Source: Candidatus Bathyarchaeum tardum (GTDB lineage: Archaea > Thermoproteota > Bathyarchaeia > Bathyarchaeales > Bathyarchaeaceae). From it: 64,000 nucleotides of DNA. Made by a program: the position numbers and the translations under genes. Each line of letters begins with the position of its first letter. The first letter of the stretch is position 1. Positions 1 to 64,000 of the stretch are shown one piece after another. The stretch spans positions 1,440,001 to 1,504,000 of the forward strand of contig CP122380.1 in the NCBI GenBank assembly GCA_024650005.2. The letters run 5' to 3'. The notes beneath the pieces are model-generated. The model had not been told where the DNA came from and searched no databases. It saw only the letters and a list, made by a program, of their open reading frames with translations.

Positions 1-5
1 AAAAA

Positions 6-461
6 TTGTCTGAGTTAGGAAGTGAATGTGTTGGAACTTTTTATCAAATAGATACATATTTTAAAGTTCCAGAAGGTCGATTAAAACTAAGGCAAGTAAA
101 AGGAAGCAGCAACGCAGAATTGATTTATTATGAGCGGGAAAACATTGCTGGCCCTAAACAAGATGACGCGTTTTTGTTGCGGGTTCAGGACGCTGATGAT
201 TTCAAAATTGTTCTGAAAAGAATTCTCAAACAAAGCATAATAATTGAAAAAGAAAGAGAAATCTACATTCACCAAGGAACCCAGATTCATCTGGACACGG
301 TGAAGGGGCTTGGCAAATTTGTTGAGTTTGAACGGCAAACCAGCAATGAGCCTGAAAATGTAAAAAAAGACCAACATGTTCTAGAAGAGCTAAGAAAACA
401 ACTAGAAATCAGCTCAAACAGATTAGAAACCCTTTCTTACAGCGACCTAGCGCAAAAATGA
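6..461 (+). CDS. cyaB: CYTH-domain protein (class IV adenylate cyclase/triphosphate tunnel enzyme), probably 5'-truncated by the window edge
   Basis: QIDTYF, GRLKLR, KEREIY, IHLDTVKGLGKFVEFE and terminal SYSDL motifs of the CYTH family. Confidence 0.85.
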   Translation: MSELGSECVGTFYQIDTYFKVPEGRLKLRQVKGSSNAELIYYERENIAGPKQDDAFLLRVQDADDFKIVLKRILKQSIIIEKEREIYIHQGTQIHLDTVKGLGKFVEFERQTSNEPENVKKDQHVLEELRKQLEISSNRLETLSYSDLAQK

Positions 462-594
462 GAAAGTCTAAGGAACACAATTTGTGTTGCTTTAGTTTTT
501 ATGAAAAAAGATTGTTTTCAACATAGAACTACTATTAGGATACATATAGGATAAGGTTGCACTTCATTTTGTTCAAATCAAACAGCAAAGAACG

Positions 595-1011
595 CTATCT
601 AAGCAAATTATTGGGAACGCTAACCCAGATAGACTCGTTATATTGTAACCAAATGCTTGGTGAATCGTAAATTATTCCACCATTATGGTAATCGAGAACG
701 TTTTGGGTGCAATTAACAAGGATAGACTCAATATTTACTATTGTTGGAGAGTTTGGATCTGGGAGGCTTTCGTTTATTGAGGACACTTGTTTTCCACAAT
801 AACGAAGGTCAATAACAAGGCAAGACCCGTTTGTGTACAGCTCTTCTGCGGTAGGTAAATCAGACCAACGCTCCATAACATCACTGTCTGGTAATAAAAC
901 TCTACCATTAGAGTCTCGTGATTCTGATACTGAACCAGTAGCCTGTGCAAGAGAGAAAATGAGCAGAAAAGGAATAACAACCAAGCCCATTATGAGAGGA
1001 AAATTTATCAT
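595..1011 (-). CDS. Hypothetical exported protein
   Basis: 138-aa ORF with hydrophobic signal-like N-terminus and GGAG upstream. Confidence 0.55.
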   Translation of the reverse strand: MINFPLIMGLVVIPFLLIFSLAQATGSVSESRDSNGRVLLPDSDVMERWSDLPTAEELYTNGSCLVIDLRYCGKQVSSINESLPDPNSPTIVNIESILVNCTQNVLDYHNGGIIYDSPSIWLQYNESIWVSVPNNLLR

Positions 1012-1093
1012 TTGTTTCTCCCTTGCACAGTTGATGTGTTAGCAAGTTATTTTCCGTGCTAAAGTATTTAGTTCTATACTTTAGAACAGTGAT

Positions 1094-1876
1094 TTAGTCT
1101 GTTTTGTTTCGTCGTATTTCGATTCCTTTGTCTAGAGCTATTATGTTAACAAGATGTTGTATGCCAGAGGTTTGAACCTTTTTTTCTAAAACTTCTTCGA
1201 TTTGGAAAACTCCTGCGGGGTTGTTCATGCTTACAAAGATTTGTACGGGTTTTCGGGGTCCTTTTTCGATTTCCACTTTGGTTATAGACAACGCAGAAAG
1301 GGAATGAATATCTACTTTTCCAGTCCGGTAGGGTATTCGGGTTCTTCCTTTGGCCATGTCGGTTCCGTCGGCTACTTTTGCTGCTCCGGCTTCGATGCTT
1401 AAGCATTCTATGTATTCTTCGTGGGCAAAGATGGAGTGTAAAATTTCAGATTTCATTCTTACAATCTTGGTCACATCATCAGGATAAACCGTTCTGAGAA
1501 GCCGGTCCAGAATCGGATTGGCCAAAATACAACTATGAAAAGGGTGATCGACTCGGTGAATGCTGTTGCCTAAATCGTGGAGATAAGAACCGCATAAAAC
1601 GATAACTTTTGCATCTTCTAGGCAGCATGCACGGTTTTGCAGAGTTGTAGGTGTAACTTCCTGAGATATCAGATCAAAAATTTCAAGGGCGCTTCCTGCT
1701 GTGATTTTGGCGTGGACGGGTCCGTGGTCGTTGTATCTGAGGCGTTCTACTGCCATTGTGTTTGACATGTAAAGGGTGTTCTGGATTTCGGGGTCGTTTT
1801 CCATTAATTGGAACATTTGTTTGACTTTTGGTTCGTCCAGATGGGAATTTATCAGGTTCGAAGAAACAACAACCAT
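1094..1876 (-). CDS. HD-superfamily phosphohydrolase (COG3294-like)
   Basis: YNDHGPVH, YLHDLGN, ADGTDMAKGR, DIHSLSA motifs. Confidence 0.85.
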   Translation of the reverse strand: MVVVSSNLINSHLDEPKVKQMFQLMENDPEIQNTLYMSNTMAVERLRYNDHGPVHAKITAGSALEIFDLISQEVTPTTLQNRACCLEDAKVIVLCGSYLHDLGNSIHRVDHPFHSCILANPILDRLLRTVYPDDVTKIVRMKSEILHSIFAHEEYIECLSIEAGAAKVADGTDMAKGRTRIPYRTGKVDIHSLSALSITKVEIEKGPRKPVQIFVSMNNPAGVFQIEEVLEKKVQTSGIQHLVNIIALDKGIEIRRNKTD

Positions 1877-1939
1877 TCGTGATTCCTCATATTAAATTAG
1901 AGATCAGCAAATATGAACTTTAAGCAACAAAAATTGGAA

Positions 1940-2575
1940 TTACATTGAAGAGCAAAGGTCACGTTTCTCGATATAGGTTACTGGGTCAACTTCTTTTATG
2001 GTTGCGCCGTCCACGTCGATTATGTAGATTGTGTGGATCCGGGAGTTTTTTATTTCATCATAAGTTACTGGGGGATTTTTGTAGTATAGGTCACACAAAA
2101 CTTTGAGGTGTTTAAGGTCAGTTTTTGTTCTGCTTCGGGGGGGCTTCACTAAAGCGACAGGAATTTGCAACAAATAATAGGGGGGAACACCTAAAGCAAA
2201 TTTGTCTGAATGATTACCATATCGGATTATTTTGCTTGCGATTCGGGATTGGCGATATTTTGCAGGGTCAAGGGCATGACTTGGAGGAATAAAACCAGTT
2301 TCTATTTCTACAATGTGGGAACCAAAACCTTTCATGCCATAAAGGTCGCAGACTAAACCGTTTACAGGGCGTTCGATGTCTACTTCGTAGCCTTTCAAAA
2401 TTAAATGTTTGGCGCACACCATTTCCATAACTGAATGGTTAATTTTAACCACGTTTTCTTCATGCATCTTAATCAGTTTTTGTTTCAAGGCATCAATTTT
2501 TTTTTGTGCATCTTCAGGAGTTTCCCTGTTTAGTTTTGCAGTTAGAATATCTAAATCCCTATTGAATTTGTCCAT
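1940..2575 (-). CDS. Conserved archaeal hypothetical protein with PD-(D/E)XK-like core
   Basis: GYEVDIE...CDLYG...VEIETG pattern. Confidence 0.6.
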   Translation of the reverse strand: MDKFNRDLDILTAKLNRETPEDAQKKIDALKQKLIKMHEENVVKINHSVMEMVCAKHLILKGYEVDIERPVNGLVCDLYGMKGFGSHIVEIETGFIPPSHALDPAKYRQSRIASKIIRYGNHSDKFALGVPPYYLLQIPVALVKPPRSRTKTDLKHLKVLCDLYYKNPPVTYDEIKNSRIHTIYIIDVDGATIKEVDPVTYIEKRDLCSSM

Positions 2576-2760
2576 GTTCTCAACCTTTTAGAAACTGCAA
2601 CAAAAGTTTCTGTTAATAGTTGGTGTAATGTCTACGACAAAAGCTTTTGCACAAAAATCCTAGAAGCCCAAACTAAAACGGGAAAGAAAAGGGACAAAGC
2701 CCTTGCAAAGCGTATTCAATTAAGTGGGGAAAAAAAATGCCCCAATTTTGTTTTGGCGGT

Positions 2761-3039
2761 TTAGTCTTTGATTGCTTCAAGCAGGCTCATAACGTTCCAG
2801 AGCTTAACTCGGGTATAAGGTGGCATGTTTGGGTCCTGCAATATTTCATCAAGTACAGATATCGCGTTTGCAGCTCGAACTGCAGGTGTATCATCTGGGA
2901 CTTGAAGGGAGGTAATGGATTGTTTTGCGGCTCGGCGTATGTTTCGGGGAGTCGTAGTGTCTTCGGAAACCATACCAAGAACGTTTGATGCTTCGGCAAT
3001 TCTTTCCTCGTATTCTTGTAGTTGTTTTTTGCGCACCAT
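2761..3039 (-). CDS. UPF0147 family protein
   Basis: DTTTPRNIRRAA...LDEILQDPNMPPYTR signature. Confidence 0.9.
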   Translation of the reverse strand: MVRKKQLQEYEERIAEASNVLGMVSEDTTTPRNIRRAAKQSITSLQVPDDTPAVRAANAISVLDEILQDPNMPPYTRVKLWNVMSLLEAIKD

Positions 3040-3210
3040 ATATAAGCCTCCTATACTATCTGCCTAAACTAAAAGCACTATATTTAATCTTATCTTATAC
3101 ATGAAAAAATGTTCCTGTTTACGGCAACAGTAACATACAAAACATGATAGATAGTTAATTAACTGTTGTAGCATTATATTTTATCCAAAGCTTCACTAGC
3201 AGGGATTAAT

Positions 3211-3564
3211 GTGACAGAAAATTCAGAAAGCATCAAAGTAATGGCAGATTTACTCAGGCAAGGGGCTACCCTTACTCAACATTCGTGTCCAGCCTGTTCG
3301 TCGCCACTGTTTAAACTTCAGAACAAAGACATATGGTGCGCTAAATGCCAAAAACGAGTAATTATCGTCAAAGAAGGCGACCCCGAACCCGAAGTTTCTA
3401 AAGCTCCAATGTTTTCTAGTTTGGAATCAACAATTATAAAAAAAATTCAAAACTTAGAAAAACAGCTTGAAGAAGAAAACGATCCTGAAAAAATTACAAA
3501 ACTCGGAGAAACAGTGTCGTCACTTCTTGAAAGTCTTGAAAAAATTAAAAATATGAAAAAGTAG
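3211..3564 (+). CDS. UPF0148 / autoantigen p27-like Zn-ribbon protein
   Basis: MADLLRQGATL...CPACSSPLF...CAKC. Confidence 0.85.
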   Translation: MTENSESIKVMADLLRQGATLTQHSCPACSSPLFKLQNKDIWCAKCQKRVIIVKEGDPEPEVSKAPMFSSLESTIIKKIQNLEKQLEEENDPEKITKLGETVSSLLESLEKIKNMKK

Positions 3565-3584
3565 TTTGCTAACAAAGGTCGTTT

Positions 3585-4100
3585 GTGGTGCTTGGACGTT
3601 TTGATAGTTTTCCAAAAAATGTTCACAATGTAGCTGTATTTAACTGTCAAGATCCAGAAACAAAGGTTCAGCAAGCTATTGTTTGTAGTTTTCAGCGTTT
3701 AAACCAGCTAACTTTTGAGTTGAACCAGTTAATATCCTTCTTGAAACAGGACTACAAAGTCAGTTTCGAGGTGGGCATAGCAGATGGCTCTGATTTCATG
3801 TTTTTAACCAAGAATGAACTTGAACATGCTTTGAAAGCAGTTGAAAAAAACGAGTTAGAGGTTTTAGATTTCTTTGTTGTTGTTCGGTATCATCGAATAA
3901 ACGAAAAAGGCAAGCAGATTCCGTTACGGTTCGATTACCATGTTTTGCGGTTTGCATTTCATGAAAAACTCTTAGAGTTGCTAATACGCCATGAACGGGG
4001 AACACAACGAGTTCCAATCGAGGATATTATAGAGTTTTTTACAAACCAAATAAACATAGAACTTAAAAAAAGGCAATTATCGCCCTTGAATAAGGATTAA
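3585..4100 (+). CDS. Hypothetical protein
   Basis: 171-aa ORF 20 bp downstream of the previous gene, same strand. Confidence 0.6.
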   Translation: MVLGRFDSFPKNVHNVAVFNCQDPETKVQQAIVCSFQRLNQLTFELNQLISFLKQDYKVSFEVGIADGSDFMFLTKNELEHALKAVEKNELEVLDFFVVVRYHRINEKGKQIPLRFDYHVLRFAFHEKLLELLIRHERGTQRVPIEDIIEFFTNQINIELKKRQLSPLNKD

Positions 4101-4112
4101 CTGGTGAAACCC

Positions 4113-4949
4113 TTATTTTTTAGATAATTTGTTTTCGTAATTTTTTAACGCTTGAATTTCTTTTTGCCGATAACAATTCAATCGCAGGGTTAACTGTTCA
4201 AAATCAACAATATCTCCTTCAAATTCGGGGCCATCAATGCAAGCGAATTTGGTTTGGTCTCCAACTGTTATTCTGCAAGCTCCACACATGCCGCAACCAT
4301 CAACCATTATGCAGTTTAAGCTTACAACAGATTTTATTCCGTGACTTTTGGCTAATTCAACTACAACTTTCATCATTAAAGGTGGACCAATAGCGTAAAC
4401 CAAATCAAAAATGTAATTGTTTTCAATCAAAGTTTTCAGCACATCACTAGCTACTCCTTTTTGTCCTTTTGTACCATCATCAGTAGAAACGTACAATTTG
4501 TCGCTGTATTGTTTTAGTTTATTTTCAAAAACAAGTTGTGCTTCGGTTCGGGCACCAATTATTGAAACAACAGTGTTGCCTGCATTTTTCAATGCCTTAA
4601 TTATGTTGTAAGCGGTAGCCGCGCCTACGCCACCACAAACAACTGCCACTTTTCCGAAATTTTTGATTACAGTAGGAGTACCTAAAGGTCCAGAAATGTC
4701 AAGGATTTTGTCTCCGACTTCAAGAGCGCCCAGCAGAGTTGTTGTCAGGCCAACTTCAACAAAAACAAGAGTTATTGTCCCTTCTGTTGGATTCCAGTCT
4801 GCAAGAGTCAAAGGAATGCGTTCTCCCTTCTCATGTACCCTGACGATCACAAACTGTCCAGCTTTTGTTTTTTGGGCAATTAAAGGTGACCTGATTTGCA
4901 GCAGTTTGATGTCTGAAGCAAGAGTTACTTTCTTGATTATTTCATACAT
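4113..4949 (-). CDS. sudB: Sulfide dehydrogenase beta / NfnA-like FAD- and [2Fe-2S]-binding subunit
   Basis: GERIPLT, GGVG, TDDG, MVDGCGMCGACR...CIDGPEF motifs. Confidence 0.9.
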   Translation of the reverse strand: MYEIIKKVTLASDIKLLQIRSPLIAQKTKAGQFVIVRVHEKGERIPLTLADWNPTEGTITLVFVEVGLTTTLLGALEVGDKILDISGPLGTPTVIKNFGKVAVVCGGVGAATAYNIIKALKNAGNTVVSIIGARTEAQLVFENKLKQYSDKLYVSTDDGTKGQKGVASDVLKTLIENNYIFDLVYAIGPPLMMKVVVELAKSHGIKSVVSLNCIMVDGCGMCGACRITVGDQTKFACIDGPEFEGDIVDFEQLTLRLNCYRQKEIQALKNYENKLSKK

Positions 4950-5136
4950 GGTTTATCGACTTGGTTCCGAAAATTGGTGCTTACTGAATTTACAGTAAAA
5001 GGCAACTAAAGCGTTTCTGCTTTTCATAAGCATTTGTTCACAATTGTAGCTGAAAACTCGATTATTATCAAAAACGATGGGTAACATCCAAAAACTGTAA
5101 GGTATATAAAACAAGAAGTTACTAGAAAGTAATAAT

Positions 5137-5715
5137 ATGATAGTTCCAAGTTTGTTTTCTTCAGATTTTCAGCCAATTTGGCTAAATGAAAAAGATAAAA
5201 ACAGTCCACAAAAGAAACTGACCAACATTGAAGCCTTCTGTTCAATGATAGATTGTGCAGAGGGCTTCCAAGGAGTTTGGGAAATCGTAAAAGAAACAGT
5301 TAAAGTTTTTTTGGGCAAACAAAGACAAGGCATGTTACTATTTTTGGATGACATGCCCCTTCAGCTGGGTGCATATCACCAGTTGGGGACAAACAACATT
5401 GTGCTGAACAGAAGCTTGCTTAACATTGTAGAAACCGTAACTAAATCAAAAAAACTCGTTAACGCCTTTGTTTACAGCATCTTAACCCACGAATATCTGC
5501 ACGCCCTGGGACATGTTTCTGAGGTTGAAGTCCGGTCTTTAGTTTACGACATTTCAAAGCATTGTTTTGGAGAAAAACATATAGTTACATCCCTTGCTGA
5601 AAAGACGCCATGGTCCTTGCTCAAAGGAATCCCATTAAATGAACTGAAACTATCCAAAAATCCCATGGAACTAATCAAAGATTTAGAAAAACCTAACCAT
5701 TCATACATCGTGTAA
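5137..5715 (+). CDS. Zincin-like metallopeptidase-domain protein
   Basis: HEYLHALGH (HExxH); true start may be downstream. Confidence 0.65.
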   Translation: MIVPSLFSSDFQPIWLNEKDKNSPQKKLTNIEAFCSMIDCAEGFQGVWEIVKETVKVFLGKQRQGMLLFLDDMPLQLGAYHQLGTNNIVLNRSLLNIVETVTKSKKLVNAFVYSILTHEYLHALGHVSEVEVRSLVYDISKHCFGEKHIVTSLAEKTPWSLLKGIPLNELKLSKNPMELIKDLEKPNHSYIV

Positions 5716-5718
5716 AGT

Positions 5719-6321
5719 TCACGATTGGTTTTTTAGAAAATCTAAAACAACACTCAAAAGGCTCTTTTCTACTCTAGATTTGGTTCTATCAGCGTTAATG
5801 GGCACAAGTTTTCCATCTTTTACATATTTCAGGTAAACTTTTTGTACTTCTCTTTGAATTTCCAAGTGTTCCATAACTGATTTTTTCCTTCGAATGCGTT
5901 CAACTACAACTTCAGGGGCAACATCAAGATACACAGTTAAATCAGGCAAAAAAGCTGCACTGTTAATTTTTTCGATCCAATCCAACTCAAGCCCCGCAGA
6001 TCCCTGATACGCCAAGGATGAGTAAACACAACGATCTGAAACAACAATTTTTCCCTGGTCTAGGGCGGGTTTTACATCTTTTTGTAGGTGTTCGATTCGG
6101 TCAGCAGCAAACAGAATGGCTTCGACAACTCGGGGAACACGTTTTTTTCCTTCCAGAATGGTCCCCCGTATAAAAGATCCTAATTCGCCCCGGCTGGGCT
6201 CGGTAGTGTACACAGCGTCAAATCCGTGTTTTCGCAAATTTCTTACTAACTTGTGAGTATGAGTTGTCTTTCCGCTTCCATCTAAACCTTCAATGCAGAT
6301 GAATTTCCCTTTGGCAGTCAT
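5719..6321 (-). CDS. tmk: Thymidylate kinase
   Basis: EGLDGSGKTT P-loop, LFAADR, SDR...SSLAYQ. Confidence 0.95.
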   Translation of the reverse strand: MTAKGKFICIEGLDGSGKTTHTHKLVRNLRKHGFDAVYTTEPSRGELGSFIRGTILEGKKRVPRVVEAILFAADRIEHLQKDVKPALDQGKIVVSDRCVYSSLAYQGSAGLELDWIEKINSAAFLPDLTVYLDVAPEVVVERIRRKKSVMEHLEIQREVQKVYLKYVKDGKLVPINADRTKSRVEKSLLSVVLDFLKNQS

Positions 6322-6813
6322 CTTTGATTCAGCCTATTTTGTAATAAGAAAAGAGCAATATAACTTTGTGATTACCATCTGCAAAAAAGTGTTCATTTAT
6401 TTATAACAAATCAAGAAATGAGTTCTGCTAAGGCTCCAACACAGACAAGCTGAAGGAATGAAAAAATGAAAAGCCCGCCTACTGCTATCAGGATGGCAAT
6501 TTTCATTTCTGTGTGAGACCCTTTTCAGCCTCATTTCTTTTATAGGGCAACGTAATTGTTTCATTTTTGCAACATTTACTGTTAAAAAAATTTATGGTAT
6601 CCAATAGATTTGACAATTATTTTTTTTATTCATCTCCATACTATTTATGAAATAAAGATTTGTGAAAGAATATAAAACTATTTTTCAAAATTGAACCCAA
6701 TTTGTTCCAAAATTGTTATAATTATAAGTGGTACTTATGCAAAAAATTTGTAACTTAACGATTACCTTAAATAATGATGCGTCAGATTGACAAAGTTGAG
6801 ATGAAATCGTCAT

Positions 6814-8091
6814 ATGCAACGGCATTGGGGTGAAATTAAAGACCCCGTTCACGGGTATGTTTACATTACTGAAGCAGAAAAGCAGCTCATAGACTCGTAT
6901 CCCGTTCAACGTCTTCGAAGACTGCGACAACTGGCAGGCTCAGAGTTCGTGTATCCAGGAGCAAACCATACCCGCTTTGAGCATTGTTTAGGGGTTATGC
7001 ATCTGGCAGGCAAAGTCGCAGAAAACCAGAACCTCGCCCCCCTTTTGTCAGAAGAAGAAATTCAGACAATTAGAATGGCTTGCCTTCTTCATGATGTTGG
7101 ACATGGTCCTTTTTCTCATGTGTTTGAACATCTTCTGGTCAAATTTTTAGACAAAACCCATGAGGACATGACTCGATGGATAATTGAAGAATCCGAACTG
7201 CGGGACATAATAAACGATGTGGGATACAATCCCGACGATGTGGCAAAACTTGCTGTAGGCAAATTGCGCAAACCCAAAAAAGCGTTCTTGGATCAGATTA
7301 TTCAAAGCGCAGTTGACATCGATAAACTAGATTTCGTGGTAAGGGATACATACCACACGGGAGCAGAATATGGTTACGTGGACATTTTCAGGCTAATTCA
7401 CATGCTGGATGTTCTGGGTGAAAACCTCGCAGTAGATGTTGGAGCCCTGTCCGCATTGGAATCTTTTGTTTTAGCAAGGCTAGAATCTTTCCGAAGCATC
7501 TATTTCCACAGGGTAGGACGAGCGGCTCAAATAATGCTGGCGTCAGCCATGGAAGCAGCAAAGGACGAGTTGAATTTGACAGTTTTTGATTCTCCTGAAG
7601 ATTACCTTGTATTGAACGATTACACTGTTTGGACTAAACTACGGGAATGTGAAAAATCCCGAAAAATAATGGAGAATCTGGAGCGCAGAAAGCTTATGAA
7701 ATGTGCCTACGATCGCACTTTCCATGTTAAAGAAAAGATGGTAACAAGTGTTTTTGGTGTTGACGAAGTTCGAGAGCAAGTCAGAAACAAGATTGCACAA
7801 GAAGCAGCAATTAACCCTGAAGAAATTTATATTGACGTGCCAACGGTGCCTTCTGTTCCGTATCATCATTCAGATTTGCTTGAGCCCATGGAAATTCCGG
7901 TTTTTCAGAAAACTAAAGCAGGAGAAAAAATTCCCTTGCGTTTAAGCGACATTTCTTCAGTATTCGATGTTTTAAAGGGGTTTATCAACATTCTTCGGGT
8001 TTACACAGATGAACAATACGTGGACAAAGTTACTTTAGCAGCGTCAAAGGTTATTGGGGGAACGCCTTCGTCTGCGAAGATTTCTTTTTGA
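6814..8091 (+). CDS. HD-domain dNTP triphosphohydrolase-like protein (SAMHD1/YdhJ family)
   Basis: IKDPVHG, QRLRRLRQL, HTRFEH, LLHDVGHGPFSH, DIDKLD. Confidence 0.9.
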   Translation: MQRHWGEIKDPVHGYVYITEAEKQLIDSYPVQRLRRLRQLAGSEFVYPGANHTRFEHCLGVMHLAGKVAENQNLAPLLSEEEIQTIRMACLLHDVGHGPFSHVFEHLLVKFLDKTHEDMTRWIIEESELRDIINDVGYNPDDVAKLAVGKLRKPKKAFLDQIIQSAVDIDKLDFVVRDTYHTGAEYGYVDIFRLIHMLDVLGENLAVDVGALSALESFVLARLESFRSIYFHRVGRAAQIMLASAMEAAKDELNLTVFDSPEDYLVLNDYTVWTKLRECEKSRKIMENLERRKLMKCAYDRTFHVKEKMVTSVFGVDEVREQVRNKIAQEAAINPEEIYIDVPTVPSVPYHHSDLLEPMEIPVFQKTKAGEKIPLRLSDISSVFDVLKGFINILRVYTDEQYVDKVTLAASKVIGGTPSSAKISF

Positions 8092-8144
8092 TGTCGAAAG
8101 ATTAAAACGTAAGTATGTTATTGAAGGTTGATGTTTCGATTTAG

Positions 8145-8222
8145 GCTCCGATAGTATAGCCAGGTTAAGTATTTCGGCCTTTCGAGCCGAAGACCCGGGT
8201 TCGAATCCCGGTCGGAGCACCA
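8145..8222 (+). tRNA. tRNA-Glu(TTC), CCA encoded
   Basis: GCTCCGA/TCGGAGC acceptor stem, TCGGC-CTTTCGA-GCCGA anticodon arm, GGTTCGAATCC T arm. Confidence 0.97.
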
Positions 8223-8281
8223 ATTATTTAGTATTTTGTTTCTAGAAAAAATTGTTTTCAATATACCCCTTTATTAAGATC

Positions 8282-8586
8282 CTAATTATTCGAGCAGAAG
8301 TGAACTTTTGAAATTAGAGTATATTGTTTCAGTTTTGTTTTTGGGGTTTTGTACAATTTTTTTCGGCAAATTAAAACAACCAGCATTATAGCCCCAATTA
8401 ATGGCAGAACAGCCCATAATGAAAATTCTGGAATCGCATTAATCTCAACAGGAACCATTAAGGGGTTATTGTCGTGATAGTTATCTTGGTTGACTTCTCG
8501 AAAAACATGAGGTATATCTCCTATTCCGTCGCCTTCAGCGTAGTCACCTGAATATTTGTTCCAGTAATTTCCGTCAATCCCATTCC
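8282..8586 (-). pseudogene. C-terminal remnant of a NosD/CASH-like PEF-tailed surface protein
   Basis: Manual translation NGIDGNYWNKYSGDYAEGDGIGDIPHVF...DNNPLMVPVEINAIPEFSLWAVLPLIGAIMLVVLICRKK; N-terminal body missing; overlaps the 3' end of 8521..9819 in another frame. Confidence 0.75.
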
Positions 8587-9819
8587 CCTTTTGTTAGATT
8601 TAGACAGTTTTTTCCCGTAGCCCACAGCAGCCACGATCGCAGCAACAACCAAGGGTAAAACAGCCCATGAAGTAAACTCGGGAATATTACCCATTTCATC
8701 AGTTTTTATTAGCAAGAAATCAGAGTTCCCCTCACCAAATAATGGGTAAAATTCTCCAGCTATAGCATAACCCCCGTCAGAGGTTTCAATTAATGAATGG
8801 GCAATTTCATTATCCGAACATCCATATGTTTGAGTCCATTCTTCAGTACCATTAGCATCTGTTTTAATTAACCAAATATCATGATGATATCCATGATCAA
8901 AAAATTGTTTACTACCAGATATAGCGAAGCCTCCATCAGATGTTAATACTACAGAATTTGCCTGTTCATACTTTGATTCTCCATATTTCTTGTTCCACTC
9001 CATATTTCCGCTGGCATCAGTCTTGACTAACCAAAAATGTGATATGGGTAAAGGTGGAGCAAAATTTGCAGTTCCAGCGATTACATAGCCCCCGTCAGCT
9101 GTTTCATCTACAAAATATGCACTTTCCCAACACCGCGTGCTATATTCGTATGTTTGGCTCCATTCTATATTTCCAAAACTGTTGGTTTTAATTAACCAAA
9201 AATCAGGATGTGTAGAATTAAGAGAGAAGAAGTTGCCAGCCAAAGCAAATCCCCCATCAGAAGTTGTTGTCAATGAAAAAAGATTTGCAAATGCATTTCC
9301 TCCGTATTTTCTTGTCCACTCCAGATTTCCAAGAGAATCAGTTTTTATTAGCTGATTGCTGCCACAAAAAGCATATCCACCATCTGATGTTTCAATCAAG
9401 AACTTAGCTTTTGCTGAGCCGTAAGTTTTATTCCATTGAATATTTCCAATCGAATCAGTCTTAATTAGCCAACAATCGTATAATCCACCCGCTATGGCGT
9501 ATCCCCCATCAGAAGTTTCAATAACCGATCCAACTGAATCATATTTTTTCAGTTCATATGTTTGATTCCATTCCATTATTCCAGCTAAATCGGTTTTAAC
9601 TAATAAAAAAGCCTTATTTTCTTCTCCTTCAGTAACCTCACGAGTGTAACCTCCAATAACATATCCGTTGTCAGACGTTTCTATCACCCAATGGGCAACT
9701 TCATGCTGTGAACTTTCATAAATTTGGTTCCACATCAACGAAGAACCAAAAACTGAACCAATTGGCAAAACCAAAGACAATGCAAATAAAATGACAAGTA
9801 AATGTTCTAGTTTCATCAT
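8521..9819 (-). CDS. Secreted repeat (beta-propeller-like) protein with IPEF-TM-basic sorting signal
   Basis: Signal peptide; repeats of ETSDGGYAIAG...WLIKTDxxGNxEWxxTY; NIPEF + TM + KK. Confidence 0.85.
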   Translation of the reverse strand: MMKLEHLLVILFALSLVLPIGSVFGSSLMWNQIYESSQHEVAHWVIETSDNGYVIGGYTREVTEGEENKAFLLVKTDLAGIMEWNQTYELKKYDSVGSVIETSDGGYAIAGGLYDCWLIKTDSIGNIQWNKTYGSAKAKFLIETSDGGYAFCGSNQLIKTDSLGNLEWTRKYGGNAFANLFSLTTTSDGGFALAGNFFSLNSTHPDFWLIKTNSFGNIEWSQTYEYSTRCWESAYFVDETADGGYVIAGTANFAPPLPISHFWLVKTDASGNMEWNKKYGESKYEQANSVVLTSDGGFAISGSKQFFDHGYHHDIWLIKTDANGTEEWTQTYGCSDNEIAHSLIETSDGGYAIAGEFYPLFGEGNSDFLLIKTDEMGNIPEFTSWAVLPLVVAAIVAAVGYGKKLSKSNKRGMGLTEITGTNIQVTTLKATE

Positions 9820-11030
9820 TTTTTTCTCCCCAGTTTAAAATCAAGTCTAAAAAATATTGACAACATAACAACAACAGATACTCCTACAACTAAAAGAATC
9901 CCTGAGGGAAACTCTGGGATGTACCCTGAAGGAATATACTTTTCTACTGTGGCAGTAACACTTACTGGCTTAACAAGGAACCCTATTGCTCCACCCACTG
10001 CATATAAAATATCGTCAACAACAATCAGATGGATGTTATATCTACTGACCCCCATCGAAGCGCCTAAGTTCCAATCGTCTTCTTCTGGGTTGTACACATA
10101 TGTGGTGTCTGTAGGATCTACAAATCCTGTAAATCCGCCCACAACGTAGATTCGTCTTGGCGCAAATTTACCTGTTGTTGCCACAATATTTGGTTGGTTA
10201 AGTTCGATTGGAAGATTTTTCCCAAAAATCCACACGTCATTTTTTACGTTGTATATTTGGTTATACCCGCCTTCACTGGGTACCAAAAAGTAGATACTGT
10301 TTTCGATCGCAACTGTGTAGTAACTATAAGCAGCAGGTATGGGCATTGTAAATTTTTGCGTCCAACTATCATCAGTAGTATCGTAGACCCAAATACTGTC
10401 CTTGAAAATGCAGTAAATATGGTCACCGAAAACATGAGCAGTAAATTCGCCATTAACAGGAATAGATGTTTTTCTTTCCCAACTATCGGTTACCGGATTG
10501 TATGCCTCGTTAACTTGGGAATAAATGGTTTCAGATTTCTCATAGTTATATCCAATTGCTCCGCCTAAAACGTAGATTTTTCCGTCAACCATCTTAGTTT
10601 GCATACCAGATCTATTTGTAGGTAGAGATGCCTTAGTTTCCCAAATATCCATAATTGGATCATACACTTCATTAACCCCAAGGTATGACTCCTCCTTTGA
10701 GTATCCACATATACAGTAGATTTTGTCTTGGAAAACAAAAGTTCCAAAACCACTTCTTGGCGTTGGCATAGGCTCTTTAGTAACCCAAGTATCAGATGCA
10801 AGATCGTATTCTTCATTAGTGCCGTAATATACCTGCTGACTTGAATTGGAACCACCAATAGCATAGATTTTTCTATCCATTGCCACAAGCTCAAAATTTT
10901 CTCTCAAAGTAGGCATCGGCTCCACAGTTGTCCAAGAATCCTCAGTTGCCCAAACTAAAGGGGTTAATAAAGCGGGCAGAACAACAGGAAGAAACAACAA
11001 AAGAGCAAACAGAGATGCAGATAGTTTCAC
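9816..11030 (-). CDS. Secreted Kelch-repeat protein with IPEF sorting signal
   Basis: Repeated IYxxGG...YDPxxDxW Kelch units; YIPEFP + TM + basic tail. Confidence 0.9.
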   Translation of the reverse strand: MKLSASLFALLLFLPVVLPALLTPLVWATEDSWTTVEPMPTLRENFELVAMDRKIYAIGGSNSSQQVYYGTNEEYDLASDTWVTKEPMPTPRSGFGTFVFQDKIYCICGYSKEESYLGVNEVYDPIMDIWETKASLPTNRSGMQTKMVDGKIYVLGGAIGYNYEKSETIYSQVNEAYNPVTDSWERKTSIPVNGEFTAHVFGDHIYCIFKDSIWVYDTTDDSWTQKFTMPIPAAYSYYTVAIENSIYFLVPSEGGYNQIYNVKNDVWIFGKNLPIELNQPNIVATTGKFAPRRIYVVGGFTGFVDPTDTTYVYNPEEDDWNLGASMGVSRYNIHLIVVDDILYAVGGAIGFLVKPVSVTATVEKYIPSGYIPEFPSGILLVVGVSVVVMLSIFFRLDFKLGRKK

Positions 11031-11887
11031 TGTTCCTCTCTCATTTGGCTTAGTTTTTGTCTATATATGATTGCCACAACCAAGAAAGCAACTAAGAAAA
11101 TCAGTAGGGGTGTCCAGAAGGGAAACTCTGCGATTAAAGTATCGTCAACTGGTTCCATTAGTAGATAATTGTCAGCGTCTCCATAATCTTCAGGAGAAGT
11201 GGTAATCACATAGGGTGTGTCACCTATTCCATCATTGTTTTCATCTGAGCCGTTGTAGTCACTCCAGTAGTTTCTATCCACATCAGGTTCTGGAGACAAC
11301 CAAACTATGATGAAATTGCCGTCTATGAAGCTGTTTTCGGTGATCACCTGAACGCCTCCACTGTAAGCTATGGATATGGGATTAACGTTATTTACGAACG
11401 TGTTATTTTTGATGAGAAAATCATTTGGACTACCCATCACATTGATACCAATAAAACAGTCTGCTATGTAGTTAGCAATGATTGTGTTATTTGCGGTGTT
11501 GACATGTGCTACACCACAGCTAAAGTTTACGATTCGCATGTCCTTCACGGTTACATTGGATATTTTAGGACGAGACAGGTCTGACCCACGGTCATTCGAA
11601 AGGTCTATTCCTCTCTGATTTTCAACTCCATTTCCTTGAACAGTGTAGCCTGCCCCATCAAGCACAATGTTGCTCTTCTGAACCTGAATCCCCGCAGATA
11701 TGTTACCCGTTAAGACATAGATTTCACCATTTCGTTGTATCTTGTCTGTTCCCTCAACGGCTCCATCAGAACGGATGTAAATTGTGCCTTCTGCCTTCAC
11801 TAGCCCAATATTTGGAATAGAAAGTAATAAAACACAAAAAATAAGCAATACAAGAAGCGTCGCCTTTGTTTCCAGTATCATGGACAC
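11027..11887 (-). CDS. Secreted NosD/CASH-like right-handed beta-helix protein with AEF(PEF)-type tail
   Basis: IYIRSDG start, NYWSDYNGSDENNDGIGDTPY motif, IAEFP + TM + RQK. Confidence 0.85.
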   Translation of the reverse strand: MSMILETKATLLVLLIFCVLLLSIPNIGLVKAEGTIYIRSDGAVEGTDKIQRNGEIYVLTGNISAGIQVQKSNIVLDGAGYTVQGNGVENQRGIDLSNDRGSDLSRPKISNVTVKDMRIVNFSCGVAHVNTANNTIIANYIADCFIGINVMGSPNDFLIKNNTFVNNVNPISIAYSGGVQVITENSFIDGNFIIVWLSPEPDVDRNYWSDYNGSDENNDGIGDTPYVITTSPEDYGDADNYLLMEPVDDTLIAEFPFWTPLLIFLVAFLVVAIIYRQKLSQMREEQ

Positions 11888-12084
11888 CTATAATTCATAT
11901 CTTAGCAGATAGGAAAAGGGTTTTTGTCAAGAAAACTTGACTAAACTGGAGTTTGTTTGGTCAAATATTTTTGACCAGAATCATGGACTTGACAATATGC
12001 AGCCAGAAGAGGCAAATATTACATGCCTCGAGTTAAAAATTTTGCAGATGACTATGGCGATTCTTTCAATATGATTAAACTGCT

Positions 12085-12378
12085 TTCCAAAATTTAGGAT
12101 ATTTGATGGAACATAAGATACGATTAATGCTCATATAAGTGTTAAGAAGACACTGGGCAACCCGAAGATTAAAAACAATCGTTTATTTATGCCATGTTGA
12201 AAAAAGTTATTCTGCCAAGATTTCCAGACATATAAAATATAGCCACTAAAATTAGGGCTGTTTTAAAATCCAACAAGAACAAAGCGATTTGTAAAAAGAT
12301 AGTAGAAGAACTAACGCCAGCCATTGAACCTATTATTTCAGAAAAAAATGCTGCTAGGAAAAATAATATTTCATTCAC
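12085..12378 (-). pseudogene. TauE/SafE (TSUP) family permease, disrupted
   Basis: N-terminus FFSEIIGSMAGVSSSTIFL stops at 12187; homologous-looking text KRLFLIFGLPSVFLTLI* continues beyond with a further stop. Confidence 0.6.
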
Positions 12379-12479
12379 AATATCAATTTAGCTGTAGCCA
12401 GAGATAAATCTTAAAGTGATTAAATATATTCTTGGAAGCTACAACATGCATTAAACGGTTATGAAAGGGTAAATAGGCA

Positions 12480-13676
12480 ATGTTTAAAACCAAAGATTCA
12501 CCGAAAAGTGTGTTTGTGATACTTTGCCTTATGGGTTTATTTGCCATTCTGAGTTCAACCTTGTCTAAGAACCCTGTTTTGAAACCTTTTGCAACAAGCC
12601 TTGGTGCTCCAAATGATTTAGTGGGTTTAGTAGCCTCATCTTCAACTATTCCCGGAATTCTTGTCAGTTTACCTGCAGCGTCCCTTTCAGATGTTTTTGG
12701 TAGACGCAAAATCCTGATGTTTTCAGCATTTATTTTTGCTTCCGCACCGTTTCTTTATTTATTTGTTACCTCATGGTGGCAATTAATTCCTGTCCGTTTC
12801 TACCATGGTTTCGCAACTGCAATTTTTGTTCCCGTTACTGAAGCTACAATTGCTGAAAAATTTCCAACAAAACTAGGAGAACGGATTTCATTGTTTTCTT
12901 CAGTCACTGCAGCTGGAAGGGCAACAGCGCCTTTCTTAGGAGGATATATCTTGTTTTTAACTGATTACGGCTACAAGTCGTTGTATTTGGCGGTAGGAAT
13001 AGCAGGTGTTACCGCCTTTATAACTGGACTATTGTTTTTAGTTGAACAAAAGAAAACTAAAACCCAAGATTCCAACTATAACCCAACGAAAGGCAAAATG
13101 GTTCAAGGATGGCTTAAAGTAGCTAAGAATCATGACCTTCAGGTAGTAGGCTTAATTCAGGCAAGCCAATACTATGTTTTTGGTTCGGTAGAATTCTTTT
13201 TGGTCGGCTACTTGGCAGAAGTTGCAAGATTGGATCCTTTTTCTATAGGCGTGATCATGGGCAGCCAAGTAATAGTTCTCATTTTAGCAAGACCGTTTAT
13301 GGGAAAAGTATCAGATAAGATTGGGCGGGGGATTCCAATAGTATTAGGTTCAATAATAAGTTGTGTGATATTAGCAGTTTTTCCATTCAGTACGCATTTT
13401 CTAACTTTATTGTTTCTTTCAATGATGTATGGACTTGGATTTGCAACTGTAATTGCTTCTACATCACCATTGACCTGTGAAATAGTTCCTTCTAATCTGT
13501 TAGGAACCTCATTGGGTTTTCTTAGTACACTAATGGATGTTGGCCAAACACTTGGACCAATAATCAGCGGAATAATTCTGGCGACGAGCCTTCAATATTC
13601 ATCAATATTTTTTTCTTTAAGCCTTATTTTAATTGCTTCCACCATAGTTTTTTTGTGCAAAGTGCCAAAAACATGA
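12480..13676 (+). CDS. MFS transporter
   Basis: About 12 TM segments; motif A LSDVFGRRK and VSDKIGRG. Confidence 0.9.
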   Translation: MFKTKDSPKSVFVILCLMGLFAILSSTLSKNPVLKPFATSLGAPNDLVGLVASSSTIPGILVSLPAASLSDVFGRRKILMFSAFIFASAPFLYLFVTSWWQLIPVRFYHGFATAIFVPVTEATIAEKFPTKLGERISLFSSVTAAGRATAPFLGGYILFLTDYGYKSLYLAVGIAGVTAFITGLLFLVEQKKTKTQDSNYNPTKGKMVQGWLKVAKNHDLQVVGLIQASQYYVFGSVEFFLVGYLAEVARLDPFSIGVIMGSQVIVLILARPFMGKVSDKIGRGIPIVLGSIISCVILAVFPFSTHFLTLLFLSMMYGLGFATVIASTSPLTCEIVPSNLLGTSLGFLSTLMDVGQTLGPIISGIILATSLQYSSIFFSLSLILIASTIVFLCKVPKT

Positions 13677-13729
13677 AGAAACGCCAAAAAATGTAGTGTA
13701 GCACATAAGAGTGTAACATTTAACTGCCT

Positions 13730-14080
13730 ATGAGTGCTTCATTTAGCATAATGCTCTCTGCGGATCATCCTACAGACAATCCCTCCATGATAATGATGCT
13801 TTCTTCCATGATCAAGTTCCCGTTAGTTTTCATAAGCGGCATATTCAGCCCACTTGAAGAATTGCCTGTTTGGGGAAAAACTGTCTCATCCATATCACCT
13901 CTGACCTATTTTACCGACCTGGCAAAATATACGATACAAGGCAACAGCTATTACCCAATTGAAGTAGATATCATGGTCCTCATAGCATTCACAATCGCAT
14001 TTCTAGTTGTAGCAATAAAAATCCATGAAAACACAATCCAAAAACGATTATGGAAATTCAGAAACATAGATGCCAAATGA
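13730..14080 (+). pseudogene. C-terminal fragment of an ABC-2 permease
   Basis: FPLVFISGIFSPLEELPVWG...SPLTY resembles the C-half of 29020..29772; N-half and ATPase absent. Confidence 0.7.
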
Positions 14081-14269
14081 ATAACCGACTAATTTAATCT
14101 TCAATGCAGTCCTCTGCTACGAAACAAACTTAAACAACAGCTAAAGAAAAGAAAAAAATACTGAATAGTTTTATGGGGGCGGATACTTTAAAAGGAAACA
14201 AATTTATCGGGATAAAACTTTTTGATGTATTGGTGCTTAAATAGTTTTTTTAGTACATAACTTAGCTTA

Positions 14270-15265
14270 ATGGAATGGCTCAAAATGGTTCTAGAACAAC
14301 TAGGATTAATTGGAAATATTATTGTTCTAATTGTTTCATTAGGGGTTCTAATTAAATCGAGTAGCTTAACAATTAATAATTCAGTTAACCTGGCAAGTGT
14401 TACAGGCTTAGGAAAAACAAAAGTTGGATTTATACTAGTTGCGTTTTCCACCTCTTTACCAGAACTTTTTGTTGCAACTTTTGCAATTTTAGATCAAGGA
14501 ACAGTTGGCATTTCACTGGGCAACATTTTAGGATCAAACATAATGAACATATGCTTAATTCTTGGAATCGGATTTCTATTAATGGCTATTAAATATCCTG
14601 AAAGTGCAGGGTTTTTCACAAAAATGACCAGGGATGAAGTAGGAAACCTTAATTTTGGAGTCTTTGTTGCATCGATAGTGCCGTTACTATTGCTTTACTT
14701 TGGATATGCTACCCAAATCATGGGTTTTATTTTGATAGGTCTTTTTATTTATAACATGTATGACCTTGTCAGAAAAAGAGAAACTGTTCAACAAATTTCT
14801 GATACTGCAGAAAAATCGGAACGAAAAAAATACCTCATTAAAGCTGTGTTTGGAATATTTGGAGTCGTCACTTCTTCATTTTTCATAATCGAATCAGCAT
14901 CCTTTTTAGCTTTAATTGCAGGCATTCCACCAATCATCATTGGAGCTACAGTAGTAGCTTTTGGAACAAGTATCCCAGAACTGGTAACAAGCGTAGATTC
15001 AATAAGAAAAGGCTTCATAGACCTTGCCCTTGGAAATGTCATTGGAAGCTGTTTTATTAACATCACATTAGTTTTAGGATTTACTTTTATATTTGCACCC
15101 TTAAACGTAGACGTTTCAGCATTTTCAGATTTAATACTATTTTCATTAATCGCTAACATAGTACTAGGTTACATAATTCAGAATTCAAGCATTGGAAAAC
15201 GCGAAGGAATAACCTTGTTACTAATTTACGCAATATTTTTAGTGGTAAGTTTTGGACAAGGCTAA
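14270..15265 (+). CDS. Na+/Ca2+ exchanger family (YrbG-like) antiporter
   Basis: Two alpha repeats: TSLPEL...GNILGSN and TSIPEL...GNVIGS. Confidence 0.92.
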   Translation: MEWLKMVLEQLGLIGNIIVLIVSLGVLIKSSSLTINNSVNLASVTGLGKTKVGFILVAFSTSLPELFVATFAILDQGTVGISLGNILGSNIMNICLILGIGFLLMAIKYPESAGFFTKMTRDEVGNLNFGVFVASIVPLLLLYFGYATQIMGFILIGLFIYNMYDLVRKRETVQQISDTAEKSERKKYLIKAVFGIFGVVTSSFFIIESASFLALIAGIPPIIIGATVVAFGTSIPELVTSVDSIRKGFIDLALGNVIGSCFINITLVLGFTFIFAPLNVDVSAFSDLILFSLIANIVLGYIIQNSSIGKREGITLLLIYAIFLVVSFGQG

Positions 15266-15321
15266 CATCTATTGAAAAATTATTTTAAACAACAATTTTT
15301 GCCTCTAATTTTTGAAAGTCT

Positions 15322-15780
15322 AATCTTTATTAACATTTTTTACAATTAAAACCGGGCAAGGTGCTTCATCCACTACTCTGTCACTAACACCGCCCAAAAA
15401 AAATTTTTTTAATTTCACCTAAGCCTCTGCTGCCAATCACGATAAAATCAAAAGATTCTAGGTTGGCAGTTTCAACTATTTTGTCTGCAGGTCTTCCTTC
15501 TAACAGTTTAGTTGTAAATTTTGTTTTAAGACTAAAATTTTTTGCTTTTCGGCTAATGTCTTCAAGAATTTTTTTATGATAATTAATTAATTTTTCTTTG
15601 TAATTTTTCGTGCTAAGCGGAGTAAATACTGATCCCTGCGCCAACAAGGAATTCGATGGAATATCAACAACTGTTAAGGCCATAACTTCTGCTGAATAAT
15701 TTTTTGCCAAGCTTAAAGCATAATCTAACGAAAGAAAGGATAATTCTGAACCATCAACAGCCAAAAGGATTTTTTTTAAT
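15322..15780 (-). pseudogene. uspA: Universal stress protein UspA, frameshifted
   Basis: AVDGS...GRPADKIV...IVIGSRG; conserved tail LGGVSDRVVDEAPCPVLIVK lies in another frame after an A7T8 run. Confidence 0.8.
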
Positions 15781-16090
15781 TAAACAAATCACAATACAAT
15801 AAACATTCAGCGGTTAGTATATTTTTTGGATTTAATTGCTTTTTCATTTTTTCACCTTCGATTGCTTGTGTAAAAACCTCAGTAGACCCATTTCTTTAAA
15901 GTAAATTCATATTGGTTTTATATCGTTTTGTTTGTTCAGGTATTTAGTTAAAGCATAGTAAAATTATGCGGCAGGGATTTCAGCCTAAATTTACTAGTAA
16001 AATATTGTTCCTTTGCAAAACGCCGCTTTTTTTAAAGATTAAAATCTAACCCAAAAACTATTTAAGAATTTAAAATTAAAGATAGCAAGT

Positions 16091-16315
16091 ATGAAAATAG
16101 TATATTTGAAAGTGTTGGGTTATGTTGGTGAAGTTCTCGGTACTTTAATGTTAATAGCAGGATTTTTTCTATTGTTCAATTATCCAAGCCAAGAATATAG
16201 ATTGCTTGAAATTGTTCTGTTTTCGGTTGGAGCATTTCTTTTGGGACTAGGACTAATTAGCTATATATTATTCCGCAACAAAACTACAGGAATTGTATTC
16301 CAAAAAGCATGTTGA
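16091..16315 (+). CDS. Small 2-TM membrane protein
   Basis: Two hydrophobic helices; TATA-like sequence upstream. Confidence 0.55.
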   Translation: MKIVYLKVLGYVGEVLGTLMLIAGFFLLFNYPSQEYRLLEIVLFSVGAFLLGLGLISYILFRNKTTGIVFQKAC

Positions 16316-16467
16316 AACCTACATGTTTTGTATTAGTCTACCTGCTAAACCATTTGAAAATCATCCAAAAATATGAATTTAAGAAAAACTATCCTTTTTT
16401 ATTCAGATTTTTTGTGTCTATTACAATCTAGATAAATTTTAATTTGTCTAAATTAACTATTTATAAC

Positions 16468-16884
16468 ATGCTACAAAAAATCCCAGACTCGTTAGCTCCA
16501 TGCGGAGTCTATTGTGAGGCGTGTCCTTCATTTAAAAAAAGCTGTAATGGTTGTGGTTCTGAAAACAAAAATCAAAAAAGAAAAAGCAAGTGGAGCTGCA
16601 AAATAAGGGTATGCTGTTTTGAAAAAAATAATTTTAATTTCTGTTATGAATGTGAAAAATTTCCCTGCAAAGAATATTCTAAAAAATTAACTGAATCCCA
16701 TAAAGGAGATAAAAAATATCAATATAGGCATGAACTGCCAAGCAACTTAAAAAGAATAAAAAAGATTGGAATACAAAAGTGGTTAAGAGAACAAAAAACA
16801 AGATGGCAATGTCCAAAATGTTCTGGAACAATAAAATTTTATCATTATAAATGTCCAGATTGTGGATTGAAAAAACAAATATAA
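16468..16884 (+). CDS. DUF3795-like Cys-rich (Fe-S/Zn) protein
   Basis: APCGVYCEACP...CNGC...CKIRVCC...FCYECEKFPC...CPKC...CPDC; ATG 16468 preferred. Confidence 0.8.
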   Translation: MLQKIPDSLAPCGVYCEACPSFKKSCNGCGSENKNQKRKSKWSCKIRVCCFEKNNFNFCYECEKFPCKEYSKKLTESHKGDKKYQYRHELPSNLKRIKKIGIQKWLREQKTRWQCPKCSGTIKFYHYKCPDCGLKKQI

Positions 16885-16894
16885 AGGCGTAAAA

Positions 16895-16982
16895 TGGTGC
16901 GGGGAGAGGGATTCGAACCCTCGAACTCCTACGAGACAGCCGCCTCAGGGCTGCGCCTTTGACCTGGCTTGGCAACCCCCGC
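16895..16982 (-). tRNA. tRNA-Leu(GAG), CCA encoded
   Basis: Reverse complement GCGGGGG...CAGCC-CTGAGGC-GGCTG, long variable arm, ...CCCCGCACCA. Confidence 0.96.
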
Positions 16983-17143
16983 AGTTGTGCAACAGGAAAT
17001 AACATAACCGATATGCTTGAAATTAAATCTTGTCCAGACAATTCTAGACATGCTGATTATTGTTGCGTGTTAGAATGCACAAGTTTGGTTCATAAAGCTT
17101 TTACTTGCGTGACTCGCAGTTACTAGTTCAGAGTTGAACAAAC

Positions 17144-18238
17144 TTGAAGGCGATAATTCTGGCAGGTGGCATTGGAACCCGACTGCGCCCTCTTAGTTGT
17201 ACTCGTCCGAAACTATTGTTTCCATTGTTAAACAAACCTCTTTTGGATGGAACCTTTGAGCGTTTAAGCCAAGCAGGATTTGATGGCGTGGTTTTAGCAG
17301 TTAAATACATGGCAGAAAAGTTCATGCAACGTTATGGCGATTCAAGTAATGGTCTTTCAGTTTGTTATTCTATAGAAAAAAAGCCTATGCATACTGGTGG
17401 GGCAATAAAATATGCTGAACAGTTAATAGGGCATGATGAGCCCTTTTTGGTTTTGAATGGGGACATATTCACTACCTTGGATTACAACAAGTTAGTAAAA
17501 AAACATAAACAAAGCAATGCAGTTGCCACAATTGCCCTTTATCAGGTTGAAGACCCTAGCAGATACGGGACCGTGAAACTAACACAAAACAATCAGATAA
17601 CCCAGTTTGTAGAAAAAGCACCGAAAGAAAAAGCCCCCAGCAATTTGATAAACGCTGGAGTTTATGTCTTGGACCCAAAAATTTTTGAGTATATCTCTGC
17701 AGGTAGACCCGTTTCTATTGAACGGGAAGTGTTCCCAGTGCTTGCTCAGCAAAACAAGCTTTTTGGTTATGAATTTAACGACATATGGATAGACATCGGG
17801 AAACCTGAAGATTATTTGAAGGCTAACAAGATTTTGCTAGATGCCGAGCAAGAGAAACAGGTTGTTGAAAACAACTTTAACGTAGCCAAAAGTGTAACAT
17901 TGAATGAACCTGTAAGAATTGATTCCAGTGTCACTATCGGGCAGGACTCAAACATTGGTCCTTATGTGGTTCTGGGAAAAGATGTTGTTTTGGGCAGAAA
18001 TGTTGCTGTAGATAATTCAGTAGTTTTTCCTGAGTCAATAATCATGGACAACGCCTCTGTAAAAGGAGCAATTATCGGGGAAGGGGTAACTGTTGGCAAG
18101 GGTGCAAAAGTCATGGCAGGATGTGTGATTGGGGATTACGTTTCAATCAAAGATAATGTTACAGTTTCTAGGAATGTTTTTGTTTGTCACTCCAAAGATG
18201 TAACAGAAAATGTTCCGGAAAACAAGCGAATAATTTGA
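17144..18238 (+). CDS. NDP-sugar pyrophosphorylase (mannose-1-P guanylyltransferase-like)
   Basis: ILAGGIGTRLRPL...PK, LNGD, FVEK, C-terminal hexapeptide repeats. Confidence 0.92.
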   Translation: MKAIILAGGIGTRLRPLSCTRPKLLFPLLNKPLLDGTFERLSQAGFDGVVLAVKYMAEKFMQRYGDSSNGLSVCYSIEKKPMHTGGAIKYAEQLIGHDEPFLVLNGDIFTTLDYNKLVKKHKQSNAVATIALYQVEDPSRYGTVKLTQNNQITQFVEKAPKEKAPSNLINAGVYVLDPKIFEYISAGRPVSIEREVFPVLAQQNKLFGYEFNDIWIDIGKPEDYLKANKILLDAEQEKQVVENNFNVAKSVTLNEPVRIDSSVTIGQDSNIGPYVVLGKDVVLGRNVAVDNSVVFPESIIMDNASVKGAIIGEGVTVGKGAKVMAGCVIGDYVSIKDNVTVSRNVFVCHSKDVTENVPENKRII

Positions 18239-18365
18239 ACTTTTATAGTTTACAGGATTTTGTTAATTTAATCCTTATCAGTTTTTAGAACATTTAATCC
18301 GCTTGCAATGAAAATGTTCGTAGAGTATTAATAACACAGTATTGTAAAGAACTGGGAGACAAAAA

Positions 18366-19727
18366 ATGTCCAGTATCATGAAACTGTCAAGCAGCGACCT
18401 AGAATCTCCGCAAACTCGGCAAAACTACACTGCGTGCATAGTAGGCTGCGGAAGAACAGGTCTAGTCACTGCTGGACTTTTTGTTGAAGCAGGATTCAAC
18501 GTAATTGGAGTGGACTCTAGTCGCCATATTGTTCATCAGCTAAAGAAAGGCGTGTCTCCTTTTACTGAAACTGATATGCGAAAATTTATTGAACCTCAAC
18601 TAAAAAACAGCAGATTCAGGGCAACAACCAATCTTCGAAAAGCAGTTACAGTAAGCAATATTATTGTAGTTGGTGTTTCAGCTTCATTGGACTCAAAAAA
18701 GAAGCCTGATTACTCACGTCTTGAACAAGCATGCAAAGACATCGGTATGAGCCTAACTTCTGGATCTTTGGTAATGTTTCAAAACATCATGGGTCCAGGA
18801 ATGACTCAGACCGTAGCAAAAGAAATACTGGAAAACGCTTCCGGATTAAAAGCTGGAGAACAATTTGGTTTAGCCTATTTTTCATCATTGAACAATTCTT
18901 CAAACCCGTCAGATAACGTGCATAACGGAACAAAAATTGTTGGTGGAATAACTAAACGTAGCCTAAAAATCAGTTGCTTAGTTTTGGAAACAATAACAAA
19001 ATCCCATGTAGTAAGAGTAAGAGACATCAAAATCGCAGAAGCTGTAAGGTTACTGGAAGAAGCCTATAAAGACGTTAATATTGCATTCGCAAATGAGTTT
19101 GCAAAGTTTTGTGAAAAAGCAGGAATAGACTTTGTAAAAATCCGGGATCTGATTAATCCTCTCAATTTTTCGGGAATGGCTGGGCTGCACACGCCACGGG
19201 ACTCGTACCTTCTTGTTGGAGAAGCAGAAGCCTTAGACGTGAAACTTCGATTGTTGTCGTTATCAGCAAAAATAAACGACGAAACCCTAGACCACGCAAT
19301 ACGCCTAATACGAGATGCCTTGCGAGAAACCAAAAAAAATCTGAGGCGTTCCAAAATTGCTGTTTTTGGTGTTTCTGCGTTGCCTAATCGAAAAAAAGTG
19401 GCTCATTCTGCTACCAAGCAACTGGTAAAGCGCCTTAAACAGGTAGGCGTTTCAGTTCAGGTTTATGACCCTTTCTTTTCGCACAAGGAACTAACAAGCA
19501 TGAACTATGATGCACAAAAAACTATGTCTCAAACTGTTGAAGGTGCAGATTGCATAGTTATTGCAGTAGCCCACGAAAAGTTCAGCAGACTAAATCTGAA
19601 GCGGCTTCACTTGTTGATGAAACAGCCCACAGCAATTGTTGACATGGGACAAGTAATCGACCCTATTAAGGCAGAAAATGCTGGTTTTGTGTACCGAGGA
19701 TTTGGCAGAGGAATCTGGACAAAATAG
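18366..19727 (+). CDS. UDP-glucose/GDP-mannose dehydrogenase family (WecC-like) protein with degenerate active site
   Basis: VGCGRTG Rossmann motif, DVNIAFANE, VYDP, terminal YRGFGRG; GGHCIP motif absent. Confidence 0.8.
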   Translation: MSSIMKLSSSDLESPQTRQNYTACIVGCGRTGLVTAGLFVEAGFNVIGVDSSRHIVHQLKKGVSPFTETDMRKFIEPQLKNSRFRATTNLRKAVTVSNIIVVGVSASLDSKKKPDYSRLEQACKDIGMSLTSGSLVMFQNIMGPGMTQTVAKEILENASGLKAGEQFGLAYFSSLNNSSNPSDNVHNGTKIVGGITKRSLKISCLVLETITKSHVVRVRDIKIAEAVRLLEEAYKDVNIAFANEFAKFCEKAGIDFVKIRDLINPLNFSGMAGLHTPRDSYLLVGEAEALDVKLRLLSLSAKINDETLDHAIRLIRDALRETKKNLRRSKIAVFGVSALPNRKKVAHSATKQLVKRLKQVGVSVQVYDPFFSHKELTSMNYDAQKTMSQTVEGADCIVIAVAHEKFSRLNLKRLHLLMKQPTAIVDMGQVIDPIKAENAGFVYRGFGRGIWTK

Positions 19728-19811
19728 AAAAAACGTTTTGGGGCAAGCCTTAAGTCTTTAGGGTTACAGATGCACTGTAAATTACAAAGACAAACTATCC
19801 AATGAATTAAG

Positions 19812-20930
19812 GTGAAAAGTGTGGCTTTGACTGTTTTTGGTTCAGTTTCAGTTGCTGGAGCGATCCTTAACGCAGAGGTCACAGGGTTCTTTGATCGCCT
19901 ACTATTAGAAGCAAATGAACTGCTAATAGCTGGAATTATTTTGTTGGTTAGTTTTTTTGCTACAATTTTTCTTACAAAAAAATGGATTAAATCCGCCAAT
20001 GCAGCAAACCTTCAAGGAAAAGACATGAATAAACTTGACAAGCCATTGGTTCCTAGGTCGGGAGGTTTGGTGGTTGCCATTGTTGTGTGTTTTTCCGTGT
20101 TGATTTATGTGTTCTTAAAAACTTTTTCAATGCTAGGAACCCCCCAAACAAACGTGGTTGAAGCATTTGCGATTTCATCGACAATATTACTTGCAGGCTT
20201 TGTCGGATTCATCGATGACATATTAGGTTGGAAAACCGGATTAAGTCAGCTGCAAAAAATATTTCTCACAGTTCCAATAGCGCTTCCGTTAACTGTTTTG
20301 AACGTTAACCAAACAGTAATGGTCATTCCTTTTCTTGGTCCTGTTGATTTTGGGCTCTTGTATCCTTTACTGATTGTCCCTTTAGGAATAATTGGTGCTG
20401 CAAACGGTTTTAATCTTCTTGCAGGCTACAATGGGTTAGAAACAAGTATGGGGCTGGTAATTTTTGCAACTTTTGGATTCACCAGCATTCTTGTTGGGCG
20501 ATTATGGATTGCATTAGTATGCATGATAGTTTATGCTTCATTGCTTGGATTTTTGGCTTTTAATTGGTATCCGGCAAGAGTTTTCCCGGGTAACTCTTTC
20601 ACTTATGCGGTTGGAGCGTTAATTGGAACCTTAGCAATTCTAGGAAACATGGAACGAATTGCAGTCTGGCTGTTCATGTTGTATATCTTAGAAATTTTGT
20701 TATACATGCGAGCGCGATTCGTTGACAAACAAGGAGATGTTCAAGCCTTTGCTAAACTCAATGATGATGGGTCATTGGAGTTGCCTTATGAGCATATTTA
20801 TGATACTACTCATTTGGCTATTTGGGTTCTAAAGAAACTGAAAAACAAAGTCTACGAAAGGGATGTCGTGGTTTTCATAGTAGTTCTTCAGTCGCTGATT
20901 GCGATTTTGGGTGTATTGTTGCTTCTTTAG
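19812..20930 (+). CDS. UDP-GlcNAc:dolichyl-phosphate GlcNAc-1-P transferase (GPT/MraY family, AglH-like)
   Basis: GKDMNK...VPRSGG, GFIDD, NGFNLLAGYNGLE, FNWYPARVFPGN. Confidence 0.88.
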   Translation: MKSVALTVFGSVSVAGAILNAEVTGFFDRLLLEANELLIAGIILLVSFFATIFLTKKWIKSANAANLQGKDMNKLDKPLVPRSGGLVVAIVVCFSVLIYVFLKTFSMLGTPQTNVVEAFAISSTILLAGFVGFIDDILGWKTGLSQLQKIFLTVPIALPLTVLNVNQTVMVIPFLGPVDFGLLYPLLIVPLGIIGAANGFNLLAGYNGLETSMGLVIFATFGFTSILVGRLWIALVCMIVYASLLGFLAFNWYPARVFPGNSFTYAVGALIGTLAILGNMERIAVWLFMLYILEILLYMRARFVDKQGDVQAFAKLNDDGSLELPYEHIYDTTHLAIWVLKKLKNKVYERDVVVFIVVLQSLIAILGVLLLL

Positions 20931-20984
20931 TTGAGGTTACGTTTTTCCTAAAAAAATAAAAGTATTGACCCCCAATAGGTTCCA

Positions 20985-21209
20985 GTGAACAAAATGAGTA
21001 CCTCTCAACCAAAAGCAAAATTTTACAAACGAATAAGTGAAAACGAATATCTGAACTTAGCAATATGGCAAGGAAAATCTGATCCCTCTGCAGAGGTTAT
21101 TTCTGTTCAGCTTAGTCGCAGAACTGATGACAAATGGGAAACTGCTGGACAGTTTGCAGTTTACCGAACATCAGATGGAAATTATTCCCAGCTGCCTGAC
21201 CGAAAATAA
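20985..21209 (+). CDS. Small hypothetical protein
   Basis: Compact ORF with own upstream AT-rich region; start may be ATG 20994. Confidence 0.6.
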   Translation: MNKMSTSQPKAKFYKRISENEYLNLAIWQGKSDPSAEVISVQLSRRTDDKWETAGQFAVYRTSDGNYSQLPDRK

Positions 21210-21217
21210 TTTTTTGG

Positions 21218-21475
21218 TTATTTTCCTAGATTGAAGGGTTTTCCCTCTTCTAGTATTTGTTTTGGAAATTTTTGTTTCCATTTTTTCATGAAAGGGATTT
21301 CGTCTTTTTCTTCTCGGAGTTCGTCGGGGAGCATTTCTGGGATTTCTTCGCGTATGGGGTACCATCGTGAGCATTTGGGGCAGATTATCACGCCTTCTGC
21401 GATTTCGTCGGTTTCTTCAAAAACGTGTAACTCCAAGGGATAATGTTTGTCGATGGGGCAGGCCAAGATATCCAT
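21218..21475 (-). CDS. trm112: Trm112-like methyltransferase activator
   Basis: DILACPIDK...CPKCSRWYPIREEIPEMLPD. Confidence 0.92.
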   Translation of the reverse strand: MDILACPIDKHYPLELHVFEETDEIAEGVIICPKCSRWYPIREEIPEMLPDELREEKDEIPFMKKWKQKFPKQILEEGKPFNLGK

Positions 21476-21547
21476 TAATTTCTTTTTGATTGTTTGTCCC
21501 TCACTTGATAGTATTGTTCATTGGTGTAGTTATAAAACATTTGCCAA

Positions 21548-22399
21548 CTATTTCGTAACTTCAATATCCAAGACTACTTGGTACCATCGTGGTCCAATTG
21601 GTCTAATAACTCGCCCAAAATTTATGGAAAAATCCTTGCATAACTTTGACAGTTTTTTGGAAACTTTAACTTTAACTTTGTGAACAGGATTTTCAGCTTT
21701 TTTTGTATAAACAAAATCATGGTAATGTACCCATCCCCCTTCTGGCTTAAGAGCTGAAACTGCAGAATCTAAATACTCAAAAGCCAGTTCAGGAAGAGGC
21801 ATTAAAACCCTATCAGCAATGCCTTGAAGCTTATTTTTTATGGTTGTTTTTGCGTCTCCTAGAATTGGAACCACAGTTTTTTCAGTTTTGTTAAGTTGAA
21901 TGTTTTGCTTAAGATATTTGAAAGCAACGGGATTAACATCAATCGAATAAACAGTTTTTGGGTCTGAATGTTTAGCAATGGCAATCGAATAACAGCCTAC
22001 CCCTGCAAACATGTTTACAATAGTTTCATTTTTTTGAACCAATTTGGCGATTCTTAATCTTTCGTAGGAAAGCCTAGGAGAAAAATATGTTTTCTGCAGA
22101 TCAGTTTTGTATATGCATCTATGCTCCTTGTAACAGGTTTCAGTGGTTTTTTTGCCTAAAACAAACTCTAGCTCACGTAGCCGATAATCTCCTGAGACTG
22201 AGCCTGACTGTTTCCATACTGACTTGACTTCTCCGTGTGTTTCCATCACTGTTTTGGCGATAAGATCAGCATAACTTGTTAATTCTTCAGGCACACGTAT
22301 AACTGCAATTTCTCCAATCAAATCGTAGCTTTTGTACAGTTTTTGCAGCTCTTCAGGGTCAAGTTTGCCTGCTAAAACAGTTTTCAAGTTTCCTTTCAA
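21548..22399 (-). CDS. trm5: Trm5/Tyw2 family tRNA methyltransferase
   Basis: YDLIGEIAV, YFSPRLSYER, NMFAGVG, DVNP, ADRVLMPLP. Confidence 0.88.
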   Translation of the reverse strand: MKGNLKTVLAGKLDPEELQKLYKSYDLIGEIAVIRVPEELTSYADLIAKTVMETHGEVKSVWKQSGSVSGDYRLRELEFVLGKKTTETCYKEHRCIYKTDLQKTYFSPRLSYERLRIAKLVQKNETIVNMFAGVGCYSIAIAKHSDPKTVYSIDVNPVAFKYLKQNIQLNKTEKTVVPILGDAKTTIKNKLQGIADRVLMPLPELAFEYLDSAVSALKPEGGWVHYHDFVYTKKAENPVHKVKVKVSKKLSKLCKDFSINFGRVIRPIGPRWYQVVLDIEVTK

Positions 22400-22523
22400 T
22401 TAAATCGATCTCCAACCCAACGTCGATGTTTATTTTGTATGGGCTGTTACGTTAACTTCAGTTGTATACAAAATTCTCTTTCATTTTCCTGCTTTTAAGC
22501 CTTAACTAAACAATAAACTGTAA

Positions 22524-22943
22524 TCACACGACGCCTGTAGTTGTAGCTTGTAACGATTTTTCTATGCAACGGTTTAAAGTAGAAAAGATAATCTCAGGGT
22601 TGCCTGTTTTTCCTATGAATCCGTTGGCTCCTGAACTAAATGCTTCTATGGGTTTTTGTTTATCCTCGGTCGCTGTGAATACTATAAACGGGATATTGTT
22701 GTTGTTTTTTCTAAGGGTTTTCAGGAACTCAATACCATCTGTTATGGGCATGTTCATGTCGCTGATTATTATGTCAATTTCTTTTTTTGTAACTATTTCA
22801 AGGGCTTGTGCCACTGAGAATGCACAAGTAATTTCATAATTTCCATGGAGTTCTAAACATTGTTGTGCACTTTTAAGAAAATCAACATCATTGTCTACAA
22901 ATAAAATTTTGATGTATTTTTTTTCCTTAAAAGTGTTTATCAT
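22524..22943 (-). CDS. Stand-alone response regulator receiver
   Basis: ILFVDND, IISDMNMP..DG, FTA, GANGFIGK. Confidence 0.9.
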   Translation of the reverse strand: MINTFKEKKYIKILFVDNDVDFLKSAQQCLELHGNYEITCAFSVAQALEIVTKKEIDIIISDMNMPITDGIEFLKTLRKNNNNIPFIVFTATEDKQKPIEAFSSGANGFIGKTGNPEIIFSTLNRCIEKSLQATTTGVV

Positions 22944-22977
22944 GTTATTGCATATTCAATATTGAATAATATAACAT
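22942..22977. promoter_or_regulatory. Long palindrome between divergent receiver and RHH genes
   Basis: Perfect TATTCAATATTGAATA (22953-22968) flanked by ATGTTAT/ATAACAT. Confidence 0.5.
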
Positions 22978-23057
22978 TGACGTGCGCAACTTACTCACAT
23001 TTGGTTAAAAATGGTTAAATAGTATTACACTGTAACTGATTTGGTTAATGAGGGATC

Positions 23058-23615
23058 TTGCATTTGTTTAACAAAAACCGCAAAACAGTGGGCAGATCAT
23101 TCAGAATAGACGAACAATGGCTCAACGTATTAAATGAAGAAGCACAAAAACAAGGAGTAAGCGTTAACTCTCTTCTAAACAGGCTTTTACAACAGTACGC
23201 TTACCTAAGATACATGCTACGTTACGGGGCAATAACCATGACCCGCCAAGGATTCATGGGAATACTAGAATGTTGCCCTGATGAAAAAATAACTGAACAG
23301 GGAAAAAAAGCAGGAGCAAACATCGTCAAAGACCTTTTGCGCACCATGGGTGTTCCCCCTACTTACAGCTTCATTGTTTGTATTGTTGAAAAACTGTTAT
23401 CTGAGTTTGCAGGATGGTTTGAATGCGACCACCACATCAAACCTGACAAAGAAATCCTCCATTTCCGCCATGACCTCGGACCAAAATGGAGCATTTATCT
23501 CGCAGGGATAACCACTGGAACCTTCAACTCGTTACTAAAAACAGAAGTAAAAATTGAAACAACCAACAACTCAGTAACAATAACATTAAACAAGCCCAAA
23601 CAAAATGAAAAATAG
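23058..23615 (+). CDS. Ribbon-helix-helix domain protein
   Basis: RSFRIDEQWLNVLNEEAQKQGVSVNSLLNRLL N-terminus; HDLGPKWS C-terminal motif. Confidence 0.7.
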   Translation: MHLFNKNRKTVGRSFRIDEQWLNVLNEEAQKQGVSVNSLLNRLLQQYAYLRYMLRYGAITMTRQGFMGILECCPDEKITEQGKKAGANIVKDLLRTMGVPPTYSFIVCIVEKLLSEFAGWFECDHHIKPDKEILHFRHDLGPKWSIYLAGITTGTFNSLLKTEVKIETTNNSVTITLNKPKQNEK

Positions 23616-23825
23616 AGCATCCAGGCGGGATTTAATCCCACCCTAATCTTAATGTTTTTTGTCCTAGTTTTGATTTATTGTCCAATTTATATTCAGTCTT
23701 TACTTGAGCCAGTTAAATTCTTGGTGAACAAAAATTATTTGTTCAAAAACTATTTTATAGCTGCTTCTAATGCAGATATGCATATACATTTTCATCTTGG
23801 TTAATTTTCAAGGAGGAAAAAAATT

Positions 23826-23955
23826 GAGCCGAAGAAGCAAAAAAGAAAAAACAGCAGGAATCGAACAACATAAACAGGCATTACGGGAAAAGAAAATGAA
23901 GAAAAAAGAAAAAAAGAAAGCAACAATATCTGCAAACTATAGAAAAAACAAGTAA
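23826..23955 (+). CDS. Small basic hypothetical protein
   Basis: GGAGG RBS before a TTG near 23825; Lys/Arg-rich; start approximate. Confidence 0.4.
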
Positions 23956-24217
23956 CTGGAGTCTATCTACTTTCTGGTTGGGAATTGAATTTAACCCCCA
24001 CAAATGTTAGGTTTTAAAAGTTATTTTTTTACTGTTTTCTTTTTATTTCTATTTGATTTAAAAAAAAATGGGTTTGAAGAATCATCAATTTGATCAATAA
24101 ATATTTGCACCCACTTTGATTAAGGGGGTTACTGCATTGTTTATCGTAATTAAACTATGGTGCGTGATATCGGTTTCCATTTAAATGTCTTTTGAGAGAA
24201 AAATGTAGTTGGGAATC

Positions 24218-24418
24218 CTACAAATAATACATGTGGTTTTGGGTCTTCTTAATTTTTCCAAGAAAATCGCCTGCGAAATAGTCTAGCCAATATGCTTCTT
24301 GCTCATCAAATTTTGCTTCCAAAAATGTAACGGCTTTTTCCATAGAAATAGCTCCTGCTTTCTCAAGTTTACGAACAAGCCTCAGTTCCATTACAAATTG
24401 CATCCCGTTAATAGACAA
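24218..24418 (-). CDS. Small hypothetical protein
   Basis: GGAGAGG RBS before TTG; 66 aa. Confidence 0.55.
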   Translation of the reverse strand: MSINGMQFVMELRLVRKLEKAGAISMEKAVTFLEAKFDEQEAYWLDYFAGDFLGKIKKTQNHMYYL

Positions 24419-24656
24419 TTTTTAAAACCTCTCCTACATTACCTTGTTTTTCAAAAAGAACACTCAAAATGAACATCAAATAACTAAAAGCCTTTTTACA
24501 GCGACATTAATTAAGAGAATTCTACACACTACATGATGCACTGTACCATATATACTATGTGGAAATCTAATTAATTTTAGAATAGAAAAACATAATGAAT
24601 AAAACATAACTAAAAAATTTTTGCAAAATATGCCTCACAACCTTTTTCATGAATGT

Positions 24657-24686
24657 TGTGGAGCCTCGGGCGGGATTTGAACCCGC
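24657..24686 (-). repeat. att site (copy of tRNA-Thr 3' end)
   Basis: TGTGGAGCCTCGGGCGGGATTTGAACCCGC, identical to 28729..28758. Confidence 0.97.
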
Positions 24687-24717
24687 CTTTAGCCTTAGTA
24701 ATTTTTTCTATTGACAT
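24657..24717 (-). CDS. Integrase N-terminal fragment int(N)
   Basis: AAGAGAG then ATG at 24717 reads MSIEKITKAKGGFKSRPRLH through the att site, in frame with 27839..28726 once circularised. Confidence 0.75.
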
Positions 24718-24744
24718 AATCTCTCTTATTGTTGGCTCGTACAT

Positions 24745-25029
24745 TTAGATTTTTTCGTTCTTTTTTCTATTTTTTATCTGCCAATGATAAATTCCAAAAA
24801 TTAAGAAAATTATTCCAAGAAAAATCAGGATTAACCCAAGAAATTGATAGGCATACTCAAAGAGGTGTGGAGTATATTTCAAAATCCCACTCGAACCAGA
24901 CTCAACATTTATTGACCACATTAGTTCCCAAAGAACAAGAACAATACCAATCAGCACGAAAATAATTCCAAAAACTGTAGCTAATATTCCAATTCCAATT
25001 TTTTGGTCTTTAATTATTTGTTCCCCCAT
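24745..25029 (-). CDS. 2-TM membrane protein (element cargo)
   Basis: Two hydrophobic helices, basic C-terminus, GGTGA RBS upstream. Confidence 0.7.
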   Translation of the reverse strand: MGEQIIKDQKIGIGILATVFGIIFVLIGIVLVLWELMWSINVESGSSGILKYTPHLFEYAYQFLGLILIFLGIIFLIFGIYHWQIKNRKKNEKI

Positions 25030-25225
25030 TGGCGCGCAATCACCATTTGGTTGTTACTACCTATATTACCTGTTCTGCGAAAGTAAATGTTGTGCCATTC
25101 CTCTAACTTGTCAAACTTTTGAATTACCTGAAAAGGCTAGGCTTGCCTAGCTCTTTACCCCCTAGCGGTCACGACCTAGTGACTACCCTGACGGATTAGA
25201 AACTGATTATCATACAAAATTAGGT

Positions 25226-25828
25226 TTAGTCACTAATCAATTGTTTTAGTTGTTCTATCATGTGTTCAATTAAGATTTTGGCTTGCTCGTACATTTCAGG
25301 ATAATGCTTCAAAACTCCAACAATTCTTTTCATTCGTTCAGCATCACTTTCAGAGGCGGTATCAGAAATAAGGATAGTCATAAGCCCCACAAAATCTATA
25401 TCTCCTTTCTTTTCAACAACATTAAGACCTAACCGTAAAACCATGGGATTCAAATGTTCCAATAGTTCCAGAAAACAATGAAGAATTTTAACATCGGGAA
25501 ACAGGCGTTTACTTTCTTCGAGAATAACAACCCTGTCAGCCCCTTCAAGAATTGAAATTATCATTCCCTTAGCCGTCAGCCAATAACGCTCATATTTTCT
25601 GCCTCTATACTCTTTGACATCTGTTTTCCAAATCAACTTCTTTTTTTCTAAGCTCTTAAAAGCAATCCAAGCAGGCTTGTAACTCTTTTCTATAGACGTA
25701 ACTGTTTCGTTGATGGTTTGCGGTTCACTCTTTGCCAAATGGAGAACAATAGCTAATTGTAAAGAGGGTAAGTTATCACCTTTCGTTTTTGATTTTGACA
25801 TATGTTCACTTGCTTTTCCTTTTAACAT
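25226..25828 (-). CDS. Winged-helix DNA-binding protein (element regulator)
   Basis: LQLAIVLHL...TINE...YKPAWIAFKSLEKKKLI...YWLTAKG MarR-like wHTH; divergent from rep. Confidence 0.7.
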   Translation of the reverse strand: MLKGKASEHMSKSKTKGDNLPSLQLAIVLHLAKSEPQTINETVTSIEKSYKPAWIAFKSLEKKKLIWKTDVKEYRGRKYERYWLTAKGMIISILEGADRVVILEESKRLFPDVKILHCFLELLEHLNPMVLRLGLNVVEKKGDIDFVGLMTILISDTASESDAERMKRIVGVLKHYPEMYEQAKILIEHMIEQLKQLISD

Positions 25829-25905
25829 ATGATTCCCCTAGTTTAATTATGTTATATCTTGACTCATATAAATCTTTGTTCATAGACCTTTTCAGGTCGT
25901 AACTA

Positions 25906-27000
25906 ATGAACAAAAAAATTCAAAATTCAAATAATGTTTGCATCATCGAACCTCGAGGTCATGGTGTAGGCGAGTGTGGCGTCGAGGAGCCGAACGGCTC
26001 CGACGACGACGCTTTCACTGACGAACAACCAAAAAAAGAAGATATTTTGAACGAAAAGGGAGAATCAATTCCCCTTTTAGACACACAGAACAGTTACGGA
26101 GAATACGGCAATTTCAAACTTGTTGGCCATGGAAAACCCACAAATGGAAAATGCGGTCACTTTTTCAGGTTCAAAGGCTGTTTGCGTGTCGATTTACACA
26201 ACATAGTAACTCTAGATGGAACCAACTATCAAAATAAGGCGTTTATTCGGCGTGTCCATCATTGGTGCCACAAACCCTCATGTCCAATATGCTACAAACA
26301 CGGATGGGCAGTAAGAGAAGCAGGCAACATAAACGCAAGATGCAAAGAAGCATCCAAAAAACATGGACAAGTAGAACACATCATTTGCAGTGTTCCCACA
26401 AAAGATTACGGTTTATCTTATGCTTACCTTCGCCAAAAAGCAGTCAGAGTTCTAAAAAAACGTGGAATAATCGGTGGATGCCTCATTTTCCACGGCTTTC
26501 GCTACAACATAAAAAGACAATGGTATTGGAGCCCACACTTTCACGTTCTAGGCTACATTCTGGGCGGTTATGGTCAATGCCGACACTGTAAACGCAAAGG
26601 AAATTGTTTGAAAGGCTGTGGCGGATTTGATGACCGCAACTACTGGGAAGGCTACCTAAAAGACGGCTGGATAGTCAAAGTTCTAGGAGAAAGAAAAAGT
26701 GCCTTTGGAACCGCATGGTACCAACTAAACCATAGCAGTTATGACAAAACCAAGAAACGATTCCACATTGCCACTTGGTTTGGAGTTTGCAGTTATCGAA
26801 AACTGAAAGTCACTCCCGAGAAGCGTAAAGAAGTATGCCCAATCTGCCAACAAGAACTTGTATACATCAAATATGTTGGAAAAACTTGTGTAATTAAACG
26901 AAAAGATGACCCTGATTATAATAGAGATAGTTTTGAAGATTTTTTGGATAGTTCAGAAGTTGTGCGTTGGATAATGGCTCCAAAGTCCACACAGACATAA
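25906..27000 (+). CDS. rep: HUH rolling-circle replication initiator with Zn-binding motifs (IS91-transposase/SNJ1 RepA-like)
   Basis: CHKPSCPIC, motif I HIICSVP, motif II WSPHFHVLG, motif III WYQLNH, C-terminal CPIC. Confidence 0.8.
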   Translation: MNKKIQNSNNVCIIEPRGHGVGECGVEEPNGSDDDAFTDEQPKKEDILNEKGESIPLLDTQNSYGEYGNFKLVGHGKPTNGKCGHFFRFKGCLRVDLHNIVTLDGTNYQNKAFIRRVHHWCHKPSCPICYKHGWAVREAGNINARCKEASKKHGQVEHIICSVPTKDYGLSYAYLRQKAVRVLKKRGIIGGCLIFHGFRYNIKRQWYWSPHFHVLGYILGGYGQCRHCKRKGNCLKGCGGFDDRNYWEGYLKDGWIVKVLGERKSAFGTAWYQLNHSSYDKTKKRFHIATWFGVCSYRKLKVTPEKRKEVCPICQQELVYIKYVGKTCVIKRKDDPDYNRDSFEDFLDSSEVVRWIMAPKSTQT

Positions 27001-27252
27001 TAATGGAACTATGGAAAAAATGAAAAATTTGTTATCATAACAACCTTTTTTCATATTTGTGACTGTTATGCATTAAGGTTTAAAGCATTTTGAGTGAGTT
27101 CATTGAATGATATTTCTAAGAGATTGATGGTTTTTAGTTTCACTTACCTCCCCGTTTAGTTTAAGGGACATCTAATTTAAAAGATAATTAAATGATAATA
27201 AAACGTATCACAAATTAACCAATTAAATAAAAATATTTGGAGAAACAAAAAA

Positions 27253-27801
27253 ATGGTCAAAATAAGTGAGGATTTAAGAGACCTCATTTCCTCAACAATA
27301 AATAGTATCAAAGAAGGCTTGAAAGAGGAAAAATGCGGGGTATCTGGGACAATTAAATATGAAGTTTCAGCAGCAAAATCAAAAAAAGCCAAAACTGGAT
27401 TCAAAGTACTTGTTGCAGACGCGTCTGGAGATTACACCAAAGACAACACATCTAAAATCTCTTTTGAAATTGAAGGTGTGCTTTCAGAATCAGAGAAAAC
27501 AGCCCTGAATAACAAAATAAGTAAACTTCAAATTAACTTAAGTTCGAGTCATTCTGAAAATGGGCAACTGAAAAATGAAATACAGTCTTTAAATAGCACA
27601 GTGACAAAGCAACAAGGAAAAATAAAAGAAAAAGACGAAGAAATCAAAAAACTTGGAAACCTCAACAATCAACTTGTTAATAAAATAGCAAATATTGAAA
27701 GACAATTAGAAAGAGCACGTCAAGAAATAGGTGCCCAGAGCAACATTAACAAAAGGCTAAAAGATGAACTTGCAAAGAACCCACGAACGATTGTTAATTA
27801 G
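27253..27801 (+). CDS. Protein with Trypco2-like N-terminal domain and long coiled coil
   Basis: LRDLISSTINSIKEG...IKYEVS...GFKVLV...SKISFEI pattern followed by heptad repeats. Confidence 0.55.
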   Translation: MVKISEDLRDLISSTINSIKEGLKEEKCGVSGTIKYEVSAAKSKKAKTGFKVLVADASGDYTKDNTSKISFEIEGVLSESEKTALNNKISKLQINLSSSHSENGQLKNEIQSLNSTVTKQQGKIKEKDEEIKKLGNLNNQLVNKIANIERQLERARQEIGAQSNINKRLKDELAKNPRTIVN

Positions 27802-27838
27802 TCTGTTTAGCAATAATGAAAGAATTTGGAAAAATGTG

Positions 27839-28726
27839 TTATTTGCGTTTTCTAAATATCTTTAGTCCATCCATTTCTGTGACGTATTCAAACCCAGCCT
27901 CAATAAGTTTTAACGCTTCTTCTGTAGTTGTTGCTGTTCTTGCAATGTATTCTTCTTCTTGGAAGTTTACTAGGTGGGTGTAAATCAGGGTGTTTTCAAG
28001 TCGTTTATGTCCTAGTTGCTGTTTGACTAACAGAATATCTTTGGTTTTGTGATAAAGCATCGTAGCGAAATAGTGCCGAAAACTGTACATTGAGATTTTC
28101 AGTATCTCAGGTCTTTTTAGTTTATTTGCAGTTCTTCTTCTCAATGTTGTGAATACTCGTCGCATAGTCTTTACTTTTGGAAAAATATTGTCATTCAAAA
28201 CAAAGTTGTTTTTCCCAAGGTATTCTTTTAGCATCGCCAGAGTGTGGTCTTTTAACTTTAGAGTTCTCCCATTTCCATGTTTGGCAGTTTCCACATTGAT
28301 TGTTCCTCGATTCAAGTCAAACCATTTTAATTTAGTTCGCTCAATTTCTATTGGTCGCATTCCAGTATCTTTCATAATGTTTAGAATTAGGCTGTATTTT
28401 TTTCCAGCATCACATAACAATGCTGTGATTTCTTCTGTTGTTGGAACATATGGCGGTTGGCTTGAACGTTTGATTATTGGTTGTTGCCATTCTACGTTGT
28501 GATATTTTGCGTATCGATAATAGGCATTTGCCAAACTTTCGATGTAACTGTTTTTTGCTTGTTTATTTGCTAGATATTTTGTTACTTCTTCGGGGTTGTC
28601 AAGGTCTATTGATTTAGCCAGTAGTCTTAGTCTTCTGCCTGTTACTTCAATTGTTGATGGTGCATAATGGTCTTTTTTCATTTCCCATAGTGTTTTAAAA
28701 ATTCTTTCAAAACTACACGGGTTCAA
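27839..28726 (-). CDS. int: Tyrosine integrase, int(C) part
   Basis: TGMRPIE (R), ETAKHG (K), YSFRH, LGH, NTLIYTH (catalytic Y); starts 2 bp past the att site. Confidence 0.93.
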   Translation of the reverse strand: MNPCSFERIFKTLWEMKKDHYAPSTIEVTGRRLRLLAKSIDLDNPEEVTKYLANKQAKNSYIESLANAYYRYAKYHNVEWQQPIIKRSSQPPYVPTTEEITALLCDAGKKYSLILNIMKDTGMRPIEIERTKLKWFDLNRGTINVETAKHGNGRTLKLKDHTLAMLKEYLGKNNFVLNDNIFPKVKTMRRVFTTLRRRTANKLKRPEILKISMYSFRHYFATMLYHKTKDILLVKQQLGHKRLENTLIYTHLVNFQEEEYIARTATTTEEALKLIEAGFEYVTEMDGLKIFRKRK

Positions 28727-28730
28727 TGTG

Positions 28731-28806
28731 TGGAGCCTCGGGCGGGATTTGAACCCGCGACCTCTGCCTTACCAAGGCAATGCCCAACCAGCTAGGCCAC
28801 CGAGGC
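28731..28806 (-). tRNA. tRNA-Thr(GGT), CCA encoded; integration target
   Basis: GCCTCGG acceptor, TTGCC-TTGGTAA-GGCAG anticodon arm, GGTTCAAATCC. Confidence 0.96.
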
Positions 28807-29019
28807 TTATGCCAACATTGTTGTTGGTTTCTGCAATTCGACATGCAGTTTGTTGTTTTTATGTTTTCTGCTTAAATCCAACCAAAACAGCAAAGAGAAT
28901 AGATTGTTTCCAGAAGTGTTTTGTTTGTTTATTGAAAATTGTGTTTGCCATAGGGGGATTAAGGTATAATTGGAAAATTTTGGAGAATTAGCAGTTTGAG
29001 TTTTTGTAAGTTAATTAAA

Positions 29020-29772
29020 TTATTCTTTTTTTTGGTTTATTATGTGGAAACGGATTCCTACTAACAGGAAAACGGCTAGGTATAACACTAAACCTGTGAT
29101 GTTCAAAAATGGTCCAAAGATGTTTTCTCCTCCTAGTCCACCTTTTACTAATTCGATAGTGTGTGTAAGGGGGGAGAAGCCTGACAGGAACTGACCCCAA
29201 CTTGGTAGTTCTGAAATGGGGATGAACACTCCGCTTATGAATAGTAACGGGATTCGAACAAAATTCATTGGCATCATGACTTGTCCAGGATTTTGTCCAG
29301 GTATAGAAGCGAACATGAGACCCATTGCTGCGAAGCAAAATGCTGATAGAATCATTCCTGCGATTAAAGCTATAATGTTTGTAATTGTTGATTGGAAAAA
29401 CACTACCCCTGCTATTATGGGAATTGAAGAAACTGTTAGGCCGTAAAGGAATCCTGAAATTGTTTTTCCCAGTAGAACTGTTTTGAGAGATATTGGTGCA
29501 GATAAGTAACGGTCAAAGGTGCGCAGTCTTCGTTCAAGAGGTATTGTTATTGGTCCAATTGATGAAGAAGCGAAAAACAGTGTCTGAGCTACTAGAATGG
29601 GAATGGCTTGGGCAATTGATACGTTTCGGCCAACAATGTAAGACAAGAACATTGAAAGTGGAAACAGTATTCCAAATATCAAAGAACCCGGTCTGAGATA
29701 ATAGATTCGTATGTCTTTTTCTCCAATTGCCCATGCAATTCTTAACACTTTTGTGACGTATTTGATCTTCAT
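29020..29772 (-). CDS. ABC-2 type permease
   Basis: 6 TM; ERRLRTFDRYLSAP, FISGVFIP, SPLT. Confidence 0.9.
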   Translation of the reverse strand: MKIKYVTKVLRIAWAIGEKDIRIYYLRPGSLIFGILFPLSMFLSYIVGRNVSIAQAIPILVAQTLFFASSSIGPITIPLERRLRTFDRYLSAPISLKTVLLGKTISGFLYGLTVSSIPIIAGVVFFQSTITNIIALIAGMILSAFCFAAMGLMFASIPGQNPGQVMMPMNFVRIPLLFISGVFIPISELPSWGQFLSGFSPLTHTIELVKGGLGGENIFGPFLNITGLVLYLAVFLLVGIRFHIINQKKE

Positions 29773-30737
29773 TCTTGTTTGCTTCCACAGGTGTTCTGGT
29801 CAACTTCATGGGATATTCCAGTAATTTCCACAAACACATCTTCAAGACTAGGACCCAACGTGTTTATGGTATTAATTGTCAAATTGTTACTTATTGCATA
29901 GTTCCACAATTCAGACAATAGCTTTGGCACGTTCTCCGTGCTTAACCGATATTTGTCACCATGTTTCATGACCTCTTTTGTGTGTGAAATTTTTTCTAGG
30001 TCTTCAATTATGCCGTTTTTGTTTTTACCAAATGAAAGTTCTACAACCTGTAATTTTTTTATTGTAGATTTTAGCAGTTCTGGAGTATCTACAGCTACTA
30101 TTCGTCCTTTGTTAATTATTGCAATCCTGTCACACATTTGGTTTGCTTCTTCCATGTTATGAGTTGTAACAAAAACTGTTAATCCTTCAGCATTCAATTT
30201 TTTAACCAAATTTCTGATTATCAATGAACTCTGAACATCTAATCCCGTTGTGGGTTCATCAAGAAACAAAACTGATGATTTATTTATCAAGGCCATAGCT
30301 ATACAAAGCCGCCTTTTCATCCCCTTCGAAAAGTTATCAACTGTTTCTTTTCGTCTATCGTATAACCCAAACAAACGTAACAATTCTGTGGCTCTTTGTT
30401 CCCGTTCGCCTTTTGGAACATCATACAATCGACCAGTGAAATTCAGATTATCCCAAGCAGACAAATCAGAATAAACGTTAGACACGTCTGGAACTATGCC
30501 CATAAGTTCTTTGGCTCGCACAGATTGTTTGAGTATGTCGTATCCTAAAATTTCGGCAGTTCCCTGTGTTGGTCGAGATATGCCAATTAACATACGAGTC
30601 GTAGTTGTTTTTCCTGCACCGTTAGGACCCAAAAAACCAAAAATTTCACCCTGTTTAACTTCAAAATTTATGTGATCAACAGCCACAAGTTTTTCATAAC
30701 ACTTCGTTAGGTCAAAAGTCTTGATTGCGATGTCCAA
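29769..30737 (-). CDS. ABC transporter ATPase (DrrA/NodI-like)
   Basis: GPNGAGKTT, FSKGMKRR, LFLDEPT, PSLEDVF. Confidence 0.93.
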   Translation of the reverse strand: MDIAIKTFDLTKCYEKLVAVDHINFEVKQGEIFGFLGPNGAGKTTTTRMLIGISRPTQGTAEILGYDILKQSVRAKELMGIVPDVSNVYSDLSAWDNLNFTGRLYDVPKGEREQRATELLRLFGLYDRRKETVDNFSKGMKRRLCIAMALINKSSVLFLDEPTTGLDVQSSLIIRNLVKKLNAEGLTVFVTTHNMEEANQMCDRIAIINKGRIVAVDTPELLKSTIKKLQVVELSFGKNKNGIIEDLEKISHTKEVMKHGDKYRLSTENVPKLLSELWNYAISNNLTINTINTLGPSLEDVFVEITGISHEVDQNTCGSKQE

Positions 30738-30920
30738 AATTCTTCACTCGTTAATTGTGTTTAGTGCTACAACATTAAGGTAACCGATAAGAAATAAACT
30801 GTTTTTCACTGCACTAATGTTTCAGGTTTATATTTTCGACAATTTGTTGTAACACAAACAATTGAAAACTTTGATAACAACATATAAGCAGAAATGATCA
30901 ATATTTACTGTAGAGAAAAC

Positions 30921-31103
30921 ATGTGTGAACTCAAAGTTGTTGTAAACGGAAAAAAAGTATTTGAAAACGCAATTTACGCAAAAGCAAACGATAACAACGT
31001 GGTAGTCAAGGACATAATGGGAAAATCAATGGATTTCAAAAATCACACAATCACCGAAGTTAACATCGCCAAAGAACAGCTGACGTTATCCCCCCTGAAA
31101 TAA
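30921..31103 (+). CDS. cooT: CooT-family nickel-binding protein
   Basis: MCE start and short beta-rich body ending ITEVNIAKEQLTL. Confidence 0.7.
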   Translation: MCELKVVVNGKKVFENAIYAKANDNNVVVKDIMGKSMDFKNHTITEVNIAKEQLTLSPLK

Positions 31104-31345
31104 AGCAAAACATAAAAAATGCATGCATTCAACCTTTTGCATCACGATAGGTCACTGCATAAATCTTGATTTGCAATAGTTTAAAATGGTGTTCGTTTTT
31201 TCGTAATTTTATTATATTTTTAGACAAATTTTATTTGTCTTAATCAGGGGACAAAGTTGATATTGATGTTGTAGTATATTGACGCAATAAACTTGGCAAA
31301 TTAACCACTTAATAAATTTGCATCAAGTTATTATTTAATAAAAAC

Positions 31346-31433
31346 GCGGGGGTCGCCGAGCCAGGTCAAAGGCGCAGGGCTTAGGACCCTGTCTCGTAGG
31401 AGTTCGAGGGTTCGAATCCCTCTCCCCGCACCA
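31346..31433 (+). tRNA. tRNA-Leu(TAG), CCA encoded
   Basis: CAGGG-CTTAGGA-CCCTG anticodon arm, long variable arm. Confidence 0.97.
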
Positions 31434-31558
31434 TTTTATGTGCAAAATTGATATTTTTGAAAATTAAACAGAAAAGTAACAATGTTACTGAACCAAAAAA
31501 TAAATTAGAGCATTTAACACTAAGAGTACTATAGTAAAATTTTGAAATTTTCAAGTTC

Positions 31559-31840
31559 GTGATTTCGATGTCATTTAATGAAAATAGCATTGATTTGCGT
31601 CTTCATATGACAGTTAAGTCCTTAGCTGTTTTTCAGGATGAAATAAACTGTAAAATTGATGAGTTACTTAAAACTGTGAAGGCGCTTCAAGAAAAAGAGC
31701 AAGACGGAGAAAAATCCGATTATTTGCTTGAAAACATTTCTGAACTTTTAGATGATTTGCAAGTTTTGTTTTCTCAGAAAAATAATCTGTTCAACCAGAT
31801 TGAAAAATTAAAGAAGAATGAAATTGACTTGATGAAATGA
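31559..31840 (+). CDS. Small coiled-coil hypothetical protein
   Basis: Helical, charged ORF inside the tRNA-Leu micro-islet. Confidence 0.5.
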   Translation: MISMSFNENSIDLRLHMTVKSLAVFQDEINCKIDELLKTVKALQEKEQDGEKSDYLLENISELLDDLQVLFSQKNNLFNQIEKLKKNEIDLMK

Positions 31841-31946
31841 CCAAATTGTAGGTTTAGGTCAATTTTTAAATTATTTTATGGGTTTCGGTTAGACTTGTAA
31901 AAAAACACATTTAAATTGTTAGATTCTACTGGTAAATTAAGGATTA

Positions 31947-31968
31947 AATCCCTGTCCCCGCACCATTT
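31947..31968 (+). repeat. Duplicated tRNA-Leu 3' end (att remnant)
   Basis: AATCCCTGTCCCCGCACCATTT vs AATCCCTCTCCCCGCACCATTT at 31415..31436 (21/22). Confidence 0.8.
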
Positions 31969-31984
31969 GTTAAACAAAAAATAT

Positions 31985-32854
31985 TCATTTATCTGCAGCT
32001 TTTCTTTGTTCAGATAACTCGTTGATTATTTGTTGTTTTGATATTTTTGCATATTTTTTGTCCATTTCAAACCCTATGAAGTCAACGCCTAACCTTAGAC
32101 AGGCAATTGCTGTGTTGCCGATTCCTATGAAGGGATCTAAAACTAGTTTGGTTTTTTCCAGTCCATGAAGTTTGATGCACATCATGGGCAGTTTAGGCGG
32201 AAAACTAGATGGGTGAGGTCGTTGTTTTTTTCGGGACCAAATTGTTTCATAAGGTATAAACCAAGTGTCACCGCGGTCTCGGAGGTCTGTTGTTGCATTT
32301 TTCCATCGCCCGATATTTGTTTTATCTTGGTAGGGAACTCCAACTGATAGTTTATCTACTTCCACGTTTCCGTTTTTGGTAAATTGAAAAATGTATTCGT
32401 GGCACCTGTTCACGAAACGGGTACTATTAACTGGCTTGAAATGTCCTACTGCAATGTCACCAAGTATGTTTGGGTAGTTTCCTGTATCATCTTTAGGCAA
32501 CGCAATGGATTTTATCCAATGAATAACGTTCTGCAATACAAAGTGTTTACGAAACCTGAAGGCTACTTCCCATGCCACCCAAGGATCCTTAGATTTATAA
32601 CCAATATTCAAAAAAAAGGATCCTGAATCACTTAGAACCCGTTTGCACTCTTTTGCAAAGGATTCCATCCAAGTTAGATACTCTTCCCGAGAACAAGAAT
32701 CATCATAAGAATTGTATCTAATGCCCAAATTGTACGGTGGAGAAGTTACAATAACATCTACTTCACCATCTTCAACAAACCGTTGCATTCCTTCCAGACA
32801 ATCCAAAAGGTACACCTGATTCTTTTCGCAACGCACCAAAGCCACGCCAACCAT
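31985..32854 (-). CDS. Orphan beta-class N4-C/N6-A DNA methyltransferase
   Basis: TSPPY precedes HPSSFP and LDPFIGIG; no adjacent endonuclease. Confidence 0.92.
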
Positions 32855-32954
32855 CTAAACAACTAGAAAAACACGACAGACACTAATAACAATTAATCAT
32901 TGAAGGAATGTTTTTCTAAAGAGCAAAAGTTCACATGTTCATTCAGATTATAAG

Positions 32955-33032
32955 TGGTGCTCCGGCCGGGATTCGAACCCGGGTCGGCGGCTCGAGAGGC
33001 CGTCATACTTAACCGGACTATACTACCGGAGC
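32955..33032 (-). tRNA. tRNA-Glu(CTC), CCA encoded
   Basis: GCTCCGG acceptor, CGGC-CTCTCGA-GCCG anticodon arm. Confidence 0.96.
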
Positions 33033-33188
33033 CCTGAACTATACTATTTTTTTACTTGCGTTTTCTACAGATAGTAACTTCATGTTTGTTGCTGTAACGC
33101 ACATATTCAAAGACAGCTTCTATAAGTTTGTTTTCCTCAGCTTCAGATAATATTGTCTAAATGAATAAAAAGGGCACAATTATTCTTT

Positions 33189-34316
33189 CTATGATTGGAG
33201 TTCAGTTCCATTCCAAAAAATCAGTTTCTCGTAAGGAAGGGTATTATTTGATTCCAGTGCATCTTCATAAATTATGTCCAAGGTTGTATTGTATTCTTCA
33301 AGTAAACCTCCGAGGGTTGCAGATAGTTGATAAGAAAAATCATCAGCTTCCCAAAGTCCCCAAATTTTGTCTTTGGGTCCTCTGAATCCGTATGCATAAT
33401 CTTTGGGAAGAACAAAGGCAACTCGTTTATTTTGTGTTTCTAGGGTTCGAGGGTTTTCTTGGGTATATTGCTAAAATTGTTTAATTGCTTGGATATGTTC
33501 GTCTTGTAAAATTCCTGCAGTGTAGGGTTCGTTTGAATCAAATATTGTGATGTATTTTGCTCCATTGTTGTAGGCTAAAATTAAGTCGTTATAAAGTTCT
33601 TCTCCGGATTCAATATGAGGGGTGTTAAGATAAGTCCAAGTAACTATGACACCCCAACTTTTGTCTTGAACAGTAGCGGCTCCTCTGCAAAGGGCGATAT
33701 TTAATTGTCTGCTTAGATTCCAGCCAAATTGAGCAAGCAAAACATCATACCCTGCTTCATAGTCGAACCAATAAAGAGCATAATCTGAGGTAAACAAAGA
33801 AGGACGAAAAGATTCAGTGAACCCACTGGTAAACCGATCTAATCTGTTAGTTATTCCTTGAACAAATTTGTCACTTGCATCAGTGATGTTTTCCGCCTCA
33901 GAAACCACAAATCGTACTTGGTCTAATTGGCGTCCTCCTGCTTCATCATAAGCATAATAACCTAAGAACAGATCACCCCACCGGTTTTTTGCAGTTTCAA
34001 TCCATCTTGTTTGAGGGGAATGTTCAGAATAAATAATAAAATACATTCCATGATCGTAAATATATTGACACGTTTCATCAAGTTTATTTTGATCATATGT
34101 TATGCCCGTGCAGCCAATAATAAACATGTTCGTGTGTGATTTTAGTTCAGTAATGAGTTCTTTGATTGCTGGAAGGTCATCGTAAGCTGCATCTATGCCT
34201 ACGTAAACATCTGGTGTTTCGGCTGTAAATGGACGTGTTACTAAGAAAGTTTGTTGCAAAGAGACGCCAACAAGCAATAAACAAGCAATTAAGGGAAAAA
34301 GGTGTTGATATTTCAT
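33189..34316 (-). pseudogene. Secreted hypothetical protein interrupted by an in-frame TAG
   Basis: After TAG at 33471-33473 the frame stays open ~93 codons (QYTQENP...VLPKDYAYGFRGPKDKIWGLW...LIFWNGT) to the stop at 33189. Confidence 0.75.
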
Positions 34317-34578
34317 GTACGTTTAAAGCAATACGTATAGTGCAACATAAATTTTTTTCAAAATTAAAGAAATATTAACTGTAAATTTTTGTTGGATAAA
34401 CTAAAGTTAGTATTGTGTTGTTTTTTTGCTTTTACGGTTTCGAAACACTTAAAATAAATATTGAGTTTATTCAAGCATCAAGTTCAATTAATATTTGGGT
34501 TGTGTTGTTCGGTATCTTTGGTCTGCACAGAACGTTAACGAATTATTGAACTTGAGTTTGTTGTAAAGGAAAAAGAAG

Positions 34579-35496
34579 ATGAGAGAGAATATGAGTTCAG
34601 GTTGCGCTGAAAAATGTAACGAGTGTGGCGCGTCATTGCTTGTTCGTGATCCAGAAACAGGTGAAGTTGTTTGTGCAACATGCGGAGTGGTAGTATCCAC
34701 ACAAGTAACAGACTTAGGACCAGAATGGCGAGCTTACACGCCCCAAGAAACCAAAGATAAAAGACGAGTCGGAGCGCCCCAAACTTTATCACTTCATGAT
34801 AAAGGACTTAGCACAAACATTGACTGGCGTGACATAAGCGGTTTTGCCCCAGAAAAAAGAGCCCAACTGCAACGTATTCGACAATGGCAACAAAGAAGCC
34901 GTGTTTCCAGCTCTTCAGAAAGAAACCTTACCATTGCATTGTCAGAAATCAACAGAATATCAGACAAACTGGGTCTGCCAAAGAACATCGTGGAAACTTC
35001 TTCAGTTGTTTACAGAAAAGCAGTCAACGAAAAACTAATTCGGGGACGATCAATCCGGGGAATGGCCATAGCATCAACATATTTGGCGTGCAGACAAAAC
35101 AAACTTATCCGAACCATTTCAACAATGTCGGAAGTCACAGGAATACCCACAAAAGAAATTGCAGCTAACTACAGATATTTAGTAAGGCAACTGAAAATTT
35201 TTGTGCCCATAGTAATGCCAAACCAGCACATCACCAAGTTATCTAACAATCTGGAACTAGACGGAATAACAGAAGGCATAGCTCATCAAATTCATTTAGG
35301 AGCAAAAAAACAAAAACTAACTGCAGGAAGAGGCGCAAAAAGTATCGCAGCAGCAGCCTGCTACATAGCTGCCAGAATAGTTGGAAATTACAGGACCCAA
35401 AGGGAAGTTGCAGACGCCGCTGAATTAACAGAGGTCACTATCAGAAACAGGTACAAAGAAATGATGAACCAACTAACAATAGTCGTTAACCTCTAA
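34579..35496 (+). CDS. tfb: Transcription initiation factor IIB (divergent paralog)
   Basis: CNEC...CATCG Zn ribbon, GPEWRAY, LHDKGLST, ERNL, RGRS, TEVTIRNRYKE. Confidence 0.95.
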   Translation: MRENMSSGCAEKCNECGASLLVRDPETGEVVCATCGVVVSTQVTDLGPEWRAYTPQETKDKRRVGAPQTLSLHDKGLSTNIDWRDISGFAPEKRAQLQRIRQWQQRSRVSSSSERNLTIALSEINRISDKLGLPKNIVETSSVVYRKAVNEKLIRGRSIRGMAIASTYLACRQNKLIRTISTMSEVTGIPTKEIAANYRYLVRQLKIFVPIVMPNQHITKLSNNLELDGITEGIAHQIHLGAKKQKLTAGRGAKSIAAAACYIAARIVGNYRTQREVADAAELTEVTIRNRYKEMMNQLTIVVNL

Positions 35497-35786
35497 TCGT
35501 TTACCTAATTTTGAAAATTTGGTCCTTTTAGTTGAACCATTTTTGTGCACAAACAAAAAATAAATACAAAATGTTGTTCAACACAAAAATGAAAAACAAG
35601 CAAAGCTAAAGGCTAAAGGGTTTATTAATGGGGAAGAGAATTCTAGAATAGGTTTACACAGCAGTTCCGTTAACATTTGATTTTGTTTTTGTGACTGTGT
35701 ATAGATTGTAAGAATTATCTTACTGGTCTGTTTCGTGTTCTCCAGACAGCAAAATAATGGTTTACTAGAAAATTGGAGGTGAAAAT

Positions 35787-35975
35787 ATGCCATCACACGG
35801 TTCGTTATCTAAAGCAGGGAAAGTAAGATCGATAACCCCAAAAATCGAAGGGCGAGAAGTACATTCAAAGGGTCCAAGGGTCACTAATAGTAATATTTTT
35901 CATAAACGAGTGGAACTTGACCGCGGCGTAGGTCAATACAAACCAGGTCAACGAAAACGCAGACGACGCAGATAA
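35787..35975 (+). CDS. rps30e: 30S ribosomal protein S30e
   Basis: [19 protein letters not shown]; GGAGGTGA RBS. Confidence 0.95.
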
Positions 35976-36080
35976 CTCAAATCACAACTAGTATTTTTGA
36001 AGCCTCATTTAATTTTTTGAATTTTTTGAGGTTCTAGGAATCCCTAGGTTCATAACTAAGGAAAATATCCAATGCAAACT

Positions 36081-36923
36081 TCAAATTTGTTTTTGTTTTT
36101 GGGTGCTCCAATGTTCAGCTAAAGCTTTCAAAGTTTCATTAAACAGATATTTTTTAGGCATCACGTCAACTCTTAAACCTAATTTTGTCAGCGAATCAGC
36201 AGTAAATGGACCGATGGCTACAATTGTTAAGTTATTGTTTAACAAGTTTTGCAACTGTTCTTGAGAAATAGTGTCGCTTAACATTTTAAACAAGTTTTTT
36301 GCACTAAGGGAACTGCCAAAAATTATTGCATTAACAGATCCAGCTTGCAAATCTTTAACAAATTTCTGCATTAAATCATGATTAATTGGAAGTAAAGACT
36401 CATACACATACAACTCATGAACAAGAGCCCCCAAGTTCCTGAGATTTTTAGCCAAATCGGGTGTGGCATCTTTAGTCCGTGGAATGTAGACAGTTTTGTT
36501 TTTTATTTCATAATGCTTTAGGCATTCAACTATTCCTTCTGAACTGTATTTTGTAGGAATTAAATTCACAGACACGTCGTAATAACTGAGTTCTTGGGCG
36601 GTTTTTGGACCTACAGCCAACACTACAACTTTTTTTATGCTCTCCAAAAGTTGTGTTTTCAGACCCAAACGGTCGACACAACTATTCAAGTAACGGATTC
36701 CATTCACGCTCATGAACAAAACGTAATCAATTTTGTTGGATTCTAATTCAGCAATAAAATGTTTCACAGATTCAACATCACAGGTTTCTTTTATCTCAAT
36801 AGAAGGAATAAAGTATGGAACTCCTCCGTAGCGGGTTATAAGTTTCCCTGTTTCTTCTGCTTGGTCCACGGGTCTAGTAATGGCAACGGTTCGCCCTTTC
36901 AGACTAAAGTTGTCTTGAACCAT
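36081..36923 (-). CDS. hemD: Uroporphyrinogen-III synthase
   Basis: VAITRP, FMSVNG, AVGPKTA, FGSSLS, AIGPFTA. Confidence 0.92.
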   Translation of the reverse strand: MVQDNFSLKGRTVAITRPVDQAEETGKLITRYGGVPYFIPSIEIKETCDVESVKHFIAELESNKIDYVLFMSVNGIRYLNSCVDRLGLKTQLLESIKKVVVLAVGPKTAQELSYYDVSVNLIPTKYSSEGIVECLKHYEIKNKTVYIPRTKDATPDLAKNLRNLGALVHELYVYESLLPINHDLMQKFVKDLQAGSVNAIIFGSSLSAKNLFKMLSDTISQEQLQNLLNNNLTIVAIGPFTADSLTKLGLRVDVMPKKYLFNETLKALAEHWSTQKQKQI

Positions 36924-37654
36924 GAGAGCTTACTTCCTAACCGTACAACTTCTCCAATAATAACAACAGCAGGAGGTTTCACACCCTTCTCCTGAGCTAG
37001 TTCTACAATAGTACCTAAAGTTCCAATCAAACATCGTTGGTTTTTTGTAGTACCCCATTCAACTATAGCCACAGGCAAATTTGGATTTAAACCGCCTGCT
37101 ATCAAAGAATTTGTAGTTGATTGTAACGAGGCAACACCCATCAAAACAACAATAGTATCTACAGAACCTGCAAGTTTTCGCCAATTAATGGTTTTTTGGG
37201 GGTCGACAGCCTGATGACCAGTAACAACAGCAAAAGAGGAAGCATAATCTCGATGAGTAATTGGAATTCCTGCATAAGCTGCAACAGCAACTGCTGAAGT
37301 AACACCTGGAATAACTTCAAACTCTAAGTTGCGGTCAGCAAGGGCTTCTGCTTCTTCTCCTCCTCGACCAAAAACGAAGGGGTCACCACCTTTAAGGCGA
37401 ACAACAATTTTGCCTTTCTGGGCTAAATCAACTAATAACTGATTGATTTCTTGTTGAGAAAGCTCATGTTTCTCTGGACTTTTTCCCACATAGATTTTTT
37501 GAACACTTTTTGGAGCAAAATCAAGAATCAATTCAGAAACTAAGCGGTCATAGACCACAATTTCAGCGTCGCGTAATGCCTCAACAGCCTTCAAAGTTAC
37601 AAGTTTGGGGTCACCAGGACCGGCGCCAACCAAAAACACCTTACCACGTGCCAT
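36899..37654 (-). CDS. cobA: Uroporphyrinogen-III C-methyltransferase
   Basis: VFLVGAGPGDP, YDRLV, RLKGGDPFVFGRGGEE. Confidence 0.95.
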   Translation of the reverse strand: MARGKVFLVGAGPGDPKLVTLKAVEALRDAEIVVYDRLVSELILDFAPKSVQKIYVGKSPEKHELSQQEINQLLVDLAQKGKIVVRLKGGDPFVFGRGGEEAEALADRNLEFEVIPGVTSAVAVAAYAGIPITHRDYASSFAVVTGHQAVDPQKTINWRKLAGSVDTIVVLMGVASLQSTTNSLIAGGLNPNLPVAIVEWGTTKNQRCLIGTLGTIVELAQEKGVKPPAVVIIGEVVRLGSKLSWFKTTLV

Positions 37655-38573
37655 ATTTTTCCCTCCATTCTGCTTCAAACTTCTTAGCGCCCTTGGCTAT
37701 GAGATCTTGGGCAACTTTTTTGCCTAAATCCTGAGCGTCTGCAAGGCTGCCTTTTGCTGAAGAAAAAATCTTTTTTTGACCATCCAAAGAAAATACACAA
37801 GCAGAAAATAATAACTGGTCACCATTTGCACGTCCAATTGTTCCAATTGGGACTCTGCAACCGCCTTCAAGGGCAAGCACTAAGTTTCGTTCAGCAGTTA
37901 TTTCGGCATGAGATGGAACATGATCTACTGATTCAAGAACTCTAATCACAGATTCGTTATCCTGTTTTACAGCCAATGCTAAGGCGCCTTGTCCAGCAGA
38001 AGGAGAAAACTGATCCAACGAGAAACGCTCAGTAATTTTGTTTTCTAAACCTAGCCTGTTAAGCCCAGCTTCAGCAACAACAATCGCATCAAAGTCACCA
38101 TTATTCACTTTTTTTATTCTCGTGTCAACGTTGCCACGTATCGGTTTAATCTGCAAATCAGGTCGAAGATACTTAACCTGAGCCATTCGTCGTAAACTGC
38201 TGGTTCCAATTACTGCACCTTCGGGCAATTCGGCAAACGAAAGTTTATTCTTTGAAATTAGCACGTCATGAGGTGAATTGCGTTCAGGTATCGCAACAAT
38301 CATTGTTTGAGAGTGTTCTAGAATGGGAACATCTTTAAGGCTGTGAACAGCGAAGTCGACTTCTCCTTTTTCGATTGCTTGGTCGATTTCTTTTTCAAAT
38401 ATGCCTTTTCGGTCAAGGGAAAAAAGTGACTGGGACTGGTCTTTGTCCCCTAAGGTTTTGATTATTTTTACGTCAAATTGGACGTGAGGATTAAGGGAAT
38501 GAAGACGTTTCAAAACAGTGTTTGTTTGCATCAACGAGAGTTTACTTCCACGGGTACCAACAGTCAAAATCAA
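37641..38573 (-). CDS. hemC: Hydroxymethylbilane synthase
   Basis: GTRGSKL, AVHSLKDVP, GTSSLRR, RGNVDTR, LEGGC. Confidence 0.96.
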   Translation of the reverse strand: MILTVGTRGSKLSLMQTNTVLKRLHSLNPHVQFDVKIIKTLGDKDQSQSLFSLDRKGIFEKEIDQAIEKGEVDFAVHSLKDVPILEHSQTMIVAIPERNSPHDVLISKNKLSFAELPEGAVIGTSSLRRMAQVKYLRPDLQIKPIRGNVDTRIKKVNNGDFDAIVVAEAGLNRLGLENKITERFSLDQFSPSAGQGALALAVKQDNESVIRVLESVDHVPSHAEITAERNLVLALEGGCRVPIGTIGRANGDQLLFSACVFSLDGQKKIFSSAKGSLADAQDLGKKVAQDLIAKGAKKFEAEWREKYGTW

Positions 38574-39889
38574 TGAACAGTGCCTCCAGTAGTTGAGACT
38601 TTACGCAGAGCATCATCAATAGCATCTACAGTCTGTTCCAAGTCTTCTTGGCTGTGAGCAGTAGACAAGAAACAGGTTTCAAACTGGGACGGAGGAATAA
38701 ACACTCCTTGATTCAAGAGTTCATGGAAATATACTGAAAACTTTTGGATATCAGATGCTTTGGCGCTGTTGTAATCTGTAACTGGGGTAGTAGAAAAGAA
38801 AATCTGAAACATAGATGCAATGTTTTTTACTTGAGCAGGTATGTGATAGTGTGAAGCTAGTTCAGTAATGGCATTTGATAATTGTTGGCAGTTGCGTTCA
38901 AGTTTAGGATATATTTCATCCTTGTTTTTCTGTAAAGTTTGAAGAACAGCGTAACCTGCAGCCACAGAAACAGGGTTGCCGCTGAAGGTGCCTGCTTGAT
39001 ACACCTTGCCCACAGGAGAAAGGTTTTGCATTATGTCTTTTCTTCCACCAAAGGCGGCTATTGGAAATCCACCCCCAAGTATCTTGCCTAAAGTAGTAAT
39101 ATCAGGGTGTATTTCGAAACGTTCTTGGGCGCCTCCTAGGGCAAGCCGAAAACCTGTGATGACCTCATCAAATATCAAAAGAACCCCATAAGCTTGAGTT
39201 AAACGCCGAATCTTGTTTAGATAATCATTGCTTGGCAGTATGAGACCAGCATTTCCAATCACGGGTTCAACGATAACTGCTGCAATTTCATAGCTTTGCC
39301 GTTTAATGGTTTCTTCCAAAACAGGATAGTTGTTGTAGGGCATAACGATAGTGTTTTGAGCAGTTTCTTTAGGAATTCCAAGAGAATCTGGAGTTCCAAA
39401 AGAAGTTGCACCTGAACCTGCTTTTACCAAAACGTAATCATGTGCTCCATGATAGCAACCCTCAAATTTTATGATTTTTTGTTTTCCAGTAAAGCCTCTA
39501 GCAAGGCGTATTGCATGCATCGTAGCTTCAGTGCCGGAGTTTACAAGGCGTATCATTTCCATGCTTGGATACAGTTCGTTAATAAGTTGGACAAAGTTGA
39601 GTTCAATTTCTGTTGGAACCCCATACAGAGTACCTCTTGGCAGTTGCTGTTGTACTGCGTTTAGTATTCCTTCAAAGGCGTGACCAAGAATTAAAGGTCC
39701 ATAACCCAAACAGTAGTCCAGATATGCTTTGTCATCCACACTGTACAACTTTGAGGCTTTAGCCTGTTTAACAAAGAAGGGATACGGTTTGAACGCTCTA
39801 ACAGGACTGTTTACGCCCCCAGGTAAAATGGTTCGAGATTTGTCAAAGAGACGTTCTGAATTGGTTTTACTTACTGCTGGTTGAGCCAT
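38570..39889 (-). CDS. hemL: Glutamate-1-semialdehyde 2,1-aminomutase
   Basis: PGGVNSPVRAF, NSGTEAT, FDEVITGFR, GKILGGG. Confidence 0.96.
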   Translation of the reverse strand: MAQPAVSKTNSERLFDKSRTILPGGVNSPVRAFKPYPFFVKQAKASKLYSVDDKAYLDYCLGYGPLILGHAFEGILNAVQQQLPRGTLYGVPTEIELNFVQLINELYPSMEMIRLVNSGTEATMHAIRLARGFTGKQKIIKFEGCYHGAHDYVLVKAGSGATSFGTPDSLGIPKETAQNTIVMPYNNYPVLEETIKRQSYEIAAVIVEPVIGNAGLILPSNDYLNKIRRLTQAYGVLLIFDEVITGFRLALGGAQERFEIHPDITTLGKILGGGFPIAAFGGRKDIMQNLSPVGKVYQAGTFSGNPVSVAAGYAVLQTLQKNKDEIYPKLERNCQQLSNAITELASHYHIPAQVKNIASMFQIFFSTTPVTDYNSAKASDIQKFSVYFHELLNQGVFIPPSQFETCFLSTAHSQEDLEQTVDAIDDALRKVSTTGGTVH

Positions 39890-40854
39890 GATTCAACATC
39901 CTTAGCAAAATATGTGATAATAATGTCTGCACCTGCCCTTTTGATTCCAGTTAACATCTCTAGACCAGCAGCTTTTTCATCAATCCATCCGTTCTGGGAG
40001 GCAGTTTTAATCATAGCATATTCTCCGCTTACGCTGTATGCAGCTATGGGTAAACTAAAGTTGGATTTTGCCATACTAATGATATCCAAGTAAGCCATTG
40101 CAGGTTTGACCATCAAAATGTCTGCACCTTCGTTTGCGTCTAATTCCATTTCACGCAAAGCCTCATCAGAACCCTTGGCGTAGCTCATTTGGTAACATTT
40201 TCGGTTTCCAAAACTTGGGGCAGAATCCACAGCTTCCCTAAAGGGACCATAAAAACTAGACGCATACTTTGCGGAATACGCCATTATCCCAACATTACCA
40301 AAGCCAGAGTCATCTAACGCTTGGCGAATAAACATCACTTGACCGTCCATCATGCTAGATGGAGCAACAATGTCTGCTCCTGCTTCTGCGTGGCTAACAG
40401 CCATTTTCTGCAATAATTCTAAAGTAGAATCATTTAGTATCTGGTTGTTTTTTACAATTCCACAGTGCCCATGATTTGTATATTCACAAAGACAAACATC
40501 AGTCATAACAACCAGTTCATCACCAAATTCAGTTTTCAGGTTATGGACTGCTTTTTGAACAATCCCAGATTTATTAAAAGCTTCAGAGCCTTTTTCGTCT
40601 CTTGTTTTGGGCACCCCAAAAAGAAGAACAGAATTAACACCATTCTCTAGAATTTGTCTGGCTTCATCAATTACATGATCAAGAGGCAATCTACAACATC
40701 CAGACATACAAGAAAGAGGAACAGATGACTTGGCGTTTTCGTCAATAAACAAAGGCTGAACCAGATTACTAGGATGAATCCTAACAGTAGTAGTTAAAGC
40801 CCGCAAAGCAGGAGTCCGACGCAGTCGCCTCATTCGAATTGATGGAAAAGCCAC
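39871..40854 (-). CDS. hemB: Porphobilinogen synthase
   Basis: RMRRLR, DVCLCEYTNHGHCG, SSFYGPFREA, MVKPA. Confidence 0.96.
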   Translation of the reverse strand: MAFPSIRMRRLRRTPALRALTTTVRIHPSNLVQPLFIDENAKSSVPLSCMSGCCRLPLDHVIDEARQILENGVNSVLLFGVPKTRDEKGSEAFNKSGIVQKAVHNLKTEFGDELVVMTDVCLCEYTNHGHCGIVKNNQILNDSTLELLQKMAVSHAEAGADIVAPSSMMDGQVMFIRQALDDSGFGNVGIMAYSAKYASSFYGPFREAVDSAPSFGNRKCYQMSYAKGSDEALREMELDANEGADILMVKPAMAYLDIISMAKSNFSLPIAAYSVSGEYAMIKTASQNGWIDEKAAGLEMLTGIKRAGADIIITYFAKDVESWLNQQ

Positions 40855-40856
40855 AC

Positions 40857-41531
40857 TTAACCCTCCGTATGATTAGTAGTTGGTTCTTGAAAGCTTTTTG
40901 TAATATCTAATGCAAATTGTTTTGCTTGGTCCATATCACCTTTTTTCAACATTTTTTGTATGTGAGTGTCTTGAAGAATTTCGGTCATGACAATTTTTCT
41001 GATTTTTTGGTCAGGGATCATCTGTTTTAGCTCACCCCTTACATATTCTTGTAACTTGATTTGAAGCAAATCTTGTTTAGTTATCATTTTTTCAATTCGT
41101 TGCCGTAGAACTCGAGCCATTGAAGGACTTTTGCCACTTGTAGATACAGCAATTCTTACGTCATCTATTTTTGCTAATGCAGGAAGCATAAAATCACTAA
41201 TTTTGGTATTATCCACGGCATAAACCATGGACCCTGCAGTTTTAGCACGTTTAACGAGCTGTGCATTGAGTTCATGGTCATTTGTTACAGCAACCAAAAC
41301 ATCAGGCACCTGTTTGAAACTGCCAATAAATGAGTTGGCATCTTTGATGTTTTTTTGGCATAATTCGATTTTTTTTAGTTCATGTAAGTTATGAATTTCA
41401 TCCAGAAAATTCTGGCTTACAACCAAGATTTTTGATCCTGCATCTAAAAAACTCATGATTTTTCGGTGGGCTTCAGGTCCGCCACCAACGATAACAACTT
41501 GTTTGTTTTTTAGGTCAAGATCTAAAATCAA
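40857..41531 (-). CDS. sirC: Precorrin-2 dehydrogenase (SirC/CysG N-terminal)
   Basis: VIVGGG, VDN...DF, AVSTSGKSP. Confidence 0.9.
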   Translation of the reverse strand: MILDLDLKNKQVVIVGGGPEAHRKIMSFLDAGSKILVVSQNFLDEIHNLHELKKIELCQKNIKDANSFIGSFKQVPDVLVAVTNDHELNAQLVKRAKTAGSMVYAVDNTKISDFMLPALAKIDDVRIAVSTSGKSPSMARVLRQRIEKMITKQDLLQIKLQEYVRGELKQMIPDQKIRKIVMTEILQDTHIQKMLKKGDMDQAKQFALDITKSFQEPTTNHTEG

Positions 41532-41533
41532 GT

Positions 41534-43093
41534 TCAGTTTGCATCTCCAGTTGTTTCATCGAGGGCAAAGCCAGTATCAAGTAATTGTTTAAACTTCTTC
41601 AAAACTGTTTCATAACTAACCGAAGACCGTACAGGAGGAGCAGCAAGGCGTATCAGGGCATCTAAATCTAAAGATTCCTCGATATTTTTGATTGCTTGCT
41701 CGCCAAATTCTTTGTAATCTATTTCAATTTCAGGAATTGCTCCCCGTCCTTCCAGTTGTATTTTTGGAATTATTCCAATTAATACAACACCAACATTGTT
41801 GAAAGCAGATTCTACAGAGTCTCGGATTTTGGGAGTAAAATAGCTCGTGTGAACCTTGTTTAAGATAATGCCCACTACTTTGATTCCAAGTGTTTTCAAC
41901 AGATTAACATAACTTAATCCAATTACTGTTGCACCTTCAACCCCTGCCTTGTCACAGGCAACAACTACAACAGTTGGAACACCCAAAGCAACAGCAATTT
42001 CCGCTGTTGTCGCAGGGCGCTTCACAGTTTCATTCAAGAACCCAGTGAAAGGTCCCATGGCACCTTCAATTACAAGAAAATCATAGTCTTTGCTTGCGTT
42101 GTTTACAGCTTCAAAAATTGGGGTCCACCCACTGTTTGCTAAACGCAACGAAGAATAGGGTTTCATAGATTCTTTAATTAAATACAACGCCGGAACAATG
42201 TCTCGTATGTCTCCTCCTATTTTCAGCAAACCTAAGTTTATTCCACGTTTCTTTAAAGCCCCAGCAACGCCAGTAACAATGAAAGTTTTACCGGATCCAC
42301 TGCCAGTCGCAGTGGTAAACAAAATAACAGGAACTAGGGAAGGCTTTGGATACTTTTTTTCAGGCTGCAGGTTGATTGAAACTCCGATTTCGTTCTTCAC
42401 CTTTTGCACCAACAATGAATTGGCAGTTTTTATTTTTTGCAAGTCTTTAGGTGATATATCTAACGATTTTATGATACTTTGAACAATAACAGGGTTTTCA
42501 TCCAACAAACCATGAGTTAAAATTCCAACCACGTTGCCTTCTTTGTTACTGAAGCCTGAAACAAAATCCTGCGGATTACTACGGTAATTAAAACGCTGAA
42601 TACGAGAAACAATTATCGGTCGTGCTTGTTTACCAGGAACGATTTTACCGTATGTGTGACAATGAAAACCAGTAACTGTTTCCCCGGGGGGGTTAGTTAT
42701 GAAACTTTTTCCAATAATTGTAGCCTTGACGCGGTCAGTGCATATCAAGGGTTGAAATTGTACATCTAACAATCCAAGCCCTTTTCGCATAATTGGCGTA
42801 GGAGATAGTCTCCCAATGTCGGTTGCGTTCGAAAGTATCTGAAAACCTGAACAAATTCCCAGAACAAACTTGCCAGCATCAGCCATTTTAATTATTTCTT
42901 TTTGTATGTTAGTGTTTATGCTTTGGGATTCAACCAAACTGCCGCCGGGAACGATCATCATATCCAGAACGTCGGATGCAGGTTTACCATCAACTAAGGC
43001 ATCTTCCTGAACTAGATCTGTTGGCAGGTTTCCGAAGCTTTCAAAGCAAGGTAATGCCCCAGAAACATATACTAATCCAATTCGGTGCCCCAA
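41534..43093 (-). CDS. CobB/CobQ-like amidotransferase with N-terminal GATase and C-terminal P-loop domain
   Basis: PGGS, GICSGFQ, GFHCH, THG, then TGSGSGKT and VIEGAMG; TTG 43093 preceded by AGGTGA RBS. Confidence 0.8.
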   Translation of the reverse strand: MGHRIGLVYVSGALPCFESFGNLPTDLVQEDALVDGKPASDVLDMMIVPGGSLVESQSINTNIQKEIIKMADAGKFVLGICSGFQILSNATDIGRLSPTPIMRKGLGLLDVQFQPLICTDRVKATIIGKSFITNPPGETVTGFHCHTYGKIVPGKQARPIIVSRIQRFNYRSNPQDFVSGFSNKEGNVVGILTHGLLDENPVIVQSIIKSLDISPKDLQKIKTANSLLVQKVKNEIGVSINLQPEKKYPKPSLVPVILFTTATGSGSGKTFIVTGVAGALKKRGINLGLLKIGGDIRDIVPALYLIKESMKPYSSLRLANSGWTPIFEAVNNASKDYDFLVIEGAMGPFTGFLNETVKRPATTAEIAVALGVPTVVVVACDKAGVEGATVIGLSYVNLLKTLGIKVVGIILNKVHTSYFTPKIRDSVESAFNNVGVVLIGIIPKIQLEGRGAIPEIEIDYKEFGEQAIKNIEESLDLDALIRLAAPPVRSSVSYETVLKKFKQLLDTGFALDETTGDAN

Positions 43094-43145
43094 ATTTATC
43101 ACCTGTTGTGTACAGGCGAAAAGTATGCGAACTCTTATATTTAAG

Positions 43146-43162
43146 TTGGAAGGAGTATCCAT
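43146..43162. promoter_or_regulatory. Putative operator, copy 1 (TTGGAAGGAGTATCCAT)
   Basis: 13/17 match to the 60791 copy; abuts the bidirectional TATA at 43134-43145. Confidence 0.65.
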
Positions 43163-43164
43163 CC

Positions 43165-45525
43165 ATGGAAGCATCTGCTGGTAACAGCCACATAATGAAC
43201 ATAAGAATCACACATCAAAAATCAGGCATCAACTTAATTGAAACTGCCGCAGTCAAAGACCTACAAAACGCTCTAAAACAATTTCATGCCAATGATGAGA
43301 TTGATGAATGTGTAATACTTCAAACTTGCAACCGCACAGAAGCATACGTGGTCAGTAAAGAGCCAGAAAAGGCATCAGAGAAACTTAAAGAACATTTACT
43401 AAACAGATGCAAAACAAAATCAGCAGAAACAAAAAGCGCAATTGAAATTTGTTCAAACCAGGACGCTCTCAAACATCTTCTCCGAGTTAGTTCAGGACTA
43501 GAATCAATGGTCATAGGGGAAGACCAAATCTTAGGTCAAGTATGGGATGCTTACAGAGTAGCAAAGTCTGCAAAAACTGTTGGTCCTGTACTAAAAACTG
43601 TGTTTACTCGAGCAGTTAGTGTTGGAAGGCGAGTAAGAAATGAAACAAAAATCAACCGAGGGGCAGTGTCAGTAGGTTCTGTTGCTGTTGAGTTAGCAGA
43701 AACGCTGTTAGGAAACCTGTGCGGGAAAACAGTTCTAATCATGGGAGCAGGAGAAACAGGAACTCTCGTAGCCAAAGCATTAGCAACACGCTGTCCTAAT
43801 GCAATTTTCATTGCTAACCGAACATATGAACGGGCAGTAAAACTTGCAGATGAGCTTCAGGGTAAAGCTGTGAAATTTGACAAACTAGAAGATGTTCTTA
43901 AAGACGCCGATGTTATAATTTGTTCTACTTCTGCACCTCATTATCTTTTGAAAAAAGAGCCAGTTTCCAAAATCATGGAACAGAGAGTTAACAGAAAAGG
44001 GTTAATGATTATCGATATTTCCAACCCCAGAAATGTCGAAAGGTCAGTTCAAGAAATTGATGGGGTAAACCTGTACAATATTGATGATCTTCGAGAAATA
44101 GCAGACAGAAATAAAGATAAACGAGCAGAAAAAGCAGAAAAGGCTTCAAAAATCGTTGATGAATCGTTGTTTTTGCTTGAACAAGATCTGAAAGCCCAGT
44201 CTGTAAGTGATATAGTTGCTTTCCTGTTTGCGCATGCTGAAGAAATTCGCCAAAAAGAGTTGACAAAAGCACAATCCATGTTGGGCAATCTGGATCCGAA
44301 AAAGAAGGGGGTTATTGACAGCTTAACTTTTGAAATAGTTGAACAAACGTTGGTTCCCATCGTAGCTAAACTACGCAATGCAGCAGTCAACGGGGACAAA
44401 CAGATGATAGATGCTGCAACTGAATTATTCAAATTAAAAAACAAAAACAAGAGTGGAAAAAAATTGGAAAAAACAGCCTTGATTCTTATTGGACATGGCA
44501 GCAAGCTTCCACACAACAGGGAAACATTAGATAAACTGGCAGAACAGATTAGGAACCATTCAAAGGTTGACACAGTGGAAATTGCGTTCATGGTGAGAAA
44601 CAAGCCAACAATTCCAGAAACACTAGAGAGTGCCGTAAAAAATGGTGCTAAAAAAATTGTAATGATTCCAGCATTCATTGCTCACGGGGTTCATACAAAG
44701 GATGAAATTCCTGAGATAATTAAAACAAAACAGGAAGAGTTGGGGTTAAAGGCAAAAGGGGTTGAAGTAATATACGGAGAACCTTTGGGAGCAGACGAAA
44801 GAATAGTTGAAATAATTGAGGACAAAGCCCTGACTCTACTGGGTCAAGAAAGCAATGATGTTAAAAAAGTCCAAGAAGCCCGTAATTTGAAGGCTTCAAC
44901 TAAAATGTATAACACCAGCATAAAGATACTCAGACCTTTCATTAAAGACATTATAGAAAAAGCTCCAGAAACAGATATACCAATAATTGAGCGTGTGGTT
45001 CATACTACTGCAGATCCAGAATTTGCCAAGCTTTTGGTTATCAACAAAAACGCGGTAAAAAATGGGGTTGCAGCCATCAAAGCGGGGGCAAAAATTGTTA
45101 CAGACGTAAAAATGGTTCAGGCGGGAATTAACAAGACTCGAATCAAACGGTTTGGGGGACAGATTCTTACGTATGTAGATGATAGACGTGCCATAGAACT
45201 GGCAAAACAAGAATCAATTACAAGGTCTGCCGCTGCAATGCAGTTAGCAGTGAAAGATGGTTTAGATAACTCGATTGTTGTTATTGGGAATGCGCCAACT
45301 GCAGCTTTTGAAATTGCAAAAGCAGTTAAACAGGGTTTAACTAAACCTGCACTGATTATCGCAACTCCAGTAGGCTATGTAGAGGCAGCAGAATCAAAGG
45401 AAGAAATTGCAACTTTATCGGTACCCTTTATCATAATTAAAGGACCTAAAGGCGGAAGCGCTTTGGCAGTAGCAATTTTTAACGCAATTCTTGGAATGGC
45501 AGAAACAGATGGAAACGTCGCTTAG
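43165..45525 (+). CDS. hemA: Fusion: glutamyl-tRNA reductase + sirohydrochlorin cobaltochelatase CbiX + precorrin-8X methylmutase CbiC (786 aa)
   Basis: TCNRTE, SGLESMVIGEDQI, GAGETG; then LIGHGS...AHGVHTKDEIP; then RVVHTTADPEF, IGNAPTA, KGGSALA; AGGAG RBS before ATG 43165. Confidence 0.9.
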   Translation: MEASAGNSHIMNIRITHQKSGINLIETAAVKDLQNALKQFHANDEIDECVILQTCNRTEAYVVSKEPEKASEKLKEHLLNRCKTKSAETKSAIEICSNQDALKHLLRVSSGLESMVIGEDQILGQVWDAYRVAKSAKTVGPVLKTVFTRAVSVGRRVRNETKINRGAVSVGSVAVELAETLLGNLCGKTVLIMGAGETGTLVAKALATRCPNAIFIANRTYERAVKLADELQGKAVKFDKLEDVLKDADVIICSTSAPHYLLKKEPVSKIMEQRVNRKGLMIIDISNPRNVERSVQEIDGVNLYNIDDLREIADRNKDKRAEKAEKASKIVDESLFLLEQDLKAQSVSDIVAFLFAHAEEIRQKELTKAQSMLGNLDPKKKGVIDSLTFEIVEQTLVPIVAKLRNAAVNGDKQMIDAATELFKLKNKNKSGKKLEKTALILIGHGSKLPHNRETLDKLAEQIRNHSKVDTVEIAFMVRNKPTIPETLESAVKNGAKKIVMIPAFIAHGVHTKDEIPEIIKTKQEELGLKAKGVEVIYGEPLGADERIVEIIEDKALTLLGQESNDVKKVQEARNLKASTKMYNTSIKILRPFIKDIIEKAPETDIPIIERVVHTTADPEFAKLLVINKNAVKNGVAAIKAGAKIVTDVKMVQAGINKTRIKRFGGQILTYVDDRRAIELAKQESITRSAAAMQLAVKDGLDNSIVVIGNAPTAAFEIAKAVKQGLTKPALIIATPVGYVEAAESKEEIATLSVPFIIIKGPKGGSALAVAIFNAILGMAETDGNVA

Positions 45526-45544
45526 AACTAAAAAAGGGTTTGTT

Positions 45545-46630
45545 ATGCGAAGAGTTCTAAAATACGGCAACACAACTGGAGCATATGCTACAGCTGTTGC
45601 AAAAGCTGCCGTAATTACTTTGCTGGATAAACCCGTAGACCATGTAGGAATACCTAGCCCGTTAGGTATTCGTTTTGAAATTTTGGTTAAAGACTGCAAA
45701 AAAATCAATGATGACACCTCCATAGCATGTGCAATAAAGGATGCTGGAGAAGACATAGATGCAACAGATAAAATCGAAATTTTCGCTAAAGTGAAATTAA
45801 CAGATAACGGCAAGATTACCATTTCAGGTGGCAAAGGGATTGGTGTTGTAACCAAAGAGGGGTTACCAATTCCGATCGGAGAAGCTGCAATCAATCCTAC
45901 TCCACGGAAAATGATAAAACAAGCTATCTGGGAAGTTTTGCCAAAAAATAAAGGAGCAGAAGTAACCATATATGTTCCCGAAGGGGAAACAGTTGCTAAG
46001 AAAACTCAAAACGCAAAACTAGGAATCATAGGTGGAATATCGATTCTTGGCACAACAGGAGTGGTTAGACCCTTATCCAGTATGGCATACAAAAGTTCTC
46101 TTGTTCCTTCCCTTGAGGTTGCCCTTGCCCAAAAATATGAACAGATTTTTTTGGTTCCAGGAAACATTGGAGAAAAGCTTGCAAAGAAAGTGTTTGCAGT
46201 TCCTGAAGACGGCATAGTTCAAACTGGAGACTTTATGGGATACATGTTGGAAAAAGCCGTTGAAAAAGGGGCAAAAAAGATAGTTATTTTTGGACACCCC
46301 GGAAAATTAGTTAAACTGGCTGCAGGGATATTTAATACTCATCACAAAATGGGGGACGCCCGAATGGAAGTCATAGCAGCTTATGCAGGAGCTTCGGGTG
46401 CAGAAACAAATCTTATCCAAAAAATTGTTCAGGCTAACACAACTGAAGAAGCCGTAAAGTTTCTAGAACCAGCCAAACTGGTTCAACAAACTTTTGATCA
46501 AATTGCTGAACAAGTTTACATACGGGCAGTAGAAAAGACAGAAAACAAAGCAGAAATCAAAGTAATTATGGTATCCATGAATGGAACTATTCTGGGAACA
46601 AGCAAAAACGCTAGGAGCATGATAAAATGA
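45545..46630 (+). CDS. cbiD: Cobalt-precorrin-5B C1-methyltransferase
   Basis: YGNTTG, KDAGEDIDAT, AINPTPR, LGIIGGISILGTTG, GHPGKLVKLAAG. Confidence 0.95.
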   Translation: MRRVLKYGNTTGAYATAVAKAAVITLLDKPVDHVGIPSPLGIRFEILVKDCKKINDDTSIACAIKDAGEDIDATDKIEIFAKVKLTDNGKITISGGKGIGVVTKEGLPIPIGEAAINPTPRKMIKQAIWEVLPKNKGAEVTIYVPEGETVAKKTQNAKLGIIGGISILGTTGVVRPLSSMAYKSSLVPSLEVALAQKYEQIFLVPGNIGEKLAKKVFAVPEDGIVQTGDFMGYMLEKAVEKGAKKIVIFGHPGKLVKLAAGIFNTHHKMGDARMEVIAAYAGASGAETNLIQKIVQANTTEEAVKFLEPAKLVQQTFDQIAEQVYIRAVEKTENKAEIKVIMVSMNGTILGTSKNARSMIK

Positions 46631-47280
46631 GCAAACTCAAACTAGTAGGAATGGGACCAGGCTCACCAGAGTATATCACTCCAATAGCAAAAAAACTCGT
46701 AAAAAACGCCGAACTAGTGATAGGCACAAAACGGGCATTAGACTTATTTCAAGAGTATATCAAAGGCGAGACTCTTCTATTGACAGCAACAAACTTAAAA
46801 GAGGGACTTAAACAAGGAGTTGAATCTGCCCAAGAAGGAAAAAACGTTGTAATCCTCTCAACCGGTGACCCAGGTTTTTCGGGTTTGTTACGTTCTCTGG
46901 TTAAAGTGGCTGGAAAAGATGTTGACGTGGATGTTATTCCGGGTGTTAGTTCAATTCAGGTTTGTGCAGCGAGACTTCGAATGCGTTGGGATAGTGCTGA
47001 TTTGATTAGTTTTCATGCTGAAGTAACTAATGAGAAGAAAAACATGATGGTTGAAGCACTGAAAAAAGGTAAACCTGTTATGCTTCTTCCCGACCCAAAG
47101 ACCTTTAATCCATGTAATATTGCACAGTTTCTTATTAGACAGGGAATCTCAAAGGTAACTCCAGTGGGTATTTGTGAAAATTTAACCCTAGAAAATGAAA
47201 GGATTGTTGTTTCTACGTTGGGGGAAATTTTGGAACAACAGTTTGACATTATGTGTGTATTGGTTGTAGGAGCAAATTGA
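46627..47280 (+). CDS. cbiE: Cobalt-precorrin-7 C5-methyltransferase
   Basis: VGMGPG, STGDPGFSG, PGVSSIQ, ENLTLENERI. Confidence 0.92.
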   Translation: MSKLKLVGMGPGSPEYITPIAKKLVKNAELVIGTKRALDLFQEYIKGETLLLTATNLKEGLKQGVESAQEGKNVVILSTGDPGFSGLLRSLVKVAGKDVDVDVIPGVSSIQVCAARLRMRWDSADLISFHAEVTNEKKNMMVEALKKGKPVMLLPDPKTFNPCNIAQFLIRQGISKVTPVGICENLTLENERIVVSTLGEILEQQFDIMCVLVVGAN

Positions 47281-47303
47281 ACAAAAAGGAAGATACAGAA
47301 ATC

Positions 47304-47903
47304 ATGGTTAATGCAGTAAGTTACACAACGGGCATTCCAGATTCAGAGTTTATTCAAAACGACAAGGTTCCAGGTCCCACCAAAGAAGAAATTCGTGTAA
47401 TTTCCCTTTCTAAGGCAAAGTTGTTTGAAGGCGCTTACGTTATTGATGTTGGCTGTGGCACAGGGGGATTAACTGTTGAAGCAGCTCTGCAAGTTAAAGA
47501 GAAGGGCAGAGTTTTTGCATTAGACCAAAACAAGGAAGCTGTTGATTTAACAGAACAGAATGCGGCAAAGTTTGGGGTGCAAAACACAGTTGAGATAATT
47601 TGTGGGCAAGCGTTGGAAGCATTACCGAACTTGCCTCAGGTGGATGCAGTTTTCATTGGTGGCAGCAAGTCGTTAAGGGAAACGATACAGCTTGTTTACA
47701 AAAAACTAAAGGTGAAAGGCAAAGTTGTCGTAAATTCCATCCTGTTAGAAACGGCAGTTAATGCTGTTGATGAAATCAGGAAGGTTGGCTTCAAAGATGT
47801 TGACGTAGCCCAGATTTTTGTTGTTAAAGGAAAACAGGTTCCGTCAGGTACAATGATGTTAGCACGAAATCCAATCACAATAATTTCTGCAACTAAAAAA
47901 TAG
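47304..47903 (+). CDS. cbiT: Cobalt-precorrin-6B C15-methyltransferase
   Basis: GIPDSEF, PTKEEIR, DVGCGTG, ARNPI. Confidence 0.93.
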   Translation: MVNAVSYTTGIPDSEFIQNDKVPGPTKEEIRVISLSKAKLFEGAYVIDVGCGTGGLTVEAALQVKEKGRVFALDQNKEAVDLTEQNAAKFGVQNTVEIICGQALEALPNLPQVDAVFIGGSKSLRETIQLVYKKLKVKGKVVVNSILLETAVNAVDEIRKVGFKDVDVAQIFVVKGKQVPSGTMMLARNPITIISATKK

Positions 47904-48650
47904 GTGAAAAAAATGGTTCAAGGAAAATTTGTCGGTGTTGGTGTTGGTCCAGGTGATCCCGAACTGATTACTGTAAAGGCTGTAAAAGTTTTGAAAACTG
48001 CAGACATAATAAGCATTCCAAAGGCTCACGAGAATAAGCCAAGCATTGCATTATCTATAGTTAAGGACATATTAGAGGAAAGAAAAACTGCTCCTGAAGT
48101 TCTTGAGCTAGTTTTTCCAATGATAAGTGATAAAAAAGAACTCAAAGACGCATGGAGCGAAAACGCCAAAATCGTTGCCCAGAAAGCAAAAACGGGCAAA
48201 ACAATTGCCTTCATCACTTTGGGTGATCCTATGTTTTTTAGTACATTCATTTATCTTTGTCAAAGAATGAAAGAGGAATATCCCGAAGTCGAACTGGAAA
48301 TTATTCCAGGTGTTACTTCATTGACTGCTTGTGCTGCTGTTTCTAAGATACCCCTTGCAGAAAAAAGTGAAGTGGTGGCAATTATTCCATCCAGTGTAGA
48401 TTCAAACAGGATTGGAGAAATTGCCAAGCATGCAGACAGCCTAGTTTTGATGAAGGGAGCAAAACGGCTAAAGGAGCTTATTCCAGTTTTGGAGAAATCT
48501 GGTTTCAGCAAGAACTCTATTATTACAGTAATCAGGAGATGCACCATGCCTGACGAGAAGGTTATTGTTGGCACAGTAGATGATATTAAAAACTGGGATA
48601 TTCACGAAGATTATTTTTCGATTTCAATGATAAAGGGGAACAAAAAATGA
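47904..48650 (+). CDS. cbiL: Cobalt-precorrin-2 C20-methyltransferase
   Basis: GVGVGPGDPELITVKA, FPM, TLGDPMFFST, LMK. Confidence 0.93.
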   Translation: MKKMVQGKFVGVGVGPGDPELITVKAVKVLKTADIISIPKAHENKPSIALSIVKDILEERKTAPEVLELVFPMISDKKELKDAWSENAKIVAQKAKTGKTIAFITLGDPMFFSTFIYLCQRMKEEYPEVELEIIPGVTSLTACAAVSKIPLAEKSEVVAIIPSSVDSNRIGEIAKHADSLVLMKGAKRLKELIPVLEKSGFSKNSIITVIRRCTMPDEKVIVGTVDDIKNWDIHEDYFSISMIKGNKK

Positions 48651-49420
48651 AACAAGTAATTTTTATTGGAGCAGGTCCCGGAGACCCTGAACTAATTACT
48701 CTTAAGGGTAAAAAGAATCTAGAAAAAGCCGATGTTGTAATCTATGCGGGGTCTTTGTTAAATCTGGAAATTCTTGGTTACGCAAAAAATGATGCAAAAC
48801 TTTACGACAGTGCCAAAATGACCTTGAAGGAAGTTCTTCAGGTTATGGTGGATTCAGTTAAAGAAGGAAAAGTTGTTGCCAGATTACACGATGGCGATCC
48901 AAGTTTTTTTGGGGCAATAACTGAGCAGATGGATTATCTTGATGAACAAAAAATTGAATATGACGTGATTCCCGGAGTAAGCTGTCTGCAAGGTGGATCA
49001 GCAGCCCTTAGAAGAGAATTAACGCTGCCTAACGTTTCTCAGAGTATAATAATTACTAGACCAGAGGGTAGAACCCCGGTTCCTGAACGGGAAAGTATTC
49101 GAGAACTAGCTAAACACGGAACAACCATGGTCATTTTTTTGGGCATACAGCACGTGGAAAAGGTCATTGAAGAATTGAAAATTGGCGGTCGTCCACTAGA
49201 TACTCCAGTTTCAGTTGTGTATCGGGCGACATGGAAACAGCAAAAAATTGTTCGAGGCACCATAGATGACATAGTAAAAAAAGTCAAAGAAGCAGGGATA
49301 ACCAGGACTGCTCTGATTTTTGTTGGTGAAGTGTTTAACCCAAAGGCTTACGATTTTTCGAAGCTGTATGACCCCAAGTTTACTACAGGTTACCGTAAAG
49401 GCGAAGATGATGTTTCCTAG
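48647..49420 (+). CDS. cbiF: Cobalt-precorrin-4 C11-methyltransferase
   Basis: YAGSL, RLHDGDP, ELTLPNVSQ, SKLYD. Confidence 0.95.
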   Translation: MKQVIFIGAGPGDPELITLKGKKNLEKADVVIYAGSLLNLEILGYAKNDAKLYDSAKMTLKEVLQVMVDSVKEGKVVARLHDGDPSFFGAITEQMDYLDEQKIEYDVIPGVSCLQGGSAALRRELTLPNVSQSIIITRPEGRTPVPERESIRELAKHGTTMVIFLGIQHVEKVIEELKIGGRPLDTPVSVVYRATWKQQKIVRGTIDDIVKKVKEAGITRTALIFVGEVFNPKAYDFSKLYDPKFTTGYRKGEDDVS

Positions 49421-50489
49421 GGGCGTAGCAATTTTCGCCATTACTAGGCAAGGGGTTGAAACTGCAGCAAAAATAAGGGATGCCTTAAAAGAAAATGGGA
49501 TAAAAAGCCAAATTTATGCTCCTGAAAGGTATGCTCAAAATGGGGCTGTCCCAATAAAAAGGACAAAAGATGCGATTAAACAAGTTTTCAGCGATGTTGA
49601 CGGAATAGTTGCAGTTATGGCTACAGGTATTGTTGTAAGGACAATTGCTCCGTTGTTGAAAAGTAAACTTAGTGACCCCGCAGTTGTATGTGTAGATACT
49701 TCAGGAAAGTTTGCAATTAGTTTACTGTCTGGACATTACGGTGGAGCTAACAAGTTAACAAAATTAGTTGCTAAGGGTTTGGGGGCAACTGCGGTTATTA
49801 CTACTGCTTCAGATGTTTTGGGTAAACAAAGCATTGATGAACTAGCCAAAAAGTTGCATTGCATCATATTGAATTCACAAAGTTTAGTTGGGGTTAATTC
49901 TGCGTTAGTTAATTCAGAAAATTTGGTTTTGGTTTTGTCAGGAAAGGTTAAGATTCCGTCGAGTCGAATTAGGGACTATAAAGTAAGAACAACAAAAAAC
50001 ATAGACCAAGCAATTGATATCGTGAAAAGTTTTGATGGCGGTGCCATAATTTCAACGGAAATTGTTCCACAAAATAGTTTGAAAAATGTTACTTTCCTGA
50101 AGCCAAAAACAGTAGCTGTTGGTATTGGTTCCCGAAAAGTTGTCAATGAAAAAGACATTGTTGAGTTAGTGACTTGTGCATTAACTCAACTGGAAATTCC
50201 GTTGGAACGTGTTGACAAGTTAGCTACGGTTGACATTAAGAAGGATTCTGAAAGCATGCTAAAAGCAGCCAAGAAGTTGGGGTTGAATCTAGAATTCGTT
50301 AGTATTGATGAGCTTTGCAGGTTTAGTCATGAGGACCTTTCTGTTGATTCACAGTTAGTTAAGGAAAAAATTGGAGTTGGAGGAGTATGCGAACGAGCAG
50401 CGTTGATAGTTGCAGGAAAAAATGCGAAACTATTGCTAAAGAAAACCAAAGCGAAAGGCGTGACCGTGGCAGTAGCCGAGGCCGAATAG
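49407..50489 (+). CDS. cbiG: Cobalt-precorrin-5A hydrolase
   Basis: MATGIVVR, DPAV, LLSGHYGGAN, VITTASD, GVCERAA. Confidence 0.94.
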   Translation: MMFPRGVAIFAITRQGVETAAKIRDALKENGIKSQIYAPERYAQNGAVPIKRTKDAIKQVFSDVDGIVAVMATGIVVRTIAPLLKSKLSDPAVVCVDTSGKFAISLLSGHYGGANKLTKLVAKGLGATAVITTASDVLGKQSIDELAKKLHCIILNSQSLVGVNSALVNSENLVLVLSGKVKIPSSRIRDYKVRTTKNIDQAIDIVKSFDGGAIISTEIVPQNSLKNVTFLKPKTVAVGIGSRKVVNEKDIVELVTCALTQLEIPLERVDKLATVDIKKDSESMLKAAKKLGLNLEFVSIDELCRFSHEDLSVDSQLVKEKIGVGGVCERAALIVAGKNAKLLLKKTKAKGVTVAVAEAE

Positions 50490-51211
50490 CTGTAATTGGC
50501 ATTGGTCCAGGTGCCCTTGAGCATATGACCCTTAAAGCCAAACAAGAAATCGAAAACGCCGACGTTATTGTAGGCTACAAAACGTACGTAAAACTAATTG
50601 AGCAAATCATAAAACCCGACACAGAAGTGTTCAGCGGCAACATGGGACAAGAAGTAGACAGAGCCCGAAAAGCCATCCAAAAAGCCCAAGAAAACAAAAA
50701 AGTAGCAGTTATCAGCAGTGGTGATGCTGGAGTTTATGGAATGGCAGGCGTAGTTTTGGAAACTGCAGCCCATGAAAAAGCAAAAGTTTCCATAGAGGTT
50801 GTTCCGGGGGTAACTGCTGCTACTGCTGCAGCTGCAACATTGGGTGCACCATTGGTAGGAGATTTTGCTGCCATTAGTTTGAGTGATATTTTGACTCCAT
50901 GGGACCTGATTGAGAGGCGATTGCGGGCTGCTGCAGAAGCAGATTTTGGGATTGTTTTGTATAATCCTCAAAGCATGGGACGAAAAATGCCGTTGGAAGA
51001 AGCGCATAAGATATTGTTGGAGTACCGCGACCCAAAGACCCATGTGGGCATAGTAAAGAACGCTAAAAGGGCTGGAGAAAAAGTTACAATTACTTGTTTG
51101 AAAGAAATGATGAACTTTGAAATTGACATGGCGACAATTTTGGTTATTGGAAACTCTAAAACTTACGTAATTGACCATAAACTGGTTACCCCTAGGGGTT
51201 ATAGTTTCTAA
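50387..51211 (+). CDS. cbiH: Cobalt-precorrin-3B C17-methyltransferase (start uncertain)
   Basis: GIGPG, SSGDAGVYGMAG, SLSDILTPW, LYNP, TPRGY. Confidence 0.93.
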   Translation: MRTSSVDSCRKKCETIAKENQSERRDRGSSRGRIAVIGIGPGALEHMTLKAKQEIENADVIVGYKTYVKLIEQIIKPDTEVFSGNMGQEVDRARKAIQKAQENKKVAVISSGDAGVYGMAGVVLETAAHEKAKVSIEVVPGVTAATAAAATLGAPLVGDFAAISLSDILTPWDLIERRLRAAAEADFGIVLYNPQSMGRKMPLEEAHKILLEYRDPKTHVGIVKNAKRAGEKVTITCLKEMMNFEIDMATILVIGNSKTYVIDHKLVTPRGYSF

Positions 51212-51235
51212 ACAAAAAAGGGAAGAAAAAATTCT

Positions 51236-51982
51236 TCATACACTGGAGCGTTTTAGTGCAACCATAGACATTGCAAAGAAGAATCCTGCATAACATAGAA
51301 GGGCAACTATAGAAAGCCAAGGGAAAGCTTGTTGTAAAGTTATTGCTCTTAAAGATTCGCTGGCGTGGGTCAAGGGCAAGAAGTATAGAACGATTTTGAG
51401 GGCTTCAGGAATTTGGGTTAACGAGAAGAAGGTTCCGCTAAGGAAGGTCATAGGTAATAATACTAGGCTGCTGACGGTGCTCATGTCTTGGTGGGATTTT
51501 GCCAAGAAGGAGACAAGGACTCCAAAGAATGAGAAAACAAAGCATGCGAGAACTAAAACTGTCATGAAAGCTAGGTCAATGTGAAGGGTTGGTGAAAGTA
51601 GAAAACCTACCAGTAGAAACGCAGTTGAAGTGAACAAGCCCCGTACTACGCCGATTAGGGCTTTTCCAATTATTATTGAGTATACGCTCACGGGTGACAT
51701 TAGGCATTCGTCAAAGGATCTGAAGAACAAGCGGTCAACGTTTAGTTTTTGTCCTGCACCACCAAAGCTGACCGACATTGAAGTTAATGCAATTATACCC
51801 GGAATAACAAATTCTAGGTAACTGTAGCCGTCAAAGTTGATTCCTTGACCTAATCCAAAGCCAAATGCTACAAGATACAAAAGGGGATTGATTAGGCTAG
51901 TAGAAAGGGTTCGAACCCAACGTCGCCTAAGGACACGCAGGTCCACCCATAAAACAGAATAAATATCGGTTAACATTCTCAT
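51236..51982 (-). CDS. ABC-2 type permease
   Basis: YLEFVIPG, PMTFLSGTFF, LPLTH. Confidence 0.9.
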   Translation of the reverse strand: MRMLTDIYSVLWVDLRVLRRRWVRTLSTSLINPLLYLVAFGFGLGQGINFDGYSYLEFVIPGIIALTSMSVSFGGAGQKLNVDRLFFRSFDECLMSPVSVYSIIIGKALIGVVRGLFTSTAFLLVGFLLSPTLHIDLAFMTVLVLACFVFSFFGVLVSFLAKSHQDMSTVSSLVLLPMTFLSGTFFSLTQIPEALKIVLYFLPLTHASESLRAITLQQAFPWLSIVALLCYAGFFFAMSMVALKRSSV

Positions 51983-51987
51983 TTTTT

Positions 51988-52851
51988 TTAGCCCTCAATT
52001 ACTTTTTGTCCAGTTAATTCAACAAACACATCTTCCAGGTTTGATTCCCGAATGATGATAGTTTTCAAGTTCTGAGGCAACATTTGAACATAGTTTTTTG
52101 CTGCCGTTTCATCAGGAAAATAGTTGTATTGCGCACCTAGGTCTGCATCTAAGGTTTCCACTGCAAACAACCCAAGTTTTTTCCGCAGTTCCAAAGGCTT
52201 ACCAACGGTTACCAGTTTTCCTTGATGAAGGACTCCAACGCGGTTGCATAATGCTTCGGCTTCTTCGATGTAATGGGTTGTAAGAAAGATTGAGGTTCCA
52301 TCACGGTTTAGTTTGCGTATTAGTTCCCAGATTTTGCGGCGGGTTTGGGCGTCTAACCCTACTGTTGGTTCATCCAAAAACAGTATTTTTGGGCGATGAA
52401 TCAAAGCCCGAACAATCATGGCACGTTTTTTTAACCCCCCAGAAAGGGTCATGACCATGCGGTCTGCATATTCAGTTAAGCCAACAAATTCAAGCAATTC
52501 TTCGATACGTTGTTTGCGTTCAGCTCCTCTAATATGGTGCAAACGAGCATGCAGTTCCATGTTTTCCATTACGTTCAAGTCGCGATCCAGACTCATGTGC
52601 TGTTGAGCAATTCCGAATTCTTGTTTTACCTTATTGGATTGTGCTACTACATCAAAACCATTTACAATCGCCCGACCAGAAGTTGGCTTAGTCAAAGTGG
52701 TTAACATACGAATGGTAGTAGTTTTACCAGCACCGTTAGGACCTAAGAACCCAAAGACTTCTCCTGAATGGATGCTCAGATTCAAGTCTCGAACTGCTTT
52801 TACTTTGCCATAGTTTTTTGTTAAATTCTCTGTTACGATTATATCGTTCAC
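51988..52851 (-). CDS. ABC transporter ATPase (NodI-like)
   Basis: GPNGAGKTT, LSGG, LDEPT, NLEDVF. Confidence 0.93.
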   Translation of the reverse strand: MNDIIVTENLTKNYGKVKAVRDLNLSIHSGEVFGFLGPNGAGKTTTIRMLTTLTKPTSGRAIVNGFDVVAQSNKVKQEFGIAQQHMSLDRDLNVMENMELHARLHHIRGAERKQRIEELLEFVGLTEYADRMVMTLSGGLKKRAMIVRALIHRPKILFLDEPTVGLDAQTRRKIWELIRKLNRDGTSIFLTTHYIEEAEALCNRVGVLHQGKLVTVGKPLELRKKLGLFAVETLDADLGAQYNYFPDETAAKNYVQMLPQNLKTIIIRESNLEDVFVELTGQKVIEG

Positions 52852-52879
52852 TAATCAACTACTCCAGTTTGATTCAATC

Positions 52880-53656
52880 CTAAGCTTTTTTCATTCTTGC
52901 AACCCAAGCATCATGCTTTTTTATTGTCTCTGCAACGGCAACTTTGGTTGAAGCACCAATTAATTCCCCCAACTTTGTGTGCCCACCGGTATGCCGAACT
53001 TTTTTGTCAGGATCTGTTCCAGAAACAACAATCATGTTGTCCGTTCCTGTTCCTGTTGCCTGGTTTTGCGGAGAAACAGAGCTTCTGGCGTCCATGTCCT
53101 GAAGGGCAGCAGTTTTTGCTTCGGTACCAGTTATGATGCTTCGGGCAAGGGCACCATCAGTTAATGTAACGTTAGTTAACAAAATGATGTTGATAGTTCC
53201 AAGGGTGGTTAAATATTTTCCATCTTGTTCTATCCAGTTTGCCCCATCCACGCCAGACCGTAAAGCGTTACCTACTCCGCCAGTAGCTAAACAGCAAACA
53301 GTGCGGTCTTTGAAGGATTTTTCACATAATGCTAAATTGTTCATGTTTGCGCCAGTGCTCAAAAAGGTCAAGTCGTCATGGGTTAGTCCCAATAGACCAG
53401 GGAATCTTTCAGCAAAGGCATCATAATCTTTCATGGTGCTTTTTGACAGTTCAAAAGGTTGATAATGATTAGCCACATGGCGTACTTCTCGGTAACCTTC
53501 CAAAGTTGAAATAACGCGACGTTTTTGGTTAAAAGAAACAAGTAAAGTGTTAACGTCAACGTTTTGATAATTATGGTAAAGAACTTCTGCCTTCACATTT
53601 TCTAGGTTTAGCTTGATTTCTTTTCTGTTCATTTTTTCTGCCCCAAATGTTACCAA
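52880..53656 (-). CDS. cbiZ: Adenosylcobinamide amidohydrolase
   Basis: TGGVGNA, GTINIIL, TEAKTAAL, ATGTGTD. Confidence 0.9.
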   Translation of the reverse strand: MVTFGAEKMNRKEIKLNLENVKAEVLYHNYQNVDVNTLLVSFNQKRRVISTLEGYREVRHVANHYQPFELSKSTMKDYDAFAERFPGLLGLTHDDLTFLSTGANMNNLALCEKSFKDRTVCCLATGGVGNALRSGVDGANWIEQDGKYLTTLGTINIILLTNVTLTDGALARSIITGTEAKTAALQDMDARSSVSPQNQATGTGTDNMIVVSGTDPDKKVRHTGGHTKLGELIGASTKVAVAETIKKHDAWVARMKKA

Positions 53657-53718
53657 AGTTTGTTTTTGATTGTTTTAATATTAACTGAGAAGATTATTGT
53701 CTTTTTAGTTTGGGCATG

Positions 53719-54543
53719 TTAAGCTTTTGTCATAATTTTTGGTGGCAGAATGTTTTCAAGATTTACAGTTTCTGATTGTAAAGGTGTAACTTGGGGTTGA
53801 CCAACAATAGATTTTGTTACTTTGGATTTTATTCCGTAAACTGCTTGGATGTTTTCTTCGGTCATCACAGTTTCTGGAGTTCCAACAGCAAAAACTGAGC
53901 CGTCTTTGAGCAACAGCAACCTGTCAGAGTACCTACATGCAAGGTTTAGGTCGTGTATTGAAATGATTACAGAGCAGTGTTTCCGTTCAGCTAAGGTCCT
54001 TAGAATGCATAAGATTTCTAGTTGATGTCGAATATCTAACGAACTTGTTGGTTCATCCAAAAGCAAGATTTCGGGTTGTTGAGCTAAGGCGCGGGCGATG
54101 ATGACTTTTTGTTGTTCGCCACCACTGAGTTCATTAAAGTAGCGCATCCCCAAGTGACCAATACCAAGATAGTCTAAGATTTTAGCAACGATTTCTTTGT
54201 CGTTTCTGCCTAGACTCCATTGAATATATGGTCTTCTGCCCATTAAAACAACATCAAAAACAGTGAAAGGAAAAACATTCTTAGAACTCTGGGGAACATA
54301 ACCCATCACCTTGGCTAATTCTTTGAGTCCAATTTTTGAAACATCTTGGCCATCAATTAGTATCGTGTTTTGTTCAGTTTTTAGGACTCGGTTCATGCAT
54401 TTTAGTAGAGTACTTTTTCCAGAACCATTTGGACCTACAATACCCAATACTTCACCAAATCTTACATTTAGGTTTAATTCGTTTAAGACAGAATTTCCAT
54501 TGTAGCTAAACGATAGATTGTTTATTTCTAGTTTCAACCCCAA
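53719..54543 (-). CDS. btuD: Corrinoid/iron-chelate ABC transporter ATPase
   Basis: GPNGSGKST, YVPQ, LSGGEQQ, LDEPT, HDLNLA. Confidence 0.88.
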   Translation of the reverse strand: MGLKLEINNLSFSYNGNSVLNELNLNVRFGEVLGIVGPNGSGKSTLLKCMNRVLKTEQNTILIDGQDVSKIGLKELAKVMGYVPQSSKNVFPFTVFDVVLMGRRPYIQWSLGRNDKEIVAKILDYLGIGHLGMRYFNELSGGEQQKVIIARALAQQPEILLLDEPTSSLDIRHQLEILCILRTLAERKHCSVIISIHDLNLACRYSDRLLLLKDGSVFAVGTPETVMTEENIQAVYGIKSKVTKSIVGQPQVTPLQSETVNLENILPPKIMTKA

Positions 54544-55610
54544 CTTTGCCTCCTTCTACTTAACAATATGTAAATGAAGAACGGGACACCCAACAGTGAA
54601 GTGATAATTCCAACAGGAAACTCCACAGGGGGCATAACTGTTCGTGCTAATGTATCCGCTGCTAAAAGCAAACAAGCACCAATGCCAGTACAGCAAGGTA
54701 AAAGGAATCTGTGGTCGCTGCCGATTATCATTCTAGCGAGGTGAGGAGAAATCAAGCAGATAAAACCAATGACTCCTGTAAATGATACTATAGTTGATGT
54801 TGCAAGAGTTCCTAAAATCATGGAAAGCAGTAATACTCGTTTAGAGTTAACTCCAAGACTAGTTGCTACATCTTCTCCTAGACTCATGACGTTAAGGTCC
54901 CATGACTGCTTCATCATCAAAAGGATAGAAAACAGCACAATAGGAACAGTAATTATAACACTAGTCCATGACGCTTTTTGGAAAGAACCTAAAAGCCAAA
55001 AAACCACAGCTCGAACTGCTTCGTGTTCGGGAGCCAAGAATTGAATTAATGAAAGTAAAGCAGAAAACAAGAATCCAACTGCTACACCTGCTAAAATTAC
55101 GGTTTCAGAGGAGATTCCCCGTATACGAGCAATACCTAATACTAAAAGCATTGCAAGAAAGCTAAAGAAAAATGCGTTAATAACAGTCACGTAATTGGCA
55201 TATTGTGACAACACGCCCACACCAAATACGATTGATAACGCTGCACCGAATCCTGCTGCTGAAGAAATCCCCAAAATATAAGAAGAAACCAAAGGATTTC
55301 GTAAGACTCCTTGCATTACAGCACCAGAAGCTGCAAGACCAGCTCCAGCAATTATTGCCAATACAATTCTGGGAAGTCTAAGGTCCATAATAATTATCTG
55401 GGTAATTGTTGACTCGAGGCTAAAATCGAAAGATGGAAAAATTTTATGCATAATAACATTGAAAGCTTCATCAAATCCTGGTGATCCCGCACCAAGGCTA
55501 ACTGCAACAACAGCAGTTACAGCTAAAACTACTAAAATACAAATAATTGCAAGAACCTTGCGGCTCCTGCCTTTGGAATAAAGGGTTTCTAATTCGGCAG
55601 CTGTACTCAT
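54534..55610 (-). CDS. btuC: Corrinoid/iron-chelate ABC permease (FecCD family)
   Basis: LRLPR, LRNPL, GEDVATSLG, PHLAR, PVGIITSLLGVPFF. Confidence 0.88.
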   Translation of the reverse strand: MSTAAELETLYSKGRSRKVLAIICILVVLAVTAVVAVSLGAGSPGFDEAFNVIMHKIFPSFDFSLESTITQIIIMDLRLPRIVLAIIAGAGLAASGAVMQGVLRNPLVSSYILGISSAAGFGAALSIVFGVGVLSQYANYVTVINAFFFSFLAMLLVLGIARIRGISSETVILAGVAVGFLFSALLSLIQFLAPEHEAVRAVVFWLLGSFQKASWTSVIITVPIVLFSILLMMKQSWDLNVMSLGEDVATSLGVNSKRVLLLSMILGTLATSTIVSFTGVIGFICLISPHLARMIIGSDHRFLLPCCTGIGACLLLAADTLARTVMPPVEFPVGIITSLLGVPFFIYILLSRRRQSWG

Positions 55611-58597
55611 GGATAAGCATAGACTCCAGGTATGTCAGTTCCAAAGAATTGTTGATTAAGTTCATCAATTACAGTTGCAGGATCAATGTCTTCAAACAGA
55701 GTTGGCTGGCACCATTTTGCCCAGTAAAGATAACCAATGACACATCGTATTCCGCCCCGAGCAACAAAATCGTAAATGTAGACTTGTTCATTTTCGATCG
55801 CAGTTACTCCGCTTAATTCAGGACGGCTGAAGATTTCAGCCCTCATTGCAATAAAATCTGCTTCATCATGTTCAGTGCTACTGATTGCACGGATGATTAT
55901 GTCAGGATTTTGTTCTACCACAAATTCTGCACTTAAGGTTGGGGCGTACTCAGTTTGGTTTTCGGCAATGTTTATTCCTCCTGCTTGATCTAAACCAGGA
56001 GTAACAAAAGTCTGGTAAGGTTGATACCACTCAAGCAAAACTTTAGGCATTTCAGCTTCAGTTAAGTTTTCTAGGCTTTCTTGAACCAAAACATTGTAGT
56101 ATTGTACGTAATCGATGTATTCGTTTGCTGTTTCTTCTTCTCCAACTATTTTGGCGATTGTGCTAACCAATTTACAGGTAAAATCTATTACAGTTTCATT
56201 GGACTCAGCAGAAGGTTCAGGATCGGAAGGGTCAGCAATGAAAACAGTTAGACCCGCAGCTAAGAGTTGGTCGTAAAGTTCTGTATTATAAGGCAGCATT
56301 GCATCAGCAAATAGTACGTCGGGTTCTAGTTCAAGTATCAACTCCACATTAGGCATATAAGAGTTGTCAGCAACAACAGGTATGTCCAAAACAGAAGGAG
56401 GCAGAGTAGAGCTTTTGTCACGACCTACGATGATGTTTTCGCATCCGAGGGCAGACAGAATTTCAGTTAACCCAGAATTGATGCTTACTACACGTTCCAC
56501 AGGCAGATTAAGGGTCATTTCTGTATCGTTGCCATCTACAACTGTAACAATTTCGGGGTAAGCATAAACATCGTCAATATCTTCTCCAAAGAATTGTTGA
56601 ATCATTTCTTCATGTATTGCACCGGGGTCAATGTCTGCAAACAGGCTAGGATTAAACCATTTCGCCCAATATAGCAATCCAATGGGGTATCGTAGTCCTT
56701 GAAAAACTACAGAACCATAAATGTAAACGCGATCTTCTGAAACTGCAGTTGTTCCGCTTAATCCTGAACGGGAAAGTAGTTCTGCGCGTAGACTTTGAAT
56801 TCCAGTGAAGTTACTTCCGGAGCTTGCCATTCGAATTATTACATCAGGGTCTTGTTCGGTTACAAATTCGGGACTTAATGTGGGAGAAGAATCATCTGAA
56901 TTCCCAGAAGCAATGTTTATTCCCCCCGCCTTAAGGATAATTTCATGACTGGAACTGCCTTCAGCAAAACTTAGCCATTCGTTGTTCCATTCAATGTAAA
57001 CTTTAGGTTTCTCGCTTTCTTCTAGAGTTTCTGTACGGTCAATAACTAGGTTTTCGTATTGTTCCATGAAATCAATTATGCTTTCTGCGTTTTCGGAGTT
57101 TTGTAAGATGTTACCAAAGTATGTAACCATTTCAGGCAATCGGGTAAAATTGCTAGAGGATTCCATGATAACAGGTATACCTGCGTTTCGAATTGTTTCT
57201 AGTTCTTCGGTTTTATAGGATAACATGGTATCAGCAATCAACAAATCAGGGTTTAATTCTAGAATCATTTCGAGATTTGGAGTGTATGAAGTTCCACCAA
57301 CTACAGTTGCATCCAAAATAGATTCAGGGAAAAGAGAGTTTTCATCTCTTCCAACTATGCGGTCGTCGCCACCTAGGGCACACAAAAGTTCAGTTAATCC
57401 AGGGTTCATACAAACTATTGTTTCCACAGGAAGAGTGAGTTCAACTTGATTTCCTTTTGCGTCCACAATCAAAAGGGTTTCAGGTACACTAGGTTCAGTT
57501 GGTTCAGTAGGTTCTACGATTTCTTCCGGGTAAACAAACACCCCAGAAACGCTTGCGCCAAAGAATGTTTGAACATATTCTTGATGTATTACAGCAGGAT
57601 TGATGTCTTCGAAAAGGGTGGGATGAAACCATTTTGCCAGATACAATAAACCAATTGGTCGTCTTCCAACTAAAGCGGTGTTTTTGATGATATATACGTC
57701 TTCATTTTGTACTGCAATTGTGTCTTCTAATCCGACACGATTCATAAGACCCTCATGTAAAGCTTGAAAATCATCTAGTGTTTCTCCGTCGTAGAAAGTT
57801 AACATTCGAACAATCATGTCAGGGTTGGATTCTGCAACAAACTCGGCACTTACATCCATGGATGAAACTGGCTGGTCACCGGCGATGTTAATTGCTCCAG
57901 CGGTGATAATCATCTCTGTGTATGAGCCGTTGGCTCCACTGCTGTACCAATCTTTGTACCATTCAAAGTACACTGTAGGTTTTTCTGCATCGGTCAAATT
58001 TGCGACCCGGTCTTTGATAAGGTCTTCATAGTAGGCCTCAAATTCAAGAAAGTTGTTAGCTTCGTCTTGTGCATCTAAAATCAAGCCAAGATTCTGAAGG
58101 TAAGTTTCTCGTCGGGGATAAGTAGAACTTTCTTCAAGAACTGCAACTCCTGCGGCTTCAAGAGCTGCTCTGTTTTCGTCAGATAGTCTTTGGCTGGCAA
58201 TTACCAGATCGGGTTCAAGTTCCAGAATTAACTCCAAATTTGCAGTGGAATCAGTATCTCCAACAATAGGTAAATCCACAACAGATTGGGGAAGAATTGC
58301 TTCTTCATCAGTAGTTAGTTTTACACGTCCCACAATTTTGTCTTGACAACCTAAAGCACTAATGAACTCAGCACCAATCATCGCAACTATACGATTGACA
58401 GGCTTTGTTATTGTTACTTCAGTGTCACTTACATCAACAACGGTAACTGTCACGGGTTCAGGTTCATTATACTCAGGCGTTGGTTCAGTTCCTGAAAAAA
58501 AGTGACTGTAAGCGCCATAAGAGCTGCCAATAATCACTACTATAAGTATTGCACCTAAGATAATTTGTCTATTTTTTGTGTTTACAAATCTACTCAT
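55607..58597 (-). CDS. btuF: Membrane-anchored substrate-binding protein with three tandem BtuF-like domains (996 aa)
   Basis: N-terminal TM; three repeats each with NxExILELxPD, AGxINIA, EFVxExxPD, AKWxxPxLFxDI and VxxYP. Confidence 0.88.
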   Translation of the reverse strand: MSRFVNTKNRQIILGAILIVVIIGSSYGAYSHFFSGTEPTPEYNEPEPVTVTVVDVSDTEVTITKPVNRIVAMIGAEFISALGCQDKIVGRVKLTTDEEAILPQSVVDLPIVGDTDSTANLELILELEPDLVIASQRLSDENRAALEAAGVAVLEESSTYPRRETYLQNLGLILDAQDEANNFLEFEAYYEDLIKDRVANLTDAEKPTVYFEWYKDWYSSGANGSYTEMIITAGAINIAGDQPVSSMDVSAEFVAESNPDMIVRMLTFYDGETLDDFQALHEGLMNRVGLEDTIAVQNEDVYIIKNTALVGRRPIGLLYLAKWFHPTLFEDINPAVIHQEYVQTFFGASVSGVFVYPEEIVEPTEPTEPSVPETLLIVDAKGNQVELTLPVETIVCMNPGLTELLCALGGDDRIVGRDENSLFPESILDATVVGGTSYTPNLEMILELNPDLLIADTMLSYKTEELETIRNAGIPVIMESSSNFTRLPEMVTYFGNILQNSENAESIIDFMEQYENLVIDRTETLEESEKPKVYIEWNNEWLSFAEGSSSHEIILKAGGINIASGNSDDSSPTLSPEFVTEQDPDVIIRMASSGSNFTGIQSLRAELLSRSGLSGTTAVSEDRVYIYGSVVFQGLRYPIGLLYWAKWFNPSLFADIDPGAIHEEMIQQFFGEDIDDVYAYPEIVTVVDGNDTEMTLNLPVERVVSINSGLTEILSALGCENIIVGRDKSSTLPPSVLDIPVVADNSYMPNVELILELEPDVLFADAMLPYNTELYDQLLAAGLTVFIADPSDPEPSAESNETVIDFTCKLVSTIAKIVGEEETANEYIDYVQYYNVLVQESLENLTEAEMPKVLLEWYQPYQTFVTPGLDQAGGINIAENQTEYAPTLSAEFVVEQNPDIIIRAISSTEHDEADFIAMRAEIFSRPELSGVTAIENEQVYIYDFVARGGIRCVIGYLYWAKWCQPTLFEDIDPATVIDELNQQFFGTDIPGVYAYP

Positions 58598-60618
58598 GCA
58601 TTTTCACAACCAAAATTTGTGTTTATTATTCCATAATTTTGAGGCAAATTGCTACGAACTGCAGAAGCAATTGGTGCGGCACTCAATTCTTCTAAGCGCA
58701 GATATTTTCCACCCATTTCAGAACATATCTGGTTCACCAAACCAAAGGAAATAAAATCCCGTTCGGTATCAATGGCAATTGATTTAATTCCAGCAGATTT
58801 GATTGCACGAGCCATTGTTTTTGCTTCTTCTACGGGGTCGCCATCATACATGTTGACGTTTGCTCGACCATCAGAAACTAAAGCCAAAAGAGGAATTGCT
58901 TCTTTGTCTCTTCGCATACAGTCACGGATAGTGTCTAACCCAGACTTCAAGCCATGAGCAAGGGGCGTACGACCACCAGTAGGAAGTCGTGCTAAACACT
59001 TTTGGGCTAATTCCACACTGCTGGTTGGAGGAAGAATAACTTCAGCGCAGTTTTTCCGGAAAGCAATCATTCCCACTCGGTCACGACGTTGATAAGCATC
59101 AATCAAAAGAGACAAAATAGCACCTTTAGTTGCAACCATACGTTCTTGGGCAGCCATTGAACCGCTAGCGTCAACAACAAACACGATTAAATTGCCCATT
59201 TTCTTTTCTCGAACTTTCTGGCGAAGATCAGATTTTTCAATAAGCAACACATTTTCGCTGTTAGATTCTTCTCTTCTCCTGTTTTGACAAAGAGCAGCAG
59301 CCCGCAAAGTAGCATCAAAAGCAAGGTCAGTAACTTTTCCTTTAGGAATTGCACTAGAAACATAACGACCAGATTTTGAATTGGTTCTAGTTTTTGACCT
59401 TCGACCTGAGCCACTGCGTTGCATCTCATCCAAAACTGGAGTTTCCAAAGGCTTCACTTTTCCGGGAGAATCAGCTTCGAAAACTTGTTCCTGTTGTGGC
59501 TGTTCATTTTCTAAAGGGGAATCAGACGAGGAATCTTCCTGAGGGGAATTACTTTCAGAAGGGGATTGTTGCTCTTGGTTTTGTTTCCATTTATTGATGT
59601 TGTCTTGAATTTGCTGTTGTTCTTGTTTTGGTTCCTCAAAGGGTTGACGACGAAGACGATGAGGAAGTGCCAGTTCTGCAGCTTCACGGACATCTTCTTC
59701 GGTTACTTCGGTTCTTCCTCTGAAGGCGGCTATTGTGCATGCAGTTTTGTAGATTGTAATGTCTGCCCGGTGACCATCAACAGCAAAGTCTACACAGATT
59801 TGAGTAATCAAGTCAAGCAAATCATCATTTAATTTAACTTTGGGCAAAAGATTGGTTGCATCAACTATCTTTTTGCGCATCTTTTCTTGTTCTTCATGAC
59901 AACTATCAACAAACCCTTGAGGATCAAATTCAAAGGCTACCCGCCTTCGGACGATTTCTGCGCGGGCTTCACGGTATGGAATGCCTTTTACTTCAACTGT
60001 TAATCCAAAACGGTCTAGAAGTTGGGGGCGAAGGTCTCCTTCTTCAGGGTTCATTGTTCCTACTAAAACAAAATGGGAAGGATGACTGAAAGAAACTCCT
60101 TCTCGTTCGACAAAGTTAATGCCCATTGCGGCAGCGTCCAAAAGAACGTCAACAAGGTGGTCATCTAGCAGGTTTACTTCGTCTATGTAGAGTATGCTTC
60201 GGTTAGCCTCGGCTAGAAGTCCTGGTTCGAAATGTTTTTCTCCAGTTTTTATTGCTTTTTCGATGTCAATTGTACCTACGAGGCGGTCTTCTGTTGCGCC
60301 TATAGGTAAATCAACAACAGATACTGACCGTTTTCTAACGGGGAGTTTTTTTCCTTTGGCAAGTTTGGTGCTACAGCTATCACACATTTCTTTTTGGTTA
60401 ATGGGATCACAATGGAAAGGGCAATCAGCAACTACATCGACTTCAGGCAATAGATGGGCTAATGCTCTTACTGCCATTGATTTTCCAGTTCCTTTTTCCC
60501 CTCTTAGTAAGACTCCGCCAATTTTTGGGTTTATGACGTTAAGTATTAATGCCATTTTCATGGTTTCTTGTCCGACAATTGCGGAGAAGGGGTATACTGT
60601 TTTGGTTCGCCAGCGCAT
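58594..60618 (-). CDS. ChlI/ChlD-type chelatase subunit (AAA+ plus vWA)
   Basis: YPFSAIVGQ, GEKGTGKS, DEVNLL, LRPQLLDRF, acidic linker, VVDASGSM MIDAS, GGRTPL, SDGRAN. Confidence 0.92.
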   Translation of the reverse strand: MRWRTKTVYPFSAIVGQETMKMALILNVINPKIGGVLLRGEKGTGKSMAVRALAHLLPEVDVVADCPFHCDPINQKEMCDSCSTKLAKGKKLPVRKRSVSVVDLPIGATEDRLVGTIDIEKAIKTGEKHFEPGLLAEANRSILYIDEVNLLDDHLVDVLLDAAAMGINFVEREGVSFSHPSHFVLVGTMNPEEGDLRPQLLDRFGLTVEVKGIPYREARAEIVRRRVAFEFDPQGFVDSCHEEQEKMRKKIVDATNLLPKVKLNDDLLDLITQICVDFAVDGHRADITIYKTACTIAAFRGRTEVTEEDVREAAELALPHRLRRQPFEEPKQEQQQIQDNINKWKQNQEQQSPSESNSPQEDSSSDSPLENEQPQQEQVFEADSPGKVKPLETPVLDEMQRSGSGRRSKTRTNSKSGRYVSSAIPKGKVTDLAFDATLRAAALCQNRRREESNSENVLLIEKSDLRQKVREKKMGNLIVFVVDASGSMAAQERMVATKGAILSLLIDAYQRRDRVGMIAFRKNCAEVILPPTSSVELAQKCLARLPTGGRTPLAHGLKSGLDTIRDCMRRDKEAIPLLALVSDGRANVNMYDGDPVEEAKTMARAIKSAGIKSIAIDTERDFISFGLVNQICSEMGGKYLRLEELSAAPIASAVRSNLPQNYGIINTNFGCENA

Positions 60619-60640
60619 TAGTAATCTTCCTTTTTGTTTT

Positions 60641-60790
60641 CTGGAGTTTGCATTGAAAGGTAATCATCAACAAAATATCGTGCATAATTTGTGTTAGCAC
60701 AGATTAAACAAAAATGAAGTGGGGTAGGCACCATTTTGTAGAGGGATAGTTGATGTTTTGTTTGTTTTTCTTTCAATGCAACCCATCCAG
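60641..60790. ncRNA. Putative structured RNA (leader or sRNA) upstream of the chelatase-btu operon
   Basis: Nested inverted repeats CTGGA/TCCAG, TTGCATTGAAAG/CTTTCAATGCAA, CATCAAC/GTTGATG, plus two inner hairpins. Confidence 0.5.
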
Positions 60791-60807
60791 TTGGATGGTT
60801 TATCCAA
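60791..60807. promoter_or_regulatory. Putative operator, copy 2 (TTGGATGGTTTATCCAA)
   Basis: Perfect TTGGAT-N5-ATCCAA just downstream of minus-strand TATA-like TTTATTAA (~60814-60821). Confidence 0.7.
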
Positions 60808-61056
60808 TACACAGTTAATAAAACTTTGTTTAACCTAGGTTGAATTTGAGTTGAATAAATCATAATTGAAAGACCAATAGAATTAGTAAAAACAAAAGCA
60901 ATATAATAATCAATATTCAAAACATTTTAGAAAAACAGAGAACACCAACAATATTAAGAATCATTAACTTGCACAAAAATACATATCGCACAAAAAAGAA
61001 ATGTAAAAAACTTAAGGATAACATCAAAAAATAAACATGACATCAGCCAAACATTT

Positions 61057-61073
61057 TTGGATGGCTAATCCAA
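61057..61073. promoter_or_regulatory. Putative operator, copy 3 (TTGGATGGCTAATCCAA)
   Basis: Perfect TTGGAT-N5-ATCCAA abutting the BRE/TATA-like CCAAAAACTTATATTT of the regulator genes. Confidence 0.7.
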
Positions 61074-61138
61074 CCAAAAACTTATATTTTGATAAACTAC
61101 ACCTAAAAGAAGGTTGAAAGCATAAACAGGTATCCATA

Positions 61139-61954
61139 ATGAATCTACTAAGGGATAAGGGCGAGTTAACAAAATTTCAGATTCTTTTTGAAATAAAACG
61201 AAAACAACCCCATGTCAAACAAGACGATATCAGCAAGACCCTAGGAATAACAGTGCAAGCAGTTTCAAAGCATTTTAAAAAACTCATCAATGAAGGGTTA
61301 ATCGAACCCGGAGCTGACAAAGCAAACTATATGTTAACTCCCAAGGCCATCGAAAAATTACAGGAAGGAGCCAAAAGCCTAGAAAGATATGCCCTTAGAA
61401 TAGAAAGCGGATTAAAAATTGAACGAGTCTGGCCTGCCCTTGCAGCCCAGCCCATAAAAGCTGGAGACCAAGTCGGAATCATAATGAAGGAAGGCATAGT
61501 TTATGCAGTGCCTGCTGACCATTCTGATGCCAAAGTTTTTGGAGTTGCAACAACGGACGCAAAAACAGGGGAAGATTTGGGTTTTGAGTACCTAAAAGGA
61601 AAAGTCAAAGTTGAACGTGGAAGAATCCTAATAGTCAAACTGCCCAGCATAAAAGAAGGGGGTTCCAGATCTGTTGATTTTGCTAAAGTGAAGAAACTCT
61701 ATAAAGAATTTCAGCCCGACAGAATTGGGGTCATGGGTTCTGTGGGAAGAGCCGTTTTAAATAAACTGGAACTCAAAGCAGACATCGAATTTGGCATTAA
61801 CCGAGCAGCAGCTATTGCAGCTTTGCGGGGTTTAGATGTTTTTGTTCTTGTTGTTGGCAGAATGGCGAACCGAATGATAGAAGAAATTGACGAAATGAAC
61901 ATCAAGCGCACAATTAACATACCGTATGAGATGAAAGACGGGAGAAAAACATGA
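61139..61954 (+). CDS. HTH transcriptional regulator (COG1497-like)
   Basis: TKFQIL...QDDISKTLGITVQAVSKHFKKLINEGLI HTH; C-terminal effector-like domain ending AALRGLDV. Confidence 0.8.
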   Translation: MNLLRDKGELTKFQILFEIKRKQPHVKQDDISKTLGITVQAVSKHFKKLINEGLIEPGADKANYMLTPKAIEKLQEGAKSLERYALRIESGLKIERVWPALAAQPIKAGDQVGIIMKEGIVYAVPADHSDAKVFGVATTDAKTGEDLGFEYLKGKVKVERGRILIVKLPSIKEGGSRSVDFAKVKKLYKEFQPDRIGVMGSVGRAVLNKLELKADIEFGINRAAAIAALRGLDVFVLVVGRMANRMIEEIDEMNIKRTINIPYEMKDGRKT

Positions 61955-62676
61955 GCGAGAGCCAAAGCTCCTTTCAAACCCAAAGAAAAAATTTAGAATC
62001 AACTAGTTTTGATGATGAAACAAACCAAGAATCATGTTCCGAACTTTTAGATGCCTTAGAAAAAATTAAAAGCAAAATTGCCCGTGGACCTGCACCCGCC
62101 TTTACTGAAGCCCACGTGATTAAAACGGTGGAAATTATTGCCAATTACAAAATAGTAGGACGAACAATCCTGTCAAATAAACTTGAACTGGGAATTGGAA
62201 CCACTAGAACTATTTTGAAGCATCTCAAAAACTATGGATATATCGCCAGTTCAAAGTTTGGTTTTGAGTTGTCACCAAAAGGAAAAAAACTATTTTCACA
62301 AATTCAATCAAAAATCAGCCAACGAATCCAAGTACCAAAAAATCAGTTAGCTGTCGGTCCCGTAGTTGTTGCAGTTTTAGTAAAAAATGCAGGTCACAAA
62401 GTAAACAAAGGAATCGAACAAAGAAACACCGCAATAAGGGCAGGAGCAGCAGGGGCAACCACATTAGTTTATTGTGACAACAAAATAGTCATGCCTTTAA
62501 AGAAAAAACACAGCACCAAAGGCCTAAAACAAATACAACAAACAGCGACCAGCAAACTAAACCCTCAAAACAACGATGTAGTAATTCTAGGTAGCGGAAC
62601 AACTCCAACAAACGCAGAAATCGGAGCTATAATGGCAGCAATAAAACTACTAAAAAACAACAACATAAACAAATAA
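61951..62676 (+). CDS. wHTH + DUF4443-like putative regulator
   Basis: GPAPAF, VGRTILSNKLELGIGTTRTILKHL, GIEQRNTAIRAGAAGATT; ATGA overlap with upstream gene. Confidence 0.75.
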   Translation: MSESQSSFQTQRKNLESTSFDDETNQESCSELLDALEKIKSKIARGPAPAFTEAHVIKTVEIIANYKIVGRTILSNKLELGIGTTRTILKHLKNYGYIASSKFGFELSPKGKKLFSQIQSKISQRIQVPKNQLAVGPVVVAVLVKNAGHKVNKGIEQRNTAIRAGAAGATTLVYCDNKIVMPLKKKHSTKGLKQIQQTATSKLNPQNNDVVILGSGTTPTNAEIGAIMAAIKLLKNNNINK

Positions 62677-63134
62677 CATCTTCAACTAGGTTACGAATTG
62701 TTATCTTGAAAGATTATAGAGCGTTGGTCAAAACAAAAATAGAACCATACCTCGGATTCTTACATTCAGTTCAACACGGAAAACCTAGTTTAGTTTGTGA
62801 CAATCAAGATGTTTACAGATACCTGATTGATGACTATCTCATTGAACATGAACAAAAACTATGTAAGAAAGATTTTGTTGTTGTCACTGATTTTCTGATG
62901 CGCCTAAAAATGGGAAAACGAGTTCACTTATGCGGATACGAAGCTGATGCCCTAGCAGCAGATGGATTAAACAAGTTATTTGAAAAAAGGGTTGAAATTC
63001 CAAGAATCAAACATGGCAAACGACAAACATTGGACACTTTGATTACCGAAGAATTAATTCTATTAGCTAAATATTTGCGAAACGAAAGAAAACAATGGCA
63101 ATCAAGAATTGCACAAATAGGTTTAGCTTTATAA
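62675..63134 (+). pseudogene. cas1: Truncated solo Cas1/casposase-like gene (C-terminal part)
   Basis: EPYLGFLH...KPSLVCD...YRYLIDD; upstream NIFN-GYELLS*K recoverable only with frameshifts; N-terminal domain missing. Confidence 0.75.
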
Positions 63135-63176
63135 TCCAATGAAATTTAATATACTTTTGACAATTCTTATCTAGCA

Positions 63177-63848
63177 ATGTCCGTATTATTTGAAAAATAT
63201 TTGTCTAATTATGGTGGTGTAAATGATTGGTATCTTCAATCATTTAACCGGTTAAAGGAAAATTTTTTTCTGAATAATATTCTGTATGCTGGAAGTTGGA
63301 TTCACATAACACCGTCTCTAGTGTTCCCCAGGGTAGTTTATGTAGATATTTTTTCAAAGATGAAACAGTTTTTCACTAACCCAGAAGTAATAAATTACAT
63401 AACAAAAAACGCAACAACAAAAAACAAACCCGAAATAGTTTTTCATCAATCAGATTATACCAAAGATTTTGGTGAGGCAAAAAATAGCTTTGATTTACTC
63501 ATATCATTGAACAGCGGTTTTGTCTCTCAAGCTTGTTCATCGTACTTGAAAAAAGATGGTTTACTTTTCGCAAACAATGAACATTTTGACGCCATTACAG
63601 CTTATGTTGACCCCAAATTCAAAGCCATAGGTATATTTACGAAATCAAACAAATTAATTCAAACAAAAAGAGAAGTTGAAACTTATTTTATTACAAAAGA
63701 AGGCTCACCAATAACCCGTGAAATGGTTGAAGAAAACAAAAAAGGTCACCTTCAAAAGCTAAATTCAAATTGGAAAAAAAAGCCCAACTATATCTTTTCC
63801 AAAAACTTGGATAATTGTAACCTCAATTTCTTTATCACATGTGTGTGA
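63177..63848 (+). CDS. Hypothetical protein, SAM-methyltransferase-like fold
   Basis: ILYAGS...VVYVD...SFDLLIS...YLKKDGLL pattern. Confidence 0.55.
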   Translation: MSVLFEKYLSNYGGVNDWYLQSFNRLKENFFLNNILYAGSWIHITPSLVFPRVVYVDIFSKMKQFFTNPEVINYITKNATTKNKPEIVFHQSDYTKDFGEAKNSFDLLISLNSGFVSQACSSYLKKDGLLFANNEHFDAITAYVDPKFKAIGIFTKSNKLIQTKREVETYFITKEGSPITREMVEENKKGHLQKLNSNWKKKPNYIFSKNLDNCNLNFFITCV

Positions 63849-64000
63849 GTTTTTTGATATTGTATTTCGTTTTGTGTATTGTGAAAAGATGAGTAGATAT
63901 TGGTAGGGGAGTAGAGTTAAACAGAAAGAGAAAGGGTAAAAAGGTTAAATTTTAACTCTAGAACTCAAGGTCTTCTTGTGAGTTATGTAGTTTTATATGA

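Follow-up and report, generated by a model that had tools for sequence, protein, structure and literature searches.

Results

Gene organisation of an element integrated at tRNA-Thr

The 64,000-nt stretch of DNA analysed here (the window, to which all positions refer unless another contig is named) is part of a 2.15-Mb single-contig genome, and the two sequencing runs that contain it are labelled as mud metagenomes. Searches with the integrase and with the flanks found its relatives in Bathyarchaeia MAGs. A tRNA-Thr(GGU) gene on the minus strand is followed directly by a tyrosine recombinase gene, and the 3' part of this tRNA gene occurs a second time at some distance downstream (Table 1). The resulting 30-nt direct repeat spans the tRNA from the 5' strand of the T stem to the encoded CCA, plus 2 nt, and its 19-nt core is present in two exact copies in the window, compared to a mean of 0.01 in 100 shuffles. 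The two 30-nt copies, which we refer to as att, enclose an element of 4,072 bp. Read along the minus strand, the order is tRNA-Thr, att, the recombinase gene int(C), the 182- and 364-aa ORFs (both on the opposite strand), the 200- and 94-aa ORFs, and finally int(N), a short frame that reads across the distal att copy.

Table 1. Features of the tRNA-Thr locus and of the element integrated there, in window coordinates.
Feature	Position	Strand	Basis
Host flank gene, 185 aa, weak CopG-like N-terminus	23058-23615	plus	sub-threshold Pfam; adjoins tRNA-Thr in three relatives
Degenerate outermost att-like copy, 15/19 positions by eye	23624-23642		direct reading; homology to empty sites resumes there
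Remnant (~1 kb) of older tandem element	23643-24656		missing from empty sites G355, G413, G339
66-aa ORF of the remnant	24218-24418	minus	homologues within related elements L040, L119, L130
int(N), integrated state, 44 aa from ATG 24744	24610-24744	minus	ORF list; reads across att, stops in flank at 24610
Distal att copy, tRNA 3' part duplicated	24657-24686		exact 30-nt repeat
94-aa ORF, predicted membrane protein	24745-25029	minus	ORF list; TAA abuts ATG 24744
200-aa ORF, divergent from the Rep-like gene	25226-25828	minus	homologues in closest elements L119, L151/L009, L131
364-aa backbone gene, probable rolling-circle (HUH) initiator	25906-27000	plus	ESM Atlas lead, invariant residues
182-aa ORF, predicted coiled coil	27253-27801	plus	sub-threshold coiled-coil Pfam only; homologue in one related locus
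int(C), 295 codons, complete tyrosine recombinase	27839-28726	minus	ORF; PF00589 at 5e-21
Proximal att copy, tRNA 3' part + 2 nt	28729-28758		exact 30-nt repeat
tRNA-Thr(GGU), integration target, intact after integration	28731-28806	minus	ARAGORN

Twelve loci of the same genus were included in a check for empty sites. In three of them (G355, G413 and G339) the same tRNA has no insert behind it, and the homologue of the host flank gene lies 24-116 nt from the tRNA-Thr 3' end. The surplus of the window over these empty sites amounts to ~5.1 kb and exceeds the 4.07 kb of the element. The additional kilobase is missing from all three empty sites and its 66-aa ORF recurs within the elements of relatives, indicating that the distal att copy adjoins the remnant of an older, decayed element and not host DNA; we thus rejected the reading of the sequence beyond the distal att as host. 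The 66-aa ORF was also considered as a fragment of an integrase and rejected, since its match to the integrase profile covers just 16 columns (E=0.08). Tandem arrays are found at the tRNA-Thr of two other members of the genus, both with decayed integrases: in G094 (L119, G094:C36) the att copies lie at 514, 4080 and 7437, and in G385 (L151, G385:C14, reverse strand) at 1474 and 6238. A 19-codon remnant of int(C) is retained behind the second of the three att copies of G094 and, by analogy with this remnant and as judged by eye, the 15 codons that follow the distal att in the window may derive from the start of an int(C) that has since been lost.

The same chromosome (G000:C1) holds at least nine further integrase matches at 30-51% identity, some with internal stops (for example 653525-654385, 1217907-1218722, 1902917-1903405, 201322-201612 and others, L002-L008 among our loci); to judge from these matches, they suggest more integrated elements outside the window.

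The recombinase frame is interrupted at att and is continuous when the att copies are joined

The int(C) frame opens with a TTG at 28726 (minus strand), which follows the repeat by 2 nt and the 3' end of the tRNA by 4 nt, leaving no space for a promoter or a ribosome-binding site (RBS) and providing no ATG, just as the original prediction had described. At the other end of the element, int(N) has a second in-frame ATG at 24717. When the two att copies were joined by coordinates with a script, a single open frame was obtained that runs without interruption from int(N) through att into int(C), giving a protein of 325 aa from ATG 24744 or of 316 aa from ATG 24717. The central claim of the original prediction, that the integrase is split by its own att site and rebuilt in frame upon excision, is thus borne out by the in silico join. 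The 316-aa product that it proposed from ATG 24717 is indeed obtained, with the amendment that this ATG is not the first in frame; the AAGAGAG proposed as its RBS is not conserved in the two closest relatives, G094 and G385.

Either of the two ATGs may be the start codon. Direct reading shows that ATG 24744 follows immediately upon the TAA that ends the 94-codon ORF upstream. In G385, stop codons occur just upstream of the counterpart to ATG 24717, and G094 has a GTG at this position and an ATG three codons upstream; comparison with these two relatives favours a start at or near 24717. Depending on the start, att begins at codon 11 or 20 of the rebuilt gene, and the part cut off by the split is a tail of ~20-30 residues. 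This rebuilt-frame architecture is the layout of the SSV-type ('suicidal') integrases.

Existing annotations give a different picture of the gene. Database versions of the integrase are 280, 295 and 311-342 aa long, and these forms are gene-caller choices made in integrated copies. Several of the long forms run upstream across the tRNA gene, the tRNA being recognisable by reading their N-termini. Runs of four and five T residues are found 13-35 nt beyond the tRNA and may limit read-through from it into int(C), as oligo-T tracts tend to terminate transcription by archaeal RNA polymerase.

The in-frame join recurs across related elements

Relatives of int(C) were gathered from 29 loci on genome contigs and 80 on metagenome contigs, to which we added 20 regions found in genomes belonging to the same class. 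In each, a script compared the ~130 nt that precede the integrase with the DNA that follows it; an exact repeat was found at 13 loci of the first set (the window included) and in 17 of the 20 regions of the second, leaving 29 after removal of one duplicate contig. At 25 of these 29 loci the join rebuilt an ORF that starts with an ATG before att, crosses att and continues into the conserved body of the integrase. In the two other frames of the same junctions, which served as a control, 9 of 58 were open (20 of 58 if GTG and TTG starts are counted). Clustering of the 25 positives gives 16 groups at 70% identity and 11 at 60%, and the count includes related loci whose mutual independence is incomplete. 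The join test failed at four loci (L096, L128, L130 and L135), the repeat at L130 being probably spurious. The pre-att tail has a median length of ~17 codons and most rebuilt proteins measure 319-335 aa.

A second argument, which does not rest on counts, is that this tail seems to be translated and under selection. The window and G094 share one reading frame for the tRNA-Thr att, whereas G385, L040 and L041 read this same att in the adjacent frame; a matching ATG-initiated int(N) for the second frame is present at the third att copy of G094. The two variants, which occur in relatives at 60-78% identity, differ by one-base shifts on either side of att, and each pairs its own matching int(N) and int(C); the hybrid junction internal to the G385 array, whose int(N) and int(C) come from different variants, is out of frame. 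Across the family, the tail and the frame through att are conserved, these shifts on either side included. The int(N) peptides are also conserved among relatives, for example in five elements at tRNA-Ala(CGC), where the ATG lies 39-45 nt before att. Because in-frame joins were obtained at 25 of 29 loci against 9 of 58 control frames, and because frame changes flanking att come in pairs, we consider the in-frame join, on this comparison of sequences, to be a property of the family and not a one-in-three accident. The circularisation and homologue comparison called for by the original prediction therefore came out in its favour: the homologues rebuild an ATG-initiated ORF across att, and a start at the TTG or at a later codon under its own promoter, with a coincidental join, is not what the data show.

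The targets used by these elements comprise tRNA-Thr, tRNA-Ala (two anticodons), tRNA-Leu, tRNA-Gln, an intron-containing tRNA, the 3' end of the RNase P RNA and one conserved site that is not a tRNA. The RNase P case is seen at L123:227-529 (att at 508-527), where an element sits in the 3' end of an archaeal RNase P RNA gene (Rfam RF00373, 213.7 bits); L128 and L135 have an att similar to that of L123, yet are among the loci where the join test failed. The conserved non-tRNA att, CTGGGACGGCTACATCATCCCC and variants of it, is carried by nine elements (L054, L067, L068, L073, L074, L091, L125, L133 and L137). Its host target matches no Rfam family at the gathering threshold (only C/D-box sR7 at E=0.37) and is covered by no ORF; it may be a small RNA gene of a new sort.

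Of 401 genomes sampled from the class, 146 had a match to the integrase family at E<=1e-40, a count that takes in the classical relatives, and 145 among the 150 matches listed (classical relatives again included) had no internal stops. A search for free circular forms (terminal overlap of >=15 nt) among 117 loci returned none, no uninterrupted natural copy of the gene was found, and the viral contig collection yielded no relatives. Many of the family integrases in MAGs lie ~100-700 nt from a contig end, such as 19 on the plus strand among the 150 matches listed, which would fit assemblies breaking at the att/tRNA repeats, or a mixture of occupied and empty sites.

int(C) belongs to an Xer-like family distinct from that of SSV1

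The int(C) match to PF00589 scores 75.7 bits, well above the cut-off of 27.1. In the family alignment R124, K149, R217, H240 and Y249 are invariant and Y214 is nearly so. Alignment with XerA places Tyr214 at the HisII position, so that the tetrad reads R..YxxR..Y; a Lys occupies this position in 2 of 24 homologues (P0045 and P0047). PF00589 was found in all 22 family members examined (int(C) and 21 relatives) and PF16795 in none of the 22 at E<=1. The SSV1 integrase (NC_001338), run as a control, matched PF16795 at 1.5e-61, with PF07935 at its N-terminus. An hhalign comparison of the family profile (A1) with SSV1 Int gave no sign of relationship, with a probability of 1.9% over 44 columns, and there was no Sulfolobus virus among the organism names listed (10 of 21) for the 74 matches in the phage collection. 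The original prediction had placed the gene with the SSV1/pTN3-type integrases: this is right as to its partition into int(N) and int(C), and wrong as to its sequence family, given the lack of PF16795, the hhalign result and the Tyr at HisII. By these sequence criteria the enzyme of the window is not a member of the SSV/pTN3/pT26-2 clade, pTN3 and pT26-2 being set apart by their description.

The closest solved relatives by sequence are XerA (5hxy, 3e-12), followed by 4a8e, XerH and IntI4. A role as the XerA chromosome-dimer resolvase was considered and rejected, int(C) scoring 96.1 bits against the NCBIfam XerA model NF040815, below its equivalog cut-off of 220 bits. An AlphaFold (AF2) model of int(C), built on a 22-sequence alignment, has a mean pLDDT of 87.7 and is made up of a four-helix N-terminal domain (residues 3-75), a linker, the catalytic domain (97-250) and a small beta/alpha unit (260-294). 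Helix 1 starts at residue 3, right after the segment encoded by att. Over nearly its whole length the model is aligned by Foldseek with XerA (5hxy, top hit at 5e-12), IntI4, Tn1549 Int, XerH, lambda Int and Cre. Because of these domains and near-full-length alignments, int(C) models as a complete core-binding plus catalytic, two-domain Xer-like recombinase. The alignment and the model agree with the earlier claim that all catalytic residues are left in int(C), to which the whole core-binding domain can be added. Since int(C) is predicted to be complete, and has an in-frame TTG and a conserved Met16, the split may leave it active.

Other genes of the element

The 364-aa ORF has no match in Pfam, PHROG or NCBIfam. 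Its homologues are present in 25 related loci, whatever their att class, and among database proteins they number 803. A search of the ESM Atlas provided a lead to Rep_1 (PF01446), with a score of 0.96, 196 shared features and a TM of 0.44-0.51. Across 16 sequences H211, H213 and Y272 do not vary, as would be expected of an HUH nuclease; proteins of the Rep_1 family typically have a PHFHV-type motif. The protein is probably a rolling-circle HUH Rep, which we rate as a good lead, short of a demonstration. With this gene as their hallmark, such small integrative plasmids of Bathyarchaeia may form a rolling-circle family that is yet to be described.

In the interval that separates the 200-aa ORF from the 94-aa ORF (25100-25190, minus strand), we noted by eye a GC-rich segment with a short inverted repeat and then TTTT, followed by TAATATAG ~35 nt before ATG 25029. 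This segment may comprise a terminator and a promoter for a unit made up of the 94-aa ORF and int.

Discussion

Our analysis indicates that a 4,072-bp plasmid-like element integrated at tRNA-Thr carries its attP within the 5' end of its own recombinase frame, so that the gene is split on integration, a reading that we hold with high confidence. In the free circle, the gene would read from ATG 24744 or 24717 through the 30-bp att into the body of the recombinase, encoding a protein of 316-325 aa that is presumably the active integrase, and it probably forms one transcription unit with the upstream 94-codon ORF. Recombination between attP and the identical 3' part of tRNA-Thr(GGU) would insert the circle, restoring the tRNA and splitting the gene. 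After integration, int(N), 35-44 codons long, would keep the promoter of the element, and the 295 codons of int(C) would be left 2 nt behind att without a promoter or an ATG. The split would thereby lower or abolish expression of Int, and excision would need Int supplied by a free or related copy of the element, which itself is likely to replicate as a rolling circle.

The simplest alternative is that this is a classical integrase with att outside the gene, starting at the TTG or at a later ATG, and that the in-frame ORF at the distal end is a coincidence. Gene callers do propose forms of 280 and 295 aa, and at any single locus a frame match has a one-in-three chance of arising by accident. 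This account is already contradicted, however, by the in-frame joins in 25 of 29 elements against 9 of 58 control frames, by the paired int(N)/int(C) frame variants built on the same att, by the conserved int(N) peptides such as those of the five tRNA-Ala(CGC) elements, and by the lack of room for a promoter or RBS between the tRNA end and int(C); we therefore regard it as very improbable. It is also conceivable that the element integrated once and is now an immobile relic, the rebuilt frame being merely historical. A decayed older element does adjoin it, the tandem arrays of G094 and G385 contain decayed integrases, and no circular form was seen among the 117 loci. In the window, however, the 30-nt att copies are identical and all five ORFs of the element are open, and site occupancy varies among close relatives, making a dead element rather unlikely in our view.

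The remaining alternative accepts the split but not its disabling effect: the tail would be dispensable, and integration would exchange one promoter for another, int(C) being expressed in the integrated state by read-through from the tRNA (from TTG 28726 or Met16) and self-excision being possible. This idea is not new, since expression of int(C) from the tRNA promoter has been proposed for pTN3 and TKV4 in the review that describes these integrases (PMC8371274), which also cites weak in vitro activity of a truncated SSV Int(C). It draws further support from the modelling of int(C) as complete domains with all catalytic residues kept, and from the near absence of internal stops among the 150 matches listed, classical relatives included. 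Against it, the frame of the tail and of att is conserved throughout the family, including the frame changes that flank att among close relatives, the T4/T5 runs lie just behind the tRNA end, and a start at Met16 would remove most of helix 1. We consider this possibility to be unlikely, albeit one to be taken seriously, and prefer the reading in which integration would lower or abolish expression of the gene.

The element shares with SSV1/SSV2, pTN3 and pT26-2, as these are described, an attP within the int frame, a target in the 3' part of a tRNA gene and a catalytic part that stays in int(C). A further likeness to SSV-type integrases is that att is translated and that a single att may be used in more than one frame, with frameshifts on its flanks; Badel et al. 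(2020) described the same att in differing frames in pT26-2 and TGV1 as a signature of a translated att (PMC7253208). The differences lie in the enzyme, in what is cut off and in the host. The known families have PF16795, whereas the Bathyarchaeia family has PF00589 only, with Tyr and not Lys at HisII. In SSV1, att falls at about codons 64-78 and a folded N-terminal domain (PF07935, residues 7-74) is severed, whereas only a tail is removed here. SSV-type integrases are described as typical of hyperthermophiles (PMC8371274), unlike the Bathyarchaeia and mud metagenome runs of the present case.

Among other recombinases, XerA and Xer-like proteins (5hxy, 4a8e, NF040815) provide the best matches in both sequence and fold and have the same two-domain layout, but the identity is ~20%, and int(C) differs in being a mobile-element gene with a tRNA att, in the Tyr at HisII and in the extra C-terminal beta/alpha unit. 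Wang et al. (2018) distinguish a pNOB8-type tetrad, R..YxxR..Y, from an SSV-type tetrad, R..KxxR..Y (PMC5861418); the tetrad of int(C) is that of the pNOB8-type by this description, not by sequence. In the pNOB8-type (type II) integrases, att is described as lying outside int, which stays whole (PMC5861418), whereas att in the window lies inside the gene. Classical relatives with the same recombinase body at 33-38% identity exist within the Bathyarchaeia themselves (L016-L027). Their ORFs are 378-437 aa long at 11 of the 12 loci (314 aa in L020) with a long N-terminal extension, which in most of them contains a Cys-rich C-x-x-C-G-[YL]-R-F motif, and at 6 of the 12 the intact gene is followed after 34-68 nt by a tRNA gene, which is the ordinary layout.

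We found no report of self-splitting integrases in Bathyarchaeia in a literature search that covered mainly journals open without subscription; in the accessible portions of studies on viruses of Bathyarchaeia and on Asgard mobile elements, integrases are mentioned and this feature is not described. Our claim to novelty is limited by the fact that 'Bathyarchaeota' occurs 326 times among the classified integrases in Table S1 of the review (PMC8371274), the part of that classification open to us allowing no match between the present family and its family numbers.

The accessible text of this 2021 review (PMC8371274) places all self-splitting integrases in three related families that carry PF16795, namely SSV, pTN3-like and pT26-2-like, and considers a single event probable, with hyperthermophilic archaea having developed the system. 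Five Methanosarcinales pT26-2-like integrases are published exceptions, as is one SSV1-like split integrase in a thaumarchaeon (PMC6563490). The mechanism that we describe is a known one; what is unexpected is the enzyme family and the host group in which it occurs, and the split is minimal. It is possible, and we put it forward tentatively, at slightly less than even confidence, that the placement of att inside int had a second, independent origin in an Xer-like lineage (PF00589, Tyr at HisII) on small, probably rolling-circle plasmids common in sediment Bathyarchaeia. In that case the arrangement would have been invented more than once and would not be peculiar to hyperthermophiles, and the split would act through the loss of a promoter and a start codon and not through the loss of a domain.

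These elements are also poorly captured by current annotation: since callers return 280- or 295-aa forms or artefacts that read through the tRNA, the true N-termini of the integrases and the borders of the elements are missed in MAGs. A tail of ~20-30 residues that can be added or removed makes it possible to separate suicide acting through the protein from suicide acting through expression. If the Xer-like family of Bathyarchaeia does split its own genes, the architecture would be older than supposed or would have evolved repeatedly, and the paradox of how such integrases persist would extend to a group of archaea that ranks among the most abundant in sediments.
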